Source: an uncultured Alphaproteobacteria bacterium (GTDB taxonomy: Bacteria > Pseudomonadota > Alphaproteobacteria > Rhizobiales > Kaistiaceae). From it: 64,000 nucleotides of DNA. How positions within the stretch are numbered: position 1 is the first letter of the stretch; the number at the start of each line of letters is the position of its first letter. Made by a program: the position numbers and the translations under genes. The stretch spans positions 122,104 to 186,103 of the forward strand of contig CAWEUQ010000008.1 of NCBI GenBank assembly GCA_963812275.1. The letters run 5' to 3'. The notes below the pieces were generated by a model, which was not told where the DNA came from, made no database searches, and saw nothing but the letters and a program-made list of their open reading frames with translations. Shown in pieces: positions 1 to 64,000 of the stretch.

Positions 1-359
1 GTATCTGGGAGACCCTGCTCACCAAGTATCCGGTGATCAACGGCGCCTTCTTCCACAACGACGACATGGCGCTTGCCGCCGCCGAGGTGATGAAGCGGCA
101 CAACCGCACCGAGACCCTGATTGGTGGTGTCGACGCGATGCCGCCGGCGATCGAGGCGGTCATCGAAGGCCGCATGCTCGGCACGGTGCGCAACCCGTCC
201 TGCCGTATCCACGGCGGCGCGATCGTTGCGGGCGTGGCGGCAGTGGCCGGTGAAAAGACCGGTGCCGGCATTCCGAAGAGCATCGTCACCGACGGGCCGG
301 TCGTCACCAAGGCGAATGCCGAAGGCATGCTTTGGATGGAAAGCCACTTCCTGATCTAA
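1..359 (+). CDS. Sugar ABC transporter substrate-binding protein, 3' part (truncated by window start)
   Basis: Open frame ending ...EGMLWMESHFLI*; GVDAMPPAIEAVIEGRMLGTV resembles the C-terminus of periplasmic sugar-binding proteins; directly upstream of ABC ATPase and permease. Confidence 0.8.
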   Translation, partial: IWETLLTKYPVINGAFFHNDDMALAAAEVMKRHNRTETLIGGVDAMPPAIEAVIEGRMLGTVRNPSCRIHGGAIVAGVAAVAGEKTGAGIPKSIVTDGPVVTKANAEGMLWMESHFLI

Positions 360-367
360 GACGGAAA

Positions 368-1870
368 ATGACTGAAGGCAGCGAAACGCCGCTGCTCGAA
401 CTGATCGGCATCTCGAAGTCGTTTGGCGGTGTCCAGGCGCTTCGGGATGTCGATTTTTCACTTCGGGCAGGCGAGATTCACGGACTCGTCGGCGAAAACG
501 GCGCCGGCAAGTCGACGTTGATGAAGATCATCGCCGGCGTGCATCACGATTTTCAGGGCAAGATGCGCCTCGACGGCAAGGAGGTCCGGTTTCGCTCGGC
601 CCGCGACGCTCTCGATGCCGGTGTCGGCATGGTGCATCAGGAACTCAGCATCGTCCCCGATCTGTCGGTGGCCGAAAATGTCTTTCTCGGCTCCCAGCCG
701 GTCAAGGGTCCCGGCATCGTCGACTGGAAGCGGATGGTGCGCGAATCGCGCGAGCATCTCGCCGGGCTCGGCATCGATGTCGATCCGACGACGACGATCG
801 GCCTTCTGCCAATCGGGCTGCAGCAACTGATCGAACTGGCGCGGGTCCTGTTCTCCGGCGCCCGGATCATCATTCTCGACGAACCGACGTCGGCGTTGTC
901 GCCGCCGGAGGTCGAACTGCTGTTCACCACCCTGCGGCGCCTGCGCGAGAGCGGTCGCAGCATCATCTTCATCTCCCACTTCCTCGACGACATCCTGCGG
1001 ATTTCCGATACGGTCACCATCTTCCGCAACGGGCGCAAGGTCCTCACCTCGCCGGTGGCCGAGATCGACAAGCGCAAGGTCATCGAACAGATGATCGGCG
1101 TCGGCCATCAGGAACTGGAGGAGAGCTACACCGGCGAGATCAAGCTCGATACCCGTTTCGACGCTCCGGTGGTGCTGGAGACCGATCGCCTGTCCATCGA
1201 TCGCGCCTTCCACGACGTTTCGCTGAAGGTGCGTGCCGGCGAGGTTCTCGGCATATACGGCTTCATGGGCTGCGGTCAGATCGAGCTGGCCCGCGCCCTT
1301 TTCGGCAAGCTGAAATCCTCCGGCGGCCTCAAGCTCGAGGGCAAGCCGATCAAGCTTACCCGGACATCGATCGCGCGGGAGCTTGGAATCGCCTATGTTC
1401 CCGAGAGCCGGCGCGCGATGCTTTTCCACCACGAACCGCTCTACAAGAACATGTCGATCAGCATCCTCGAGCGGATTTCGCGGTTCCTCCTGAAGCCCGG
1501 ATCCGAGCGCGACATCGCCCGCGGTCATATCGAAAACCTGCGCATCCGGACACCGGGCGCCGACCAGCTCCTCGGCAACCTGTCCGGCGGCAACCAGCAG
1601 AAGGTCGCCCTCGCCAAGTGGTTGACCCACGCCCCCAAAGTCCTGATCCTGAGCGAGCCGACCCGTGGCATGGATGTCGGCGCCAAGGAGGACGTCGTCA
1701 GGATCGTTCGAGGCTTGCGCGATCAGGGGATCGCCGTCGTCGTGGTTTCGACCGAACCGGAAACCGTGTTGTCGCTCGCCGACCGCATCCTGGTCATGAA
1801 GCGCGGCGAAATCGTAACTGAATTTGCCGGTGATACGGTAAGCAAGGACCGGCTGCTCGAGGCGGCCTGA
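368..1870 (+). CDS. Sugar ABC transporter ATP-binding protein (RbsA/MglA type, two ABC domains)
   Basis: Walker A GENGAGKST, LDEPT, second-domain LSGGNQQKV; ATG at 368 just after the SBP stop. Confidence 0.95.
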   Translation: MTEGSETPLLELIGISKSFGGVQALRDVDFSLRAGEIHGLVGENGAGKSTLMKIIAGVHHDFQGKMRLDGKEVRFRSARDALDAGVGMVHQELSIVPDLSVAENVFLGSQPVKGPGIVDWKRMVRESREHLAGLGIDVDPTTTIGLLPIGLQQLIELARVLFSGARIIILDEPTSALSPPEVELLFTTLRRLRESGRSIIFISHFLDDILRISDTVTIFRNGRKVLTSPVAEIDKRKVIEQMIGVGHQELEESYTGEIKLDTRFDAPVVLETDRLSIDRAFHDVSLKVRAGEVLGIYGFMGCGQIELARALFGKLKSSGGLKLEGKPIKLTRTSIARELGIAYVPESRRAMLFHHEPLYKNMSISILERISRFLLKPGSERDIARGHIENLRIRTPGADQLLGNLSGGNQQKVALAKWLTHAPKVLILSEPTRGMDVGAKEDVVRIVRGLRDQGIAVVVVSTEPETVLSLADRILVMKRGEIVTEFAGDTVSKDRLLEAA

Positions 1871-1883
1871 GGGGGAAGACTAC

Positions 1884-2912
1884 ATGTCGGAAACGGGAAT
1901 TGCGGTGACGCGCTCCGGAGGATTCGGCAACTGGGTGCGCAGCCAGTTGCGCAATATCGCGCCTTTCCTGACGCTGCTTTTCCTGGTCGCCTTCTTCAGC
2001 ATCGCCAGCGAATCCTTCCCGACCCTCGTCAATTTCGCCAATATTCTCAACCAGATATCGATTACGGCGATTATCGCCGTCGGCCTGACCTTCGTCATTC
2101 TCTGTGCCGAGATCGATCTGTCGGTCGCCGCGATCGCCAACGTCACCGGGATCGCAGTCGCCTTCTTCACGCTCCAGGAAAGCTACGTCAACATCGCCAA
2201 TCTGCCGCTGCCGGGACTGGTGGCGGTCGCCGTCGCGCTCGCCATCTGCTTCGGGCTCGGCCTCTTCAACGCCCTCGGCGTCACCCTGATCGGCATCCCC
2301 TCCTTCATCATGACGCTCGCCATGATGCAGATTGCCGACGGCATGTCTGCGCTGTTCGTTCGCGGCCAGATCGCCTACGCGGTGCCCTCGATCGTCGTCA
2401 CCCTCGGCTCCAGCACGGTCGCGGGCGTGCCGGTCATCGTCATCGTCGCCGGCATCTTCCTGCTCGTCGCCCACCTCGTGCTGACCTACACCCGCTTCGG
2501 CCGCTACGTTTACATGGTCGGCGGCAACCGCGAGGCGGCCGAGTATTCGGGCGTCAACGTCAAGTTCATCGTCGGCGCCGTCCTGGTCATCGGCGGCGTC
2601 TGTTCCGGTGTCGCCGGCATGCTCGGCGTCGCCTATTTCGGCAGCGCCCAGCAGAACGAATTCACCACCTACCTGCTCGACGCGATCGCGGCCGTGGTGG
2701 TCGGCGGCACCAGCCTGTTCGGCGGCAGTGGCGGCATCGGCAACACGATCGTCGGTCTCTTGGTCCTCGGCGTCCTCAACAACGGCCTCGACCATGTCCA
2801 GATCGATCCGTTCCTGAAGACGCTGATCCGCGGCCTGATCCTGCTCGCCGCGCTGATCATCAACGTCTACGCCCAGCGCCTGCGCTCGCGGGCCGAAGCG
2901 CGCGGCGACTGA
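1884..2912 (+). CDS. Sugar ABC transporter permease (RbsC type)
   Basis: Multiple hydrophobic segments, EIDLSV, TRFGRYVYMVGGNREAAEYSGVNV, IAAVVVGGTSLFGG motifs. Confidence 0.95.
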   Translation: MSETGIAVTRSGGFGNWVRSQLRNIAPFLTLLFLVAFFSIASESFPTLVNFANILNQISITAIIAVGLTFVILCAEIDLSVAAIANVTGIAVAFFTLQESYVNIANLPLPGLVAVAVALAICFGLGLFNALGVTLIGIPSFIMTLAMMQIADGMSALFVRGQIAYAVPSIVVTLGSSTVAGVPVIVIVAGIFLLVAHLVLTYTRFGRYVYMVGGNREAAEYSGVNVKFIVGAVLVIGGVCSGVAGMLGVAYFGSAQQNEFTTYLLDAIAAVVVGGTSLFGGSGGIGNTIVGLLVLGVLNNGLDHVQIDPFLKTLIRGLILLAALIINVYAQRLRSRAEARGD

Positions 2913-2950
2913 CGCCGACCGGCATCGGTCGCCGGAGGGAATGCCGCCGG

Positions 2951-4435
2951 CTATTCGATCCCGATCACCGCCTCGAGCCCGGCGGTCTTGGCGAGCGCGG
3001 CGAGACGGCGCTCGACGCGCGAGCCGCCGAGCGGCGCCAGGTCGTGCGGCAGGACCAGGACCAGCTTCTTGCCGTCGCGCTCCAGCCGCGTGCGGGGCAC
3101 GACCCCGGGCATTGCGCCGGAAATCAGGTTCGCCACCCTGAGGGTCGCCCCCAGCGCCCGCGCCCGCTCCATGTAGCGGGTCGGCGCCAATTCCCGGATC
3201 CGCGGGCTGAGCGCCTCGTCGATCAGGCCCTCGTGACGGTAAAAGTTCGTTAGCGCCAGATAGGCGCGGCCCGGGTGGTCGACGCCGATGAAGGAGGCGT
3301 GAGCGATCAGGTTGAGGCTCTGCTCGCCGCGATACTCCGGATGGACGCGCCAGCCGATGTCGGCCAGCAGGCAGGCGGCGTGGCGGAGCCGCGTTTCCTC
3401 CTCCGTTTCGTCGAGCCCGATCGCTGCGAAAGCCTCCCCGGACCACGGAGTCAATTCCGCTGCGTGGCGTGGCGACCGCGATCGGAGCCATGCCAGTTCC
3501 TCGCAGGCGACGATCAGCGGATCCAGGGCCTTCTCCTCCGGCGAGAGCAGATCATAGAGATGCCCTTCACGGACGCCGAGTGCGGACATCACGATCCGCG
3601 ACGGCTTCATGATCTTGATCACCTGTTCCAGCACGGCCGCCCCATAGGGCAGCAGCGGCCGGCGGTTGCGCGAGACAACCTCGATGGAATCGAGCGAATC
3701 GACGTCGCGGCGCGCCACCATGCGACAGAAGTCGGTCGCCTCGCTGGCCTCGATCGCATACTGGTGGGTGACGTGAAGCGGATAGCCCTTCTGCCGCATC
3801 TGGAGGCGGGCGAGCGAGCGCCAGGTCCCGCCGATCGCATAAAAGTCCCGCTTCTCGCCACCGGGCAGAACCTCCGACTTTTCCAAAGCCTCGGTGATGA
3901 TCTTTTCGGCCTTCTTCATCGATCCCTGCGACGACTCATGAAGCCGCAGGCCGCCGAGCGGGAAGGTTTCGCCGGAGCCGACGCCGTCATTGCGGACGTC
4001 GACGACTTCGAGGCTGCCACCGCCGAGGTCGCCGGCGATGCCGTTCGCCCCGTGAATGCCGGAGATCACCCCGTAGGCGGTCAGCCGGGCCTCTTCCTTG
4101 CCCGAGAGCATCTGGATCGGGACACCGGCGATGGCCTCGACCGCGGCGACGAATTCCGGCCCGTTCGCGGCTTCCCGTGGCGCGGCCGTGGCGAGGACAT
4201 GGATATCGGAAACGCCGATCTGGTCCGACAGCGCACGATAGCGCCGCATGGCGGCAAGGGCGGAGGCGATCGCGGCCGGGTCGAGCCGGCCCGTCGCTTC
4301 GAGCCCCCGAGCCAGCCCGCACAGCTCCTTTTCGTTGAACAACGGCGTCGCGGTGCGAGACAAGCGCTCGTAGACGACGAGCCGCACGGAGTTCGACCCG
4401 ATATCGATGACCGCGATCGGGCCCGTGCCGTTCAT
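2951..4435 (-). CDS. ppx: Exopolyphosphatase, Ppx/GppA family
   Basis: IDIGSNSVRL, EEARL, DLGGGSLE, GVREG motifs; follows ppk; ATG at 4435 after GAGGAG (alternative GTG at 4525). Confidence 0.93.
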   Translation of the reverse strand: MNGTGPIAVIDIGSNSVRLVVYERLSRTATPLFNEKELCGLARGLEATGRLDPAAIASALAAMRRYRALSDQIGVSDIHVLATAAPREAANGPEFVAAVEAIAGVPIQMLSGKEEARLTAYGVISGIHGANGIAGDLGGGSLEVVDVRNDGVGSGETFPLGGLRLHESSQGSMKKAEKIITEALEKSEVLPGGEKRDFYAIGGTWRSLARLQMRQKGYPLHVTHQYAIEASEATDFCRMVARRDVDSLDSIEVVSRNRRPLLPYGAAVLEQVIKIMKPSRIVMSALGVREGHLYDLLSPEEKALDPLIVACEELAWLRSRSPRHAAELTPWSGEAFAAIGLDETEEETRLRHAACLLADIGWRVHPEYRGEQSLNLIAHASFIGVDHPGRAYLALTNFYRHEGLIDEALSPRIRELAPTRYMERARALGATLRVANLISGAMPGVVPRTRLERDGKKLVLVLPHDLAPLGGSRVERRLAALAKTAGLEAVIGIE

Positions 4436-4463
4436 CCGGCCGGGCGCCTCCTCGGACTTCCGG

Positions 4464-6668
4464 TCAGCGGCGTTTCGACCGCTTTCGGAGCGGTTGGGGG
4501 GGATCGCTTTTGAGAGATTTTCCACGGCCTGACAGGCTCGGATTGGTCATGAAGAACTGGTGCACATTGAAGGGCGACTCACCCTTCTTGACCATGATGC
4601 GTTCCGAACTCCCGTCGGACAAGACGGCCCAGCTCTGCTGGTTGTCGGCAAGGTTAGCGACCATGATCTGGCCGAGTATCTGTTCGTGCACCGTCGGATT
4701 GAGGATCGGTGCCATGGCCTCGACCCGCCGATCGAGGTTGCGCGGCATCAGGTCGGCGGAACCGATATAGACCAGCGCATGCGGCGACGGCAAGCTATGG
4801 CCGTTGCCGAAACAGAATATCCGGGCGTGTTCGAGGAAACGGCCGACGATCGACTTGACCCGGATATTCTCGGAGAGCCCCGGAATACCCGGCCTGAGAC
4901 AGCAGATGCCGCGGACCACCAGATCGACCTGCACACCGGCGACGCTGGCGTCATAAAGCGCGTCGATGACGGTCGGATCGACCAGCGAGTTCATCTTCAT
5001 CCAGATGGCGGCGGGCCGGCCGGCCTTCGCATTCTCGACCTCGCCCTTGATCAGGTCGAGGATCCGTCGGCGAAGCATCGTCGGAGAAATCGCTATCTGC
5101 TCGAGCTCGTCGGGCTCGGCGTAGCCGGTTATGTAATTGAAGATACGGGCGACATCGTGCGCGATCGACGGGTCGGCCGTGAAGAAGGACAGATCGGTAT
5201 AGATCCGCGCCGTCACCGGATGGTAGTTGCCGGTGCCGATATGGACGTAGCTGGCAAGCGCCCCGCCCTCGCGGCGAACCACCAGCGACAGCTTGGCGTG
5301 GGTCTTGAGGTCGATGAAGCCGTAAACGACCTGCACGCCCGCCCGTTCGAGGTCGCGGGCCCAGCGGATGTTCGCCTCTTCGTCGAAACGCGCCTTCAGT
5401 TCGACCAGCGCGGTGACCGACTTGCCGGCTTCCGCCGCCTCGGCAAGCGCGTTGACGATCGGCGAGTCGTTGGAGGTCCGGTAGAGCGTCTGCTTGATCG
5501 CCACGACGTCGGGGTCGTCGGCCGCCTGCCTGAGGAACTGGAGGACGACGTCGAACGACTCATAGGGGTGGTGGACGACCAGATCCTTCTGGCGAATGGC
5601 GGCGAAACAATCGCCGCCCTTCTCGCGGATGCGCTCCGGAAACCGCGGCGTATACGGCTTGAATTTCAGCTTCGGCCGATCGACGTCGACCAGCTGCGAC
5701 AGATCGTTGAGCGCCAGCACGCCATCGACCAGGAAGATTTCGTCGCCCGTCACCGCCAGCGCCTTGGCGACAAGCGTGCGCAGGTCGGATGGCATCGCGG
5801 CGTCGATTTCCAGGCGAATCACCGAACCGCGGCGCCGGCGTTTCAGCGCGCTCTCGAAGAAACGGACAAGATCCTCGGCTTCTTCCTCGACTTCGATGTC
5901 GGAGTCGCGAATGACCCGGAAGGCGCCCTGCCCTTCGACCGCATAGCCCGGAAACAGCCGCGCCACGAACAGGGTCACCGCCTGTTCGATGCTGATGAAG
6001 CGATCCTTGTCGGCCTCGGTCGCGGGAAGGCGGACGAAACGCCCGAGCGTCTGCGGCATGCGCATCAGCGCCGTCATCCACCGCCCACCGGCCTTGCGGC
6101 TCAACTGCAACGCCACGGTCAGACCGAGATTTGGAATGAAGGGAAACGGGTGGGCGGGATCGATCGCCAGCGGCGTCAAGGTCGGAAACACCGATTCGAG
6201 AAAGTGCTCCTCGAGCCATTCGTGCTCGGCTTGGGTGATCTGGGAGGCCTCGACCAGAACAATACCCTCGTCGGCGAGTTCGCGCCGCAGGCCGGCCCAG
6301 ATCGCCTGCTGGTCCTGGGCCAGGGCCGAGACGGCTTCGCCGATATGGGTAAGCTGCTCGCTCAGCGACTGGCCGTCGTCGCTGATCATCGAGATGCCGC
6401 GCCGCTGCTGACCGATCAGGCCGGCGACACGGACCATGAAGAATTCATCGAGGTTGTTGGCCGAGATCGACAGGAACCGAAGCCGTTCGAGCAGCGGATG
6501 ACGGACGTTGTTGGCTTCCTCGAGGACCCGCCGGTTGAAATGGAGCCAGGATAATTCACGGTTGATGAAGCGTTCCGGCAGACCGCGCAGGCGCATGCCC
6601 TCCATCCGGTCGGCACCGGATTCGTCAACCTCGCTCAACGTGGCGATATGGGGATTCTTCTGGTCCAT
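4464..6668 (-). CDS. ppk: Polyphosphate kinase 1
   Basis: [58 protein letters not shown] motifs. Confidence 0.97.
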
Positions 6669-6880
6669 GGCGATTTCCGAGGATTCTACACCGGATCGGC
6701 CAGAATAGGCGGAAATTGTGACGATTTCGCCAATGCCTATCGTTCAAAGGTGGGTTGCAAATCTCCGTTTCTGACGGCAGGTTCAACTCGGCAAGCCGAT
6801 CATGCGGTCGGCGTCGCCCAATATTCATCCTGGCTCGCGTGGCAGCACATGCCCTTCGGGTGGAAAGAGGAGATTGCTGA

Positions 6881-7309
6881 ATGACCACTCGGCCAAGGAT
6901 TCTGTTGGCGGCCCTCCTGGGCGCCGCGCTGGTGCAGCTGGGCCCGGCCCATGCGGCCACCATTAGCTTCGGCGACGCCATGACGGTGCTGGCCCGCGAT
7001 TGCGGGGCCGATGTGGAGAAATACTGCAAGGGGCTTAATCTCGGAAACAACAGGATTGCGGATTGCCTTGCCGCGAACCAGGCGAAGGTTTCGCCGGTCT
7101 GCCTGTCCTCGCTGGCGGCGGTGCGGGCCTCGCTGCAGCAGAGGCTGGCGGCGCAGGCGAGTGTCGCCAAGGTCTGCCGCGGCGACGCCGCCCGGCGGTG
7201 CACCGGCGTGGTGCAGAAGGACGCCTACGTCCTCGATTGCCTCGTCAAGGCGGCAAGAACCGTCAGCAAGAAATGCAACGCGGCGATCACCGATGCCGGG
7301 TGGCGGTAA
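6881..7309 (+). CDS. Secreted protein with two cysteine-rich (GLG1-like) repeats
   Basis: Signal peptide ending AHA; two four-cysteine units (CGADVEKYC...IADCL...VC and CRGDAARRC...VLDCL...KC); GAGGAG RBS. Confidence 0.75.
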   Translation: MTTRPRILLAALLGAALVQLGPAHAATISFGDAMTVLARDCGADVEKYCKGLNLGNNRIADCLAANQAKVSPVCLSSLAAVRASLQQRLAAQASVAKVCRGDAARRCTGVVQKDAYVLDCLVKAARTVSKKCNAAITDAGWR

Positions 7310-7312
7310 GAC

Positions 7313-7906
7313 ATGACGAACAGAGGAAACCTCCGCATGCCCCTGAAGCTTGTACGGACCGCCGTTGTCGCTGCACTCCTGCTCTCCGCCGGCAAGGTCG
7401 CGGCCCAGGAGATCACCGCTGACCAGCTCATCGTCGGTCTTCAAGGCCCGGGAACGTTGACGGTCGCCGTCGATCCGAAGGCGCTTGCCGCCGAGGTCAA
7501 GGCGAATGTCGGGAAGGGCGTTGCGTCGCTGCCGGGCTGGAGCCAGATCAGCAAGCTGACGCAACTCGTCGTCGACATCAATTTCCAGTACGATTCCGTT
7601 GCCATCGTGCCGTCCTCCTACCGGACGATCGGGCTCATCGCCGATGCCCTCCATCATCCTCTGCTGCTCCGATACAAATTCCTGATTGTCGGCCACACGG
7701 ATGCCAGGGGCGACGCTGCCTATAACCTCAACCTCAGCCTGAAGCGCGCCGAGGCGATCCGGGAGGCGCTGACAACGACGTTCGCGATTGCGCCGGATCG
7801 GCTTTTTGCGATTGGCGTCGGCGAGGAACTTCCGCTGGACGCTGCAAATCCGGATGCCGCAATCAACCGGCGCGTCCAGCTGGTCAATATCGGCCCGGTC
7901 AAATAG
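7313..7906 (+). CDS. OmpA-family (peptidoglycan-binding C-terminal domain) secreted protein
   Basis: INFQYDS, GHTDARGDAAYNLNLSLKRAEAI, NRRVQ motifs; signal peptide; 3 bp after the Cys-rich gene. Confidence 0.9.
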   Translation: MTNRGNLRMPLKLVRTAVVAALLLSAGKVAAQEITADQLIVGLQGPGTLTVAVDPKALAAEVKANVGKGVASLPGWSQISKLTQLVVDINFQYDSVAIVPSSYRTIGLIADALHHPLLLRYKFLIVGHTDARGDAAYNLNLSLKRAEAIREALTTTFAIAPDRLFAIGVGEELPLDAANPDAAINRRVQLVNIGPVK

Positions 7907-7972
7907 CCGAAGGGATCGAGGCGTTCGCCGCCAGGAACGGCGCTTTTGCGGACCTTTTCGCCAAACCAGCCG

Positions 7973-8686
7973 TCAGTCGTCCCACAACGTCCCTTGCCTG
8001 TCCGCCAGCCGGTTCAGTGCCTCGGCGGCGAGTCGCTTGGTGATCGAGCGGTTTTCCGCCAGCGCGTCACGATCGAGCTGATCGGCGACGATATTCGCCG
8101 CCTCCAGCGATCGTTCCATCCGAAGCAGGATGAAGTCGATCACGGCGGCATCGACGAGCAGTTGCCGATCGGCAAACAGCTTGGTCATCACCCGACGCAG
8201 GAGGTCGTCGTCCGGTTCGCCGAGTTGGGCGCGTTGGGCCGCGCGCAGGCGCGAGGCGAGGTCGGGCAGCTTCAACGGCAGCGTCTCCGGCCCTGCCCGG
8301 CTCGTCAGCAGCAGCGGCAGCCGCTGCTCGCCGGCGATGTTGACGAGGTGAAACAGCGCGGCTTCGTCGATCGGCCCGGCATGCAGATTCTCCACTGCGA
8401 CCGCCCCGGCCGCGGCAAGCCGCGGTCCGCTTTCGCGATCGAGCTGCGAAGCTTCGACACATGCAGCCCCCGCCACCGACGTCCATATCGCGGTCAGGTG
8501 CGATTTTCCCGAGCCGGCCGGACCGACGAGGAGGAGACCGCGCTCGGGCCATGACGGCCAGCGGTCGATCGCCTCGACGGCTTCGGCATTGACCCGGCTG
8601 ACGATGAAATCATCGCGCCCGAGAGCGGACTCGTGCGGCAGGCTCAGCGCCAGTTGGCGAGCCGATCGGGGGTGCTCGCCGGTCAT
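7973..8686 (-). CDS. hdaA: DnaA regulatory inactivator HdaA
   Basis: RQLALSLPH, GPAGSGKSHL, LFHLVN, LPDLASRL, ERS motifs; ATGA overlap with the AI-2E gene stop. Confidence 0.88.
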   Translation of the reverse strand: MTGEHPRSARQLALSLPHESALGRDDFIVSRVNAEAVEAIDRWPSWPERGLLLVGPAGSGKSHLTAIWTSVAGAACVEASQLDRESGPRLAAAGAVAVENLHAGPIDEAALFHLVNIAGEQRLPLLLTSRAGPETLPLKLPDLASRLRAAQRAQLGEPDDDLLRRVMTKLFADRQLLVDAAVIDFILLRMERSLEAANIVADQLDRDALAENRSITKRLAAEALNRLADRQGTLWDD

Positions 8687-9768
8687 TGCCTGGGAGGCGT
8701 CGGCTCTGCGGCGCTGCCGCGATAGATCGGGCTCGCCAGATAGCGGGCGAGAGCGTAGCGGACCAGGACCCCGACGGCGGCGGCGGCGGGAATCGCGACC
8801 AGCAGCCCGACGAAACCGAAGAGCAGGCCAAAGGCGAAGAGCGCGAACATCAGCCAGACCGGATGCAGGCCGACGTTGTTGCCGATGAAGAAGGGCTGCA
8901 GGACGTAGCCTTCGAGAATCTGGCCGACGATGAACAGAGTCGCGGTGGCGACCGGCCAGATCCAGTCGGGCCAGAACTGAAGGAGCGCGATGCCAACCGC
9001 GGCGATGAAGCCGAGGGTCGATCCGAGATAGGGGACGAAACTGATCAGCCCGGCGACCAGTCCGATCAGGAACCCGAAATTGATGCCGAGGATGACCAGC
9101 CCCGAGGCATAGAAGACCCCGAGCGTCAGGCTCACCAATGCCTGGCCGCGGACGAAGCCGGCGATCACCCGATCCATCTCGCGGGCGAGCCTGCGGATCG
9201 TATCGACATGATCGCGCGGCAGCCAGCTGTCGACGAGCCCGATCATCCGGTGCCAGTCGTAGAGAAGATAGAAAGCGACCACCGGCGCGACGACGACGAG
9301 CGCGAGGATGTTGATGAAGGCGAGGCCGCCCGACCACACCGAACCAACCACCGTCGTCGCCCACGTCGCCCCCTGGCTGAGGAAACTTCCGAGCGACGAC
9401 CGGACCGCGTCGGAATCGACACCGAGGCTCTCGGCCCAGCTGCTCTTCAGCACCGACTCGATCAGACCGTCGAGGCGCGTCAGGTAGGTCGGCATATTGT
9501 CGATCAGCAGGAAGAGCTGATTGACGAGGATCGGCAGGACCAGAACCAACATGGCAGCAACGACGATCAGGGAAAGCACCATGATCGTCATCGTCGCGGC
9601 GAGCCGGTTGAAGCCGCGCCGTTCGAACCAGTTGGCCACCGGATCGAGGAGATACGCCATCGCCATGCCGCCGACAAACGGCAACAGGATCGGGCTGAAG
9701 ACCATCAGGAAGACGAGCATCACGACGAAGGCCGCCACCCAGAAGGCGATCTGGCGATCGATCCTCAT
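8683..9768 (-). CDS. AI-2E family transporter (PerM-like)
   Basis: Hydrophobic; [28 protein letters not shown] motifs; usual position next to purM/hda. Confidence 0.92.
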
Positions 9769-10346
9769 CGGGGAAGCCTCTCGTCGAGCACGGAGCTGCG
9801 GCCTTCCAGCGATTTGTCGGTGCCCATATGGCGGATCCAGTCCACCGCGTAGAGCAGCGCCGAGGCGACCGTCAGGATTCCCACCGCGACAACCATGATC
9901 TGCCGGAACAAAGTAAGATCGACGGGAAAGGCCAGGTCGCCGAGCACCAGCGCGGCGAGGACGATCTGGGCGACCGTGTTCAGCTTCGAGACGATCAGGG
10001 GTCGCATTGCGACCGGCTGGCCGAGCAGGCCGGCAAGCACCACCGCGCCGATGATCAGGACGTCACGGCTGACGACGAGGATGGTGACCCAGGTCGGAAT
10101 CTCGTTCAGGACCGCGAAGGTGACGTAGATCGAGACCAGCAGCGCCTTGTCGGCCAGCGGATCGAGATAGGCGCCGACGACCGAGCGCATGTTGAACTGG
10201 CGGGCGAGAAAGCCGTCGACCCCATCGCTGACCCCGGCCAGGACGAAGATCCAGAAGGCGGTCAGCGCATCGTTCGCGACGATCAGCCAAATCGTCAGCG
10301 GAACCAGAAAAAGCCTGCCGATGCTGATGAAATTCGGAATCGTCAC
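9765..10346 (-). CDS. CDP-alcohol phosphatidyltransferase family protein
   Basis: [10 protein letters not shown] and DGVDGFLAR...[10 protein letters not shown] signature. Confidence 0.92.
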
Positions 10347-10529
10347 CTTCGCCTGGACCTTTTTTGCCGCATTGCCGCTCCACGGGCTCGGAAATCGCGG
10401 CTAGGAATGGCATTGTCGTCCTTCAAAGCCAAGTCGGCAATCGGTGGACAACCAAGCGCCCGCTTGCATTCGGCGGGCCTTGTGGTTGGATGCCGCCCAC
10501 ACCCGCCCCGCCATCAAGAAGGCGTGTCC

Positions 10530-11609
10530 ATGACGATCCCCAATCGCCGCACAACTCCGGCGACCTATGCCGAGTCCGGCGTCGATATCGACACCGGCAA
10601 CGAACTGGTCGAGGCGATCAAGCCGATCGTCCGCACCACCCGACGGTCGGGGGCCGATGGCGAAATCGGCGGATTTGGTGGACTTTTCGATCTGGCCGCC
10701 GCCGGTTACGCGGACCCCGTGCTGGTCGCGGCCACCGACGGCGTCGGCACCAAGCTGAGAATCGCGATTGAACTCGGCGTCCTCGACGGGGTCGGGGTCG
10801 ATCTCGTCGCCATGTGCGTCAACGACCTCGTCGCCCAGGGGGCCGAACCCTTGTTTTTCCTCGATTATTTTGCGGCGGGCAAGATCGAGACCGAGATGGC
10901 GATGGATGTGATCGCGGGAATTGCCCGGGGCTGCCGAATCGCCGGGGCCGCCCTGATCGGCGGCGAGACCGCCGAAATGCCGGGGATGTATGCCGACAAG
11001 GACTTCGATATCGCGGGTTTCGCGGTCGGCGCGGTGGAGCGGAATGCCATCCTGCCGCGCAGGGACATCGCCGCCGGCGACGCCATCCTCGGCCTCGCCT
11101 CGTCGGGAGTCCATTCCAACGGCCTTTCGCTGGTCCGGCTGATCGTCTCTCGCTCGGAGATGCCTTACGATTTCCCCTCCCCCTTCGGGTCGTCCAGCCT
11201 CGGCCGATCGCTGCTCACGCCGACCCGGATCTATGTCAAGTCGCTGCTCGCCGCGATCCGGGATCCGGGTGGCGTCAAGGCGCTCGCCCACATCACCGGA
11301 GGCGGATTGATCGACAATGTTCCGCGCGCCCTGCCCGATCATCTTGCGGCGCGCATCGACCTCGGCCGGATCGACATGCCCCCCGTCTTCCGCTGGCTTG
11401 CCGAGACCGGACCGCTCGAGGAGGCGGAGATGCTGCGAACCTTCAATTGCGGGGTCGGCATGGTTGTCATCGCGGAACCGGAGCGCGCCGACGCGCTTGC
11501 GGCGACCCTGACCGATGCTGGCGAAACCGTCTTTCGCCTCGGCGCGGTCGAGCAGCGGGGCGAGGCCCCGGTCGTGTTCGACGGCAAGCTGGCGCTCGGA
11601 AGCGACTGA
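10530..11609 (+). CDS. purM: Phosphoribosylformylglycinamidine cyclo-ligase
   Basis: [42 protein letters not shown] motifs. Confidence 0.97.
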
Positions 11610-12281
11610 TGGCGGGGCGACGGACCGCGATCCTGATTTCGGGACGCGGCAGCAACATGAACGCGCTGATCGCGGCGGCGATGGAGCCGGACTATCCGGC
11701 CGAGATCTCCCTCGTCGTTTCCAACCGGCCCGAGGCGCCCGGTCTCGAAAGGGCCCGGCAAATGGGCCTCGCGACCGACGTCATCGATCACAAGGCTTTC
11801 GCCTCCAAGCCCGAATTCGAGGAAGCGCTGTCGGCGCGACTTGAGGCGGCGGGCATCGAGATCATCTGCCTCGCCGGCTTCATGCGGCTTGTTTCAGAGG
11901 ATTTCGTCGAACATTGGCACGACCGGCTGATCAATATTCATCCGTCGCTGCTGCCCGCCTTCACCGGCCTCAATACCCACGTCCGGGCCCTCGATGCCGG
12001 CGTCAAGCTGCACGGCTGCACCGTCCATTATGTCCGCGCGGCGATGGACAATGGCCCGATCATCGCCCAGGCCGCGGTGTCGGTCCTGCCCGGCGACACA
12101 CCGGAGACGCTGGCCGCCCGGGTTCTCACGGCGGAGCACAAACTCTACCCGATGGCGCTCGCGCTGGTTGCCAGCGAGCAGGTCCGCGTCGTCGACGAAC
12201 TGGTCCGCTTCTCGACGCATCCGCAGGAGTTCGCCCGGCATGCTGCTGTCGGTCCCCTGCCCGCCGGAGGGCGGGGCCTGA
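11609..12281 (+). CDS. purN: Phosphoribosylglycinamide formyltransferase (probable +1 indel near 12235)
   Basis: ISGRGSNM, LAGFMR, NIHPSLLP, HGCTVH motifs; TGATG overlap with purM; removing one C near 12235 gives the end GMLLSVPCPPEGGA* at 12281, avoiding overlap with the next gene (uncorrected frame ends 12364). Confidence 0.9.
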
Positions 12282-13467
12282 CTACATCTGGTAGTCCGGC
12301 AGTTCGAAATCGTCCCTTAGGCTGCGGCCGATCATCAGGTCGGCGAGTGGGCCGATGGTCATGAGCCTTGTCGCCTGGTTGCGGAACCAGAGACCGAATG
12401 CGGTCTTCGGCGCGAAGGAGGATGCGAACTTCTCCGCCGCCACCTGCTTGCCGACGATGAACGGCCGCAGCCGCTCCTCGTGCCGGCGGAATGCCTCGCG
12501 GTAGTCGCCACCGGCGCGGTTCAATTCACCGGCGAGCACGTAGGCCTCGGCCAACGCCAAGCCGGTTCCCTCGCCTGCGAGCAGCGAGACGCAGGCCGCC
12601 GCATCGCCGATCAACGCAACCCGCCCTTTCGACCACGACTCCATCCGGATCTGGCTCACCCGGTCGAAATAGATGTCGTCGACACCGTCCATCAGGTCGA
12701 GGATGCGGTCGCTCTCCCAGCCGGCACCACCGAAGATGTCACGCAGCACCGCCTTGCGGTGTTCGGGATCGTGCGGCTCGGGGCCGGTCATCCGGTCGGC
12801 GTCGAAGACGAACATGAACATGGTGCGATCGTCCCGCTGGGCGAAGCGGGCGATCTGGCGGCCGGGGGTCGAATAGCTGACATAGACGAGCTCGTCCCTC
12901 GGCCGATAGCCGTCGACCTGGAAGGCGGCGACCCGGTAGCCGAGGGTCTTCTCGACGGTCTCCTCGGGACCGAAGACCAGTTCGCGCACCGTCGAATGCA
13001 GCCCGTCGGCGCCGATCAGCAAGGTCGAAGTCGCGGGGCGCGCTTCGCTCGAAGCCCACATGCACGCCGCCGTCGCGCTCGTCGATCGATGCGATGCTGT
13101 CGTCGAAGACGATCTCCACCTTGCCTTCGATCGCCCGGAAGATCGCCGCGGCAAGGTCGCCGCGCGGAAGGCTGGTGAAGCGGCCCTTGGTCATGCGGCC
13201 GAAGACGCTGGTCGGGAAGCCGCCGACCGTCTCGCCCTGCTCTGCGACCAGGCGCACCTCGCCGACCGAGTAGCCGAAGCGCTTCACCTCGGGCAGGATT
13301 CCCATGCGCTCGGCGACATCGTAGCCGACGCCCCAGAAGTCGATCATGTAGCCGCCGGTCCTGAGCTCCGGCGCTTTCTCGATCAGGACCGGCTCGTGAC
13401 CGCTGCGCTGGAGCCAGTAGGCCAGGGCCGGTCCGGCGACCCCGGCGCCGTTGATTGCCATTCTCAT
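12282..13467 (-). CDS. FAD-dependent monooxygenase (frameshift near 13020)
   Basis: NGAGVAGP Rossmann motif, GADGLHS, LIGDAAAC...GEGT; the two halves lie in ORFs 12739-13503 and 12282-13154. Confidence 0.85.
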
Positions 13468-13518
13468 TCGTTCGTCCCTCCGCTTCCGCGATGACAGGTC
13501 CAAGTCCCGGTCAAATCG

Positions 13519-13562
13519 TTGACATTGGAATTCGTCTCTTTTATGACTGACTGGTCAGACAA
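13519..13562 (+). promoter_or_regulatory. TTGACA -35 box plus palindromic TetR-type operator between divergent monooxygenase and tetR genes
   Basis: TTGACA at 13519-13524; ATGACTGAC-TG-GTCAGACAA at 13543-13562, with core CTGAC-TG-GTCAG a perfect inverted repeat. Confidence 0.6.
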
Positions 13563-13581
13563 AAACAATAGCGGTTGATCC

Positions 13582-14202
13582 ATGGCGCCGAAGATCGTCG
13601 ACAAGGAAGCGCGGAAGCGGACCATCCTCGCGGCAGCTGCCGAAGTGTTCGCGCGATACGGGTATCAGCGGGCGACGATCGACCAGATCGCCGAGGCGGC
13701 GGGCGTCGCCAAGGGCTCGATCTACCTGTCCTTCGCCAGCAAGGAGGATCTCTTCCACGCGCTGTTCGAGGCGCTGTTTCAAGACGCTCTGCTCGACGAA
13801 CCGGCCGGCAGCGACGACGAACCGCCGCTGGTGCGGCTGGAGCAGACGCTCTACCGGGTTGCCGACGCGGTCGACGCGAACGACACGCTGATCCCCCTCA
13901 CCCTCGAGTTCTGGTCCGTGTGCGGCGTCGCGGAGACCCGCGAGCGCTTCGGCCGAAGCTATGCCGAACTCTTCACCGGATTCCGCGCCGAGCTCATCGA
14001 ACGCCTCGACGAGGCTGCGGCGCGCGGCGAAATCGAGCCCGACCTTCCGCACACGGCACTGGCATCCTGCCTGATCGCCATGATCGACGGATTGCTGATC
14101 CAGCAGTGGACCGTGCCCGGGCTCAAGGCCTCCGACATGCTGCGGCAGGCGCTGCCGGCCTGGCTCGGCGCGTTGAAGCGCCACGCCGGCCGGTCAGGAT
14201 GA
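13582..14202 (+). CDS. TetR/AcrR family transcriptional regulator
   Basis: ILAAAAEVFARYGY...TIDQIAEAAGVAKGSIYLSFASKEDLF helix-turn-helix. Confidence 0.93.
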   Translation: MAPKIVDKEARKRTILAAAAEVFARYGYQRATIDQIAEAAGVAKGSIYLSFASKEDLFHALFEALFQDALLDEPAGSDDEPPLVRLEQTLYRVADAVDANDTLIPLTLEFWSVCGVAETRERFGRSYAELFTGFRAELIERLDEAAARGEIEPDLPHTALASCLIAMIDGLLIQQWTVPGLKASDMLRQALPAWLGALKRHAGRSG

Positions 14203-16309
14203 CGGTGCTGCTTCGATCCAGACCCGGTTGTCGTGGAAGGCCGCGCCGCCATAGGGCGCCACCGGGTCGGCGCCGGTCAGCGTATTGATGCCCCGGCCGT
14301 CGGCGAAGGCCGCGTTCGGCCAGATGCCCTCCGAGATCAGCACCCCGCGCACGACCCCGTCGAAATGCCGGGCATGAAGCCTCACCGTCCCGCGGTCGTT
14401 GCCGAGCCGTACCGGCGCGCCGTCGGCGATGCCGCGCTCGGCCGCGTCGTCCGGGTGGATCATCACCTCCGGCCGGCCGCCTTCCTTGGCGCGCGATGAC
14501 GGCGTCTCGTTGAAGCTCGAATTGAGGAAGGAGCGCGCCGGCGACGTCGCCAGCCGGAACGGGTGGCGGTCATCGGCCGTCTCGATCGCAGTGAAATGAT
14601 CGGGAAGCTCCGGCAGCCCCTGCCAGGGACCCATCGGCCCGTTGTTGGGCGCATTCACCCGCGGCCAGTCCGGCTTGAAATGGAACTTGCCGTCCGGATG
14701 GCCGAAACCGTCGAGGTAGTGGGAGGTCCGGAAATCGGGCTGGCAGTCGATCCATTTCGACGCCTCGAGCGCGGCCAGCGTGCCCCGGCCGGAATGCCGC
14801 AGCATCCAGTCGATATGCTCGCGTTCGCTCATGGCGAAGCCGGGATGATCGAGACCGAGCCGCTCGCCGAGGCCGGCGAAGACCTGATGGTTGGTGCGGC
14901 ATTCGCCCGGCGGCTCGACCAGCTTCGGCCCGAGCAGGATGTGCTGGTGGCCGCCGCCGCGATAGATGTCGTCATGCTCGAGGAACATGGTCGCCGGCAG
15001 CACGATGTCGGCCATCGCCGCGGTCTCGGTCATCACCTGCTCGTGGACGCAGACGAAGAGGTCGTCGCGGGCGAAGCCGGCCCTCACCTTCTCCTGGTCG
15101 GGCGCGACCGACATCGGGTTGGTGTTCTGGATCAGCATCGCCGTCACCGGCGGCCCGTCGAACAGAACGTCCGGTTCGCCGCAGAGGATCGCCCCGATCC
15201 GCGACTGGTCGAGGCGCCGGACCGAGGGATCGATCATGTCGTGGCCCTCGATCATGCTCTTGTCGAGGTTGAAGATGCCGCCGTTGGTGTGGAAGGCGCC
15301 GCCACCCTCATGCCGCCAGGCTCCCGTGACCGCGGCGATCGAGGATGCCGCGTGCATCGAGACCGCGCCGTTCCGCGACCGGGTGAAACCATAACCCAGC
15401 CGGAAATAGGTGCGCGGCGTCGTGCCGACCGCGGCCGCGAAGGCCTCGATCTCCGCGACATCGAGGCCGGTGATCGCGGCCGCCCATTCCGGCGTCCGCG
15501 ACTTGAGATGCGCCTCCAGTTCCTCCGGACAGTCGGTGTATTGGGCCAGATAGTCCCGGTCGGCATGGCCGTCGCGGAAACAGACATGCATCACCGCGCA
15601 GGCGAGCGCCGCGTCGGTGCCGGGCCTGAGGCAGAGACCGATATCGGCCTGTTTCATCGTCTCGTTGCGGTAGACGTCGACGACGGCGATCCGCGCCCCG
15701 CGCTCCTTCCGCGCCCGCACCGCGTGGGTCATGACGTTGACCTGGGTGGCGACGGCATTGGTGCCCCAGATCACCACGAGGTCGGATTTCGCCATCTCCC
15801 GCGGGTCCGGACCCGTCAGGCTGCCCGTCCCCGCGGCATAGCCGGCATAGGCGGGGTTGGTGCAGATGGTGTCGAACTGGCGCGAATAGCGCTTGGCATG
15901 GCGAAGCCGGTGGATGCCGTCGCGCTGAACCAGTCCCATGGTGCCGGCATAGTGATAGGGCCAGACGGCTTCGGCGCCGTGTTTCGCCTCGGCATCGAGG
16001 AACGCCTTGGCGACGATATCGAGCGCCTCGTCCCAGCCGATCCGCTGCCAGGCGCCGCTATCCCGCCAGTCGGCGTTGCCCTTTTCCCCTTTGCGGCGAA
16101 GGGGATGCAGCAATCGGTTCGGATTGTGAATCCGCTCGGCGTAGCGCGCAACCTTGGCGCAGATCACCCCGGCCGTGTAGTCGAGATCCTTCGATCCGCG
16201 CACCCGGCCGATGCCGCCCTCGACCAACTCGACCTCGAGCGCGCAGGTCGACGGGCAGTCGTGCGGGACAGGCCGTGTAACCGATGCTGTTCGGCAGTGG
16301 ACGGTTCAT
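14194..16309 (-). CDS. Molybdopterin oxidoreductase family protein (frameshift near 16265)
   Basis: After a one-base correction the N-terminus reads MNRPLPNSIGYTACPHDCPSTC (Fe-S motif); ICAKV, DLVVIWGTN, ADIVLPAT, C-terminal molydop-binding IHPDDAAERGIADG. Confidence 0.88.
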
Positions 16310-16416
16310 TGACTGGCTCGATCCGGAACACGCCGCAAGCTGCGGCATTCGCACCCGGATTGGCATTTCAGGCTGCGCGGGTCAATCCTCGGGCCGGTCG
16401 CCCGGCGGCCCGCGGC

Positions 16417-16863
16417 CTACTGATCGCCGATCGCCGTTTCCTGGTAGGCGCGCTGCAGCCACTTGCCGTCGTGATTCACCCAGACCTGCGAGACATAGAC
16501 ATGCTTCGGCAGCGGCTGGCCCCGGAACGATCCGTCGAGCGAGATCCCGTAATTGATCAGCGCCACACCATCGGCGATGAGAGAAATCTCGGGCTTGGTT
16601 TCGTCGTAGGTCGAATATGCGACATCGGGAAACAGCGCGATCTGCTGGTCGACGCCGACCGCGCCGTCATACATCCAGGCGATCGCCGTGTGGTCCGGCG
16701 TCATCAGCGCCTTGATCGTCTCGGAATCCTCGGCGGTGAAAGCGCTGTTCAACGTTTCCATCGCCGCTGCCACGGCCTCGATCTCGGCGGCATCGTCGGC
16801 TCGCGCGGCCATCGGTATGTGCAGCGACAGAGCGGCCAAGGCCACCATCAGAAATCTGGGCAT
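16417..16863 (-). CDS. Secreted NTF2-like (DUF4440-type) protein
   Basis: Signal peptide ending ARA; SQVWVNHDGKWLQRAYQET C-terminal strand pattern. Confidence 0.7.
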   Translation of the reverse strand: MPRFLMVALAALSLHIPMAARADDAAEIEAVAAAMETLNSAFTAEDSETIKALMTPDHTAIAWMYDGAVGVDQQIALFPDVAYSTYDETKPEISLIADGVALINYGISLDGSFRGQPLPKHVYVSQVWVNHDGKWLQRAYQETAIGDQ

Positions 16864-17011
16864 GGGACGTCTCCACCTCCGACGGGAACGCGCCTGCTTG
16901 CGCGCGGTCGCACTCGATCCGCCATGATGGCAAAATGCAAGCCGCCGCGACCGCCATGGTGTCCAGAGGTTTAATGCGGGGACCGGCCGGAGCCGGTCCC
17001 CGCATCGCGCC

Positions 17012-18589
17012 TCAGGCGCGCTTCGGATCGAGGGTCACCGCGTAGAGTTCGGTGTCGTCGGCGTCCATCAGGCGAACCGTCATCTGGCCGCTCTGGCCGT
17101 CGATGTCGACCAGCCCGAAGAACTGCAGGCCCATCGAAGGCGGCAGGTTGGCGCCCTGCTCCGCGGTCGGCGCCTTGACGAACTTGACCTCGGGACCGAA
17201 GGTCATGTCGAGGTCGTTCGGGCCGAAGGTGCCGGCATGCAGCGGGCCGGAGACGAATTCCCAGAACGGCTCGAAGTCCTGGAATTGCGCCTTCGACGGA
17301 TCGTAGTAATGCGCGGCCGTGTAGTGGACGTCGGCGGTCAGCCACACCGTGTTGTCGATGCCGGCATTCTTGATGAAGCGGAGGAGATCGGCGATCTCCA
17401 GCTCGCGGCCCTTGGCCGGCCCGTTGTCGCCATTCGAGACTGCCTCGGCGCCGGCGCTGTCCACCCAGTTGTCCCAGACGACGAGACCGAGCGGCATGTC
17501 GCAGGCGATGACCTTCCAGGTCGCCCGGGAATTGGCCAGCTCGCGCTTCAGCCACTTGACCTGCTCCGCCCCGAGGATGCGGGCGTCGGGGGTCAGCGTC
17601 TCCTCCATCGACGGGCCATTGCCGCCGCGATAGGTGCGCAGGTCGAGGAAGAAGACGTCGAGCAGCGGCCCATAGGCGATTTTGCGGTAGACCCGTCCGG
17701 GTTCCGCCGGCTGGTAGCTGATCGGCGTCATCTCGTGGAAGGCGCGGGCGGCGCGAGCGGCGAGCAGGTGGATGTTCTTCTCGGTGTAGCGGTCGTCGCC
17801 CGACAGGTCCTTCGAGCTCGACCAGTTGTTGAGCACCTCGTGGTCGTCCCACTGGTAGAAGGTCGGGATCGCAGCGTTCATCGCCAGGACGTTGGCGTCC
17901 AGCAAGTTGTATTTCCACTGGCCGCGATACTCGTCGAGGGTCTCGGCGACCTTCGTCTTTTCCGGCGTGACGATGTTCTTCCACACCGTCCCGTCCTTGA
18001 GTTCGACCGTCTCCTGGAGCGGGCCGTCGGCATAGATCGTGTCGCCGGAATGGACGAAGAAGTCGGGCGCGTGTTTCGTCATGGTGGCGTAGGTCTTCAT
18101 GCCGCCGCGATCGGTATCGATGCCCCAGCCCTGGCCGACCGTATCGCCGGACCAGACGAACTTGACCGAACGGTTCGAGGCCGGCGCGGTCCGGAAGTGG
18201 CCGACGATCGGCTCGGAGGTGACGTTGATGTCGGCGAGATCGGCAAGCGTCAGGCGATAGAAGATGTCCTGGTCGGCGGGCAGGCCCGTGACCAGCCGCT
18301 TGACGGTCAGGTCAGAGTCCGGGAGGGCATTGATCGGGGCGAGCGTCGTCGCGTTGGCGAAGTCCTCGCGCGTCGCGACCTCGAACAGGACGCGCGACGG
18401 CCGGTCGGCGCGGGTCCAGATCATGCCGGAATCGACGCCGACATCGCCGGACTGGACGCCATGGGTGAAGGTCGGCCGTGTGGCGGCCCGGGAATAGAAC
18501 GGCATCGCGATGCCGGACGCGGCGACGAGGCCCGCGGCCCCGGCCGAAGCCAGGAATCCGCGGCGGCTCACTGCAACCAGTTTCGTCAT
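17012..18589 (-). CDS. phoD: Alkaline phosphatase D family protein, Tat-exported
   Basis: SRRGFL twin-arginine signal; HGVQSGD, HSGDTIYAD, WDDHEV, LDLRTYR, TADVHY motifs. Confidence 0.93.
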   Translation of the reverse strand: MTKLVAVSRRGFLASAGAAGLVAASGIAMPFYSRAATRPTFTHGVQSGDVGVDSGMIWTRADRPSRVLFEVATREDFANATTLAPINALPDSDLTVKRLVTGLPADQDIFYRLTLADLADINVTSEPIVGHFRTAPASNRSVKFVWSGDTVGQGWGIDTDRGGMKTYATMTKHAPDFFVHSGDTIYADGPLQETVELKDGTVWKNIVTPEKTKVAETLDEYRGQWKYNLLDANVLAMNAAIPTFYQWDDHEVLNNWSSSKDLSGDDRYTEKNIHLLAARAARAFHEMTPISYQPAEPGRVYRKIAYGPLLDVFFLDLRTYRGGNGPSMEETLTPDARILGAEQVKWLKRELANSRATWKVIACDMPLGLVVWDNWVDSAGAEAVSNGDNGPAKGRELEIADLLRFIKNAGIDNTVWLTADVHYTAAHYYDPSKAQFQDFEPFWEFVSGPLHAGTFGPNDLDMTFGPEVKFVKAPTAEQGANLPPSMGLQFFGLVDIDGQSGQMTVRLMDADDTELYAVTLDPKRA

Positions 18590-18645
18590 GGAAAGCTCCT
18601 CAGGGTGACGTGTCTTTCACGCCAACCGGGGAGTGCCGGAAGTCC

Positions 18646-18685
18646 GTAACAGGCGCGTATCCCTGCCGTGAAGCTTTGATGAATT
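18646..18685 (-). promoter_or_regulatory. Putative Pho box array upstream of phoD
   Basis: Minus strand AATTCAT-caaa-GCTTCAC-ggca-GGGATAC-gcgc-CTGTTAC: 7-mers at 11-bp period, three resembling CTGTCAT. Confidence 0.5.
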
Positions 18686-18737
18686 CCAAGGAAGATTCAC
18701 CTGCTGAGCGCGGACAAGGTTCGGCAACGACGCGCGC

Positions 18738-18826
18738 TGGTGCGGACGGTGGGGATCGAACCCACACAGAGGTCGCCCTCCGAGGGATTTTAAGTCCCTT
18801 GCGTCTACCAATTCCGCCACGTCCGC
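18738..18826 (-). tRNA. tRNA-Leu (anticodon TAA)
   Basis: GCGGACGTGGCGGAATTGGTAGACGC...GGGAC-TTAAAAT-CCC, long variable arm, GGTTCGATCCC, encoded CCA end. Confidence 0.97.
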
Positions 18827-18914
18827 TGCCCTCAACTGGGTAAATGGCCGACACACCATTGGCAAGCGACGCGGCTGTCCGCTCTCCACTCACCAAATCT
18901 TTGAGACCTATCGT

Positions 18915-18971
18915 AAGATATATCTTGATCTGCGGCTGCAATCTCCCTAGCTATGTCTCACGATATAACGA
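18915..18971 (+). promoter_or_regulatory. Two palindromic operator candidates upstream of the PadR gene
   Basis: Perfect AAGATATATCTT at 18915-18926 and near-copy ACGATATAACGA at 18960-18971 next to the RBS. Confidence 0.5.
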
Positions 18972-18984
18972 ACGGAGACATGAA

Positions 18985-19614
18985 ATGCACGATTGTCACT
19001 CTCATATCCACACATGGCACGGCGCCGGACGCCACGGCCCCCGCGGCTTTTCGCACCGGGGCGGTCCGTTCGGCGGTCGCTTCCGCGGGCCGCCGGACCC
19101 GTTCCGGGGCGGCAAGATGATCGCCGACGGCGATCTGAGGCTGGTCGTTCTCGCCCTGCTCGCCGAGCAGCCGCGGCACGGCTACGACATCATCAAGGCG
19201 CTGGAAGAGCGTTCGCACGAGGCCTACAGCCCGAGCCCGGGCGTCGTCTATCCGACCCTCACCTACCTCGAGGAGGCAGGCTATGCGACGGCCAGCGCCG
19301 AGGGGAACAAGAAGGTCTACGCGATCACCGACACCGGTCGGGCGCATCTCGACGCCAACCGTGCCGTCGCGGACGGCATTCTCTCGGAGATGGCGGCTGT
19401 CGGCGAACGGCTGGCGCAGGCGCGGGCCTGGTACTATCGGCGCGAGGATGGCGGCGACACAGACATTCCCGGCGTGCTTCCGGAGGTCAATGAAGCGCGG
19501 CGGAAGTTGAAGGCGGCCATCGCCGGGAAGCTCGACGCACCGGAGGAGGAACAGCGGCGCCTCGCCAAGATCCTGGTCGACGCCGCCTCCGCCATTCGCG
19601 GCGTGGATCTCTGA
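18985..19614 (+). CDS. PadR family transcriptional regulator with His/Gly-rich N-terminus
   Basis: LRLVVLALLAEQPRHGYDIIK...SPSPGVVYPTLTYLEE...KKVYAIT. Confidence 0.92.
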   Translation: MHDCHSHIHTWHGAGRHGPRGFSHRGGPFGGRFRGPPDPFRGGKMIADGDLRLVVLALLAEQPRHGYDIIKALEERSHEAYSPSPGVVYPTLTYLEEAGYATASAEGNKKVYAITDTGRAHLDANRAVADGILSEMAAVGERLAQARAWYYRREDGGDTDIPGVLPEVNEARRKLKAAIAGKLDAPEEEQRRLAKILVDAASAIRGVDL

Positions 19615-19655
19615 CGGCCCCGGACTTCCGCCGATCAGGACCTGCGACATTTCCA

Positions 19656-19693
19656 CGCCGGCCGGCTGTGACTGCGATCACAGCCGGCCGGCG
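19656..19693. terminator. Perfect 16-bp inverted repeat downstream of PadR
   Basis: CGCCGGCCGGCTGTGA-ctgcga-TCACAGCCGGCCGGCG. Confidence 0.6.
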
Positions 19694-19727
19694 GCGGTAA
19701 TTGTAGAGGGAGAATGGACGGGAATCG

Positions 19728-19762
19728 TCCGCGCGGCCCGCGCTGCCGCCGCGGATTTTTTT
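19728..19762 (+). terminator. Intrinsic terminator-like hairpin plus T7, 17 nt upstream of the methyltransferase start
   Basis: TCCGCG/CGCGGA and CGGC/GCCG stem followed by TTTTTTT. Confidence 0.55.
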
Positions 19763-19779
19763 ATGGAGAAGACGGGACA

Positions 19780-20730
19780 ATGGCGAAATATCGCGCCCAC
19801 CTGCCGCAGGTGTCCGGGGACGACATCTTTCTGACCGACGGTGGCCTGGAAACCTTCCTCATCTTCCGGGAAGGCGTGGATCTGCCCTATTTCGCGGCCT
19901 TCGACCTGATGAAGGATGACGCCGGCCGCGACATCCTGCGGGACTATTACCGCCCCTTTGCCGCCATGGCGGTGGAGAGCGGTCTCGGCTATGTGCTCGA
20001 AGCGCCGACCTGGCGGGCGAACCCGGACTGGGGCGCCAGGCTCGGCTATGGCGACCGCGCCACCGTCGCCATGAACCACGAGGCGATTGCGCTGATGGCC
20101 GAGCTGCGGCGCGATTTCGAGACCACGCGCTCGCCGATGGTGATCAGCGGCTGCGTCGGCCCGCGCGGCGACGGCTATGTCGCCGGCGCCATGATGTCGG
20201 CCGAACAGGCGGAGGTCTATCACACACCCCAGGTGCATGCCTTCCGCCGGGCGGACGCCGACATGGTCACCGCCATCACCATGACCTACGCCAACGAGGC
20301 GATCGGCATCGCCCGCGCCGCCAAGAAGGCCGACATGCCGGTGGTGATTTCCTTCACGGTCGAGACCGACGGGCGGCTGCCGACCGGCCAGACGCTGAAG
20401 GATGCGATCGCCACCGTCGATCTCGCGACCGGATCGGCGCCGACCTATTACATGATCAATTGCGCCCACCCCACGCATTTCGATCGGCTTTTCGACAGCG
20501 ACGAGACGTGGATCCAGCGCATCCAGGGCCTGCGCGCCAACGCCTCGACGCTCAGCCATGCCGAACTCGACGACGCGACCGAACTCGACGACGGCGATCC
20601 CGTCGACCTCGCGGAGCGCTACGCCGACCTCAGGCGCCGGCAACCGCAACTGACCGTCATGGGCGGCTGCTGCGGCACCGACCACCGCCACGTCCGGGAA
20701 ATCTGCCTGGCCTGCATGGCGGTGGCCTGA
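19780..20730 (+). CDS. Homocysteine S-methyltransferase family protein
   Basis: FLTDGGLET, GCVGPRGDGY, YMINCAHP, MGGCCGTD zinc-ligand motifs. Confidence 0.92.
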   Translation: MAKYRAHLPQVSGDDIFLTDGGLETFLIFREGVDLPYFAAFDLMKDDAGRDILRDYYRPFAAMAVESGLGYVLEAPTWRANPDWGARLGYGDRATVAMNHEAIALMAELRRDFETTRSPMVISGCVGPRGDGYVAGAMMSAEQAEVYHTPQVHAFRRADADMVTAITMTYANEAIGIARAAKKADMPVVISFTVETDGRLPTGQTLKDAIATVDLATGSAPTYYMINCAHPTHFDRLFDSDETWIQRIQGLRANASTLSHAELDDATELDDGDPVDLAERYADLRRRQPQLTVMGGCCGTDHRHVREICLACMAVA

Positions 20731-20835
20731 CGACGCGGTACCCGTGAACCGGCGATGAACCGCCGGCTCAGCGGCGGTTCAAGCGCTCGCGGCGATACTG
20801 CTCCCACACTGTTCGACGCATGTGGGAGCTTCGCC

Positions 20836-21072
20836 ATGACAGGGAACGAACGCCGCTCGATCGCCGCCACGATGCAGGTCCTCGCCGCCGTCCGCGACCC
20901 TGTTTGCCCGCTGGCGGGCGTCACCGTCGACTTTCTGCTCGGAGACGATGCCATCGACCGTCATGCCGGGCTGTCGGCCGACGACATCGCCCACTGCCGC
21001 TCCGCCGGCGTCAGGGCGGTCGGGACGATGCGGTATCCGCAGCCGCGATCGAGGGCGCAGCGCGGCCGCTGA
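20836..21072 (+). CDS. Small hypothetical protein (78 aa)
   Basis: GGGAG RBS before ATG 20836; fills the gap between two genes; no family recognised. Confidence 0.4.
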   Translation: MTGNERRSIAATMQVLAAVRDPVCPLAGVTVDFLLGDDAIDRHAGLSADDIAHCRSAGVRAVGTMRYPQPRSRAQRGR

Positions 21073-21093
21073 ACGACCGCCGCGCGCAATTCC

Positions 21094-21945
21094 TCAGCGC
21101 TTGAGGTATTCGGCGAATGCGTTTTGATAGTCCGGGTGCCAGCGCGACAGCGGCGGGCGGTTCTCGGCGATGTCGCCGGCCGCCCAGACGATCCGCTTGG
21201 CGTCGACCTCACGGGTGACGTCGTTGTCCGGGCAGATGATGTAGAAGTCGCCCTTCCCCGTCGCCTCGAGCATCACGTCGATGACCTGGTCCGGCCACCA
21301 GGCGCCGGCCGGCTTCTCGGTGCGACCACCGGCGGTCAGCGTGGTGTGGGTCCAGCCCGGCACCAGCAGGTGGGCGCTGACCTTGCAGCCCTCGGTGTTG
21401 CGGAGCGTGTGTTGAAGCGCTTCGGTGATCACCTTCACCCCGGCCTTCGAGACGTTGTAGGCGGTGTCGCCCGGCGGGCAGGTGATGCCCTGCTTCGAGC
21501 CGGTATTGACGATCATCGCGTCGGTTCCCTGGTCGATGATGGCCTGGCTGAAGGCGTGGACGCCGTTGATCACCCCCCAAAGGTTGGTGCCGATCACGGT
21601 CTGCCACCGGTCATAGTGGTCGAAGGGGCCGCCGCCGGGTCCGGTCCCGGCGTTGTTCATCAGCACCGCGACCTCGCCGAAGGCCTCATAGGCCCGATCC
21701 TTGAGGCGCTGAACCTGATCCATCCGGCTGACGTCACAGGCGACGGTGACGACCTCGACCTTGCCGCCGGACGCGGACGCCGCGATCTCGCCGGCTGCCT
21801 TGTCGAGCGCGGCCTGGTCGAGATCGGCGATGGCGATCTTCATGCCGAATCCGGCGAACCGCTTGGCGGCGGCGAGGCCGATGCCGGAGGCGCCGCCGGT
21901 GATGACCGCGGCGCGGCCGGCCTGGAGGGCGGGATGATTGGACAT
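21094..21945 (-). CDS. Short-chain dehydrogenase/reductase
   Basis: TGGASGIG, NNAG, YNVSK catalytic YxxxK. Confidence 0.93.
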   Translation of the reverse strand: MSNHPALQAGRAAVITGGASGIGLAAAKRFAGFGMKIAIADLDQAALDKAAGEIAASASGGKVEVVTVACDVSRMDQVQRLKDRAYEAFGEVAVLMNNAGTGPGGGPFDHYDRWQTVIGTNLWGVINGVHAFSQAIIDQGTDAMIVNTGSKQGITCPPGDTAYNVSKAGVKVITEALQHTLRNTEGCKVSAHLLVPGWTHTTLTAGGRTEKPAGAWWPDQVIDVMLEATGKGDFYIICPDNDVTREVDAKRIVWAAGDIAENRPPLSRWHPDYQNAFAEYLKR

Positions 21946-22002
21946 GGTGATACTCCTCGACGTTTGATTCAGGCGGGCGTGAGATACGCGGGCCGCGGCG
22001 GT

Positions 22003-23127
22003 TCAGACCATGACGGCGTCGAGCATGGCGCGATAGTCGGCGGCCGACGCCTCGCGGGGGTTGGTGGCGTGGCTGTGATCGGCGAGCGCCCGCTCGACTA
22101 CCCAGGGCAATACGTCCTCATTCAGCCCCAGCGTCTTCAGGCCGGCCGGAATGCCGATCCGGGCGTTCAGCGCCTCGCATTCGGCGGCGAGATCGGCGGT
22201 TTCGGCCAGGCCGATCGCCGCCTTGAGGCGGGCGAGCTTCTCGCCGCAGACCGGTGCGTTGAAGCGGATCACCGGCGGCAGCAGGATGGCGTTCAGCGTT
22301 CCGTGGTGGAGGTTCGGCTCCTTGAGGCCGCCAAGCGCATGCGACAAGGCATGGATGGCGCCGAGGCCCTTCTGGAAGGTCATTCCCCCCTCGAGCGCGC
22401 CCATCATCATCTCGGAGCGCACCGCGATGTCGCCGCCATTGGCGACCGCGGGTTCGATGTTCCGCCAGATGCGGCCGGCGCCGTCGAGCGCGATCGCCTC
22501 CGCCGGCGGGTTGAAGCGCGGCGAGAGCAGCGTTTCGACGCAATGGCTGAAGCCGTCGAGGCCGGTGGCCGCGGTCAGCCAGGCGGGAAGCCCCAGCGTC
22601 AGTTCGGGGTCGCAGATCGCCCGGCGGGGGATCAGATGCGGGCTGATGAAGCCGAGCTTGCGCCCGTCGTCGAGGGTGATCAGCGCCGCGCGACCGACTT
22701 CGGAGCCGGTGCCGGCCGTGGTCGGCACGGCGATCAGCGGAGAGACTGCCGCGATCCGCGCCACGCCGCCATAGATCGCGGCATATTCCTCCAGCGGCCC
22801 GGCATGAGTCGCCATCAGCGCGACGCCCTTGGCGAGGTCGATCGGCGAGCCGCCGCCGACGGCCAGCAGCCCGTCGCATCCCTCGCTCCGATAGACCTGC
22901 AGCGCGGCCTTCGCCGCGGCCTCGGTCGGATTGGTCGGCACGTCGAGGAAGACCGGCGAGCCTTCGGGGCAGAGAGCGGCGATCCGCCCGACCAGCCCGG
23001 TCTGTTCCAGCCCGCGATCGCTGACGATCAGGGGGCGGTCGATGGCGATCGCGTCCAGTTGCGCCGGCAGGGCCGCGAGGACGCCTGCGCCGAATTCGAT
23101 CGTGGTGAGATAACTGATGGTGGCCAA
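22003..23127 (-). CDS. Iron-containing alcohol dehydrogenase (4-hydroxybutyrate dehydrogenase-like)
   Basis: [32 protein letters not shown] motifs; TTG start at 23127 after GGAGAAG. Confidence 0.9.
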
Positions 23128-23310
23128 CGTCGCTTCTCCGACCCTTGATGCTGCGGGGAGCACACCTAGCGGCAAATCGCGGCCAGATAAACCGCCCGGG
23201 CGCCAGACCGGGACCCCGAAGCGTGTCGCGAGGTCAGTGACGGTGCGGGTGCCGGCGGCCGACGGCGATCGGCCGCCCCGCGACCGATTGGCCTCCGACC
23301 GCCAGTATCG

Positions 23311-23733
23311 TCAGCCTTCGGCCTTCAGTCCGACCGACTCGATGCCGGCAGTGGCCGCTGCCTCGTCGTTGTCCGAGGTGTCGCCCGACACCCCGACCGC
23401 GCCGATCACCGTGCCGTCCGCGTCCTTGACGAGGACGCCGCCGGCGACCGGGACAAGCGCGCCGACCGCGTGGGCAGCGCCGGCGAAGAAATGCGGACGA
23501 TCGACGGCCATCTCGCCAAGCTTTCGCGAACCGAGGTTGAAGGCGAGCGCGCCGGACGCCTTGCCGCGGGCGACCTCAAAGCGCTTGAGGCTGGTGCCGT
23601 CCTCGCTGGCGGCCGCAACCACCGCGGCGCGCGCATCGAGCACGACGACGCTGAGCGGCTTGAAATTCGCCTGCCGCGCATGGGCGAGAGCGACGGTGAT
23701 GATCGACTGGGCCGTCTGAAGCGTTAGGGGCAT
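23311..23733 (-). CDS. GlcG/HbpS family heme-binding protein
   Basis: VVVLDARA...ARGKA...GGV...IGAVGVSGDTSDND. Confidence 0.88.
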   Translation of the reverse strand: MPLTLQTAQSIITVALAHARQANFKPLSVVVLDARAAVVAAASEDGTSLKRFEVARGKASGALAFNLGSRKLGEMAVDRPHFFAGAAHAVGALVPVAGGVLVKDADGTVIGAVGVSGDTSDNDEAAATAGIESVGLKAEG

Positions 23734-23766
23734 TACTGTTCCTCTCGAAATGGCGGAGCGGCCGCG

Positions 23767-24276
23767 TTATCCGGCCGTCCCCTGGGCGATGGGCGGCTGG
23801 AACGCATAGCCCATGTCCCAGGGAAAATAGATCCAGGTGTCCTGGCTGACCTCGGTGATGAAGGTGTCGACCAGCGGCTGGCCGGCGGGCTTGGCATACA
23901 TGGTCGCATAATGGCACTTCGGCACCATCGACCGCACCAGCTTGGCGGTCTTGCCGGTGTCGACAAGATCGTCGATGACGAGGACCGCCGCGCCTTCCCC
24001 TTCGGCAAGGTCGACGAATTCCTGGCCGACCGGCTTCAGGACCTCAAGCCCGCCCTGCGCCTGGTAGTCGTGGTAGGAGGCGACACATACCGTCTCGATC
24101 AGCCGGATGCCGAGTTCGCGGGCGATGATCGCCGCCGGCACCAGCCCGCCGCGGGTGACGCAGACGATCGCCTGCCACGATCCCTTGTCGGAAAGACGCC
24201 AGGCCAGCGCCCGCGCATCGCGGTGAAACTGGTCCCAGGATACCGGAAATGCCTTGTCGGCCCTCGGATCGGCCAT
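23767..24276 (-). CDS. gpt: Xanthine phosphoribosyltransferase
   Basis: [48 protein letters not shown]. Confidence 0.93.
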
Positions 24277-24367
24277 GTCCGCCCCTCTTTCGCTTTTTCG
24301 TCGGTCCGGACCATCGGCCGGCGGATGGACCATGCCAAGCCGCGCCGCCCCGGGTCCACAGGAAAAA

Positions 24368-25145
24368 TCAGGTGTCGACGAGCCGCCCGGTGCGTACCGC
24401 GACGAGCATTGCCAGCACCGCCGCCTCCGCCGCCGCCAGCCGGGCCTCGTCCCGGGACCGCAGGACCAGCGTCGTCGTGAAACCGACGCCTTCCTCGAAA
24501 CCGGGATAACTGCCCATCGAGACGTCCGGATAGTCCTTCTGGACCTGGCCGAGCGGCCCGGCAATGTCGCCTTCCTTCAGCCCGGCGGGAATCGACCGCG
24601 ACAGCATCTTCTTGCCGGTCGCGAGCCGCGGCGCCAGGGCGTCGAGCATCGCCTGCATGATCGTCGGCACGCCGGCCATGACATGGACGTTGCCGATGCG
24701 AAAAGCCCGGCGCCTTCGAGACGCTGTTCTCGATCAGATCGGCGCCTTCCGGGATCCGCGCCATGCGCAGCCGCGCCTCGTTGAGCTGGTCCTCCGGGAT
24801 GCGCTCGAGCAGCAGCGCCCGCGCCCGCGGATCGACGTCGATCGGCACGCCGAAGGCCCTGGCGACCGAGTTGGCGGTGATGTCGTCATGGGTCGGGCCG
24901 ATGCCGCCGGTGGTGAAGACGTGGGTATAGCGGTGGCGCAGCGCGTTGACCGCCGCGACGATATCCTCCTCGACGTCGGACACGACCCGGACTTCCCGGA
25001 CGTCGATGCCGATGTTGGTCAGATATTCGGCGATGTAGCCGATATTCTTGTCTTTCGTCCGCCCGGAGAGGATTTCGTCGCCGATGACCAGAATCGCGGC
25101 CGTGACGGGGACGTCCGCCTCCGGACTCTCAGGTGAAGAAGCCAT
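24368..25145 (-). CDS. Competence/damage-inducible (CinA-like) molybdopterin-binding protein (extra T near 24703)
   Basis: [22 protein letters not shown]; after correction [17 protein letters not shown] joins ORF 24368-24679. Confidence 0.87.
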
Positions 25146-25177
25146 GCAATGCCCTCGATGTCATTCTCGCCCGTCTC

Positions 25178-25191
25178 TTGAGGCAGCGCAA
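25178..25191 (+). promoter_or_regulatory. FixK/Fnr-type box upstream of hemN
   Basis: TTGA-GGCAGC-GCAA matches TTG(A/C)-N6-(T/G)CAA, 56 nt before the hemN ATG. Confidence 0.65.
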
Positions 25192-25246
25192 AGACGGAAC
25201 GGTCGATTGGTGGTGGATGGCAGGAAACAGCCAAAGGGACAAGGGG

Positions 25247-26600
25247 ATGCGATCCGACCTCATCGCCCGCTACGCCGACGAGCGGCTGCCGCGCTACACG
25301 AGCTACCCGACCGCCCCGCATTTCACGGCGGATATCGGCCCGGACGTCTATGGCGACTGGCTGGCAGCGCTGCCGGCTCATGCCGTGGGCTCGCTCTATG
25401 TCCACGTCCCCTTCTGTCGCCGCATGTGCTGGTATTGCGGCTGCAACACGGCCGTATCGCAGCGCGACGAGCCGATCGCCGCCTATATGGGATCGCTGAG
25501 CGACGAAATCGCCATGGTCAGCGCGCGGATCGGACGCCCGCTCGACGTGGCGCATCTCCATTTCGGCGGCGGCACGCCGACCATCGTCGGCCCTGACGAT
25601 TTTCGGCGGGTCATGGATACGATCCGCCAGGCCTTTGCCCTCCGCGACGACGCGGAAATCGCCATCGAGATCGACCCGCGGACCCTGACCGCCGCGATGG
25701 CTGAGGCGCTCGGCGCCGGCGGCGTCACCCGCGCCAGCCTCGGGGTGCAGACGCTCGATCCCGACGTGCAGGCGGCGATCAACCGCCGCCAGGGCTTCGA
25801 CCGGACCCGCGAGGCGATCGACCGGCTGCGGGCGGCGGGCATCGCCGCCATCAATATCGACCTGATCTATGGCCTGCCCCGTCAGACGCGTCGAATCCTG
25901 CATCGAGACCGCCGATGCGTGCCTTTCCCTGCGGCCGGATCGCTTCTCGGTCTTCGGTTATGCCCATGTCCCCGCCTTCAAGAAGCATCAGCGCAAGATC
26001 GACGACGCCGCCCTTCCCGGCGGCCGTGAGCGGAACGCCGCGGCCGAGGCCATCGCCCGGCGACTGGTCGAGGGTGGCTACCAGCGGATCGGCCTCGACC
26101 ATTTCGCCCGGCCGGAGGATGCGATGGCGGTCGCCGCCCGCCAGGGAGAGCTCCATCGCAACTTCCAGGGCTACACCACCGACCCGGCCGATGTGCTGAT
26201 CGGGCTCGGCGCCTCGGCGATCGGTCGCCTGCCGCAGGGCCACGTCCAGAACGTCACCGTCACCCGCGACTATCGCGCCGCCATCGCCGAAGGCCGCTTC
26301 GCAACCGCCAAGGGCTTCGCCCTCGGCGACGACGATCGCCTCCGCGCCGCGCTGATCGAGCGGCTGATGTGCGATTTCCGCGTCGACATGGAGGCCGTCT
26401 GCCGCGTCCACGGCGGCACTATGGCGGCCGTCGCCGACGCCTTCCCGGCGCTCGACCGGCTGGCCGTCGAAGGCGTCATCCGTCGCGACGGATCGCTGAT
26501 CGAAGTCGACCCGGAAGCGAGGACCCTGGTCCGCGCCGTTGCGGCGAGCTTCGACGCCTATCGGGACCACGCGACGCGGACCCACAGCCCGGCGCTCTGA
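25247..26600 (+). CDS. hemN: Oxygen-independent coproporphyrinogen III oxidase (frameshift near 25887)
   Basis: [20 protein letters not shown] radical-SAM motif, [22 protein letters not shown]. Confidence 0.93.
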
Positions 26601-26716
26601 GGCGCTCGGCCCGGACTCTTTCCAGTTCGCGCCGAACTCTGAATACTACCTGTCCGAATCCCGGGCCGGATCGCCCGGAAACCGCCACTGGTCCCGGAGG
26701 AGAAGGGTCCGCCGCG

Positions 26717-27427
26717 ATGCGATTCCCCTCCCCGCTGATCGAGGCCCGGCTCATCCGCCGCTACAAGCGCTTCCTCGCCGATGTCGAGCTTGCCAATGGT
26801 GAGATCGTCACGATCCATTGCGCCAATCCCGGAGCGATGACCGGGCTGGTCGAGCCCGGCATGCGCGTCCACCTTTCCCGCTCGGCGAACCTCAAGCGCA
26901 AGCTGCCGTTGTCATGGGAAATGGTCGAGGCCGACGGCGGTCTGGTCGGCATCAACACCGCACACCCCAACCGGCTTGCCGAGGAAGCCATCGCCGCCGG
27001 TGCGATTCCCGAACTCGCCGGCTATTCCGGCATGAGGCGCGAAGTCCGCTACGGACGGAATTCGCGGATCGATATCCTGCTGACCGGGCCCGACCGGCCC
27101 GATACCTATGTCGAGGTCAAGAACGTCCATTTCCTGCGGCGGCCGGGCCTCGCCGAGTTCCCGGACTCGGTGACGGCGCGCGGCGCGAAGCACCTGGCCG
27201 AGCTGTCGGACGCCGTCGCCGCCGGCCATCGCGCCGTCATGCTCTTCGTGGTCCAGCGAAGCGATGCCGAACGCCTCGCCATCGCCGGCGATGTCGATCC
27301 GGCCTATGGCGCGGCTTTCGATCTGGCGCTGGCGGCCGGTGTCGAGATGCTCGCCTATGGATGCAGGCTGTCGGTCGACGAAATCGTGATCGCCGGCGCC
27401 ATTCCCGTTGTCGGCCAGCCGGCCTAA
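26717..27427 (+). CDS. sfsA: DNA/RNA nuclease SfsA
   Basis: [21 protein letters not shown]...[20 protein letters not shown]. Confidence 0.95.
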
Positions 27428-27501
27428 CGGCCTTGTATCGGACCGCCAAAGTCGTCATATCCTCGCAGGCGGGACGCACCTGATACTCATGCGAGCAGGC
27501 A

Positions 27502-28332
27502 ATGGTGAACTATGTCGAAGCGGCACTGGTGCCGCAGAAAAATGACGGAACGATCAAGCTTCATGGCCCGGAGGCCTTCGAGGGCATGCGGCGGGCCGGC
27601 CGGCTGGTTGCCGAATGCCTCGACGAGGTCGGCGCGCTGATCCGCCCGGGTCTGCCGACCCAGGCGATCGACGACTTCGTCTACCAGTTCGCTCTCGACC
27701 ACAATGCGCTCCCCGCCACGCTTGGCTACAAGGGCTACACCAAGTCGACCTGCACATCGGTCAACCATGTCGTCTGCCACGGCATCCCGGGCGACAAGCC
27801 GCTTCGCGACGGCGACATCGTCAATATCGATGTGACGCTGATCGTCGACGGCTGGCACGGCAACTCGAGCCGCATGTACATGGTCGGCAACGTCAAGCGC
27901 GCGGCCGAGCGGCTGGTCGACGTCACCTACGAAGCGATGATGCGCGGCATCGAGGTCATCCGGCCGGGCCGCACCACCGGCGATATCGGCCACGCGATTC
28001 AGGAATATGCCGAAGGCGAGCGCTGCGGCGTCGTCCGCGACTTCTGCGGTCACGGCGTCGGACAGTTGTTCCACGACGTCCCGAACATCCTCCATTACGG
28101 CAGTCCCGGCGAGGGCGTCCCGTTGAAAACCGGCATGATCTTCACCGTCGAGCCGATGATCAATCTCGGCCGGCCGCAGGTGAAGGTCCTTTCGGACGGC
28201 TGGACGGCGGTGACCCGCGACCGTTCGCTTTCCGCCCAGTTCGAGCATTCGGTCGGCGTCACCGACACCGGCTACGAGATTTTCACCCTGTCGCCGAAGG
28301 GGCTCTTCCCTCCGCGCAGCAACGGGGCATGA
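27502..28332 (+). CDS. map: Type I methionine aminopeptidase
   Basis: CHGIP, VNIDVT, CGHGVG, FTVEPMIN, SAQFEHS. Confidence 0.97.
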   Translation: MVNYVEAALVPQKNDGTIKLHGPEAFEGMRRAGRLVAECLDEVGALIRPGLPTQAIDDFVYQFALDHNALPATLGYKGYTKSTCTSVNHVVCHGIPGDKPLRDGDIVNIDVTLIVDGWHGNSSRMYMVGNVKRAAERLVDVTYEAMMRGIEVIRPGRTTGDIGHAIQEYAEGERCGVVRDFCGHGVGQLFHDVPNILHYGSPGEGVPLKTGMIFTVEPMINLGRPQVKVLSDGWTAVTRDRSLSAQFEHSVGVTDTGYEIFTLSPKGLFPPRSNGA

Positions 28333-29031
28333 CGGGATTTCGCGAAAAGGGCGGGGATATTCCCCACTATCTCGAACATCGTGAGCGCGTGCGCGAGCGC
28401 TTCAACGAAATCGGCGGCGAAAGCCTGCGCGACTATGAATTGCTCGAGCTGATCCTTTTCCAGGCCATTCCCCGCGTCGATACCAAGCCGATCGCAAAGG
28501 CCCTGCTCGCCCGATTCGGCAGCTTCGCCGAGGTGCTGGCCGCGCCCGCGGCGCGGCTGGTCGAGGTCAAGGGCGTCGGCGATCGAGCCGCCCACCATCT
28601 CAAGGTCACCTACGCCGCCACCCAGCGCTTCCTCAAGGATCCGGTCCGCAAGGGCGCGCTGCTCGAACTCGTGGTCGGCGGTCGTCGACTATTGTCGGGC
28701 GGCGATGGGTTTTGAGCCGATCGAGCAGTTTCGCGTCCTGTTCCTCGACAAGCGCAACGTCCTGATCGCCGACGAGGTCCAGCAGAGCGGCACCGTCGAC
28801 CACACCCCGGTCTATCCGCGCGAAGTGGTCAAGCGGGCGCTGGAGCTCTCGGCGACGGCGATCATCCTCGTCCACAACCACCCCTCCGGCGACCCGACGC
28901 CGTCGCGCGCCGATATCAGCATGACCAAGTCGGTCATCGACATCGCCAAGCCGCTCGGAATTGCCGTCCACGATCACATCATCGTCGGCAAGAGCCAGCA
29001 CGTCAGCTTCCGTGCTCTGAAGCTGATCTGA
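28329..29031 (+). CDS. radC: RadC family JAB-domain protein (frameshift near 28667)
   Basis: [49 protein letters not shown]. Confidence 0.92.
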
Positions 29032-29169
29032 GCGATCGGCCCGGAAGGCGGCAAAGGCGAAGATTCGTCTATACTGTCCCTAAATCGCCGGCGGCCAACC
29101 CGCCGGAATCGATGTAGCGCGATCGGGACGGGATGCATGGCGGCTAAAAGAACCAAACGGGGGGCGACG

Positions 29170-30985
29170 ATGTCGAAGCCGCTGGAAGACTATGGCCTGA
29201 TCGGCAACATGATCTCGGCCGCGCTGGTCGGCCTCGACGGATCGATCGACTGGCTGTGCCTGCCGCGCTTCGATTCGCCGGCGTGTTTCGCCGCGCTTCT
29301 CGGCACCCCGGACAACGGGCGATGGCTGATCTCCCCCCGCGACAAGGTCGAGAAGACCAGCCAGCGCTACCTGCCGGGGACCGCCGTCCTCGAGACCCGC
29401 CTGGAGACGGCGACCGGCGCGGTCACCATCACCGACTTCATGCCCCTCTCCGAGGACGAGGAAAAAGTCGATCTGGTTCGCATCGTGCGGGGCGACCGCG
29501 GCGAAGTCGCGATGTCGATGGAACTGGTGCTTCGCTTCAACTACGGCGAGGTCCTGCCATGGGTCACGCGGCGCGATTACGGTCTCAGCGCCGTCGCCGG
29601 GCCCGACGCGATCGAACTTCATACGCCGGTGAAGCTCGAGGGACGCGATCTGAAGACCTTCGCCAGCTTCAAATTGCGCGAAGGCGAGACGGTGCCGTTC
29701 ACCTTGTCCTACCATCCCTCCCACAAACCGCCGCACTTCGTCCCCGACCGGCATGAGAGTCTCGATCGGACGGTGAGCTGGTGGACCGAATGGGTCGGGC
29801 GCTGCACCTTCACGACCCGCCGGCCCAAATGGCACGAAGCGGTGACCCGCTCGCTGATCACCCTCAAGCTGCTCACCTATCAGCCGACCGGCGGCATCGT
29901 CGCGGCGCCGACCACCTCGTTGCCCGAGGCAATCGGCGGCTCCCGCAACTGGGACTACCGCTTCTGCTGGCTCCGCAACTCCGCCCTCACTCTCTACGCC
30001 CTGGTCAATTCCGGCTACCGGGCCGAGGCCGAGGCATGGCGGCAGTGGGTGCGCCGCGCCACCGCCGGCCATCCGAAGCAGCTCCAGATCATGTACGGCA
30101 TATCCGGCGAGCGCTGGCTGCCGGAAATGGAGGTGCCCTGGCTTCCAGGCTACGAGAACAGCCTGCCGGTGCGGGTCGGCAATGCCGCCGCCGATCAGGT
30201 CCAGCTCGACATCTATGGCGAGATCGCCGAGACGCTCTACATCGCCCGCCAGATCGGGCTCGGCCCGATGGACAAGAACTACGAATTCCAGACGCTGGTG
30301 CTCGAATATCTCGAGTCGATCTGGCAGACGACCGATCATGGCATCTGGGAAATGCGCGGGCCGCCGCGCGCCTTCACCCATTCGCGGATCATGTGCTGGG
30401 TCGCTTTCGACCGGGCGGTGAAGATCGCCGAAAAATTCGGCATCCGCGCCCCGATCGACCATTGGGCCAGCGTACGCGACACGATCCACGCGGAGGTCTG
30501 TGCCAACGGCTTCGACGAGGAGCGAAACACCTTCACCCAGTATTACGGCGGCAAGACCCTCGACGCGAGCCTGTTGATGATCCCGCAGGTCGGCTTCCTG
30601 CCGCCGGACGATCCCGCGGATTGCGGGCACGATCAAGGCGATCGAGGAAGACCTGCTGAGCGGCGGTTTCGTCATGCGCTACGCCACCGACGCGGTCGAC
30701 GACGGCGTCGGCGGTGACGAGGGCGCTTTCCTCGCCTGCAGCTTCTGGCTGGCCGACGCCTATGTCCTCGTCGGCCGGCACGACGACGCGGTCGAACTGT
30801 TCGAGCGGCTGCTGTCGCTGCGCAACCATCTCGGCCTGCTCGCCGAGGAATATGATCCGATCCGCAAGCGGCTGGTCGGCAACTTCCCGCAGGCGCTCTC
30901 CCATCTCGGCCTGATCAACACCGCCCACAATCTGGCGAGCCGGAAACGCCCGGCCGAGCAGCGCGCCGACGGTGATGATGAATAG
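29170..30985 (+). CDS. Glycoside hydrolase family 15 (glucoamylase/trehalase-like) (frameshift near 30616)
   Basis: LEDYGLIGN, WLCLPRFDSP, AAPTTSLPE...RNWDYRFCWLR, GIWEMRG, GLLAEEYD, NFPQALSH. Confidence 0.92.
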
Positions 30986-31024
30986 CCGCAACGACGCCGG
31001 AACAGCGGCGCAAGCCGGGCGGAA

Positions 31025-33064
31025 CTAAGCCGACTTGGTTTCTGACGCCGGCGCCTCGTCGCCGTCTTCCAGCCAGCGCAGGTCTTCCGGCGTCAGCGTG
31101 ATATCGAGCGCTTCCAGCGAGTCCTCGAGTTCGCCCGGCGCCAGCGGGCCGATCAGCGGCAGCACCGGAAACGCCTGGAACAGGCAGTAGGCGAGAGCGA
31201 TGTGGAGCGGGCTCTTGCCCATCCGCTGGCCGAGTTCGATCGCCCGCGATCGCCGGGCGAAATTCGTTTCGCTGTACCAGCCGTTGACCAGCTCCGCGTC
31301 ATCCAGCTTGTCGGGATCGGCGCGGTCGGTGAAGAAACCCCGCGCCTGGCTCGACCACGCGAATTCCGGAATCTGGCGCGCCTTGAGCCACGCCTTCCAG
31401 TCGTCGTCTGAGGCCGAGAGCGTCCCCTTCCAGACCGGATTGACCATTTCGGCAAGGGAGAAATTGTTCGACAGCGCGCTCGGCGGCCGGCGATCGTTGC
31501 GCTCCGCATAGGCAATCGCCGCGTCCATCCGCTCCCGCGTCCAGTTCGAGCCGCCGTAGTGGCGGACGCGGCCGGCATCGATCTCGTGATTCATCGCATC
31601 GACGAATTCCCCGACCGGAACCTCGCGATTGTCGCGGTGCATGAAATAGATGTCGACATGGTCGGTCTGCAGACGATCGAGGGATTCGGTCAGCTGGCGG
31701 CCGATGACGTCGGGATAGGTCAGCGGGGCATTGGCCCCCTTGCCGATCAGGATGATGTCGTCGCGCACGCCGCGGGCCGCCATCCATGCCCCGAGAAGTT
31801 CGTCGCAGAGACCCCGGCCATAGATCCAGGCGCTGTCGAGGACGTTGCCGCCGCGCTCGAAATAGGCGTCGCAGATGATTGCGGCCTGGGTGAAGGAGGA
31901 AAAGTTGCCGCCGCCAAGCGCGATCAGCGACGCCTCCCGGTCGATGCCCGGCAGCTTGCGGCGTCGCATGGGGTTCTTCGATTTGACCAGGGGCCGGCCG
32001 TCGATCTTGCCGGCGCTGCGCGGTTGCCGCTCGAAGCCATAGACGAGGCCGACATCGGCCCGCCAGGCGTCGAGCACCTTCATGTTGCCGAGAGTGTCGG
32101 CCCATGTCGGGCCGGGCGGCGCGAATTCGGTCCGCTCCTCGCGGATCGCCTGCCCCGCAGCATCGATTTCGAAGGTGTAGAGCGGCCGCTTCTCCGCCAC
32201 GGTCACCGTTTCCGTCTTGCCGTCGGGACGGTGGATGAGGATCTCCGTGATGCCGCCTTCCCTGCCGGTGCAGAACCAGGGCGAGGCAATCTCCATCCAG
32301 CCGGTGGTGCCAAATATCCTGAGGACATTGTCCTGCGCCACCGAGATGCTTCCCGAGACCTCGGCGATGACATCGCCGGGGAAGCGGAGCAGCGCCGAGG
32401 CCCATTCGTCGACCCCGGTCTCGCCGAGATGGCCAAAGCCGCTGACGGCGACCGGATCGAGGAAGGCCTCACCGACCGCGGCACCGGCGATCAGCCGAGC
32501 GGCGGCGACCGGGTAGCAGGCGATATCGAGAATGCCGCCACCTGCCGCCTCGTTTGCAAACAGACGGTGATCCGGCTTCGGTTCGGCGACGTTGATCCCG
32601 AAGCTCGACTTGATGATCCGGACCTCGCCGATCGTGCCTGAGCCGATCATCTCGACGAGTCTGGCGGTGAGTGGATGAAGCCGGTTCATGAACGCTTCGC
32701 CGAGAAACGTGCCGGCTTTTCGGGCAGCACCGATGATTGCTTCGGCTTCCGCGGCGGAAACCGCCATCGGCTTTTCGCACAGCACATGCTTGCCGGCTTC
32801 GGCCGCCCTGATCGCCCATTCCGCGTGATAGCGGTGCGGCGTGGCGATGTAGACCGCCTCGATTTCCGGGTCGGAGAGCAGCGCCTGGCAGCCGTCGAGA
32901 ATCCGCGCCCCGGGGAACCATTTCGACAGTCCCGGCTTGTCCGGGTTGCGGGTTGCGATCGCCGCCAGCCTTCCGGTCGCGGATTTCGGCAAGGCCGCGG
33001 CAAATCGCCGGGCGATCGTGCCGGGGCCGATGATTCCCCAGGCTACGGAAGCGTCGTCATTCAT
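31025..33064 (-). CDS. Gfo/Idh/MocA oxidoreductase fused to an aldo/keto reductase
   Basis: WGIIGPGTIA, HVLCEKP, GGGILD N-terminal domain; DSAWIYG, DRLQTDHVDIYFMHRD, GGSNW C-terminal domain. Confidence 0.9.
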   Translation of the reverse strand: MNDDASVAWGIIGPGTIARRFAAALPKSATGRLAAIATRNPDKPGLSKWFPGARILDGCQALLSDPEIEAVYIATPHRYHAEWAIRAAEAGKHVLCEKPMAVSAAEAEAIIGAARKAGTFLGEAFMNRLHPLTARLVEMIGSGTIGEVRIIKSSFGINVAEPKPDHRLFANEAAGGGILDIACYPVAAARLIAGAAVGEAFLDPVAVSGFGHLGETGVDEWASALLRFPGDVIAEVSGSISVAQDNVLRIFGTTGWMEIASPWFCTGREGGITEILIHRPDGKTETVTVAEKRPLYTFEIDAAGQAIREERTEFAPPGPTWADTLGNMKVLDAWRADVGLVYGFERQPRSAGKIDGRPLVKSKNPMRRRKLPGIDREASLIALGGGNFSSFTQAAIICDAYFERGGNVLDSAWIYGRGLCDELLGAWMAARGVRDDIILIGKGANAPLTYPDVIGRQLTESLDRLQTDHVDIYFMHRDNREVPVGEFVDAMNHEIDAGRVRHYGGSNWTRERMDAAIAYAERNDRRPPSALSNNFSLAEMVNPVWKGTLSASDDDWKAWLKARQIPEFAWSSQARGFFTDRADPDKLDDAELVNGWYSETNFARRSRAIELGQRMGKSPLHIALAYCLFQAFPVLPLIGPLAPGELEDSLEALDITLTPEDLRWLEDGDEAPASETKSA

Positions 33065-33164
33065 CAGTCCTCGGTCCCTGGAAGGCATGGGCGGGTGTTG
33101 CCGGAAGCGGCCGGAAGCCTAGTCTTAAAAGGCGGCGGCGTACAAACCGGCGCGACCATCGGGC

Positions 33165-33180
33165 TGGCGCTGTTTTTGCA
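33165..33180 (+). promoter_or_regulatory. Sigma54 (-24/-12) promoter of the ATP-grasp operon
   Basis: TGGCGC-TGTTT-TTGCA with exact GG-N10-GC spacing, ~80 nt upstream of the ATG at 33262. Confidence 0.7.
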
Positions 33181-33261
33181 TTGACTTGCGGCAGGGCCCG
33201 TAAATTGGGTTAGGATGGGCAGGGCCGGCGGCGACGAACCGCTAACGACAGAAAAGGGACC

Positions 33262-34680
33262 ATGCCAGCGCCTTTCGACGAAATGTACCAGGGTGACGGC
33301 AAGAGCCGTCCCGGATATGAACTGATCAAACGCTGGCTCGACTCGGAGACACCTGAGTCCCTTGCCCATCGCAGGCTTGAGGCAGAGCTTCTTTTCCGCC
33401 GGATCGGCATCACGTTCGCCGTTTACGGCGACGAGGAGGCCGAAGAGCGGATCATCCCCTTCGATATCGTTCCGCGGGTTCTGACCAAGACGGAATGGCG
33501 GAAGCTCGCCGCGGGACTCGAGCAACGCGTCGCCGCGCTCAACATGTTCCTCGCCGATATCTACGGCCCCGGCGAAATCCTGAAGGCAGGTCTCATTCCC
33601 CCGGATCTCGTCTACCGCAACCCCTATTTCCGACCGGAGATGATGGGGCTCAAGCTGCCCCACGACATCTACATCCAGATCGCCGGGATCGACCTGGTGC
33701 GGACCGACGCCGAGGACTTCTACGTCCTTGAGGACAATGCCCGCACCCCGTCCGGCGTCTCCTACATGCTGGAGAACCGGGAAGTGATGATGCGGGTCTT
33801 CCCCGATCTCTTCGCCGAATACCGCATCGATCCGGTCGAGACCTACCCCGAGGAACTTCTGGCGACGCTGACCTCCGTCGCGCCGGCCTCGGCGCCCGGC
33901 GAACCGGCGGTGGCCCTGCTGACACCGGGGCCGCTCAACAGCGCCTATTACGAGCATTCCTTCCTCGCCGACAAGCTTGGCATCGATCTGGTCGAGGGCA
34001 GCGATCTTCTGGTTCGCGACAACATCGTCTTCATGCGCACGACCGAGGGCCCGAAACGCGTCGACGTCCTCTACCGCCGTCTCGATGACGACTACCTCGA
34101 TCCCCTCACCTTTCTTCCAACTTCGGTGCTCGGCGTACCGGGGCTGATGAACGCCTATCGGGCCGGCAACATCACGCTGGCCAACGCCGTCGGCACCGGC
34201 GTCGCCGACGACAAGGCGGTCTATACCTACATGCCGGAGATCGTGCGCTTCTATCTCGGGGCCGAGCCGATCCTCAAGAATGTCCCGACCTGGCGCTGCC
34301 GGGAAAAGGACGCCTGCGCCCATGTCCTCGAAAATCTCCACGAACTGGTCGTCAAGGAAGTCGCGGGCTCCGGCGGCTACGGCATGCTGATCGGTCCCGC
34401 CGCCGACAAGGCGACCCGCGAGGAATTCGCCGCCAAGATCAAGGCGGATCCCGACAATTTCATCGCCCAGCCGACACTGGCGCTGTCGACCTGCCCGACC
34501 GTGGTCGACGCCGGCATCGCCCCGCGCCATGTCGATCTCCGGCCCTTCGTGCTCTACGGCGCCGACAAGGTCCGGATCGTTCCCGGCGGGCTCACCCGTG
34601 TCGCGCTGAAGGAGGGATCGCTGGTGGTGAATTCGAGCCAGGGCGGCGGCACCAAGGACACCTGGGTGCTCGACGCATGA
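33262..34680 (+). CDS. Circularly permuted type 2 ATP-grasp protein
   Basis: GITFAVYG, ERIIPFDIVPR, LEDNARTPSGVSYMLENR, VDVLYRRLDD, HVDLRPF, VVNSSQGGGTKDTWVL. Confidence 0.93.
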   Translation: MPAPFDEMYQGDGKSRPGYELIKRWLDSETPESLAHRRLEAELLFRRIGITFAVYGDEEAEERIIPFDIVPRVLTKTEWRKLAAGLEQRVAALNMFLADIYGPGEILKAGLIPPDLVYRNPYFRPEMMGLKLPHDIYIQIAGIDLVRTDAEDFYVLEDNARTPSGVSYMLENREVMMRVFPDLFAEYRIDPVETYPEELLATLTSVAPASAPGEPAVALLTPGPLNSAYYEHSFLADKLGIDLVEGSDLLVRDNIVFMRTTEGPKRVDVLYRRLDDDYLDPLTFLPTSVLGVPGLMNAYRAGNITLANAVGTGVADDKAVYTYMPEIVRFYLGAEPILKNVPTWRCREKDACAHVLENLHELVVKEVAGSGGYGMLIGPAADKATREEFAAKIKADPDNFIAQPTLALSTCPTVVDAGIAPRHVDLRPFVLYGADKVRIVPGGLTRVALKEGSLVVNSSQGGGTKDTWVLDA

Positions 34681-34699
34681 TGTCAGGGACTTTCGCCCC

Positions 34700-35644
34700 A
34701 TGCTGAGCCGTACCGCCGACACGCTGTTCTGGCTCGGCCGCTATGTCGAGCGCGCCGACAACACGGCCCGGATCATCGACGCCGCCAACCGGCTGGCGAC
34801 GGTGCCCGATTCACTCGCAGGCGAGACCAGCGAATGGGAGCCGGCGCTGGCCGCCGCCGGCGTGCTGGCGAAATTCAGCCAGCAGCATGACGAAGTCGAT
34901 CGTGACCCGGCCATCGATTTCCTCGCCTTTTCGCCGGACAATTTCTCGAGCATCAAGAATTGCCTCGGCACCGCGCGCGCCAATGCCCGCGCCGTACGCA
35001 CCGCGCTCACCGCCGAGATGTGGGAGGCAATCAACGAGGCGTGGCAGGAACTGAAGCGCTACGACGGGACCAGGATGGACCGGCAGACGCTGAACACCTT
35101 CCTGAGCCGGGTCAAGGAGGCGTGCCTGCGCTTCGACGGCTCGGCCTATCGGACGATGCTGCGCCACGACGCCTACTGGTTCCTGCGCCTCGGCTTCTAT
35201 CTCGAGCGCGCCGACTCCACCGCCCGCATCCTCGACGTCAAGTACCACGTCCTCCTGCCCGAGGAAGCCCACGTCGGCGGCGGTCTCGACTATTTCCAGT
35301 GGTCGTCGATCCTGCGCTCGGTCTCGGCGCTGACCGCCTACCGCTGGGTCTATCACGAGAGCCTCAAGCCGTGGCTGATCGCCGATCTTCTGGTCCTCAA
35401 CGCCCAGATGCCGCGCTCGCTCGCCTCCTGCTACGAGAACCTGGCGACCTTCCTCGATCACCTGTCACTGGCCTATGGCCGTCAGGGGCCGGCCCAGCGC
35501 CAGGCGCGCTCGACGATGACCCGGCTGCAGAATGCCCAGATCTCGGAGATCTTCCAGAACAAGGGCCTGCATGAATTTCTGACCGAATTCATCGACGAGA
35601 ACGCCCGTCTCGGCGAAACCATCGCCAAGCAATATCTGACCTGA
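34700..35644 (+). CDS. Alpha-E domain-containing protein (DUF403 type)
   Basis: MLSRTADTLFWLGRYVERADNTAR and second LERADSTARILDVKY repeat; PRSLASC. Confidence 0.92.
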   Translation: MLSRTADTLFWLGRYVERADNTARIIDAANRLATVPDSLAGETSEWEPALAAAGVLAKFSQQHDEVDRDPAIDFLAFSPDNFSSIKNCLGTARANARAVRTALTAEMWEAINEAWQELKRYDGTRMDRQTLNTFLSRVKEACLRFDGSAYRTMLRHDAYWFLRLGFYLERADSTARILDVKYHVLLPEEAHVGGGLDYFQWSSILRSVSALTAYRWVYHESLKPWLIADLLVLNAQMPRSLASCYENLATFLDHLSLAYGRQGPAQRQARSTMTRLQNAQISEIFQNKGLHEFLTEFIDENARLGETIAKQYLT

Positions 35645-35654
35645 GTCCGTCCAA

Positions 35655-36479
35655 ATGCGCCTCAAGATCCGCCATGAAACATCCTACGTCTACGGGACGC
35701 CCGCCAATCGGGCCATCCAGATCCTGAGGCTGACGCCGCGCGGCCACGACAGTCAGTTCGTCGTCAACTGGCGGATCGACGTCGATCACGACTGCCGGCT
35801 CGATTCGTCCCGCGATCCGTTCGGCAACGCCGTCCACTCCTTCACCGTCGAGGGACCGCTCGACGGCTTGACCATCGTCGCCGAGGGGATCGTCGAAACC
35901 CAGGACAATCACGGGGTCGTCCACGGCCAGGCCGAGCGGCTGCCGCTTCCGGTCTACCTCCGGGACACGCCGCTGACGCGCGCCAGCCCCGGCATCCGCG
36001 CGCTGGCCGAGCAGGCCTCGGCCGCCGCCGGTCCGGATACGTTGCCCATTCTCTACGCGATCATGAACGGCATCCGCGACCGTCTCGATTTCGTCGTCAA
36101 CGTCACTGACTCCGGAACCACCGCCGTCGATGCCTTCTCGCTCGGTCACGGCGTCTGCCAGGATTTCTCCCATATCTTCATCGCCGCCGCGCGCCACATC
36201 GGCCTCCCCGCCCGCTATGTCAGCGGCTACCTGTTCCACAGGGAGATGCTCGACGGTCAGGCGGCCGGTCATGCCTGGGCCGAGGTCCTGGTCGACGATC
36301 TCGGCTGGGTCGCCTTCGATCCGGCCAACGGCATCGCGGCGACGGATTCCTACGTGCGGATCGCCGTCGGCCTCGACTATCTCAGCGCCGCGCCAATCCG
36401 CGGCGCCCGCTACGGCGGCGCCGACGAGACCATGGACGTCAGGATCCTGGTCAACGAGTCGGCCCGGGCAACCGGATAG
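35655..36479 (+). CDS. Transglutaminase family protein
   Basis: MRLKIRHETSYVY, GVCQDFSH (Cys), RYVSGY, HAWAE, FDPAN, GLDYLSAAPIRG. Confidence 0.94.
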   Translation: MRLKIRHETSYVYGTPANRAIQILRLTPRGHDSQFVVNWRIDVDHDCRLDSSRDPFGNAVHSFTVEGPLDGLTIVAEGIVETQDNHGVVHGQAERLPLPVYLRDTPLTRASPGIRALAEQASAAAGPDTLPILYAIMNGIRDRLDFVVNVTDSGTTAVDAFSLGHGVCQDFSHIFIAAARHIGLPARYVSGYLFHREMLDGQAAGHAWAEVLVDDLGWVAFDPANGIAATDSYVRIAVGLDYLSAAPIRGARYGGADETMDVRILVNESARATG

Positions 36480-36686
36480 CCTGGACGAGACCGCGACCTC
36501 ATCAACGTGGAGCGCCCGGTGGCGGACGGGAGGTATACGATTAGGCGCCGCCAGGGCTGGGCGGGCGGAAGCCTTGCGGCGAGTCGCCGAAGCGGCGGCG
36601 AAAGATGCGGTTGAAGTAGGACAGGTCGCCGAAGCCGGCGGCGATTCTGGTCAACGAGTCGGCCCGGGCCACCGGATAGCCTGGAC
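36443..36686 (+). repeat. 44-bp direct repeat of the transglutaminase 3' end (36443-36486 and 36643-36686)
   Basis: GAT[C/T]CTGGTCAACGAGTCGGCCCGGGC[A/C]ACCGGATAGCCTGGAC; 200-bp offset; both mismatches are third codon positions. Confidence 0.92.
36541..36645 (-). pseudogene. Orphan 3' fragment of an AraC-family regulator
   Basis: Translates to IAAGFGDLSYFNRIFRRRFGDSPQGFR...*, the AraC second-HTH signature; cut off exactly at the second repeat copy. Confidence 0.8.
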
Positions 36687-36883
36687 CGGGCAGCAAACTT
36701 GAGCGCATAGCGTATGGTGACGGACGAGCGTCCCTTTGGGCAGTTTTCCGGACGTTGGTCAGGGTCGGCGACGTCTGACGTTCTATGGAAGCCCGTCACT
36801 CGACGGATGGATTGCCGCTCCCGCCCTGTCGCGATTTGGCTTCTGCCGGTTTCTTGGACGCCTTTGGCACCGCCACTGAAACG

Positions 36884-37925
36884 TCAACTGCCGAGCAGTC
36901 GCTTGAACAACCCCGACCTTGGGCGCGGTTCCATGAGTCGTTCAATCGTCGCGTCGATAAGAAGGTCCTCACCCGCCAACAAACCGACACGCCCCTTGCG
37001 GGCTTGCAGGGCACCGCCGGGATCGGAGCCGGCAAGAATTCTCGGGGAAAGGGTCAAGTCCCAGGCCCGAACTTGCCGCCGCGAGGAAATCCCCCACGAA
37101 ACGAACCTGCTCGGGGCGTTCGACGTTCGACAAGTCGAACTGCCATTTGCCCCGTATCCGGCGATTGACCGCCATGTCGACGATCATCGCGAACAGGCGC
37201 AGCCTTTCCTCCGCGCCGATCAGCGGGTTGACGTTCTCCAGGACACCCAGGCACCAGTCGAGAGCATCCTTCCACAACACCTCCTTGGGGCGTTCCAGCA
37301 GGGTATGCGTCAGCGAGCCCGGCCGGATGTGGCGGTAGTACATGAGCTTCGGCACGCGATGCAGTTCGCCGGTTCGAGCGACCGCCATGCACCATGTACT
37401 GACGACGGTGATGGGCAGCGAGGCGCGCATGGCATCGGCGCGGACCAGGCATCGAATGACAGCAGGGTCGTAGCCGGTGACCTGTCGCATCACCCGCTCC
37501 AGCGCGAAACCGGATTCCGACGGCCTCCGCACCAGCCGCTCGATGTCGCCGTAGATCTGCATGTCGCAGTAGATGCTTGCAGCCTGTGGATGACGAACGG
37601 CGTGTTCGACCAGGGTTTCGAGATATTCCGGATCGCAGTGGTCGTCGTGCTGCCAGTAACAGAAGAAATCCTCCCGCAACTGCTCGCCGAGCCACGTCAT
37701 GTTGCCGTCCCAGTTCAACCGTTCGCGTTGAAGAGCGACTTCGACCCGAGGGTCGTCCATGAAGGGTCGGCAGGCATCGTACGAGCGCTGGTCGTTTCCA
37801 TCCACCGAGATCAGGAGCCGATAATGCTCGTAGGTCTGTTGTAGAATCGACTCGAGCGTCCTGCCGACGTGTTCCCACCCCTCGAACAGGGGCATCGCGA
37901 TCAGGATCGAGGGTGAGGAAGGCAT
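36884..37925 (-). CDS. Glycosyltransferase family 2 protein (probable frameshift near 37047)
   Basis: ILIAMPLFEG, ISVDGND, YWQHDD; a shifted frame continues RILAGSDPGG...GLFKRLLGS* to 36884 (uncorrected stop 36969). Confidence 0.8.
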
Positions 37926-39205
37926 CAGCGGTCCCGCTCGCTGCGCGTTGTATCGGCGACGTCGGGGGATGCCCTGCCGCCCCAATAGAATTCCGGTCTT
38001 GGCGGCAAGATCCGTCGCGCGCATTCTGCCGCGAAGAACGGCGCCATCGTGAGCTTTCCCGGATCGATGCTGTGATAGTGGCCAACGGACGTCACGCCGA
38101 TCTCGAATCGCCGGTGCAATTCACTTCCCGGATCGTCAATATCGGTTTCGCCCCAGGCAACGATCGGGCCTCCCCGGACCATGACGTCGTGCGAAGCGTC
38201 GAGGTCACATGAGCCGAGCGCCGGCAATATTCCCGCCAGCGCGTCGAAGGTGCCATGAAGGATTTCCGATCTCAGCGGCTCTGCCGGATAAATCGGCCAG
38301 TTCGGTGGCGACAACTCCGTGGTGAACGCCCGCAGACACGCGGGATACCAGGTAAGGTAGAGCGATCCGTTGGCGTAGCTGACGACCTCCCCGAATGGCC
38401 CCAACACGATAGTGATCGACCGGTCGACATGCGAGCCGGGTGGCGGACGAAAGGCCACGCCATATTTCAGGCGGTGTACCCAGGGCCTCTTCGGACGCAG
38501 CCCTCGTCCGCTGTCGATCGCCAGGCGGCCGTCCCACAGGGCGTTGACCACATGGTCAAATCCGGTTCGTCGCATTCCGCCCGACACCACTGAGACCTCA
38601 AGTCGATCGCTGCCATCAACCGAGACGACCTCCTCGCCAAGCCGGACATCGATGTTTGGCGTCTGCGCGATACGGTCTTTGATAAGCAGCGCCAGGGCGA
38701 CCGGATCGATCGCGACTTCAGGCGATGTGAAGGCCGCGCATATTTCGGCGGGGTTGAATTCGCGCTCCAGGTCCGCCGGCGACCAGGCTCTGATCGGCGC
38801 TCGCAAGTCGATGCCGAAGTAGGCGTCATCGTCCGCCGCCTGCTCCTGAATGAGCGCGTGAACGGCCGAAAGGTAGGCATGGACTTCGTCCGCCGGCCTC
38901 TGGGAATCTCGATGCACGACATAGACCGCCGGATCGGACGTTGGCAGATCGTTGCACGAAACACCTAGAAGAGTGCTGAGGAATGGGGCGAATGAAATAG
39001 CGCCCGTCATCATCATTCGAGCGGTCGCCAGGGTCGGGTCGCCCGCATACATGTAGCCGAGGTGAATCTTGCCCTCGTTGGCGATGGCAGCCCGGCTCAG
39101 CAGTTCCGAATTTCGGTCTATCAGCGTGACGCGCGCGCCGCCGTCTGCCAACGCCATCGCCACGCAACATCCCTGAAGCCCGCCACCCAATACCGCTACA
39201 TCCAT
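37925..39205 (-). CDS. FAD-dependent oxidoreductase (DAO-like) in a glycosyltransferase cluster
   Basis: MDVAVLGGGLQG Rossmann start, ANEGKIHLGYMY, DHVVNALW, SIDPGKLTMAP; TGATG coupling to GT2. Confidence 0.8.
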   Translation of the reverse strand: MDVAVLGGGLQGCCVAMALADGGARVTLIDRNSELLSRAAIANEGKIHLGYMYAGDPTLATARMMMTGAISFAPFLSTLLGVSCNDLPTSDPAVYVVHRDSQRPADEVHAYLSAVHALIQEQAADDDAYFGIDLRAPIRAWSPADLEREFNPAEICAAFTSPEVAIDPVALALLIKDRIAQTPNIDVRLGEEVVSVDGSDRLEVSVVSGGMRRTGFDHVVNALWDGRLAIDSGRGLRPKRPWVHRLKYGVAFRPPPGSHVDRSITIVLGPFGEVVSYANGSLYLTWYPACLRAFTTELSPPNWPIYPAEPLRSEILHGTFDALAGILPALGSCDLDASHDVMVRGGPIVAWGETDIDDPGSELHRRFEIGVTSVGHYHSIDPGKLTMAPFFAAECARRILPPRPEFYWGGRASPDVADTTRSERDR

Positions 39206-39282
39206 CCCGACGATCCCGCTCTCCTGCTTCTTCGGATGCTGACGCCCGCACACTAGCCGCATCGAGGGGCGCAAGCAGTTGC

Positions 39283-40119
39283 CTACCGGTTCCACTCCCA
39301 GAAATGGAGTCGTGTCGGAGCCGAAAGGTCAAACGTCGGGTAGTCGAAGCGCGGCAGCCTTTTGAGGAGAGCCCCACGTTCGGGGATCGCAAGCGATGCC
39401 TTGGTGAATTCGCGACGGTTTACGTGCCAACCACGTTGGAGATCGCGTTCCGAGAATTGCCTGTTGAGATATTTCTGGAGCGCATGCTGCTGACTGCGGA
39501 CAATATAGTGGCGCAGGATCAATTCCCGGTCGGAGATGCGCAGGTCGTCACATTCGAAGCGATGACCACCGGTCCGCTCCATCGAGCCCTGCAAGCCGGC
39601 CTTCCAGATACGAACGAGTCGCACGGGAACCGGACGAAAGTGGTAGTAGTTTAAGTTGTTCTCCAGATGATTATCCAAATCCCGGTCGACCGGAAGCATC
39701 ACAACCTCCTGCAAATTGATCGCGCTGAAACCGCGTTGATCGGCCAGTTCGATCTCTGCTCGCAGGCCTCCAAATCGATCGGGGGATTGCATCAACTCGT
39801 CGCTATCATGATTGACAATCCAGCCTTCCGAGATGGAACGCGCTTCCTTCATTTTCGCTTCGAGAAGGGCTGAATGGTCGTAATGACCAGGATACGGCAA
39901 CCTGACGATCTTCTTGAGATTTGAATATCGGCCGCTTTCCAGTTCGGGGAGGGTTAAATCTTGAGACCCATTGTCAACAACGATCACCCTCACCGCTTCT
40001 CTTTCGAAGTAGCTCAAGAGAAACGGTAGATAGGCCCACTCGTTGCGAGTGGAAAGAATTGCCGTAATTGGGAGCATTCGCGTGCTTCTGTCAGGCTCAG
40101 GCGCGCAAGGATTCGACAC
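39283..40119 (-). CDS. Glycosyltransferase family 2-like protein
   Basis: AILSTRNE, VIVVDNGSQD, WIVNHDSDE, GGHR, LRHY; visibly lower GC with TTA codons. Confidence 0.8.
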   Translation of the reverse strand: MSNPCAPEPDRSTRMLPITAILSTRNEWAYLPFLLSYFEREAVRVIVVDNGSQDLTLPELESGRYSNLKKIVRLPYPGHYDHSALLEAKMKEARSISEGWIVNHDSDELMQSPDRFGGLRAEIELADQRGFSAINLQEVVMLPVDRDLDNHLENNLNYYHFRPVPVRLVRIWKAGLQGSMERTGGHRFECDDLRISDRELILRHYIVRSQQHALQKYLNRQFSERDLQRGWHVNRREFTKASLAIPERGALLKRLPRFDYPTFDLSAPTRLHFWEWNR

Positions 40120-40594
40120 GATGCCATTCGATTCGGCGGAGCGAACTGCTTCTCCTCGGCCCGAAATGATACCTGTGCACCATACGTCTTCCTTCCGAGG
40201 CCACGAATCCCAAGTCCACCGGCGGAGAAGTCTTTCCTAATCCGGGACCTCGGGCAAGGTCTTGTCCTCGCGTTGCCTTGTGCGGCCGCGTTTGAACAAC
40301 GGAACCGCATCCGGAGAATGTACAGGGCTGCGCGCTTGCGACTCCACGCCCTGGCGATTTCGGGCTGAACCGGCTGGCGGTATGCCAGGCCCGGGCACGC
40401 GCCGCCGCACAAAAGCGGTTTCGATGGTCGATCCCCGGATCGTCCAGTCAGGCGGTCGGACGCGATGCCGGTTTCCTGGACTGTTGGCATCTGGCAACGC
40501 GGCAATATGCGGGGGGCGTCGCGCGAGATTCCGATTGCCAGCGGGCCGACTTCCCCCGACAGTCACGGCCGGAACGGAATCGTATTGAACCTCG

Positions 40595-41341
40595 ATGACA
40601 TATTGCGTGGGCATTCTGGTGCAGGAAGGGTTGGTGATGATCGCCGACACCCGCACCAATGCCGGTCTCGACAATATCGCGGTTTTCCGCAAGCTCCAGC
40701 ATTTCGAGGAACCCGGGACCTGCGTCTTCGGGCTTGCCACCGCCGGTAATCTGGCGGTCAGCCAATCGGTGCTGACGCTGATCACCGAAGGCTTCGAGAA
40801 CCCGAAAACCGGCGAGATCGAAACGCTGATCAGGGCTCCCAGCATGTTCAAGGCCGCCCAGCTGGTCGGCCGCGCCATCCGCGAGGTCCACCGCGTCGAT
40901 GGCATCTCCGAGGAAATGGCGCAGTCCGGCCAGTTCGACGTGACGGTGCTGCTCGGCGGCCAGGTCAAGGGCGGCCGGCTCAGGCTGTTCATGATCTATT
41001 CGGCGGGCAATTTCATCGAGGCGACCACCGACACGCCCTACCTGCAGATCGGCGAGCACAAATACGGCAAGCCGATCCTCGATCGGGCGATCACCGAGAA
41101 GACCGACCTCTACGACGCGCTGAAGATCGGGCTGATCTCGATGGATTCGACCATCCGCTCCAATCTGACGGTCGGGCTGCCGATCGACCTGCTCGTCGTC
41201 CACCGCGACGCGATCGAGCCGGACCTGATCTATCGTATCGACGAGACCGAGCCCTATTTCCACGATCTGCGCGAGCACTGGTCGGCGGCATTGCGCGAAG
41301 CGCATCAGGCGATCCCGAAGCCGCCCTACAGCATGGAATAG
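40595..41341 (+). CDS. Proteasome-type protease (Anbu)
   Basis: MTYCVGI (Thr1 nucleophile), ADTRTNAGLDNI, AGNLAVSQ, YSAGNFIEAT, QIGEHKYGKPILDR, SMDSTIRSNLTVGLP. Confidence 0.93.
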   Translation: MTYCVGILVQEGLVMIADTRTNAGLDNIAVFRKLQHFEEPGTCVFGLATAGNLAVSQSVLTLITEGFENPKTGEIETLIRAPSMFKAAQLVGRAIREVHRVDGISEEMAQSGQFDVTVLLGGQVKGGRLRLFMIYSAGNFIEATTDTPYLQIGEHKYGKPILDRAITEKTDLYDALKIGLISMDSTIRSNLTVGLPIDLLVVHRDAIEPDLIYRIDETEPYFHDLREHWSAALREAHQAIPKPPYSME

Positions 41342-41356
41342 GCCGCATCGCCGTGG

Positions 41357-43078
41357 TCAGGCATTGATCAGAGACGCGTCGGCACCGGCAATTTCGATCG
41401 TCGCCGTCGCGATAGCGGTTCCCCCGTAGGTGTCCTGGACCGTGTAGGTGAAGCTGTCGTAGGCAGTGTCGTCGGCGGCAAGGTTCTCGAACGCGCCGTT
41501 GGGATCATAGGCGAATGTGCCATCGGCGTTGATCGTCACCAGCGCGCCGGAGTCGAGCGTGACGACCTCACCATCGGAGACGGCTTCGCCGCCGATCGCT
41601 GTGACGGCGAACGAGTCGCCATCGTCGACATCGAAATCGGCACCGTTACCGTTGTCGTCGAACAGGTTGCCGCCCACGACAGACGCTTCGTCGGTCTGAA
41701 ACCCATCGTTCTGCGCTTCCGGATTGTCGTTGACTCCACCGATGCCAACGATGTTCGAGAACGCGGTCGACGCGCCGTGCCGGTCGGTCGCGGTGAAATT
41801 GATGGTCACGTTGGTGACTTGACCCTCGGCCAGATGGTCGAAGCCGACATTCGTGTCGAGCTTGAACGAGCCGTCGCCGTTATCGACGATCGACAAACCG
41901 GCCGGAACATCGATCGCGTAGGTCAGGGTTGCGGCGTTGTCGTCGGAATCGCGATCGGTGACCCAGTAGCCGTAAACCGCGGGACCGCTGTCCTCGAACT
42001 TGATCTCAATTCCGATCGGCCCAAATGGGCGGGTGGGCGCATCGTTCTCGCCGGTTATCCGGATCGTCGCCGTCGCATGATTGCTTTCCGCGCCGTGGCT
42101 GTCTGTGGCCCAATAGGTGAAGGCGAAGTCCCGCGTCTCTCCCTCCGCGAGCGCCTGCACGTCGTCGCCCATGACCAGGGAGAACGTGCCATGCTCATCG
42201 TTGAGGAAGTCGGCGGTCGGATTGGGAAATGAGCCGGCAAACGGCGGGGTCTGCATTCCAGGACTGGTGTAGAGCAGCGTTCCGGGGTCATCCTCCGGAT
42301 CGGCGTCGTCGGCGTCAAAGGCGTAGACACCGGCTGCCTGATCTTCGCTCACTTCGTAGACCACGTCCGATGCAACCGGGGCCGTGTTGTCATCGACGCC
42401 GTCGATGGTGATCTGGAACGTCCGGGTGATTGTATTCGTCCCGTCGGACAGGTCGAAGGTCACGGTGTCTGTCGCCGAGTCGCCCGTGTTCAGGTCCTCG
42501 AACTGACCGTTGGGGTCATAGACGAATGTGCCGTCTGCGTTGACCGTCACGAGCGCCCCGGAGGCCAGGGTAAGCTCAATGCCGACCGCAGCCGCATTGC
42601 CGTCGACGCCGCTGATGGTGATCGTGTCCCTCTCGAAATCGAAGGCATCGGAAGCGGCCAGCAGGTCACCGCTGAACCCATGATCCTCGTCGGTGGACAG
42701 CGCCACGTCGTCGGCGATCACCGGGTTGTTGCGGCCGTCGAGGAAAATTTCCGCGTTGTCGAAATGGAGCGTCTCGATGCCGATCAGCGCATCAGTGTCG
42801 CCGGAAGCCGCGTCGGTCACAAAGAGGGTCGGTCCCAGCGACAAGAAGCCGTGGTCCTGTGCCCGGCCGGCGAAGACCGCGGTATCGTTCCCCGCGCCGC
42901 CGTCGATAAAGTCGCTTCCGGCGCCACCTGTGATGATGTCGTCGCCCTTGCCGGCAAGGATTACGTCATTCCCACCGCCGGCGTCGATCGTATCGTCACC
43001 CCTCCCCGACAGGATGAGGTCGAAAAAGGCTGTCCCGAGAAGGTTGTCGGCACCCCTCCCCCCGATCAGTACGGACAT
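41357..43078 (-). CDS. Calcium-binding RTX-repeat protein with tandem VCBS/Ig-like (cadherin-like) domains
   Basis: Six GGxGxD-type nonapeptides at the N-terminus; repeated LASGALVTVNADGTFVYDPNGQFEDL / LDSGALVTINADGTFAYDPNGAFENL, GENDAP and GVNDNP motifs; AGGGGGAG RBS. Confidence 0.85.
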   Translation of the reverse strand: MSVLIGGRGADNLLGTAFFDLILSGRGDDTIDAGGGNDVILAGKGDDIITGGAGSDFIDGGAGNDTAVFAGRAQDHGFLSLGPTLFVTDAASGDTDALIGIETLHFDNAEIFLDGRNNPVIADDVALSTDEDHGFSGDLLAASDAFDFERDTITISGVDGNAAAVGIELTLASGALVTVNADGTFVYDPNGQFEDLNTGDSATDTVTFDLSDGTNTITRTFQITIDGVDDNTAPVASDVVYEVSEDQAAGVYAFDADDADPEDDPGTLLYTSPGMQTPPFAGSFPNPTADFLNDEHGTFSLVMGDDVQALAEGETRDFAFTYWATDSHGAESNHATATIRITGENDAPTRPFGPIGIEIKFEDSGPAVYGYWVTDRDSDDNAATLTYAIDVPAGLSIVDNGDGSFKLDTNVGFDHLAEGQVTNVTINFTATDRHGASTAFSNIVGIGGVNDNPEAQNDGFQTDEASVVGGNLFDDNGNGADFDVDDGDSFAVTAIGGEAVSDGEVVTLDSGALVTINADGTFAYDPNGAFENLAADDTAYDSFTYTVQDTYGGTAIATATIEIAGADASLINA

Positions 43079-43316
43079 CGGAAATCTCCCCCTTTTTATG
43101 CACCATCGATGCGGTCGATGGCGCCCCGCCTTCGACACTAATTCGTGGGCGAGGACATGCACGGACCAACCGGCCACGGAGTGAATCCGCGGTTATGGCG
43201 TCACATCGAATTTGGTAAGAATGCTGCCGGGTGTCCGACACCACGGATGCGTGGCGGCGTCGGGACGTTGCCGGATGGTGCAGCGTCGACGGAGTGACTG
43301 CCCCGGCGGCTCGCCG

Positions 43317-43525
43317 TCAGACCCGGCTTGCCTCGATCCGCGTGCCCGGTGACACCCGGGCGAGAATGCGGACATCGTCGGCAGTGGTTGCCCAGATATT
43401 GGCCGGGCTCGCCAGCCGGATCTCGTCGCCGCGGCTGACCGGCGTCGGCCCGAAGCCGATTGCGATCGCGTCGCCGTCGGTCCAGAAGGCGATTTCCCCG
43501 GCTTCGACCACCGCCCGCGCGTCCG
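43317..43525 (-). pseudogene. Truncated copy of the cyclophilin-like gene (3' half only)
   Basis: [28 protein letters not shown]...IEASRV*; no 5' half. Confidence 0.88.
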
Positions 43526-43780
43526 GCGGTCACCGAAAAGACCGACCTATATGACGCGCTGAAGATCGGGCTGATCTCGATGGATTCGACCATCCGCTCG
43601 AATCTGACGGTCGGGCTGCCGATCGACCTGCTCGTCGTCCACCGCGACGCGATCGAGCCGGACCTGATCTATCGCATCGACGAGACCGAGCCGTATTTCC
43701 ACGACCTGCGCGAGCATTGGTCGGCGGCGCTGCGCGAGGCGCATCAGGCGATCCCCAAGCCGCCTTACAGCATGGAATAG
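43525..43780 (+). pseudogene. Truncated copy of Anbu (3' third only)
   Basis: [26 protein letters not shown]...PPYSME*; no start or catalytic Thr. Confidence 0.9.
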
Positions 43781-43884
43781 GCCGCGTCGCCGTGGTCAGG
43801 CATTGATCAGAGACGCGTCGGCACCGGTAATTTCGATGGTCGCCGTCGCGGTCGCGGTTCCTCCACGCACGCTCCGTAGGCGAG

Positions 43885-45295
43885 TCAATTCGGATCGACT
43901 TCCGTCACGGGTGGAGGCGCCCAGGTGCCATCCAGTGCGGCTTCCTTCGGCCAGTAGAGCCGCATGACGAGCAGGAAGGGCCCGTCCGGCGCCGGCAGCC
44001 AATTGGCCTTTTCGTCGGGATCGGTCGGCTCATCCTTCTGGATGTAGAGCTTGACCGAACCGTCGGCGTTCTTCTTGAGGTCCGGCAGCATGGGGGAGTT
44101 GACGAGATAACGGTCGATCTCGTTTGCAACCAGCAGCTTCGTCCTGGCGTCGTACATGGTCACCGACCAGAAAGCGTGGACCGGTGGCAGCTCGCCCGGC
44201 GGGAAGGTCAGCGTGTATCGATGGGCGCCGCCGTCCTTTTCGGTGAAGGGATAGAGGGCCTCGGCTGCATCGTTACCGTAGATGCCTTTGACGGCGGCCG
44301 CTGCTCTGAGCAGGTAGTCTTCGCCGAGCATCGCCCTGGACCCGAACCCCTCTCTGCTGATCTGCCATCCGTGTATGTCGTGACCCCAGTCGGCGGCTCG
44401 CTGGTGGATCTTTTCCGCGCCGGCTTTCAGCCCCTCGATCAGCGCCGCCTTTTCCTGATCGGACCACCCCTCGGTCGAAAAGGGCTTGCCCGGCACGATC
44501 CCGATGCTGGCGAACTTCTGCCGCAGCGGCTTCTCGACGGCTGCGGAACCTGTCGCCGGGGCAAACTGGAGCAGGAAGGAAAGATAACCCAACGGGTCTT
44601 TCGCCGCCAATTCCTTGTCGATCTTGGGCCATGTCACCGGCGGGGCCGGTTGCGGCGACTTCTCATCGAGAAACGCGGAAAGCGGCCGGACGCTGTACTT
44701 GGCCTGAATGGCCTTCACATTGTCGATATCGGCCGGATCGAAAAGCTGGGTCCGGAAGATGGCAAAGGCGAAATCAGTACCGGACTTGAAAGCCTTGTCG
44801 ATCTTTGCGGGCTTCTCTCCGGTCCAGGACGGACCGGAGATCAGGTAGCAGCCTTGACCGTTTCCGGTCGCGCGGCTGCCGATGTAGCCGAAGTTGTATG
44901 TGTAGAGTGAAACGAGCTGGACGGAGTAATACCGATCCTTCGGTATCTCGGGAACGCAGACGACCTGCGGCTCGGCGCGCAGGTCCATCCAGACGAACGA
45001 ATACGGCGTATCGCTGTTGGGCAGGATGACCGCCGTGTCGGCCGGCGTGTAGACCTTCGCCTCGTTGACGAGTTCGTTGAACGGCCCCTTGAATTGCGGT
45101 CCATCCCTGTCGACGGCATATGCGTACATCGTGCCGTAGTTCATGACCATCGGCAGCGCGTAGATTGCCGCCTGTTCGGCGATCGTCCGGATTTCGTCCG
45201 TCGAGGGACGTTCCTCCGCGGCGATGGTCAATGGGGATGCGGCCAGGCTCAGTAGCGCAACAGCGGCCAGGAGATAACGCGCGCCATCGATTCAC
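43885..45295 (-). CDS. DUF1254/DUF1214 family secreted protein (frameshift in signal peptide near 45280)
   Basis: AIYALPMV, PNSDTPYS...DLRAEP, RYYSVQL, YTLTF...PPVHAFWSVTMYD, NWLPAPDGPF...RLYWP; signal-like RYLLAAVALLSLAA upstream of ORF 43885-45231. Confidence 0.85.
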
Positions 45296-45425
45296 CAATC
45301 CCTTTGCGTGATTGCGGACTGCTTCCAACCGGCATTTCAGCAACAAACCCACCGGCCGGGAGCGCGGTTAGCGAGCAACGGGTCAGCCGCCGCCATATCG
45401 CGGCGGCCAACCATCTCATTCGGAG

Positions 45426-46391
45426 CTACGGCTTGTAGTTGCTCATTCCGGGACCGGTCTTGTCGTAGATATTGAAGAATTCGTCCGCCATGATCGTGGC
45501 GACTCCTCCTTCCGGAACTTCGTGGTTGTCCTGTTCCAGCTCGACGACACGCACCTTCCACCCCTCCGGGAGATTCTTGAAGTTGGCTTCCCCGGCGGCC
45601 ATGAACTCTTCGTAGGTGTGTTGCGGCTTCAGGCCCAACTCGAAGCCTTTCATGATCCATGTGTTGCCATCGGCATCGTCGATGAGCATCACCCGGGTGC
45701 CCTTGTTCCAGTTGATCGCGCTCTTCCGAGCAATTTTCTGCGGCTCGTATGGCTTGATGGTGTGGATGCTGAGATTCTTGCCCATACTGAGTTGAGCAGT
45801 CCAAGGGGCCTTCAGTCCGCCGAACTCCCGAACCTTGCCAACTTCGACATCGAACCAGTCGGGGATCCAAAGTTTGGGGCCATTCAGGGAAGCGCCCAGA
45901 ACGCCGTATTGTTCCTTGATTTGGCTCATATTGAGTGCAGCAACAAGCGACTGCGGAGCGGAGTCCTTGTCAGCGGGAATATCCGGGTTGGCATAGGTAC
46001 CGTAGCACTCGGCGACGATGTCTCCCGTTTCCGGATCGATGCCGGCAAGGTACATCTCGATGAAACGCATGAGATGGGAGTTTTCGATGCGCTTGGTCAC
46101 GGCGTGATCGCCGTCGGAAAGCACCGCAGGTTCGGGCTCGGCCAGCGCCTTGAGGCATCCTTGCGACAGGTCCGCAACATGCTTCGCCATGCAGGCCTTG
46201 ATGCGTCCCTCGCCGGGAAGCACGCCGTCGCAATTCCGTGCGACGTCGCCCGAACACTCCCGGACGACATCAACACCATGGTCGAGCTTTTCCCACGCGC
46301 CTTCCGCAAGCGCCGGCTGTGCCAAGGCACCCAACGCCGCAGCGGCAATCCAGAGGCTCTTCAGGCCGACAGATCCATTCCAGTTCATCAC
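45426..46391 (-). CDS. Secreted protein: one Cys-rich repeat plus a domain of unknown function (paralogue of 46525-47322)
   Basis: Signal peptide ending ALA; CSGDVARNC...GRIKAC...LSQGC; shared NGP, RKS, DxDGxxWxM, PxGWKxRV, DExxNxYD motifs. Confidence 0.8.
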   Translation of the reverse strand: MMNWNGSVGLKSLWIAAAALGALAQPALAEGAWEKLDHGVDVVRECSGDVARNCDGVLPGEGRIKACMAKHVADLSQGCLKALAEPEPAVLSDGDHAVTKRIENSHLMRFIEMYLAGIDPETGDIVAECYGTYANPDIPADKDSAPQSLVAALNMSQIKEQYGVLGASLNGPKLWIPDWFDVEVGKVREFGGLKAPWTAQLSMGKNLSIHTIKPYEPQKIARKSAINWNKGTRVMLIDDADGNTWIMKGFELGLKPQHTYEEFMAAGEANFKNLPEGWKVRVVELEQDNHEVPEGGVATIMADEFFNIYDKTGPGMSNYKP

Positions 46392-46524
46392 CTATTGCTC
46401 CCTAGCTCGGCAGGTCGAACTTCTCCGACAGCCCGCGGTTCAGTGTTAGCCGCGGGCTGTGAGAGGTCTTTCCTTCTTGCGCCACGCCGCAACAGCATGC
46501 CTTCAGTTGGTGAACAGCCGGCAC

Positions 46525-47322
46525 TCAAGGCTGAAAGCTGCAAGCGTCTTCCTTGCAGGCGTCGTAGGTGTTCTGGAGTTCGTCCTGGACGATCCAGTTG
46601 TAGCCTTGGGGGGTCGAGACGGTCAGGTCCTTGTCCAAGGTGGCGACGCGGTACTTCCATCCGGCCGGCGGCTTGATCTTGTCGCCGAGGTTCATGAGGT
46701 CGTCATAGGTCAGGCTCGGGTCGACGATCTTGCCGAATGCCTGCATCACCCACGGCGTGCCGTCAGGATCCTCAAGGATGAATACCGGCTTGCCCTTCTC
46801 GAAGGTGAAGCTCGATTTCCGGTGCGACTTGAGCTCCTGGTAGGGCTCCATATGCGCGACCTTCAGGCTCGCGCCCTTGGGAAGCTTGCCTTCGCCCATC
46901 CAGCGGGTCTCGATGCCGTCGAAGGCGATAACCGGGCCGACCGGGAGCGTGATCGAGTCCATGGTCCAGCCGCGCGGGCCGTTCTTGTAGGCGCCGATGA
47001 CGTCGTATTGCGCTTCCAGCCCCTTAACCGTCACCTTGTCCCACATGTCGGCGGGGCAAGTGTCTGTCTTGTCGACGCTGTTGTTGAGCGCGCTCGTGTT
47101 GTAGTAGACGCCGGCAATGCCGGTTTCGGGCGTTCCGGTGAACAGCCACACCTCGCAATACTGAACCGCGCGGAGCGACTCGTACGTCATGTCGGCCGGC
47201 TTTTCCGGAATCGGGACGGGCTCCCGGTCCGCGGCAAAGGCGGGCGCTACAAGGACGCTCGCCAGCAGGGCAGCAAGCAGGCTGGCTCGACCAGCCAAGA
47301 CCGTCGTCAGTTGTGATTTCAT
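46525..47322 (-). CDS. Secreted protein of unknown function
   Basis: Signal peptide ending AFA; strong RBS; aligns along its length with the C-terminal domain of 45426-46391. Confidence 0.8.
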   Translation of the reverse strand: MKSQLTTVLAGRASLLAALLASVLVAPAFAADREPVPIPEKPADMTYESLRAVQYCEVWLFTGTPETGIAGVYYNTSALNNSVDKTDTCPADMWDKVTVKGLEAQYDVIGAYKNGPRGWTMDSITLPVGPVIAFDGIETRWMGEGKLPKGASLKVAHMEPYQELKSHRKSSFTFEKGKPVFILEDPDGTPWVMQAFGKIVDPSLTYDDLMNLGDKIKPPAGWKYRVATLDKDLTVSTPQGYNWIVQDELQNTYDACKEDACSFQP

Positions 47323-47483
47323 GTCCTTCCCTTCCCACGCTGGAGCGCGTTCTCGCATCGGGACCGCGCCACGTTTCGACAAGTGCAACCCGCTCGCAAA
47401 AGCTGTAGCCTTGCGCAATAATCGCGATGAACCGGCGACCTCTTGTGTCGGCCGCGGTTGGGAAGGGTAGTGATCAAAGATCG

Positions 47484-48569
47484 ATGTTGCCGGCCACCCA
47501 TTTTGCGCCAGAGCCCCAGCGACTTTCGGCGCGATCGTTCCTCAGTTCAACGACGCTGATCACCGTCACTGCGCTGGCGGGCGTGTCGGGCTTCGTCCGC
47601 GACGCTTTTGGCGAACGCGTCCTGAAGCACGCCAACCACGCGGCGATGCTCGATATCGAGGCGATCGAGGACAAGGACTGCTTCGTCCCGCACCTCGTGG
47701 TTTCGAGCTTCGCGGACACCGTCGCGCATCTCTCCGGCGAGGAGCATTTCGGACTGATTGTCGCGCCCCATTTGACGATAGCCAGCAAGGGCTGCTGGGG
47801 CGAGTACATGCTCGGCGCGCCGACGCTGGGCGAAGCGATCGAACGCGGCATTGCGACAATCGGCTACCACAGCCTCGGCGATAGTATGTCCCTGGTCGTC
47901 GACGGCGCGGAGGCGCGGTTCGGCTACAGCAGTGCCGCGAAGGGACAACCCGGGTATGCCCACGTCGCCCTCGGCTCGGTGGGTATCATGTTGAGTCTCT
48001 GCAGGGAGTTCCTTCCCGCGCGATGGCGCCCGCTACGGCTTGAGCTGGATTTTCCGACGCCGGGCCGCCCCTCGATCTTCGAGGATGCTTTTGAATGTCC
48101 GGTTATCTTCGACGCCCCGGAACTTCTGATCTGCTTCGAGTCCTCAGGGCTGATCAGACGTTCGTCGCGCGGTGGCGAATATCCCCGGCTGACAGTCGGG
48201 GATATTGCCCGCGCGCGATTCGACTGGGGCAAGCTCGACAGGCCCGGCGACATCATCGCCCAGCAGGTCTGGGCCCAGGTGCTGACGGGAACAGTTTCGA
48301 TCGAGAGCGCCGCCGCCTCCCTGGATACGAGTGTGCGCACCCTGCAGCGCGAACTGAATCGCGAAGGAACGAGCTTCCGGGACCTCGCCAACACCCTGCG
48401 GGCGAAACGTGCGATGGAGCTGCTGCGGGAGACCCGCTTGTCGGTGACCGAGATATCGGCCACTCTCGGCTACTCGGCGCCGGCCCATTTCGCTCGTGCT
48501 TTCCGCAATGCAGTGGGTATCAGTCCGCACGAGTTCCAGCGGCATCATCCGCCGAAGGTCGCAGCTTAG
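47484..48569 (+). CDS. AraC family regulator (OruR-like N-terminal ligand domain)
   Basis: APTLGEAI, FECPVIFDA, SVRTLQRELNREGTSFRDL, SVTEISATLGYSAPAHFARAF; divergent from the secreted-protein genes; start uncertain. Confidence 0.9.
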   Translation: MLPATHFAPEPQRLSARSFLSSTTLITVTALAGVSGFVRDAFGERVLKHANHAAMLDIEAIEDKDCFVPHLVVSSFADTVAHLSGEEHFGLIVAPHLTIASKGCWGEYMLGAPTLGEAIERGIATIGYHSLGDSMSLVVDGAEARFGYSSAAKGQPGYAHVALGSVGIMLSLCREFLPARWRPLRLELDFPTPGRPSIFEDAFECPVIFDAPELLICFESSGLIRRSSRGGEYPRLTVGDIARARFDWGKLDRPGDIIAQQVWAQVLTGTVSIESAAASLDTSVRTLQRELNREGTSFRDLANTLRAKRAMELLRETRLSVTEISATLGYSAPAHFARAFRNAVGISPHEFQRHHPPKVAA

Positions 48570-48689
48570 GACAAGGGGCCGGTATCAGATCTAGTTGTCC
48601 TTAATGTCGATGCAGCCCTTGAGGCCGGACTGGTCGTTCGGCGACTTTCAGCAATGATGATGTCCGAGTTGGGTCACGAGCTGCCTTCG

Positions 48690-48978
48690 TGGCGCGACCT
48701 GCCAGATCAGTATGGTCCTTACACAACTTGCTATAACCGTATCGTCCGTTGGCGACGCGCCGGCGTTTGGGATCGCCTCTTCGAGGCCGTTGCCGATCTC
48801 GACAAGCCAACCTGAAGATGATCGACAGTACCGTCGTGCGTGTTCATCAGCATGGCGCGAGCGTTCGGCGCGCCGCCCGCCACTGCACCGGACGTTCCCG
48901 CGGCGGTCTGACGACCAAGATTCATGCCGTGGTGGACAGCCAAAGGCTGCCGCCGCGCTTCATGCTGAGCGCCGGCCA
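48690..48978 (+). mobile_element. Internal remnant of an IS5-family transposase
   Basis: WRDLPDQYGPYTTCYNRIVRWRRAGVW, then (shifted) MIDSTVVRVHQHG...GRSRGGLTTKIHAVVD; no ends seen; cut at the repeat boundary. Confidence 0.85.
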
Positions 48979-49057
48979 GTGGCGGCGTCGGGACGTTGCC
49001 GGATGGTGCAGCGTCGACGGAGAGACTGCCCCGGCGGCTCGCCCCGGCGGTTCGTCG

Positions 49058-49429
49058 TCAGACCCGGGTTGCCTCGATCCGCGTGCCCGGTGACACCCGG
49101 GCGAGAATGCGGACATCGTCGGCAGTGGTTGCCCAGATATTGGCCGGGCTCGCCAGCCGTATCTCGTCGCCGCGGCTGACCGGCGTCGGCCCGAAGCCGA
49201 TGGCGATCGCGTCGCCGTCGGTCCAGAAGGCGATTTCCCCGGCTTCGACCACCGCCCGCGCGTCCGCTTCGCGCGGCACGGAAATATCGGTGCCGAAGTA
49301 GACCTCTTCGCCCCATGTCAGCGCTGAACCGCTGAACGGCAGCGCATCCCAGATCGCGTCGGCGGTCGGTGTGTCGCGGAGATCGAGGGTGATCGTCACA
49401 CCCTCGAAATCCAATGTCATTTGCCGCAT
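49058..49429 (-). CDS. Cyclophilin-like fold protein
   Basis: [13 protein letters not shown]...TWGEEVYF...[20 protein letters not shown]. Confidence 0.85.
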
Positions 49430-49493
49430 CTCCGCCCTCCCCGGCCGCGCGTCTTCCCGCGGCCGGTTTAGGGCGAAAGCGCGATCCGATCAA

Positions 49494-49763
49494 TCAATGC
49501 AGGGTGAGCTGCGTCGTCACCGGCTTGAACTCCCCTGTCCGCACCAGCTTCTTGTGGGCGACGGTCACCGAGTGGAGCGGCCCATCGAGTTCGCGCTGCC
49601 AGAAATCGAGGAAGCGGCGAAGCTCGGGAAATTCCGGGGCGAGGTCGTAGGTCTGCCAGACGAAGGTCTGGAGAACCGAGGGATGGTCCGGCATGTGGTA
49701 CAGAATCTGGGCGGTGACCATCCCATACTCGTCCCATCTGTGACTCAGCACTGTCCCCGGCAT
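49494..49763 (-). CDS. usg: Usg family protein
   Basis: TAQILYHMPDHPSVLQTFVWQTYDLAPEFPEL...FWQRELDGPLHSV. Confidence 0.88.
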   Translation of the reverse strand: MPGTVLSHRWDEYGMVTAQILYHMPDHPSVLQTFVWQTYDLAPEFPELRRFLDFWQRELDGPLHSVTVAHKKLVRTGEFKPVTTQLTLH

Positions 49764-49844
49764 CGCAATGCTCCTTCCGTCGGTGTCCAAGCGGCGATTC
49801 AAGCCGTCTCGCCAGGGAACAGGTTCCCTCGCACTCTGGAAAAA

Positions 49845-49860
49845 TGCAATTACCGTACCG
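49845..49860 (-). promoter_or_regulatory. Sigma54 (-24/-12) promoter upstream of usg
   Basis: Minus strand CGGTACG-GTAA-TTGCA, GG-N10-GC spacing. Confidence 0.6.
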
Positions 49861-49915
49861 GAAAAAGTCTCGTCGAATCAGGCGATTAGCAGCAGGCCGC
49901 GACGAGTGCTGACAG

Positions 49916-51533
49916 TCACGCCGGCTTGCCGCCGATCGCGGCCAGTGCCTCGGGCGTATCGACGTCGACCGCCACCGCCCGCCCCGTCTCGACCTCGACC
50001 ACGGCGTCGCGATGGGCGCCAATCAGGTGTCTCCCGCCGGTGTCGCCCTCGACGGTCAGGAGCTCCGCAAACAGGCGTTTTGACCACAGCACCGGATTGC
50101 CCCTTTTGCCCTCGAACGTCGGCAACACGATCAGCGCGCCGGCGTCGGGATCGAAGGATTCGACAAGCCGATCAATGGTTTGCGCATCGACGCCCGGCAT
50201 GTCGGCGAGCAGGATGACGGCGCCGTCGATCTCCGGCGACAGCGCAGCGATCCCGCGCTTCAGCGACGTCGAGAGACCCTCGGCATAGTCGGGATTGTGG
50301 ACGAAGCGGACGTCGAGCCCGTCAAGCGCGGCCTCGATGTCGGCCGGCTGGTGGCCGGTCACGACAATCACCGGATCGGCCTTGCTGGCGCGCGCCGCCG
50401 CGACCGCGATCCGCACCATCGGCAGGCCGTCGACCGTGGCGACGAGCTTGTTGGGTCCGCCCATCCGCCGGGAGCGGCCGGCCGCGAGCACGATCGCCGC
50501 GACCTTCGGCGCGCGGTCCGGTTCGGGAAGCGCATCGCCGCCTTCGCGCGGCTGTGGTCGCGAGACGATCTCCATCAGCAGGCCGCCGACGCCGAGCCCG
50601 GTGACGTCCTCGGGCGTGACCGAAAGGCCGGCGAGCAGACGGTTGAGAATCCAGTCGAAGCCGTTTTCCCTGGGACTGCGCGCGCACCCCGGCGCCCCGA
50701 TGACCGGCACATTGCCGATCTCGCCCAGCACCAGGAGATTGCCCGGGTCGACTGGCATGCCGAAATGGAGGACACGGCCGCCGGCGGCGACGATTCCCGC
50801 CGGAACGACGTCCATTTCGTCGACCGTCGCCGATGCGCCGAAGACGACGAGCAGGTCGGCGCCGTCCCCGGCGAGAGCGCCGAGCGCCTCCGCGACGGAA
50901 CCGGAGTCATGGGCGACCCGGCTTTCTCCGATCAGTCCGGCCCCCGCCGGCGCGAGGCGATCGGCCAGCAGCTGTCTGGTCTTGTCCATCACCGCCGGCT
51001 TCAGCGACGGCAGCGAGGTCGCCACCAGCCCGACCTCTCAGCGGCCGGAACGGCGCGACCCGGATCGCGCCGGACGCCGCCCTGAGCGCCTCGTCCAGCC
51101 GCGCCCGGGCCACCGCGAAGGGAATGATCTTGATCGTCGCCGCCATGCGGCCGGCCTCGACGACGCTGTATTCGTCGAGGGTCGCCACCGTGATCGCGGG
51201 ATCGACGCGGTTCAGCCGGTCGATCGCCGCGCGGTCGACGACGAGCAGCCCGGCGGTTTCCGCATAGAGGTTGGATCGTCCGGTGAAGGGGGGATCGACG
51301 CGCAGCCCCTCCCCGGCGATCGCCTTTGCCAGCGCCTCGGCCGCGGCATCTTCGTGAATGTCGCTGTCGTCAAGGACGGCGGCGACGACTTCGGCGATCC
51401 CTGCCTGATCGAGTTCGGTCGCTATTGCCGCCGAGAGGACCGTCCCCTTCCGCAGCATGCCGCCGGGATGCCGGACCGAATGCGCGAGGATCGCACCGAC
51501 GGCGTCGGCGACCGGAACAGTGCCGAATTTCAC
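49916..51533 (-). CDS. Molybdopterin-binding domain / MocA-like nucleotidyltransferase fusion (frameshift near 51035)
   Basis: MKFGTVPV, FTGRSNL, GMPVDPGNLL, PGCARSP...NGFDW; LAAGRSRRMG, NPDYAEGLSTSL, LADMP, RGNPVLW, DVDTPE. Confidence 0.88.
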
Positions 51534-52237
51534 GCGGCCGCCTCGCTTGCCACGTCGCGCTGGCGGAGGGCAGCGATGATTTGCGCCAGAACCGCCACCG
51601 CGATCTCGGCCGGCGACTGGGCCCCGATCGCAAGCCCGATCGGGGCATGGATCGTCTCCAGCGCCGTATCGTCGACGCCGGCGGCGCCGAGCCGCTCCAG
51701 GCGCTTGGCATGGGTCTTTCGGCTGCCGAGCGCACCGACATAGAAGCAGCCGGCGTCCAGCGCCGCGGCGATCGCACCGTCGTCGATCTTGGGATCATGG
51801 GTCAGGGCCGCCAGGGCGGTGAAGCGGTCGAGCCCGACCTCCGGTATCGCCACGTCCGGCCACTCCGCGAAAAGCGGCACGTCGGGAAATCGCTCCTCGG
51901 AGGCGAAGGCGGTGCGGGGATCGATGATCGTCATGTCGAACCCGGCGATGCGCGCCATCGGCGCCAGCGCCTGGCTGATATGGACCGCGCCGATCACCAC
52001 GAGGCGCGGCGGTGGTACGCTGACCGTGAAGAAAAGATCGTCCCCTTCGGCAGGCTTGACCATACCCGAGGTTCCCGAACGGAATCGCGCGGCGATCTCG
52101 GCGCTGAGCGGATCGGCGCCGTAACCTTCCTTTTCGAGGATCAGCCGCTCCTCGCCCGACGTGGTGTTGGTGATCAGGATCGCGGCGTCGCGCGCCTGCC
52201 GGGCCGTGTTGAGCCGCCTCAGGGTGTCGAGCTTCAT
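51530..52237 (-). CDS. xdhC: XdhC family protein, C-terminal (Rossmann) half
   Basis: IGAVHISQAL, THDPKIDD, YVGALGSRKTH, PIGLAIGAQSPAEIA. Confidence 0.9.
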   Translation of the reverse strand: MKLDTLRRLNTARQARDAAILITNTTSGEERLILEKEGYGADPLSAEIAARFRSGTSGMVKPAEGDDLFFTVSVPPPRLVVIGAVHISQALAPMARIAGFDMTIIDPRTAFASEERFPDVPLFAEWPDVAIPEVGLDRFTALAALTHDPKIDDGAIAAALDAGCFYVGALGSRKTHAKRLERLGAAGVDDTALETIHAPIGLAIGAQSPAEIAVAVLAQIIAALRQRDVASEAAA

Positions 52238-52247
52238 GATCTATTCG

Positions 52248-52586
52248 CTAGTCCAGCTTCTCGACATAGACCCGGATTCGCCCGCCGCAGGATAACCCGA
52301 CCCGCCAGGCGGTCTCGTCGGCAACGCCGAATTCGAGCATCCGCGCCTTGCCGTCGCTGATGACGTCGACCGCCTCGGACACCACTGCGCCTTCGACGCA
52401 GCCGCCCGAAACCGACCCCTCGAAATTGCCGTCGCCGTCGACCACCAGATGGCTGCCGACCGGCCGCGGCGCCGAACCCCAGGTTTCCATGACCGTGGCG
52501 ATCGCGACGTCGCGTCCGCTTTCCCGCCAGCCTTCGGCCGTGGCAAGGACGTCCAGATTGGCTTCCGCGCCTGATTGAGTTTCCAT
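52248..52586 (-). CDS. XdhC/CoxI family protein, N-terminal half as a separate gene
   Basis: ATVMETWGSAPRPVGS, GSVSGGCVEG, GLSCGGRI. Confidence 0.9.
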   Translation of the reverse strand: METQSGAEANLDVLATAEGWRESGRDVAIATVMETWGSAPRPVGSHLVVDGDGNFEGSVSGGCVEGAVVSEAVDVISDGKARMLEFGVADETAWRVGLSCGGRIRVYVEKLD

Positions 52587-52654
52587 GCTCGCCTCCATCG
52601 ATAGCGATATTTCCAACTGAATATAACGATGCGGGACGGAACGCCAAGGGCGCG

Positions 52655-53845
52655 TCAGGCGGCCCTCAGCCAGGCGCGGGGATCGACAATCGCCGCACCC
52701 TTGCCGGAGAGTGCGCGGCAGATATCCATCACCGCCTCGAGCGAATGGACCGTCCTGATCTCGTCGACATGCGGCAGCATCGCGCGGATGCCCCGCGCCT
52801 TTGCCTCGAAGCCCTCGAAGCCGAGCAACGGATTGAGCCAGACCAGCCGCCGGCAGGAACGATGCAAGCGATCCATTTCGCGGGACAGATCGTCGATCCC
52901 GTCGCGCTCGAGACCGTCGGTGACGAGGACGACGATCGCCCCCTGGCCGAGGACACGGCGCGACCAATGGCGGTTGAAATCCTCGAGGGCCGAGGCGATC
53001 CGCGTCCCGCCCGACCAGTCGGCGACGGTTTCCGAACAGGCGGCAAGCGCCTCGTCGACATCGCGATGGCGGAGCTGGCGCGTCACATTGGTCAGCCGGG
53101 TTCCGAACAGGAAGGTCGAGACCCGCCGCTGCCGGCCGAGCGCGTGGAAGAAATGCAGCAGCACCCGGGTGTAAGGGCTCATCGACCCGGAGATGTCGCA
53201 GAGCATGACGATGGGCGGCTGGACCTCGCGCCGCTGGCGATGGCGGAGCAGGATCATGTCGCCGCCGGCGCGAAGGCTCGAGCGGAGCGTGCGACGGGGA
53301 TCGATCGTGCCACCGGTCGCCGACACCGCGCGCCGCGACGGAACCCGGTCGTCGGGCAGGCGAAGCCTGTCGATTTCACGTTCGGCCCTGGCGATTTCGG
53401 CCGCGTCCATCTGGGCGAAGTCGCGCCGGCGCAGCACCTCGGCCTCGGACACGGTCAGCCGGGCGTCGATCTCGATCTCGGATTTCCGTCTCGCCGCGGC
53501 GCCCTCGGTGGCGCCGAGCATCGCTTCCGCGACGCGGCGGGCGGCCGGCGGCATCGCCTCGTCCCGGTCGTCGTCCCCGTCTTCGTCCTCCGGCGCGGTC
53601 TCGCCTTGGATCGGGGCACGGGTGCGCCAGAACAGGCGGAATGCCTGGTCGAAGATCGGGTGATGATCGTGGCGCGTGACGAAGACCGAATGCAGGGTCC
53701 AGTAGAAATCGGCACGGGCCTTCAGCCCGGCGATTTCCACCGCCTTGATCGCATCGACGACGGCCGCCGGGCCGACCGGCAGGCCGGCACGGCGCAGCGC
53801 CCGGGCGAAATGAACGATGTTGCCGGCCAGTTGCCCGGTCGTCAT
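52655..53845 (-). CDS. VWA domain protein (CoxE-like)
   Basis: NIVHFARALR, LCDISGSMSPY, FGTRLTNVT, WSGGTRI, VTDGLER, WLNPL. Confidence 0.92.
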   Translation of the reverse strand: MTTGQLAGNIVHFARALRRAGLPVGPAAVVDAIKAVEIAGLKARADFYWTLHSVFVTRHDHHPIFDQAFRLFWRTRAPIQGETAPEDEDGDDDRDEAMPPAARRVAEAMLGATEGAAARRKSEIEIDARLTVSEAEVLRRRDFAQMDAAEIARAEREIDRLRLPDDRVPSRRAVSATGGTIDPRRTLRSSLRAGGDMILLRHRQRREVQPPIVMLCDISGSMSPYTRVLLHFFHALGRQRRVSTFLFGTRLTNVTRQLRHRDVDEALAACSETVADWSGGTRIASALEDFNRHWSRRVLGQGAIVVLVTDGLERDGIDDLSREMDRLHRSCRRLVWLNPLLGFEGFEAKARGIRAMLPHVDEIRTVHSLEAVMDICRALSGKGAAIVDPRAWLRAA

Positions 53846-54750
53846 TCCGCGGCGTCCGCCCGGATCTCGGCCAGAAGCACACCGGCCCGTGCCGCGTCGA
53901 TCCGGCCGATGTCGTCCTGATACTTGAGCAGGACGCCGAGGGTATCGGCGACTGTCTGCGGATCGAGGGACTTGCGGTCGAGTTCGGTCAGGGCGCTCGC
54001 CCAGTCGAGGGTCTCGGCGACGCCCGGATTCTTGAACAGATCCTCATGGCGCAGCCGCTGGACGAAGGCGACGATCTCCTTCGACAGCCGCTCGCTTGCC
54101 GCCGGAACGCGGGTCCTGACGATCTCGAGCTCGCGGGCGAAATCCGGATAATCGATCCAGTGATAGAGGCAGCGCCGCTTCAGCGCGTCGTGGATCTCGC
54201 GGGTGCGATTGGTGGTGACGATGACGATCGGCGGGTGGTCGGCGCGGATGGTGCCGAGTTCCGGAATGGTGACCTGGTTGTCGGCGAGGATTTCGAGAAG
54301 AAAGGCCTCGAAAGCCTCGTCGGCGCGGTCGAGTTCGTCGATCAGCAGGATCGGCGGTCCGGCCGGATCGGGATCGAGCGCCTGGAGCAGCGGACGGCGG
54401 ATCAGGAAGCGCTCGGAGAAGACGTCCTCGACCAGATGTTCGCGATCGATGTCGCCGGTCGCTTCCGCCGCCCGGATCTCGATCATCTGCGCGGCGTAGT
54501 TCCATTCGTAGACCGCGCTGGCGATGTCGAGCCCTTCATAGCACTGCAGCCGGATCAGCCGCCGCCCCAGCCGGTCGGCCAGGACCTTGGCGATCTCGGT
54601 CTTGCCGACTCCGGCTTCGCCTTCGAGGAAGAGCGGCCGCCCCATCTTGAGGGACAGGAAGAGGACGGTCGCCAGCGCCCGGTCGGGCACATAGCCGCCG
54701 TCGCGCAGGAGCGCGAGTGTGGCATCGATATCGGTCGGCAGTTCGGTCAT
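53842..54750 (-). CDS. MoxR family AAA+ ATPase (CoxD-like)
   Basis: LEGEAGVGKTE, RLQCYEGLD, LLIDELDRAD, RTREIHDALKRRC. Confidence 0.93.
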   Translation of the reverse strand: MTELPTDIDATLALLRDGGYVPDRALATVLFLSLKMGRPLFLEGEAGVGKTEIAKVLADRLGRRLIRLQCYEGLDIASAVYEWNYAAQMIEIRAAEATGDIDREHLVEDVFSERFLIRRPLLQALDPDPAGPPILLIDELDRADEAFEAFLLEILADNQVTIPELGTIRADHPPIVIVTTNRTREIHDALKRRCLYHWIDYPDFARELEIVRTRVPAASERLSKEIVAFVQRLRHEDLFKNPGVAETLDWASALTELDRKSLDPQTVADTLGVLLKYQDDIGRIDAARAGVLLAEIRADAAE

Positions 54751-54816
54751 CTCGGAAGGATCGCTTGGAGGAGACTGCTGTCTAGCACGGCCCGGCAACG
54801 AGGCGAAACGGGGGAC

Positions 54817-56475
54817 CTACATCCCCCGATAATTCGGTCCGCCGCCACCCTCCGGCGGCACCCAGTCGATGTTCTGGTTGGGGTCCTTGATGTCGCAGGT
54901 TTTGCAATGAACGCAATTGGTTGCGTTGATCTGGTAACGAAGCGATTCACCTTCACCGACCCATTCATAGACGCCCGCCGGACAGTAGGAGCCGGAGGGG
55001 CCGCCATAGATGTCGTGCTCCGACGTCTTTTGCAGCGCCGTGTCGCGAACCCGCAGGTGCGGCGGCTGGTCCTCGTCGTGGCTGACGCCGGCGACGAAGA
55101 CCGAGGAAAGCCGGTCGAAGGTGAACTGTCCGTCCGGCTTCGGGTAGACGGCCGGTTTCGCCCTGGCCGCCGGCACCGTCGCCTCGTAATCGGGCTTGCC
55201 GTGCCGCATCGTCCCGAACAGCGACAGGCCGATGGTGTTCAGCCACATGTCCAGTCCACCGAGCGCCACGCCGGCCAGGGTCCCGAGCTTCGACCATAGT
55301 GGCTTGACGTTGCGGACCGGGCGGAGGTCCCGGCCGATGGCCGACTCCCGCCAGGCGTCCTCATAGGCCGTCAGTTCGTCATGCGCCCGTCCCGCCCCGA
55401 TCGCCGCGGCGACGTGATCGGCGGCGAGGATGCCCGACAGGATTGCGTTATGGCTGCCCTTGATACGCGGAACATTGACGAATCCCGCCGCGCAGCCGAC
55501 CAGCGCGCCGCCGGGAAAGGTCAGCTTCGGCACCGACTGCCAGCCGCCCTCGGTGATCGCCCGCGCGCCGTAGGAAAGCCGTTCGCCGCCGTCGAGAACC
55601 GGTCGGATCGCCGGGTGGGCCTTGAATTGCTGGAAGACGCCGAAGGGCGAGAGGTGCGGATTGGCATAGTTGAGGTGAACGACGAAGCCGATCGCGGCCA
55701 GGTTCTCACCATAGTGATAGAGGAACGAGCCGCCGCCGGTGCGGTTGTCGAGCGGCCAGCCGAAGGAATGCTGGACCAGCCCCGGCCGGTGGTTTTCCGG
55801 CAGGACGCGCCAGAGTTCCTTGATGCCGAGGCCGTATTTCTGGGGTTCGCGATCGGCATCGAGGGCGAAGCGCGCGATGAGCTGTTTGGCAAGCGAGCCG
55901 CGCGCCCCCTCGGCGATCAGGGTGTATCTGGCATGGAGCTCCATGCCGCGCTGGAAGGACGGCTTGGGCGTCCCGTCCCGGCCGATCCCCATGTCGCCGG
56001 TCGCGACGCCGACGACCGCGCCTTCGTCGTCGGTGAGGACTTCAGTCGCGGCGAAGCCCGGGAAAATCTCGACGCCGAGCGCCTCGGCCTTTTCCGCCAG
56101 CCAGCGGCAGAGGTCGCCGAGCGAGGCGATAAAGTTGCCGTGATTGCCCATCAGCGGCGGCATCAGCCAGTTCGGCAAGCGAACCGCGCCTCCGGGTCCG
56201 AGCCAGAGAAACCGGTCGGCGGTGACCGGCTGACTGACCGGGCTGTCTTCTTCCCGCCACTCTGGCAGCAAGGCGTCGAGACCGGCCGGATCGATGACCG
56301 CGCCGGACAGGATATGGGCGCCGACCTCCGAGCCCTTCTCCAGGACCACGACTGAAAGGTCCGGCGCAGTCTGTTTCAGCCGGATCGCCGCGGCCAGCCC
56401 CGCCGGGCCGGCGCCGACGACGACCACGTCGAACGCCATGGATTCGCGGGGCGGGAGGTCGCTTGTCTCGTTCAT
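54817..56475 (-). CDS. Electron transfer flavoprotein-ubiquinone oxidoreductase
   Basis: GAGPAG, EKGSEVGAHILSG, YGARAITEGG, KIKG-like RIKGSH, CPAGVYE, NCVHCKTCDIKDP. Confidence 0.96.
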   Translation of the reverse strand: MNETSDLPPRESMAFDVVVVGAGPAGLAAAIRLKQTAPDLSVVVLEKGSEVGAHILSGAVIDPAGLDALLPEWREEDSPVSQPVTADRFLWLGPGGAVRLPNWLMPPLMGNHGNFIASLGDLCRWLAEKAEALGVEIFPGFAATEVLTDDEGAVVGVATGDMGIGRDGTPKPSFQRGMELHARYTLIAEGARGSLAKQLIARFALDADREPQKYGLGIKELWRVLPENHRPGLVQHSFGWPLDNRTGGGSFLYHYGENLAAIGFVVHLNYANPHLSPFGVFQQFKAHPAIRPVLDGGERLSYGARAITEGGWQSVPKLTFPGGALVGCAAGFVNVPRIKGSHNAILSGILAADHVAAAIGAGRAHDELTAYEDAWRESAIGRDLRPVRNVKPLWSKLGTLAGVALGGLDMWLNTIGLSLFGTMRHGKPDYEATVPAARAKPAVYPKPDGQFTFDRLSSVFVAGVSHDEDQPPHLRVRDTALQKTSEHDIYGGPSGSYCPAGVYEWVGEGESLRYQINATNCVHCKTCDIKDPNQNIDWVPPEGGGGPNYRGM

Positions 56476-56586
56476 TCCGTCGTCTTGTCACGACGGAAAG
56501 CGATTGACCAGTGGGCGGGGACTTGCGCGCTCCGGCGACGCCGCATACTCCGGGACCCGGCAGAGGGGGATTGGGGGATCGGCAAC

Positions 56587-57664
56587 GTGCGTGATTACAG
56601 GATTGCCGCCATTCCGGGCGACGGCATCGGCACCGAGGTCGTGCCGGCCGGGCTGCGGGTGCTCGAGGCGCTGGCGCGGCGGTCCGGCGATTTCCGGATC
56701 GTGGCGACCGACTTTCCCTGGGGCTCCGACCACTATCGCGAGACCGGCCGGATGATGCCCGACGACGGCCTCGACCGACTTCGCGAATTCGACGCCATCC
56801 TTTTCGGCGCGGTCGGCGATCCCGCGGTTCCCGACGACGTAACGCTCTGGGGGCTGCGCCTGAAGATCTGCCAGGGCTTCGACCAGTATGCCAATGTCCG
56901 GCCGACGCGCATCCTCCCGGGCCTGACCAGTCCGCTCGCCAATGTCGGGCCTGGTGATCTCGACTGGGTGATCGTGCGCGAGAACAGCGAGGGCGAATAT
57001 TCCGGCATCGGCGGGCGCACCCATCGCGGCCAGCCGGAAGAAGTCGGCACCGAAGTCGCCATGTTCACCCGGCACGGCGTCGCGCGGATCATGCGCTTCG
57101 CCTTCGAACTGGCCCGCTCCCGGCCGCGCAAGCACCTCACCATCGTCACCAAGTCCAACGCCCAGCGCCACGGCATGGTGCTCTGGGACGAGGTCGCCGC
57201 CGAGGTCGCCGCGCGATTTCGCCGACGTGACCCACGACAAGATGCTGGTCGACGCAATGACGGTGCGGATGGTCCGCGACCCGGGAAGCATCGATGTCGT
57301 CGTCGCCACCAACCTCCATGCCGATATCCTCAGCGACCTCGCGGCGGCGCTGGCGGGCAGCATTGGCATCGCGCCGACCGCCAATCTCGACCCCGAACGG
57401 CGGTATCCGTCGATGTTCGAACCGATCCATGGCGCGGCTTTCGATATCGCCGGCCGCGGCAGCGCCAATCCGCTCGGCACCTTCTGGAGCATTGTCATGA
57501 TGCTCGACCATCTCGGCGAGCCGGCGGCGGCGCATCGGCTGATGACGGCGATCGAGGCGGTGACTGGCGCCGGCGTCTGCCTGCCCGCCGACCTCGGCGG
57601 CGAGGCGACCACGAGCGAGGTCACCGACGCCGTGATCGAAGCGATCCGCGGCGCCAACGACTGA
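56587..57664 (+). CDS. Tartrate dehydrogenase/decarboxylase family (frameshift near 57215)
   Basis: IPGDGIGTEV, ICQGFDQYANVRP, RENSEGEY, TKSNAQRHGM, NLHADILSDL, FEPIHG. Confidence 0.9.
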
Positions 57665-57830
57665 CGAACGGACCGTTTGCGATGGGTTAAAGATCGGCGC
57701 CAAAGTCAATCGCGCTTTCCGCCTGGCTGCGTTAGGTATGGTTCGCCATGCGCGGACGTATCGATCGAAGCGGGCGACAAGGGAGGCTGACGTGTCATCA
57801 TTTTCGGCATTCGGATCGGAAGTCCGAGGT

Positions 57831-59430
57831 ATGGCGCGACGCCGGCCGTTCCTCTCTGCCTTGCTGATCGGCGCGAGCCTGCTCGCCACCTCGATGCTTC
57901 CGGCCGGTGCCGAGGACGCCACGCCCCCTCTCCTTCCGGCTCCCGTCGCGCCTGTCCCGCCGCTTTTCGACCAGGCTGATATCGACAAGGCGCTCGGCGA
58001 ACTGGACGGCATCGTCGAAGCCGCAATGGAGCCGGACCGGCCTGCCGGGGCTGGCCGTCGGCGTCGTCTACAAGGACAAGGTCGTCTATGCCAAAGGCTT
58101 CGGCGTCCGCGAGATCGGCAAGCCCGGCGCGATCGATCCGGAAACGGTCTTCATGCTCGCCTCGGTGTCGAAGCCGATCGCCTCGACCATCGTCGCCAAG
58201 CTCGTCGGCGACGGGCTGATCGACTGGCACGACCCGGTCATCACCCACAATCCGGATTTCGCGCTCTCCGACCCCTATGTCACCGAAAACGCCACCTTCG
58301 CCGATCTCCTGTCGCACCGGAGCGGACTGAGGACCGGCGCCGGCGATCTGCTCGAGGATCTCGGCTTCGATCGCGACTACATCCTCGCCCATCTCGACCA
58401 GCAGCCACTCGATCCGTTCCGCTCGACCTACCACTACAGCAACTTCGGCTACACCGAGGGCGGCATCGCCGCGGCGGTCGCGGCCGGCAAGAGCTGGGAA
58501 GACCTCGCCGACGACGTGCTGTTCGGGCCGGCTGGCATGACGAGCGCCAGCTACCGCCACGCCGACTACCTCGCCCATGAGGACCGCGCCCGCATCCACG
58601 CCCGCCTTCCCGACGGGAGCTGGGTGGCGCGCTACGACAGGGAACCCGACGCCGAGGCGCCGGCCGGCGGCGCCAGCGCGTCGCTGAACGACATGCTCCG
58701 CTTCGTTCGCTTGCAACTCGCCGGCGGCATGCTGGACGGGGTCCGGGTCGTCGACGAGGAGGCGCTGGTCGCGCCGCACGTGCCCCAGGTGATCCCGGGT
58801 TCACCCCGGAGCGCGGCGAATCGCGGCGGGTTCTATGGCTTTGGCTGGAATGTCAGCTACGACGACCAGGGCCGGTCCCGGGTCGGCCATTCAGGCGCCT
58901 TCAATCTCGGCACGGCCACCAACATTCTGATGATGCCTGGCGAGGACCTCGCCATCGTCACCCTGACCAACGGAAGCCCGATCGGCGTCGCCGAGGCGAT
59001 CGGCGCGGCATTTGTCGATGTCGCCCAGAACGGGCGGCAGACCGTCGATTGGGTCGGTTTCCTCGGCGCGGCCTTCGAACATATGCTGGCGGCCGAAGCG
59101 CCCGCCGTCGACTACACCAGGCTTCCGTCCGATCCCCAGCCACCGCGGGCGCTCGACCGTTATGCCGGCACCTACCGGAACAGCTACTACGGCCCGCTCA
59201 CCGTCTCCGCCGCCGGCGACAACCTGTCGATGACGCTCGGCCCCGAAGCTGCGCCGACGACCTTCGCCCTCAGCCCTTTCGACGGCGATACCTTCAGCTT
59301 CCAGACCATCGGCGAGAATGCCAACGGCCTGGCCGGTGCGATCTTCACGCTCGACGAAGACGGACCGGCTTCGAGCGTCGTTCTCGACTTCTATGACGTC
59401 AACGGCCTCGGCACCTTCGCCCGGGAATAA
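57831..59430 (+). CDS. Serine hydrolase (beta-lactamase class C-like) with C-terminal DUF3471-type domain (frameshift near 58033)
   Basis: Signal peptide; SVSK (SxxK), YHYSN, HSG motifs; YAGTYRNSYYG. Confidence 0.87.
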
Positions 59431-59563
59431 GGCCGAGCGATTTTTGGTGGATTCCCATCATTCTCGGCCCTTGCGGGTCGTCGGCGTCCGCGCGACACTC
59501 GGCGGGCCGTTCCGCGCCCATGCGGAACCCAGACAATAATCTCAAAAAGAGAGGAACGCCCGC

Positions 59564-60502
59564 ATGCTCAAGAGAGTCACAGGTCTTCTCGTCGGCGCCG
59601 CAATGGCTCTGGCGGTTCCGCTGACGGCACAGGCCGCCGGCAAGACCTTCTACTGGATTTCGCACGGCGGACCGGCCGACCCGGTCTGGACCTACTTCCT
59701 CCAGGGTGCAAACCAGTGGGCCGAGGATACCGGTAATACGGTCAACACCTCCTTCCACAGCGGCGACGTGCCGTCCCAGCAGGAAGCTGTCCGTTCGGCA
59801 ATCGCCGCGGGCGCCGACGCCATCGTCACCACCAGCCCCGACCCGGGCTCGATGGGCGAAGTTGTCGACGAGGCGCATGCCGCGGGCATCCCGGTCATCA
59901 ACATCAACACGCCCGATCCGACCGTCAACTTCGACTCCTATGTCGGCATGGATCTCGTCGTCACCGGCCAGAAGTGGGCGCAATACCTGGTCGACAACAA
60001 GCTGGTGAAGGAAGGCGACTTCGTCTGGATGCCCGTCGAGGTTCCCGGCGCCACCTATGGCGTCCAGGAAGAGCAAGGCATCAAGAGCGTTTTTGAGCCT
60101 CTCAACATCACCTGGGAAGTGACCGACAACACGCTCGACCAGGGCGAGGTCATCACCCGCATGTCCGATTACCTCACGGCCAATCGCGACAAGGTGAAAG
60201 CGATCATCGGTCTCGGCGACCTCGTCACCGGCTCGATCAAGCGCGTCTTCGACCAGGTCGGCGTCAAGCCGGGCGATATCCCGGTCGTCGGCTGGGGCAA
60301 TTCGCTCGACACCACCCAGGAAGTCCTCACCGGTTATGTCAACGCCGGCATGTGGCAGGACCCGCAGGCGACGAGCTATGTCGGTCTCTCACTCGCGGCC
60401 ATGGCCGCGAGCGGTATCCCGCCCGGATTCGACGTGCTGGTCGGCAATCTCTACCAGAAGGATGGCGCGCAGCTCATCGACGACATCCTTTCCGGAAAAT
60501 AG
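59564..60502 (+). CDS. Sugar ABC transporter substrate-binding protein
   Basis: Signal peptide ending AQA; AGIPVININT, VVGWGNS, QDPQATSY. Confidence 0.9.
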   Translation: MLKRVTGLLVGAAMALAVPLTAQAAGKTFYWISHGGPADPVWTYFLQGANQWAEDTGNTVNTSFHSGDVPSQQEAVRSAIAAGADAIVTTSPDPGSMGEVVDEAHAAGIPVININTPDPTVNFDSYVGMDLVVTGQKWAQYLVDNKLVKEGDFVWMPVEVPGATYGVQEEQGIKSVFEPLNITWEVTDNTLDQGEVITRMSDYLTANRDKVKAIIGLGDLVTGSIKRVFDQVGVKPGDIPVVGWGNSLDTTQEVLTGYVNAGMWQDPQATSYVGLSLAAMAASGIPPGFDVLVGNLYQKDGAQLIDDILSGK

Positions 60503-60633
60503 ACACCGGAAGACCAACATGGATGCCGCGGCGGCCCCGGCCGTCGCGGTTCCCCCACCCACGACCCAAGTGAGCACCCGGACGGACCACCGCCCCGGGT
60601 AGAAATTACCCAAGCCCATCCCGGAAAGGCATC

Positions 60634-61620
60634 GTGGAACATCAATCGCTGGCCAGACGCCTGATCGCCAAGCCGGAGTTCGGTCCGTTCGTCCTCCTCG
60701 TGGTCGAACTGGTTGTCTTCACCGCCATCAACCCAACCTTCCTGTCGCCGCTCAATATTTCGAACACCCTGGTCTTCACGGTCGAGCTCGGCCTCATCGC
60801 CCTGGCGATGACGCTGCTGATGACCGCCGGCGAATTCGATCTCTCGGTCGGCGCGGTTTTCGGCTTCTCGCCGGTGGTGATGTGGACCCTGTTCAATCAG
60901 GGCGTCCTGCCGCTTCCCATGGCGTTCCTCGTCGCGCTGATCATCGCCGCCTTCATCGGTCTGGTGAACGGCCTGTTCGTGACGCGGTTGAAGATCCCGT
61001 CCTTCCTGGTGACGCTGGGCATGCTGCTCGTGGTTCGCGGCACCGCGCTTTTCGTCACCGACGGCTTTCCGCAGCGGACCTGGAACGCAGGCGACCAATG
61101 GATATCCCAGGTGCTGGTCGGCGACATCCATATCGGCCCGTTCCGCCTCTACATGTCGCTGTTCTGGTTCATCCTCGTCGCCGTGATCTTCTGGTACATC
61201 CTGACCCAGACCAAATTCGGCAACTGGATCCAGGCATCCGGCGGCAATCCCAGCGCCGCCGGCGCCCGTGGCGTCAACGTCAATCGCACCAAGGTGGCGC
61301 TGTTCATGCTCTGCTCGGCGATGGCGGCGCTGGCCGGCATCATCAGCTCGATCCGAACCTCCGCCGCCAATCCCAACAGCGGCACCGGCTACGAGCTGGA
61401 GGTGATCGCCATGGTGGTCATCGGCGGCACCGCGCTGATGGGTGGCCGCGGCACGATTGTCGGAACCGTCCTCGGCGTCTTCATCCTTCGCGTCATGCGG
61501 AACGGCATCGTTCTGATCGGCGTGCCGGGCCTCGCCTACAACATCTTCATCGGCGCGATCATTCTCGGGATGATGGCGCTGCATTACGGACTCGAACGCC
61601 GACACCAGGCGGGGACCTAG
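60634..61620 (+). CDS. Sugar ABC transporter permease
   Basis: GEFDLSVG, KIPSFLVTLG, TKFGNWIQASGGNPSAA, YELEVIAMVVIGG. Confidence 0.94.
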   Translation: MEHQSLARRLIAKPEFGPFVLLVVELVVFTAINPTFLSPLNISNTLVFTVELGLIALAMTLLMTAGEFDLSVGAVFGFSPVVMWTLFNQGVLPLPMAFLVALIIAAFIGLVNGLFVTRLKIPSFLVTLGMLLVVRGTALFVTDGFPQRTWNAGDQWISQVLVGDIHIGPFRLYMSLFWFILVAVIFWYILTQTKFGNWIQASGGNPSAAGARGVNVNRTKVALFMLCSAMAALAGIISSIRTSAANPNSGTGYELEVIAMVVIGGTALMGGRGTIVGTVLGVFILRVMRNGIVLIGVPGLAYNIFIGAIILGMMALHYGLERRHQAGT

Positions 61621-61623
61621 ACC

Positions 61624-62397
61624 ATGGCCGAAGACCTCGTCCGGATGGAACACGTCACCAAATTCTATGGCCGCGTCCAGGCCCTCGACGATGTGAATTT
61701 CACCGTCAGGGAGAAGGAAATCGTCGGACTGCTCGGCGACAATGGCGCCGGCAAGTCGACCCTGATCAAGGTACTGTCGGGCGCCGTGCCATCGACCAGC
61801 GGCGACATCTACATGCGCGGCAAGAAGGTCGAGATCAAAAGCACGACCGACGCCATCGCCAACGGCATCGAGACGATCTACCAGGACTCGGCGCTGGTCA
61901 CCCAGCTGTCGATCGCGCGGAACCTCTTCCTCGGCCGCGAGCCGGTCAAGGGTCCCGCCTTCCTCAACCGGATGGACTACGCGACGATGAACCAGGTCGC
62001 CGGCGATCTTCTGCGCCGCGTCGGCATCACCAAGAACATCCCGACCTCGACACCGATCTCGGCGCTGTCGGGTGGTGAGCGGCAGGCGGTGGCGATCGCC
62101 CGGGCGATGTATTTCGACAGCGACCTGATCATCCTCGACGAACCGACCAACAATCTCGGCGTGGCTGAAACGCGAGGCGTCCTCAATTTCGTGCGCAATG
62201 CCCGCGACCGCGGCCATTCCTGCATCTTCATCGCCCACAACATCCACCACGTGTTCCAGGTGGTGGACCGCATCGTCGTCATGCGCCGCGGCACCATCGT
62301 CGCCGACGACATCGACCCGAAGAAGACCAGCGTCGACGAGGTCGAGCTGGTCATCACGGGGATGTCGGACGAGGAACTCGCCGCCGCTTCGGTGTAG
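61624..62397 (+). CDS. Sugar ABC transporter ATP-binding protein (single domain)
   Basis: GDNGAGKST, LSGGERQ, ILDEPT. Confidence 0.95.
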   Translation: MAEDLVRMEHVTKFYGRVQALDDVNFTVREKEIVGLLGDNGAGKSTLIKVLSGAVPSTSGDIYMRGKKVEIKSTTDAIANGIETIYQDSALVTQLSIARNLFLGREPVKGPAFLNRMDYATMNQVAGDLLRRVGITKNIPTSTPISALSGGERQAVAIARAMYFDSDLIILDEPTNNLGVAETRGVLNFVRNARDRGHSCIFIAHNIHHVFQVVDRIVVMRRGTIVADDIDPKKTSVDEVELVITGMSDEELAAASV

Positions 62398-62664
62398 GCG
62401 GGTCGGCGCCCAGGGACCGGGCCGGTTCAAGGCGGCGAGCGCCCGGCGCACGGAAGTCGACTCGACCGGCGCGGTTCTCCGGCCTTGGCCGATTCACCTG
62501 CGGCGGTCCCAGAGCCGGGATCGACCCGATCCTCGCATATTCTCCACCCCTGTTGTAGAATGTGCATGTCCATACACGATTAGGGTGTATTCGAGGCGCC
62601 ATGGGCGTTGCGAGATTCGTCAATGCGTCCAATGCGCGCCGGAAACCGGGCACGGGAGGCTCGT

Positions 62665-63378
62665 TTGAACGATAGCCGAGAGCCAGGAACACCGAAATCA
62701 GCCAGGCCAAAAAAGGGGACGCGCGGCATCGACCACGCGTTCGACCCGCAGTCGTTTCTTGTTAGCGCGGACGTTGCCCGCTCGGACCTGAAGTTCCACA
62801 AGGACGAGGGGATCTTCCGCCAAGGTGACCCCGCCGACGCGGTCTTCTTCGTAGAGTCCGGCCGGGTTCAACTCACGGTTGTCTCCGACCAGGGGAAGGA
62901 AGGCGTCATCGCGCTGTTGGGACCGGGCGATTTCTTCGGCGAGGGGTGTCTTGCCGGGCAGCCGTTTCGTATGGCCTCGGCCGTTGCGACCGCCGCATCG
63001 AGCGTCTTGAAGATCGACAAGGCGGCGATGGCACGGCTCCTCCATGACAACCCGGATTTCTCCGACGGGTTCATGACCTTCCTGCTGACACGCAGCATCC
63101 AGGTTGAGGCCGATCTCGTCGATCAGCTTTTCAATTCAAGCGAAAAGCGGCTCGCGCGCCTGCTCCTGCTTCTCGCCAACTTCGGTAACGACGGAGAGCT
63201 GCGGCCAATCGTTCCGAAGATCAGTCAGGAGGTTCTGGCCGCGCGGATCGGAACGACCCGCTCGCGAGTCAACTACTTCCTGAACAAGTTCCGGAAGCTC
63301 GGACTGATCGAATACAACGGCCACATGAAGGTGCATACGGCACTGGTCAACATCATCGTCCACCACGAGGACGACTAG
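62665..63378 (+). CDS. Crp/Fnr family transcriptional regulator
   Basis: IFRQGDPAD, GDFFGEGCLAG, EKRLARLLL, SQEVLAARIGTTRSRVNYF; TTG start after GGGAGG (ORF open from 62608). Confidence 0.92.
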   Translation: MNDSREPGTPKSARPKKGTRGIDHAFDPQSFLVSADVARSDLKFHKDEGIFRQGDPADAVFFVESGRVQLTVVSDQGKEGVIALLGPGDFFGEGCLAGQPFRMASAVATAASSVLKIDKAAMARLLHDNPDFSDGFMTFLLTRSIQVEADLVDQLFNSSEKRLARLLLLLANFGNDGELRPIVPKISQEVLAARIGTTRSRVNYFLNKFRKLGLIEYNGHMKVHTALVNIIVHHEDD

Positions 63379-63971
63379 CGACAGATCCATTTCGTCGGAT
63401 ATGGAGCCTGCCCGGCTCCTTGATCACTGTCGTCTTTCGCGCGAAAGCGAGCGCGCTTTTCCTGAAAGTGCTCCAGCTACGAAGCCGCTCTCCGACTGAA
63501 TAGCGGCCTCTGTACCCCAGGCCACCCTCAAATCCCAACGTCTTCGACGCGGCCGCACCAATCTGCGGAAAGTGTCCCCTGCGTCTGGTCGCAATGTCCG
63601 AATGTATTCTTCGATGGGCTAAAAAGAGCCTAACACAGTCATTTTCCGCCACTACAATGTATTGTTCACCACAATCAAATAGTCCATCCATAGTGTTCGG
63701 TTTTGTACATTATTATTTGGACGAATATCTATTGTTATTGCAAGAATGTCGAGGCGAATAAAGAAACACTTCGATTAGTCTAAAACTTTAGACATGTCGA
63801 TCAACAGCGTTTCTGCAAACGAGCCCGCACAGCGGCATCGGCTTGTCCTAGAAATACTTCGCCCCTCCAAATTGAACATCGCCGCGGCGCCCCGCGTGAA
63901 GAAGCAAAAAACGCGAAAGCGATCGGAGAGGTGCGTGCACCTCGTCGCCGCCTCCGCCGAGGAGAATTCAC

Positions 63972-64000
63972 ATGCCTATTCTGACCGTTGGTCCCACCTC
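63972..64000 (+). CDS. Start of an unidentified gene (MPILTVGPT...), truncated by window end
   Basis: GAGGAG RBS upstream of ATG 63972; only 9 codons visible. Confidence 0.45.

Follow-up and report, generated by a model that had tools for sequence, protein, structure and literature searches.

In a Bauldia-like soil bacterium, a conserved gene for an Anbu-like proteasome-type peptidase and another for a cyclophilin-like protein are convergent, and the interval between them contains two different sets of cargo genes separated by fused 3' stubs of the same two flanking genes. This arrangement probably arose when two alleles of the slot were joined in tandem, a relative's version having been added by one illegitimate join and one homologous exchange. 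The locus is a recombination scar, not a device. It lies in a window of 64,000 nucleotides (positions 122,104 to 186,103 of contig CAWEUQ010000008.1, assembly GCA_963812275.1), and all coordinates are those of the window (Table 1).

Table 1. Features of the Anbu/cyclophilin slot and its surroundings
Feature	Position	Strand	Remarks
Mini junction region	36447-36686		Transglutaminase 3' end 36447-36486 recurs at 36647-36686
AraC C-terminal fragment, 35 codons	36541-36645	-	Convergent; cut at start of second transglutaminase-tip copy
Anbu-like proteasome-type peptidase gene, full-length	40595-41341	+	PF00227 at 24 bits; left resident flank of slot
Repeat A, copy 1	41083-41425		Anbu 3' 255 nt, 15-nt spacer, RTX gene 3' 69 nt
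Cargo X: RTX/Big_9/cadherin-like secreted protein, 606 aa, intact	41357-43177	-
Repeat B' stub	43251-43525	-	66 nt of cyclophilin downstream flank, cyclophilin-like 3' 209 nt
Repeat A' stub	43526-43864	+	Anbu 3' third from codon 165, spacer, 69-nt RTX 3' tip
Second illegitimate junction	43864/43865		RTX tip cut, then start of cargo X'
Cargo X': DUF1254/DUF1214 protein, 448 aa	43885-45231	-
Cargo X': secreted protein paralogue 1, 321 aa	45426-46391	-	Signal-peptide-like N-terminus, GC3 0.73
Cargo X': secreted protein paralogue 2, 297 aa	46525-47418	-
Cargo X': AraC-family regulator	47427-48569	+	Pfam Arabinose_bd and HTH_18
IS5-family transposase relic	48687-48978	+	DUF4096 positions 45-76/76, DDE_Tnp_1 positions 8-57/200
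Repeat B, resident copy	48979-49266		Cyclophilin-like 3' 209 nt and downstream flank
Cyclophilin-like gene, full-length, 123 aa	49058-49429	-	PF04126 at E 7e-34; right resident flank of slot

The locus and its repeats

A first-pass annotation had read the gene order as full-length Anbu, cargo X, a cyclophilin-like stub joined to an Anbu stub, cargo X' and full-length cyclophilin-like gene, and this was borne out by Pfam scans of the ORFs and by comparison of the paralogues. The Anbu gene lies 3' of Alpha-E and transglutaminase genes and its product shares 74-86% amino-acid identity with those of relatives, in which the cyclophilin-like gene also adjoins Anbu, a conserved neighbourhood. The latter gene is the 123-aa ORF with the PF04126 match and not a longer ORF that overlaps it.

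The 3' ends of both flanking genes had been described as duplicated, and two pairs of repeats were indeed found. Repeat A (41083-41425 versus 43522-43864) extends over 343 nt with 93.9% identity (BLAST E 1e-147), and repeat B (43251-43525 versus 48979-49266) over 275 versus 288 nt with 98% identity (E 2e-125), a value outside which falls a 13-nt indel; the downstream-flank part is 66-79 nt. The second Anbu copy had been credited with about 70 bp from the 3' tip of the RTX gene; the tip is 69 nt long and differs at five positions between A and A'.

The two stubs meet back to back, as had been noticed near 43525. Three-way comparison with the full-length genes placed the junction at 43525/43526, where B-derived ...GCGCGTCCG is followed directly by A-derived GCGGTCACC..., the microhomology being 1 nt, a G assignable to either side. 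The stubs start at arbitrary codons (Anbu codon 165 and cyclophilin codon ~55), as is expected of random fragment ends or breaks, and neither contains a frameshift. No DNA has been lost at 43525 and both gene ends are duplicated there. The order A...B'/A'...B is an exact circular permutation of one slot allele inserted in the other. Both the junction and the repeats are exact, and chance is far from accounting for them.

Cargo genes and slot variability

The two cargoes are unrelated in content. The protein of cargo X matches the Pfam families Big_9, Cadherin_4 and HemolysinCabind, together with NCBIfam VCBS and BapA-family C-terminus models. Cargo X' comprises a three-gene operon and a divergent AraC-family gene; the two secreted paralogues of the operon share 31% identity and no family match was obtained for paralogue 1. 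The nearest homologue of the DUF1254 protein outside the source genome is 88% identical. A homologue in G008:C81, with 88% identity, forms part of an X'-like module from which paralogue 2 is absent. This module has a different genomic context in G008 and is 87.5% identical, versus 78-83% for flanking core genes, which marks X' as mobile cargo. The IS5 relic at its right edge is truncated at both ends and frameshifted, stopping exactly at the start of repeat B.

The idea that the interval is a slot was tested by comparing it in relatives. In 10 relatives at genus level, and also in more distant ones, Anbu has the cyclophilin-like gene as its convergent neighbour, across an interval of 31, 67, about 790-910, 1047, 2871, 3025 or 11898 nt. 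The interval has no cargo in G004 (31 nt) or G002 (67 nt), whilst elsewhere it holds a Stf0-like gene, an SDR, a TIR-NTPase-TPR gene, DUF899 with an ABC transporter or a 12-kb set that includes RTX-like genes, the cargo being different in each relative. The slot idea thus stood, and the comparison supports the view that the interval is a hypervariable cargo slot in the genus.

No strain with only X or only X' was found, the nearest genomes being ~83% identical in Anbu and outside the species. Searches for proteins identical in sequence to the Anbu, cyclophilin-like, DUF1254 and RTX products returned nothing, a 26-mer spanning 43525 was not found in genome or metagenome contig collections, and a 26-mer specific to the A' allele was not found in metagenome contigs.

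Origin of the tandem

The two Anbu copies have 14 coding differences, 13 of which are synonymous. The synonymous share expected for random changes is 24-28%, giving P of 9e-8 to 8e-7 (about 1e-7), and synonymous divergence in Anbu is ~0.2. Together with the absence of frameshifts from the stubs, this indicates that the Anbu copies diverged as working genes in separate lineages. It supports an origin of one copy from the working allele of a diverged relative, and not by duplication in place followed by decay. The cyclophilin-like stub and the full gene show three coding differences, two of them synonymous. Nearly all-synonymous differences and stubs free of frameshifts also point to a recent join at 43525. 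The divergence is uneven, 5.5% in repeat A versus 1.5% in repeat B, so mosaic ancestry or gene conversion is needed as well, which counts against the explanation preferred here.

In that explanation, donor DNA from a diverged relative, cut within Anbu and within the cyclophilin-like gene, would have been added rather than exchanged, by a single homologous crossover in a shared gene end and an illegitimate join with 1 nt of microhomology (B'/A', 43525/43526). If the join came first, a linear fragment of 5.7 kb or 2.4 kb may have been circularised by Ku/LigD-type end joining (the genome does encode Ku) and the circle then inserted by a Campbell-type single crossover. If it came last, a one-ended homologous invasion, or homology-facilitated illegitimate recombination (HFIR), would have been followed by end joining. 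Both HFIR and integration of a circularised slot had been put forward from the sequence; either route appears to fit it, and the two would yield the same product. The data show the anatomy of the locus, the foreign, functional-allele origin of one unit, the variability of the slot and the lack of a recombinase; we infer the order of the steps, the resident unit, the enzymes and the route of DNA entry. The copies differ at identical sites in every model, whichever unit is resident, and outgroups at 83% identity are uninformative on this point. The direct repeats (343 nt at 94% and 275 nt at 98%) could later recombine and remove either unit, which would make the tandem a natural equivalent of the merodiploid intermediate in two-step allelic exchange.

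The tandem might instead be an artefact of assembly, in which the alternative slot cargoes of two co-occurring strains were stacked through a chimeric read or mis-join. The assembly, which is 90% complete in 31 contigs and has one rRNA operon located within a contig, resembles a bin from a long-read metagenome and contains unmerged overlapping contig ends of 5-11 kb at 97.5-99.6% identity, with clustered, substitution-dominated differences, so closely related strains may be co-assembled. The repeats, at 1.5-5.5%, diverge no more than these overlaps do locally, and the first A/A' difference comes only 4 nt into the stub, as at the boundary of a strain bubble. The last B/B' difference, however, is 64 nt from the junction, unlike such a boundary. 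With 1 nt shared, no k-mer/de Bruijn or overlap graph would make the join without reads that contain it, and it is very unlikely that a random chimeric read would link two strains at the same 8-kb locus and in direct order. The assembly holds no leftover alternative contig for the region, and stacking of strains cannot explain the architecture at 36646, with its dead-end AraC fragment, or the older frameshifted stubs. An artefact is considered unlikely.

A second possibility is that the slot was duplicated in place by illegitimate sister-strand exchange and one unit was then replaced by the allele of a relative through ordinary two-sided homologous recombination. The topology would be identical, and tandem duplications with microhomology joints are common, if transient, in bacteria. 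Replacement of unit 2 is excluded, since donor-type synonymous differences reach to within 4-8 nt of the junction and leave no homology for a crossover beside it. Replacement of unit 1 is just possible, but its right crossover would have to fall within the stretch of at most 64 identical nt with which B' ends. More events are needed, and the unstable duplication must persist meanwhile; this route appears quite improbable.

Further junctions

Less than 7 kb from the main junction there are two others of the same style. At 43864/43865 the RTX gene has lost its body: the sequence is homologous to unit 1 as far as 43864 and to the X'-like module of G008 from 43895 onwards, which would fit an earlier event in which all but 69 nt of the RTX gene was replaced in the X' allele. 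At 36645/36646, where the microhomology is 3 nt (GAT), the duplicated transglutaminase tip consists of the last ~11 codons, the stop and 7 nt, and its copies differ at third codon positions, as the Anbu copies do. The source of the AraC fragment at this mini junction was not found in the slots of relatives. The transglutaminase and Anbu genes are adjacent in relatives, so that the intervening 4.1 kb here is also cargo. Elsewhere in the genome there are more 3'-end gene stubs, some of them decayed with frameshifts.

The mini junction allows a third alternative: capture of a single 6.9-kb donor block (36646-43525) with two illegitimate ends, in place of the recipient's sequence from AraC to the 5' part of Anbu. 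The block would comprise the transglutaminase tip, a 3.9-kb glycosyltransferase/oxidoreductase cargo, Anbu, RTX and the cyclophilin stub, and could have entered by Ku-dependent capture at a break or by double illegitimate recombination. Its two ends are same-style illegitimate junctions (3-nt and 1-nt microhomology), Ku is encoded in the genome, and both the third-position differences in the transglutaminase tip and the cargo status of the 4.1 kb agree with it. In experiments, however, one-sided events outnumber double illegitimate recombination by orders of magnitude, the recipient's long homology in Anbu and transglutaminase should favour homologous exchange, and no temporal link joins the two junctions. 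Such a capture is judged distinctly unlikely.

Signs of a mobile element

The first-pass annotation had seen no integrase, tRNA att site or IS ends, and this was upheld. A six-frame PF00589 search found no tyrosine recombinase on the 314-kb contig, and Pfam scans found none among the ORFs. There is no tRNA in 30-56 kb of the window, no Rfam element and no plasmid was matched, no inverted repeats were found at the borders of the units, and the only IS sequence is the doubly truncated IS5 relic.

Several candidates were rejected: an IS-bounded element, as the relic lies inside unit 2 and lacks both ends; an integrase island with an att core, as the repeats (275-343 nt, 94-98% identical) share no core at the joint; a plain tandem duplication, given the unrelated cargoes and almost purely synonymous divergence; and a polymorphic-toxin displacement array, as the cargo has no toxin C-terminal domain/immunity gene pairs.

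The succession of a full gene, cargo and a displaced 3' stub is also the footprint of integrase-mediated islands, and could be due to an element of site-specific or transposon type that inserts at the 3' ends of genes and supplies a replacement end (an att-like duplication); there is, besides, the IS5 relic at the right edge of X'. Such an element is nevertheless highly improbable and largely refuted already by the absence of a tyrosine recombinase from the contig, of tRNA from 30-56 kb and of inverted repeats, by the length and divergence of repeats that have no identical core, and by a relic that has lost both ends and fails to delimit the repeats.

It is also conceivable, although we regard it as a doubtful extension, that convergent core genes of this lineage might offer their 3' ends as attachment sites that need no recombinase, the slot circle being a RecA-dependent cassette. 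Such a circle, closed by Ku/LigD or by pop-out across the repeats, would enter, stack in and leave the slots of relatives, and its traces would be the three junctions within 13 kb and the 3'-end stubs elsewhere in the genome. If so, the slot would be reversibly 'heterozygous' and accessory genes would accumulate genome-wide in this way.

Comparison with known systems

An additive, integrase-free route of gene gain is already known in principle, and HFIR-type displacement has been proposed for T6SS and Rhs loci. HFIR itself has been described in naturally transformable Acinetobacter, Pseudomonas stutzeri and Streptococcus pneumoniae (de Vries & Wackernagel 2002; Meier & Wackernagel 2003; Prudhomme et al. 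2002; all as cited in PMC5361080). The present locus resembles it in combining one homologous anchor with a join of minimal microhomology, through which a relative's DNA would have been added without any mobile-element enzyme. Its junctions are nearly free of homology, with 1 nt (G) at 43525/43526 and 3 nt (GAT) at the mini junction, and the added DNA is that of another lineage, with anchors 94% and 98% identical. Experimental HFIR usually deletes recipient DNA and does not duplicate it. Here, in contrast, the sequence in which the join lies is also part of the incoming DNA, with the result that both ends are duplicated without any loss; deletion is absent at 43525 and is seen at the older RTX-tip/X' junction, 43864/43865. 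A further difference is that the host of the locus is not known to be transformable.

Campbell-type insertion-duplication is the single crossover of a non-replicating circle, as in suicide-vector merodiploids. The resemblance lies in the insertion of a whole circle, the duplication of the homology segment in direct order with the closing joint inside, and a tandem resolvable to either allele. The putative circle, however, would be a chromosomal fragment of a relative closed by end joining and not a plasmid.

HFIR-like additive displacement has been proposed for orphan immunity genes of the Vibrio cholerae T6SS, for displacement of Rhs C-termini and for CDI orphan modules (PMC5361080 and work cited in it). 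In these arrays too, new alleles stand beside old ones, stubs of the conserved upstream gene are left behind and no integrase is involved. The cargo of the present locus differs in being neither toxin nor immunity gene and its slot in lying between two convergent housekeeping-type genes; moreover, both flanks have left stubs, joined back to back, and this implies the addition of a whole slot allele.

Chromosomal integration hotspots are recognised by comparative genomics as intervals flanked by core genes. The Anbu/cyclophilin slot shares with them an interval between conserved genes, cargo that differs from relative to relative and a lack of mobile-element genes. Most hotspots of chromosomal gene gain lack such genes, and how they are filled is usually inferred from patterns of presence and absence only. 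The hotspot concept is such a pattern, whereas the present locus also keeps the junction of one gain event, in which host recombination and end joining would have sufficed to place a relative's slot next to the resident one. Addition of this kind doubles the cargo in a single step and leaves repeats that permit later sorting to either allele. If the junction holds up with reads, the locus would be a clean natural example of additive as opposed to replacive exchange at hotspots, and its simple signature, stubs of the two flanking genes fused together and differing at silent sites only, can be sought in other genomes.

Structure of the locus

Genome G000 (4.97 Mb, 31 contigs), with a Bauldia sp. 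MAG as its nearest named relative, carries in the window (C8:122104-186103) two sets of genes between convergent Anbu-like and cyclophilin-like genes. This interval is referred to as the slot, the RTX gene as cargo X and the DUF1254/secreted paralogue/AraC module as cargo X'. Unit 1 consists of the Anbu gene, X and a cyclophilin stub, and unit 2 of an Anbu stub, X' and the cyclophilin-like gene. The Anbu label was given on the basis of a weak domain match and the Alpha-E and transglutaminase genes upstream. No Pfam or NCBIfam family was found for the secreted paralogues of X'. The first-pass annotation had described the gene order and the stubs accurately; it was refined by the true cyclophilin ORF and by the position of the IS5 relic, which lies inside unit 2, lacks both ends and stops exactly where repeat B starts.

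Features of the locus (window positions) and of comparable sites and contig ends elsewhere in G000 (contig positions)
Feature	Position	Strand	Remarks
Proteasome-type (Anbu-like) gene, full	40595-41341	+	PF00227 match, weak
RTX/Big_9/cadherin-like gene, intact	41357-43177	-	606 aa
Cyclophilin-like gene stub	after RTX gene, before Anbu stub
Anbu gene stub with 69-nt RTX 3' tip	after cyclophilin-like stub, before DUF1254/DUF1214 gene
DUF1254/DUF1214 gene	43885-45231	-
Secreted paralogues	45426-46391 and 46525-47418	-	31% identical to each other
AraC regulator, divergent	47427-48569	+
IS5-family transposase relic	48687-48978		truncated at both ends
Cyclophilin-like gene, full	49058-49429	-	PF04126, E 7e-34
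SDR gene end duplicated	C17:40578-40679 / 42521-42622		4 synonymous + 1 non-synonymous differences
MATE-gene stub in convergent pyrD/MATE gap	C12:25236-25517 / 26261-26543		88% identity, frameshifted
Duplicated 3' ends	C31:149532-149580 / 151491-151538; 332819-332886 / 335017-335084; 172554-172643 / 177836-177926
Duplicated 3' end	C5:251198-251258 / 251828-251888
Overlapping contig ends	C13 end / C14 start; C23 end / C24 start; C6 / C9; C2 / C3 / C18 end; C26 / C4:770-776 kb

Repeat A (Anbu 3' end, spacer and RTX tip) is present at 41083-41425 and 43522-43864 (343 nt, 93.9% identity), and repeat B (the 3' part of the cyclophilin-like gene with its downstream flank) at 43251-43525 and 48979-49266 (275/288 nt, 98% identity plus a 13-nt indel). 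A search of G000 gave no further copy of either. The indel reflects a local 13-nt tandem duplication (CCCCGGCGGCTCG / CCCCGGCGGTTCG, 49031-49056) just 3' of the cyclophilin-like gene, which is present in the resident copy; the stub carries a single unit. The two stubs abut at 43525/43526, where cyclophilin-derived ...GCGCGTCCG is directly followed by Anbu-derived GCGGTCACC... and one G can be assigned to either side. The back-to-back fusion near 43525 with about 1 nt of microhomology was thus as first read, and the RTX tip on the second Anbu copy, put at about 70 bp, measures 69 nt.

The two Anbu copies differ at 14 positions over 252 common coding nucleotides and 13 of these differences are synonymous; the exception, Ile/Val, lies 4 nt from the junction. 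Were single-base changes in these codons random, only 24-28% of them would be silent, which puts the probability of at least 13 in 14 at 9e-8 to 8e-7. Neither stub contains a frameshift. Together these observations imply that the Anbu copies diverged as working genes in separate lineages, with a silent-site divergence of roughly 0.2, and were joined recently. The cyclophilin copies have three coding differences, two of them synonymous. Divergence is uneven (5.5% in repeat A vs 1.5% in repeat B), which hints at mosaic ancestry or at conversion around a crossover in B.

The slot in relatives

Anbu and cyclophilin-like genes are convergent neighbours in genus-level and several family-level relatives. 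The slot is empty in G004 (31 nt, both stop codons nearly touching) and in G002 (67 nt). It spans about 790-910 nt in several genomes and 1047 nt in another, and reaches 2871 nt in G007, 3025 nt in G008 (the Bauldia sp. MAG) and 11898 nt in G001. The genes found in it are mutually unrelated and comprise a Stf0-like P-loop protein, an SDR, a TIR-NTPase-TPR protein of 880 aa, DUF899 next to an ABC transporter, and, over 12 kb, a set with RTX-like genes. This variation in gap size and cargo, seen with nearest available relatives at about 83% (DNA) and 88% (DUF1254 protein), makes the proposal of one slot with alternative cargo well supported at the genus level. The 880-aa protein is the sole slot cargo in G008 (its contig C8, locus L014, 3899-6541); a TIR-like N-terminus combined with a P-loop NTPase and TPR-like repeats gives it a predicted defence-like (NLR-type) architecture. 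In G002 (C5, L019, 3387-5055) an RTX-like gene with 61-65% amino acid identity to cargo X occupies the adjoining intergenic gap, on the far side of the cyclophilin-like gene.

The X' module was also found in G008 on another contig and in an unrelated context (C81, L015, 6741-10469), as AraC plus two genes without paralogue 2. DNA identity to window 43885-48569 is 87.5%, and that of the core flanks only 78-83%. The combination of AraC, secreted protein and DUF1254/DUF1214 is thus a portable unit.

Origin of the tandem arrangement

The order A-X-B'|A'-X'-B, primes marking the stub copies, corresponds to one slot allele, circularly permuted, inside another; a single homologous exchange and a single illegitimate join would suffice to produce it. 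If the join came first, a linear fragment from a relative, with ends inside the Anbu and cyclophilin genes (5741 or 2439 nt), would be closed by end joining and then enter through one Campbell-type crossover within the 275-nt (98%) or 343-nt (94%) homology. If it came last, one end would invade homologously and the other be joined to a chromosome end, that is, homology-facilitated illegitimate recombination (HFIR) without deletion; the non-homologous end would be a physical fragment end or a run-off synthesis end. G000 has a Ku gene, which makes end joining with 0-1 nt overlap plausible. Both routes would give the identical product, and as the copies differ at the same sites in every version, sequence cannot separate them or name the resident unit. 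In-place duplication followed by allelic replacement would require more steps, and replacement of unit 2 is excluded by donor-type sites that run to within 4-8 nt of the joint. The earlier reading, HFIR or integration of a circularised slot, is supported. The direct repeats should permit RecA-dependent loss of either unit, which would make the tandem similar to the merodiploid intermediate of laboratory allelic exchange.

That integrase, tRNA att site and IS ends are absent was upheld: there is no tyrosine recombinase on the whole of contig C8 and no tRNA between 30 and 56 kb, and the IS5 relic has lost both ends. No Rfam family match was found, no inverted repeats at the unit borders and no plasmid match.

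Other junctions of similar style

The RTX tip breaks off at 43864/43865, and X' starts 20 nt before the DUF1254 stop codon, which implies that X' replaced the RTX gene body in one lineage. The X' unit and the RTX unit share one right border (43251/48979). The junction looks like classical one-sided recombination with deletion, with its anchor in the cyclophilin flank and the illegitimate join in RTX.

A smaller junction was found at 36447-36686, where the 3' tip of the transglutaminase gene (last ~11 codons, stop and 7 nt) is duplicated 200 nt downstream, at 36646. Ahead of this second copy lies a convergent AraC remnant of 35 C-terminal codons, which breaks off where the copy begins, with GAT common to both; no source of this fragment was found in the relatives. 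Opposite-strand cargo (36687-40527: two GT2 glycosyltransferases and an FAD oxidoreductase) then splits the Alpha-E/transglutaminase/Anbu operon, with GC down to 0.53 at 39.5-40.2 kb. As transglutaminase adjoins Anbu in five relatives, the intervening 4.1 kb is also cargo here. In G004 the transglutaminase-Anbu gap is 6.3 kb and holds two DUF1254 paralogues. An alternative, less likely origin of the tandem is capture of a single 6.9-kb block (36646-43525) with two illegitimate ends, which would link two of the junctions.

Self-comparison of the genome revealed more full genes whose 3' ends recur 0.5-5 kb downstream (see table). One C31 pair brackets another DUF1254/DUF1214 gene with an AraC-like remnant. 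Assembly errors are ruled out for the decayed stubs, which show that scars of this type form and last in the lineage. Taken together, the duplicated ends suggest that one scar-forming process is active genome-wide.

Reliability of the assembly

The overlaps between contig ends (see table) span 5-11 kb at 97.5-99.6% identity. Most of the differences are substitutions, they fall in clusters, and indels are few. Either the sampled strains were heterogeneous or the overlaps are long repeats that have diverged. These overlaps bear on the trust to be placed in any structural variant of this assembly. Together with a single rRNA operon inside a contig, they make it probable that the bin was built from long reads of a sample containing related strains, and this raises the prior for an artefact of strain mixing at 43525. 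The 26-mer look-up in genome and metagenome contigs found no independent contig with the junction. Such an artefact is nevertheless unlikely: the joint shares 1 nt, and no graph makes it without reads containing it; it is very improbable that a random chimeric read would fuse one locus from two strains in direct order; the assembly has no spare contig for the region; and older, decayed scars have a like anatomy. Perfect 50-nt tandem repeats occur at or near contig ends at C10:61177-61751 and C5:282690-282965.

Comparison with known systems

The observation of tandem slot alleles with fused stubs is thus confirmed at the level of the assembled sequence, and the process at the slot matches both HFIR and insertion-duplication of the Campbell type. 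Its nearest counterparts in nature are arrays at polymorphic-toxin loci that grow by additive displacement; for these, Kirchberger et al. proposed an HFIR-like insertion in which old immunity genes are retained (PMC5361080); the same idea is cited there for Rhs C-terminal displacement. Those arrays carry toxin/immunity cargo, which the present slot does not. Unlike them, the slot has a conserved gene on each side, the two being convergent, and the stubs of both flanks are fused, which implies that a whole slot allele was added. The locus would be a clean further example of a recombination scar of an already known type.
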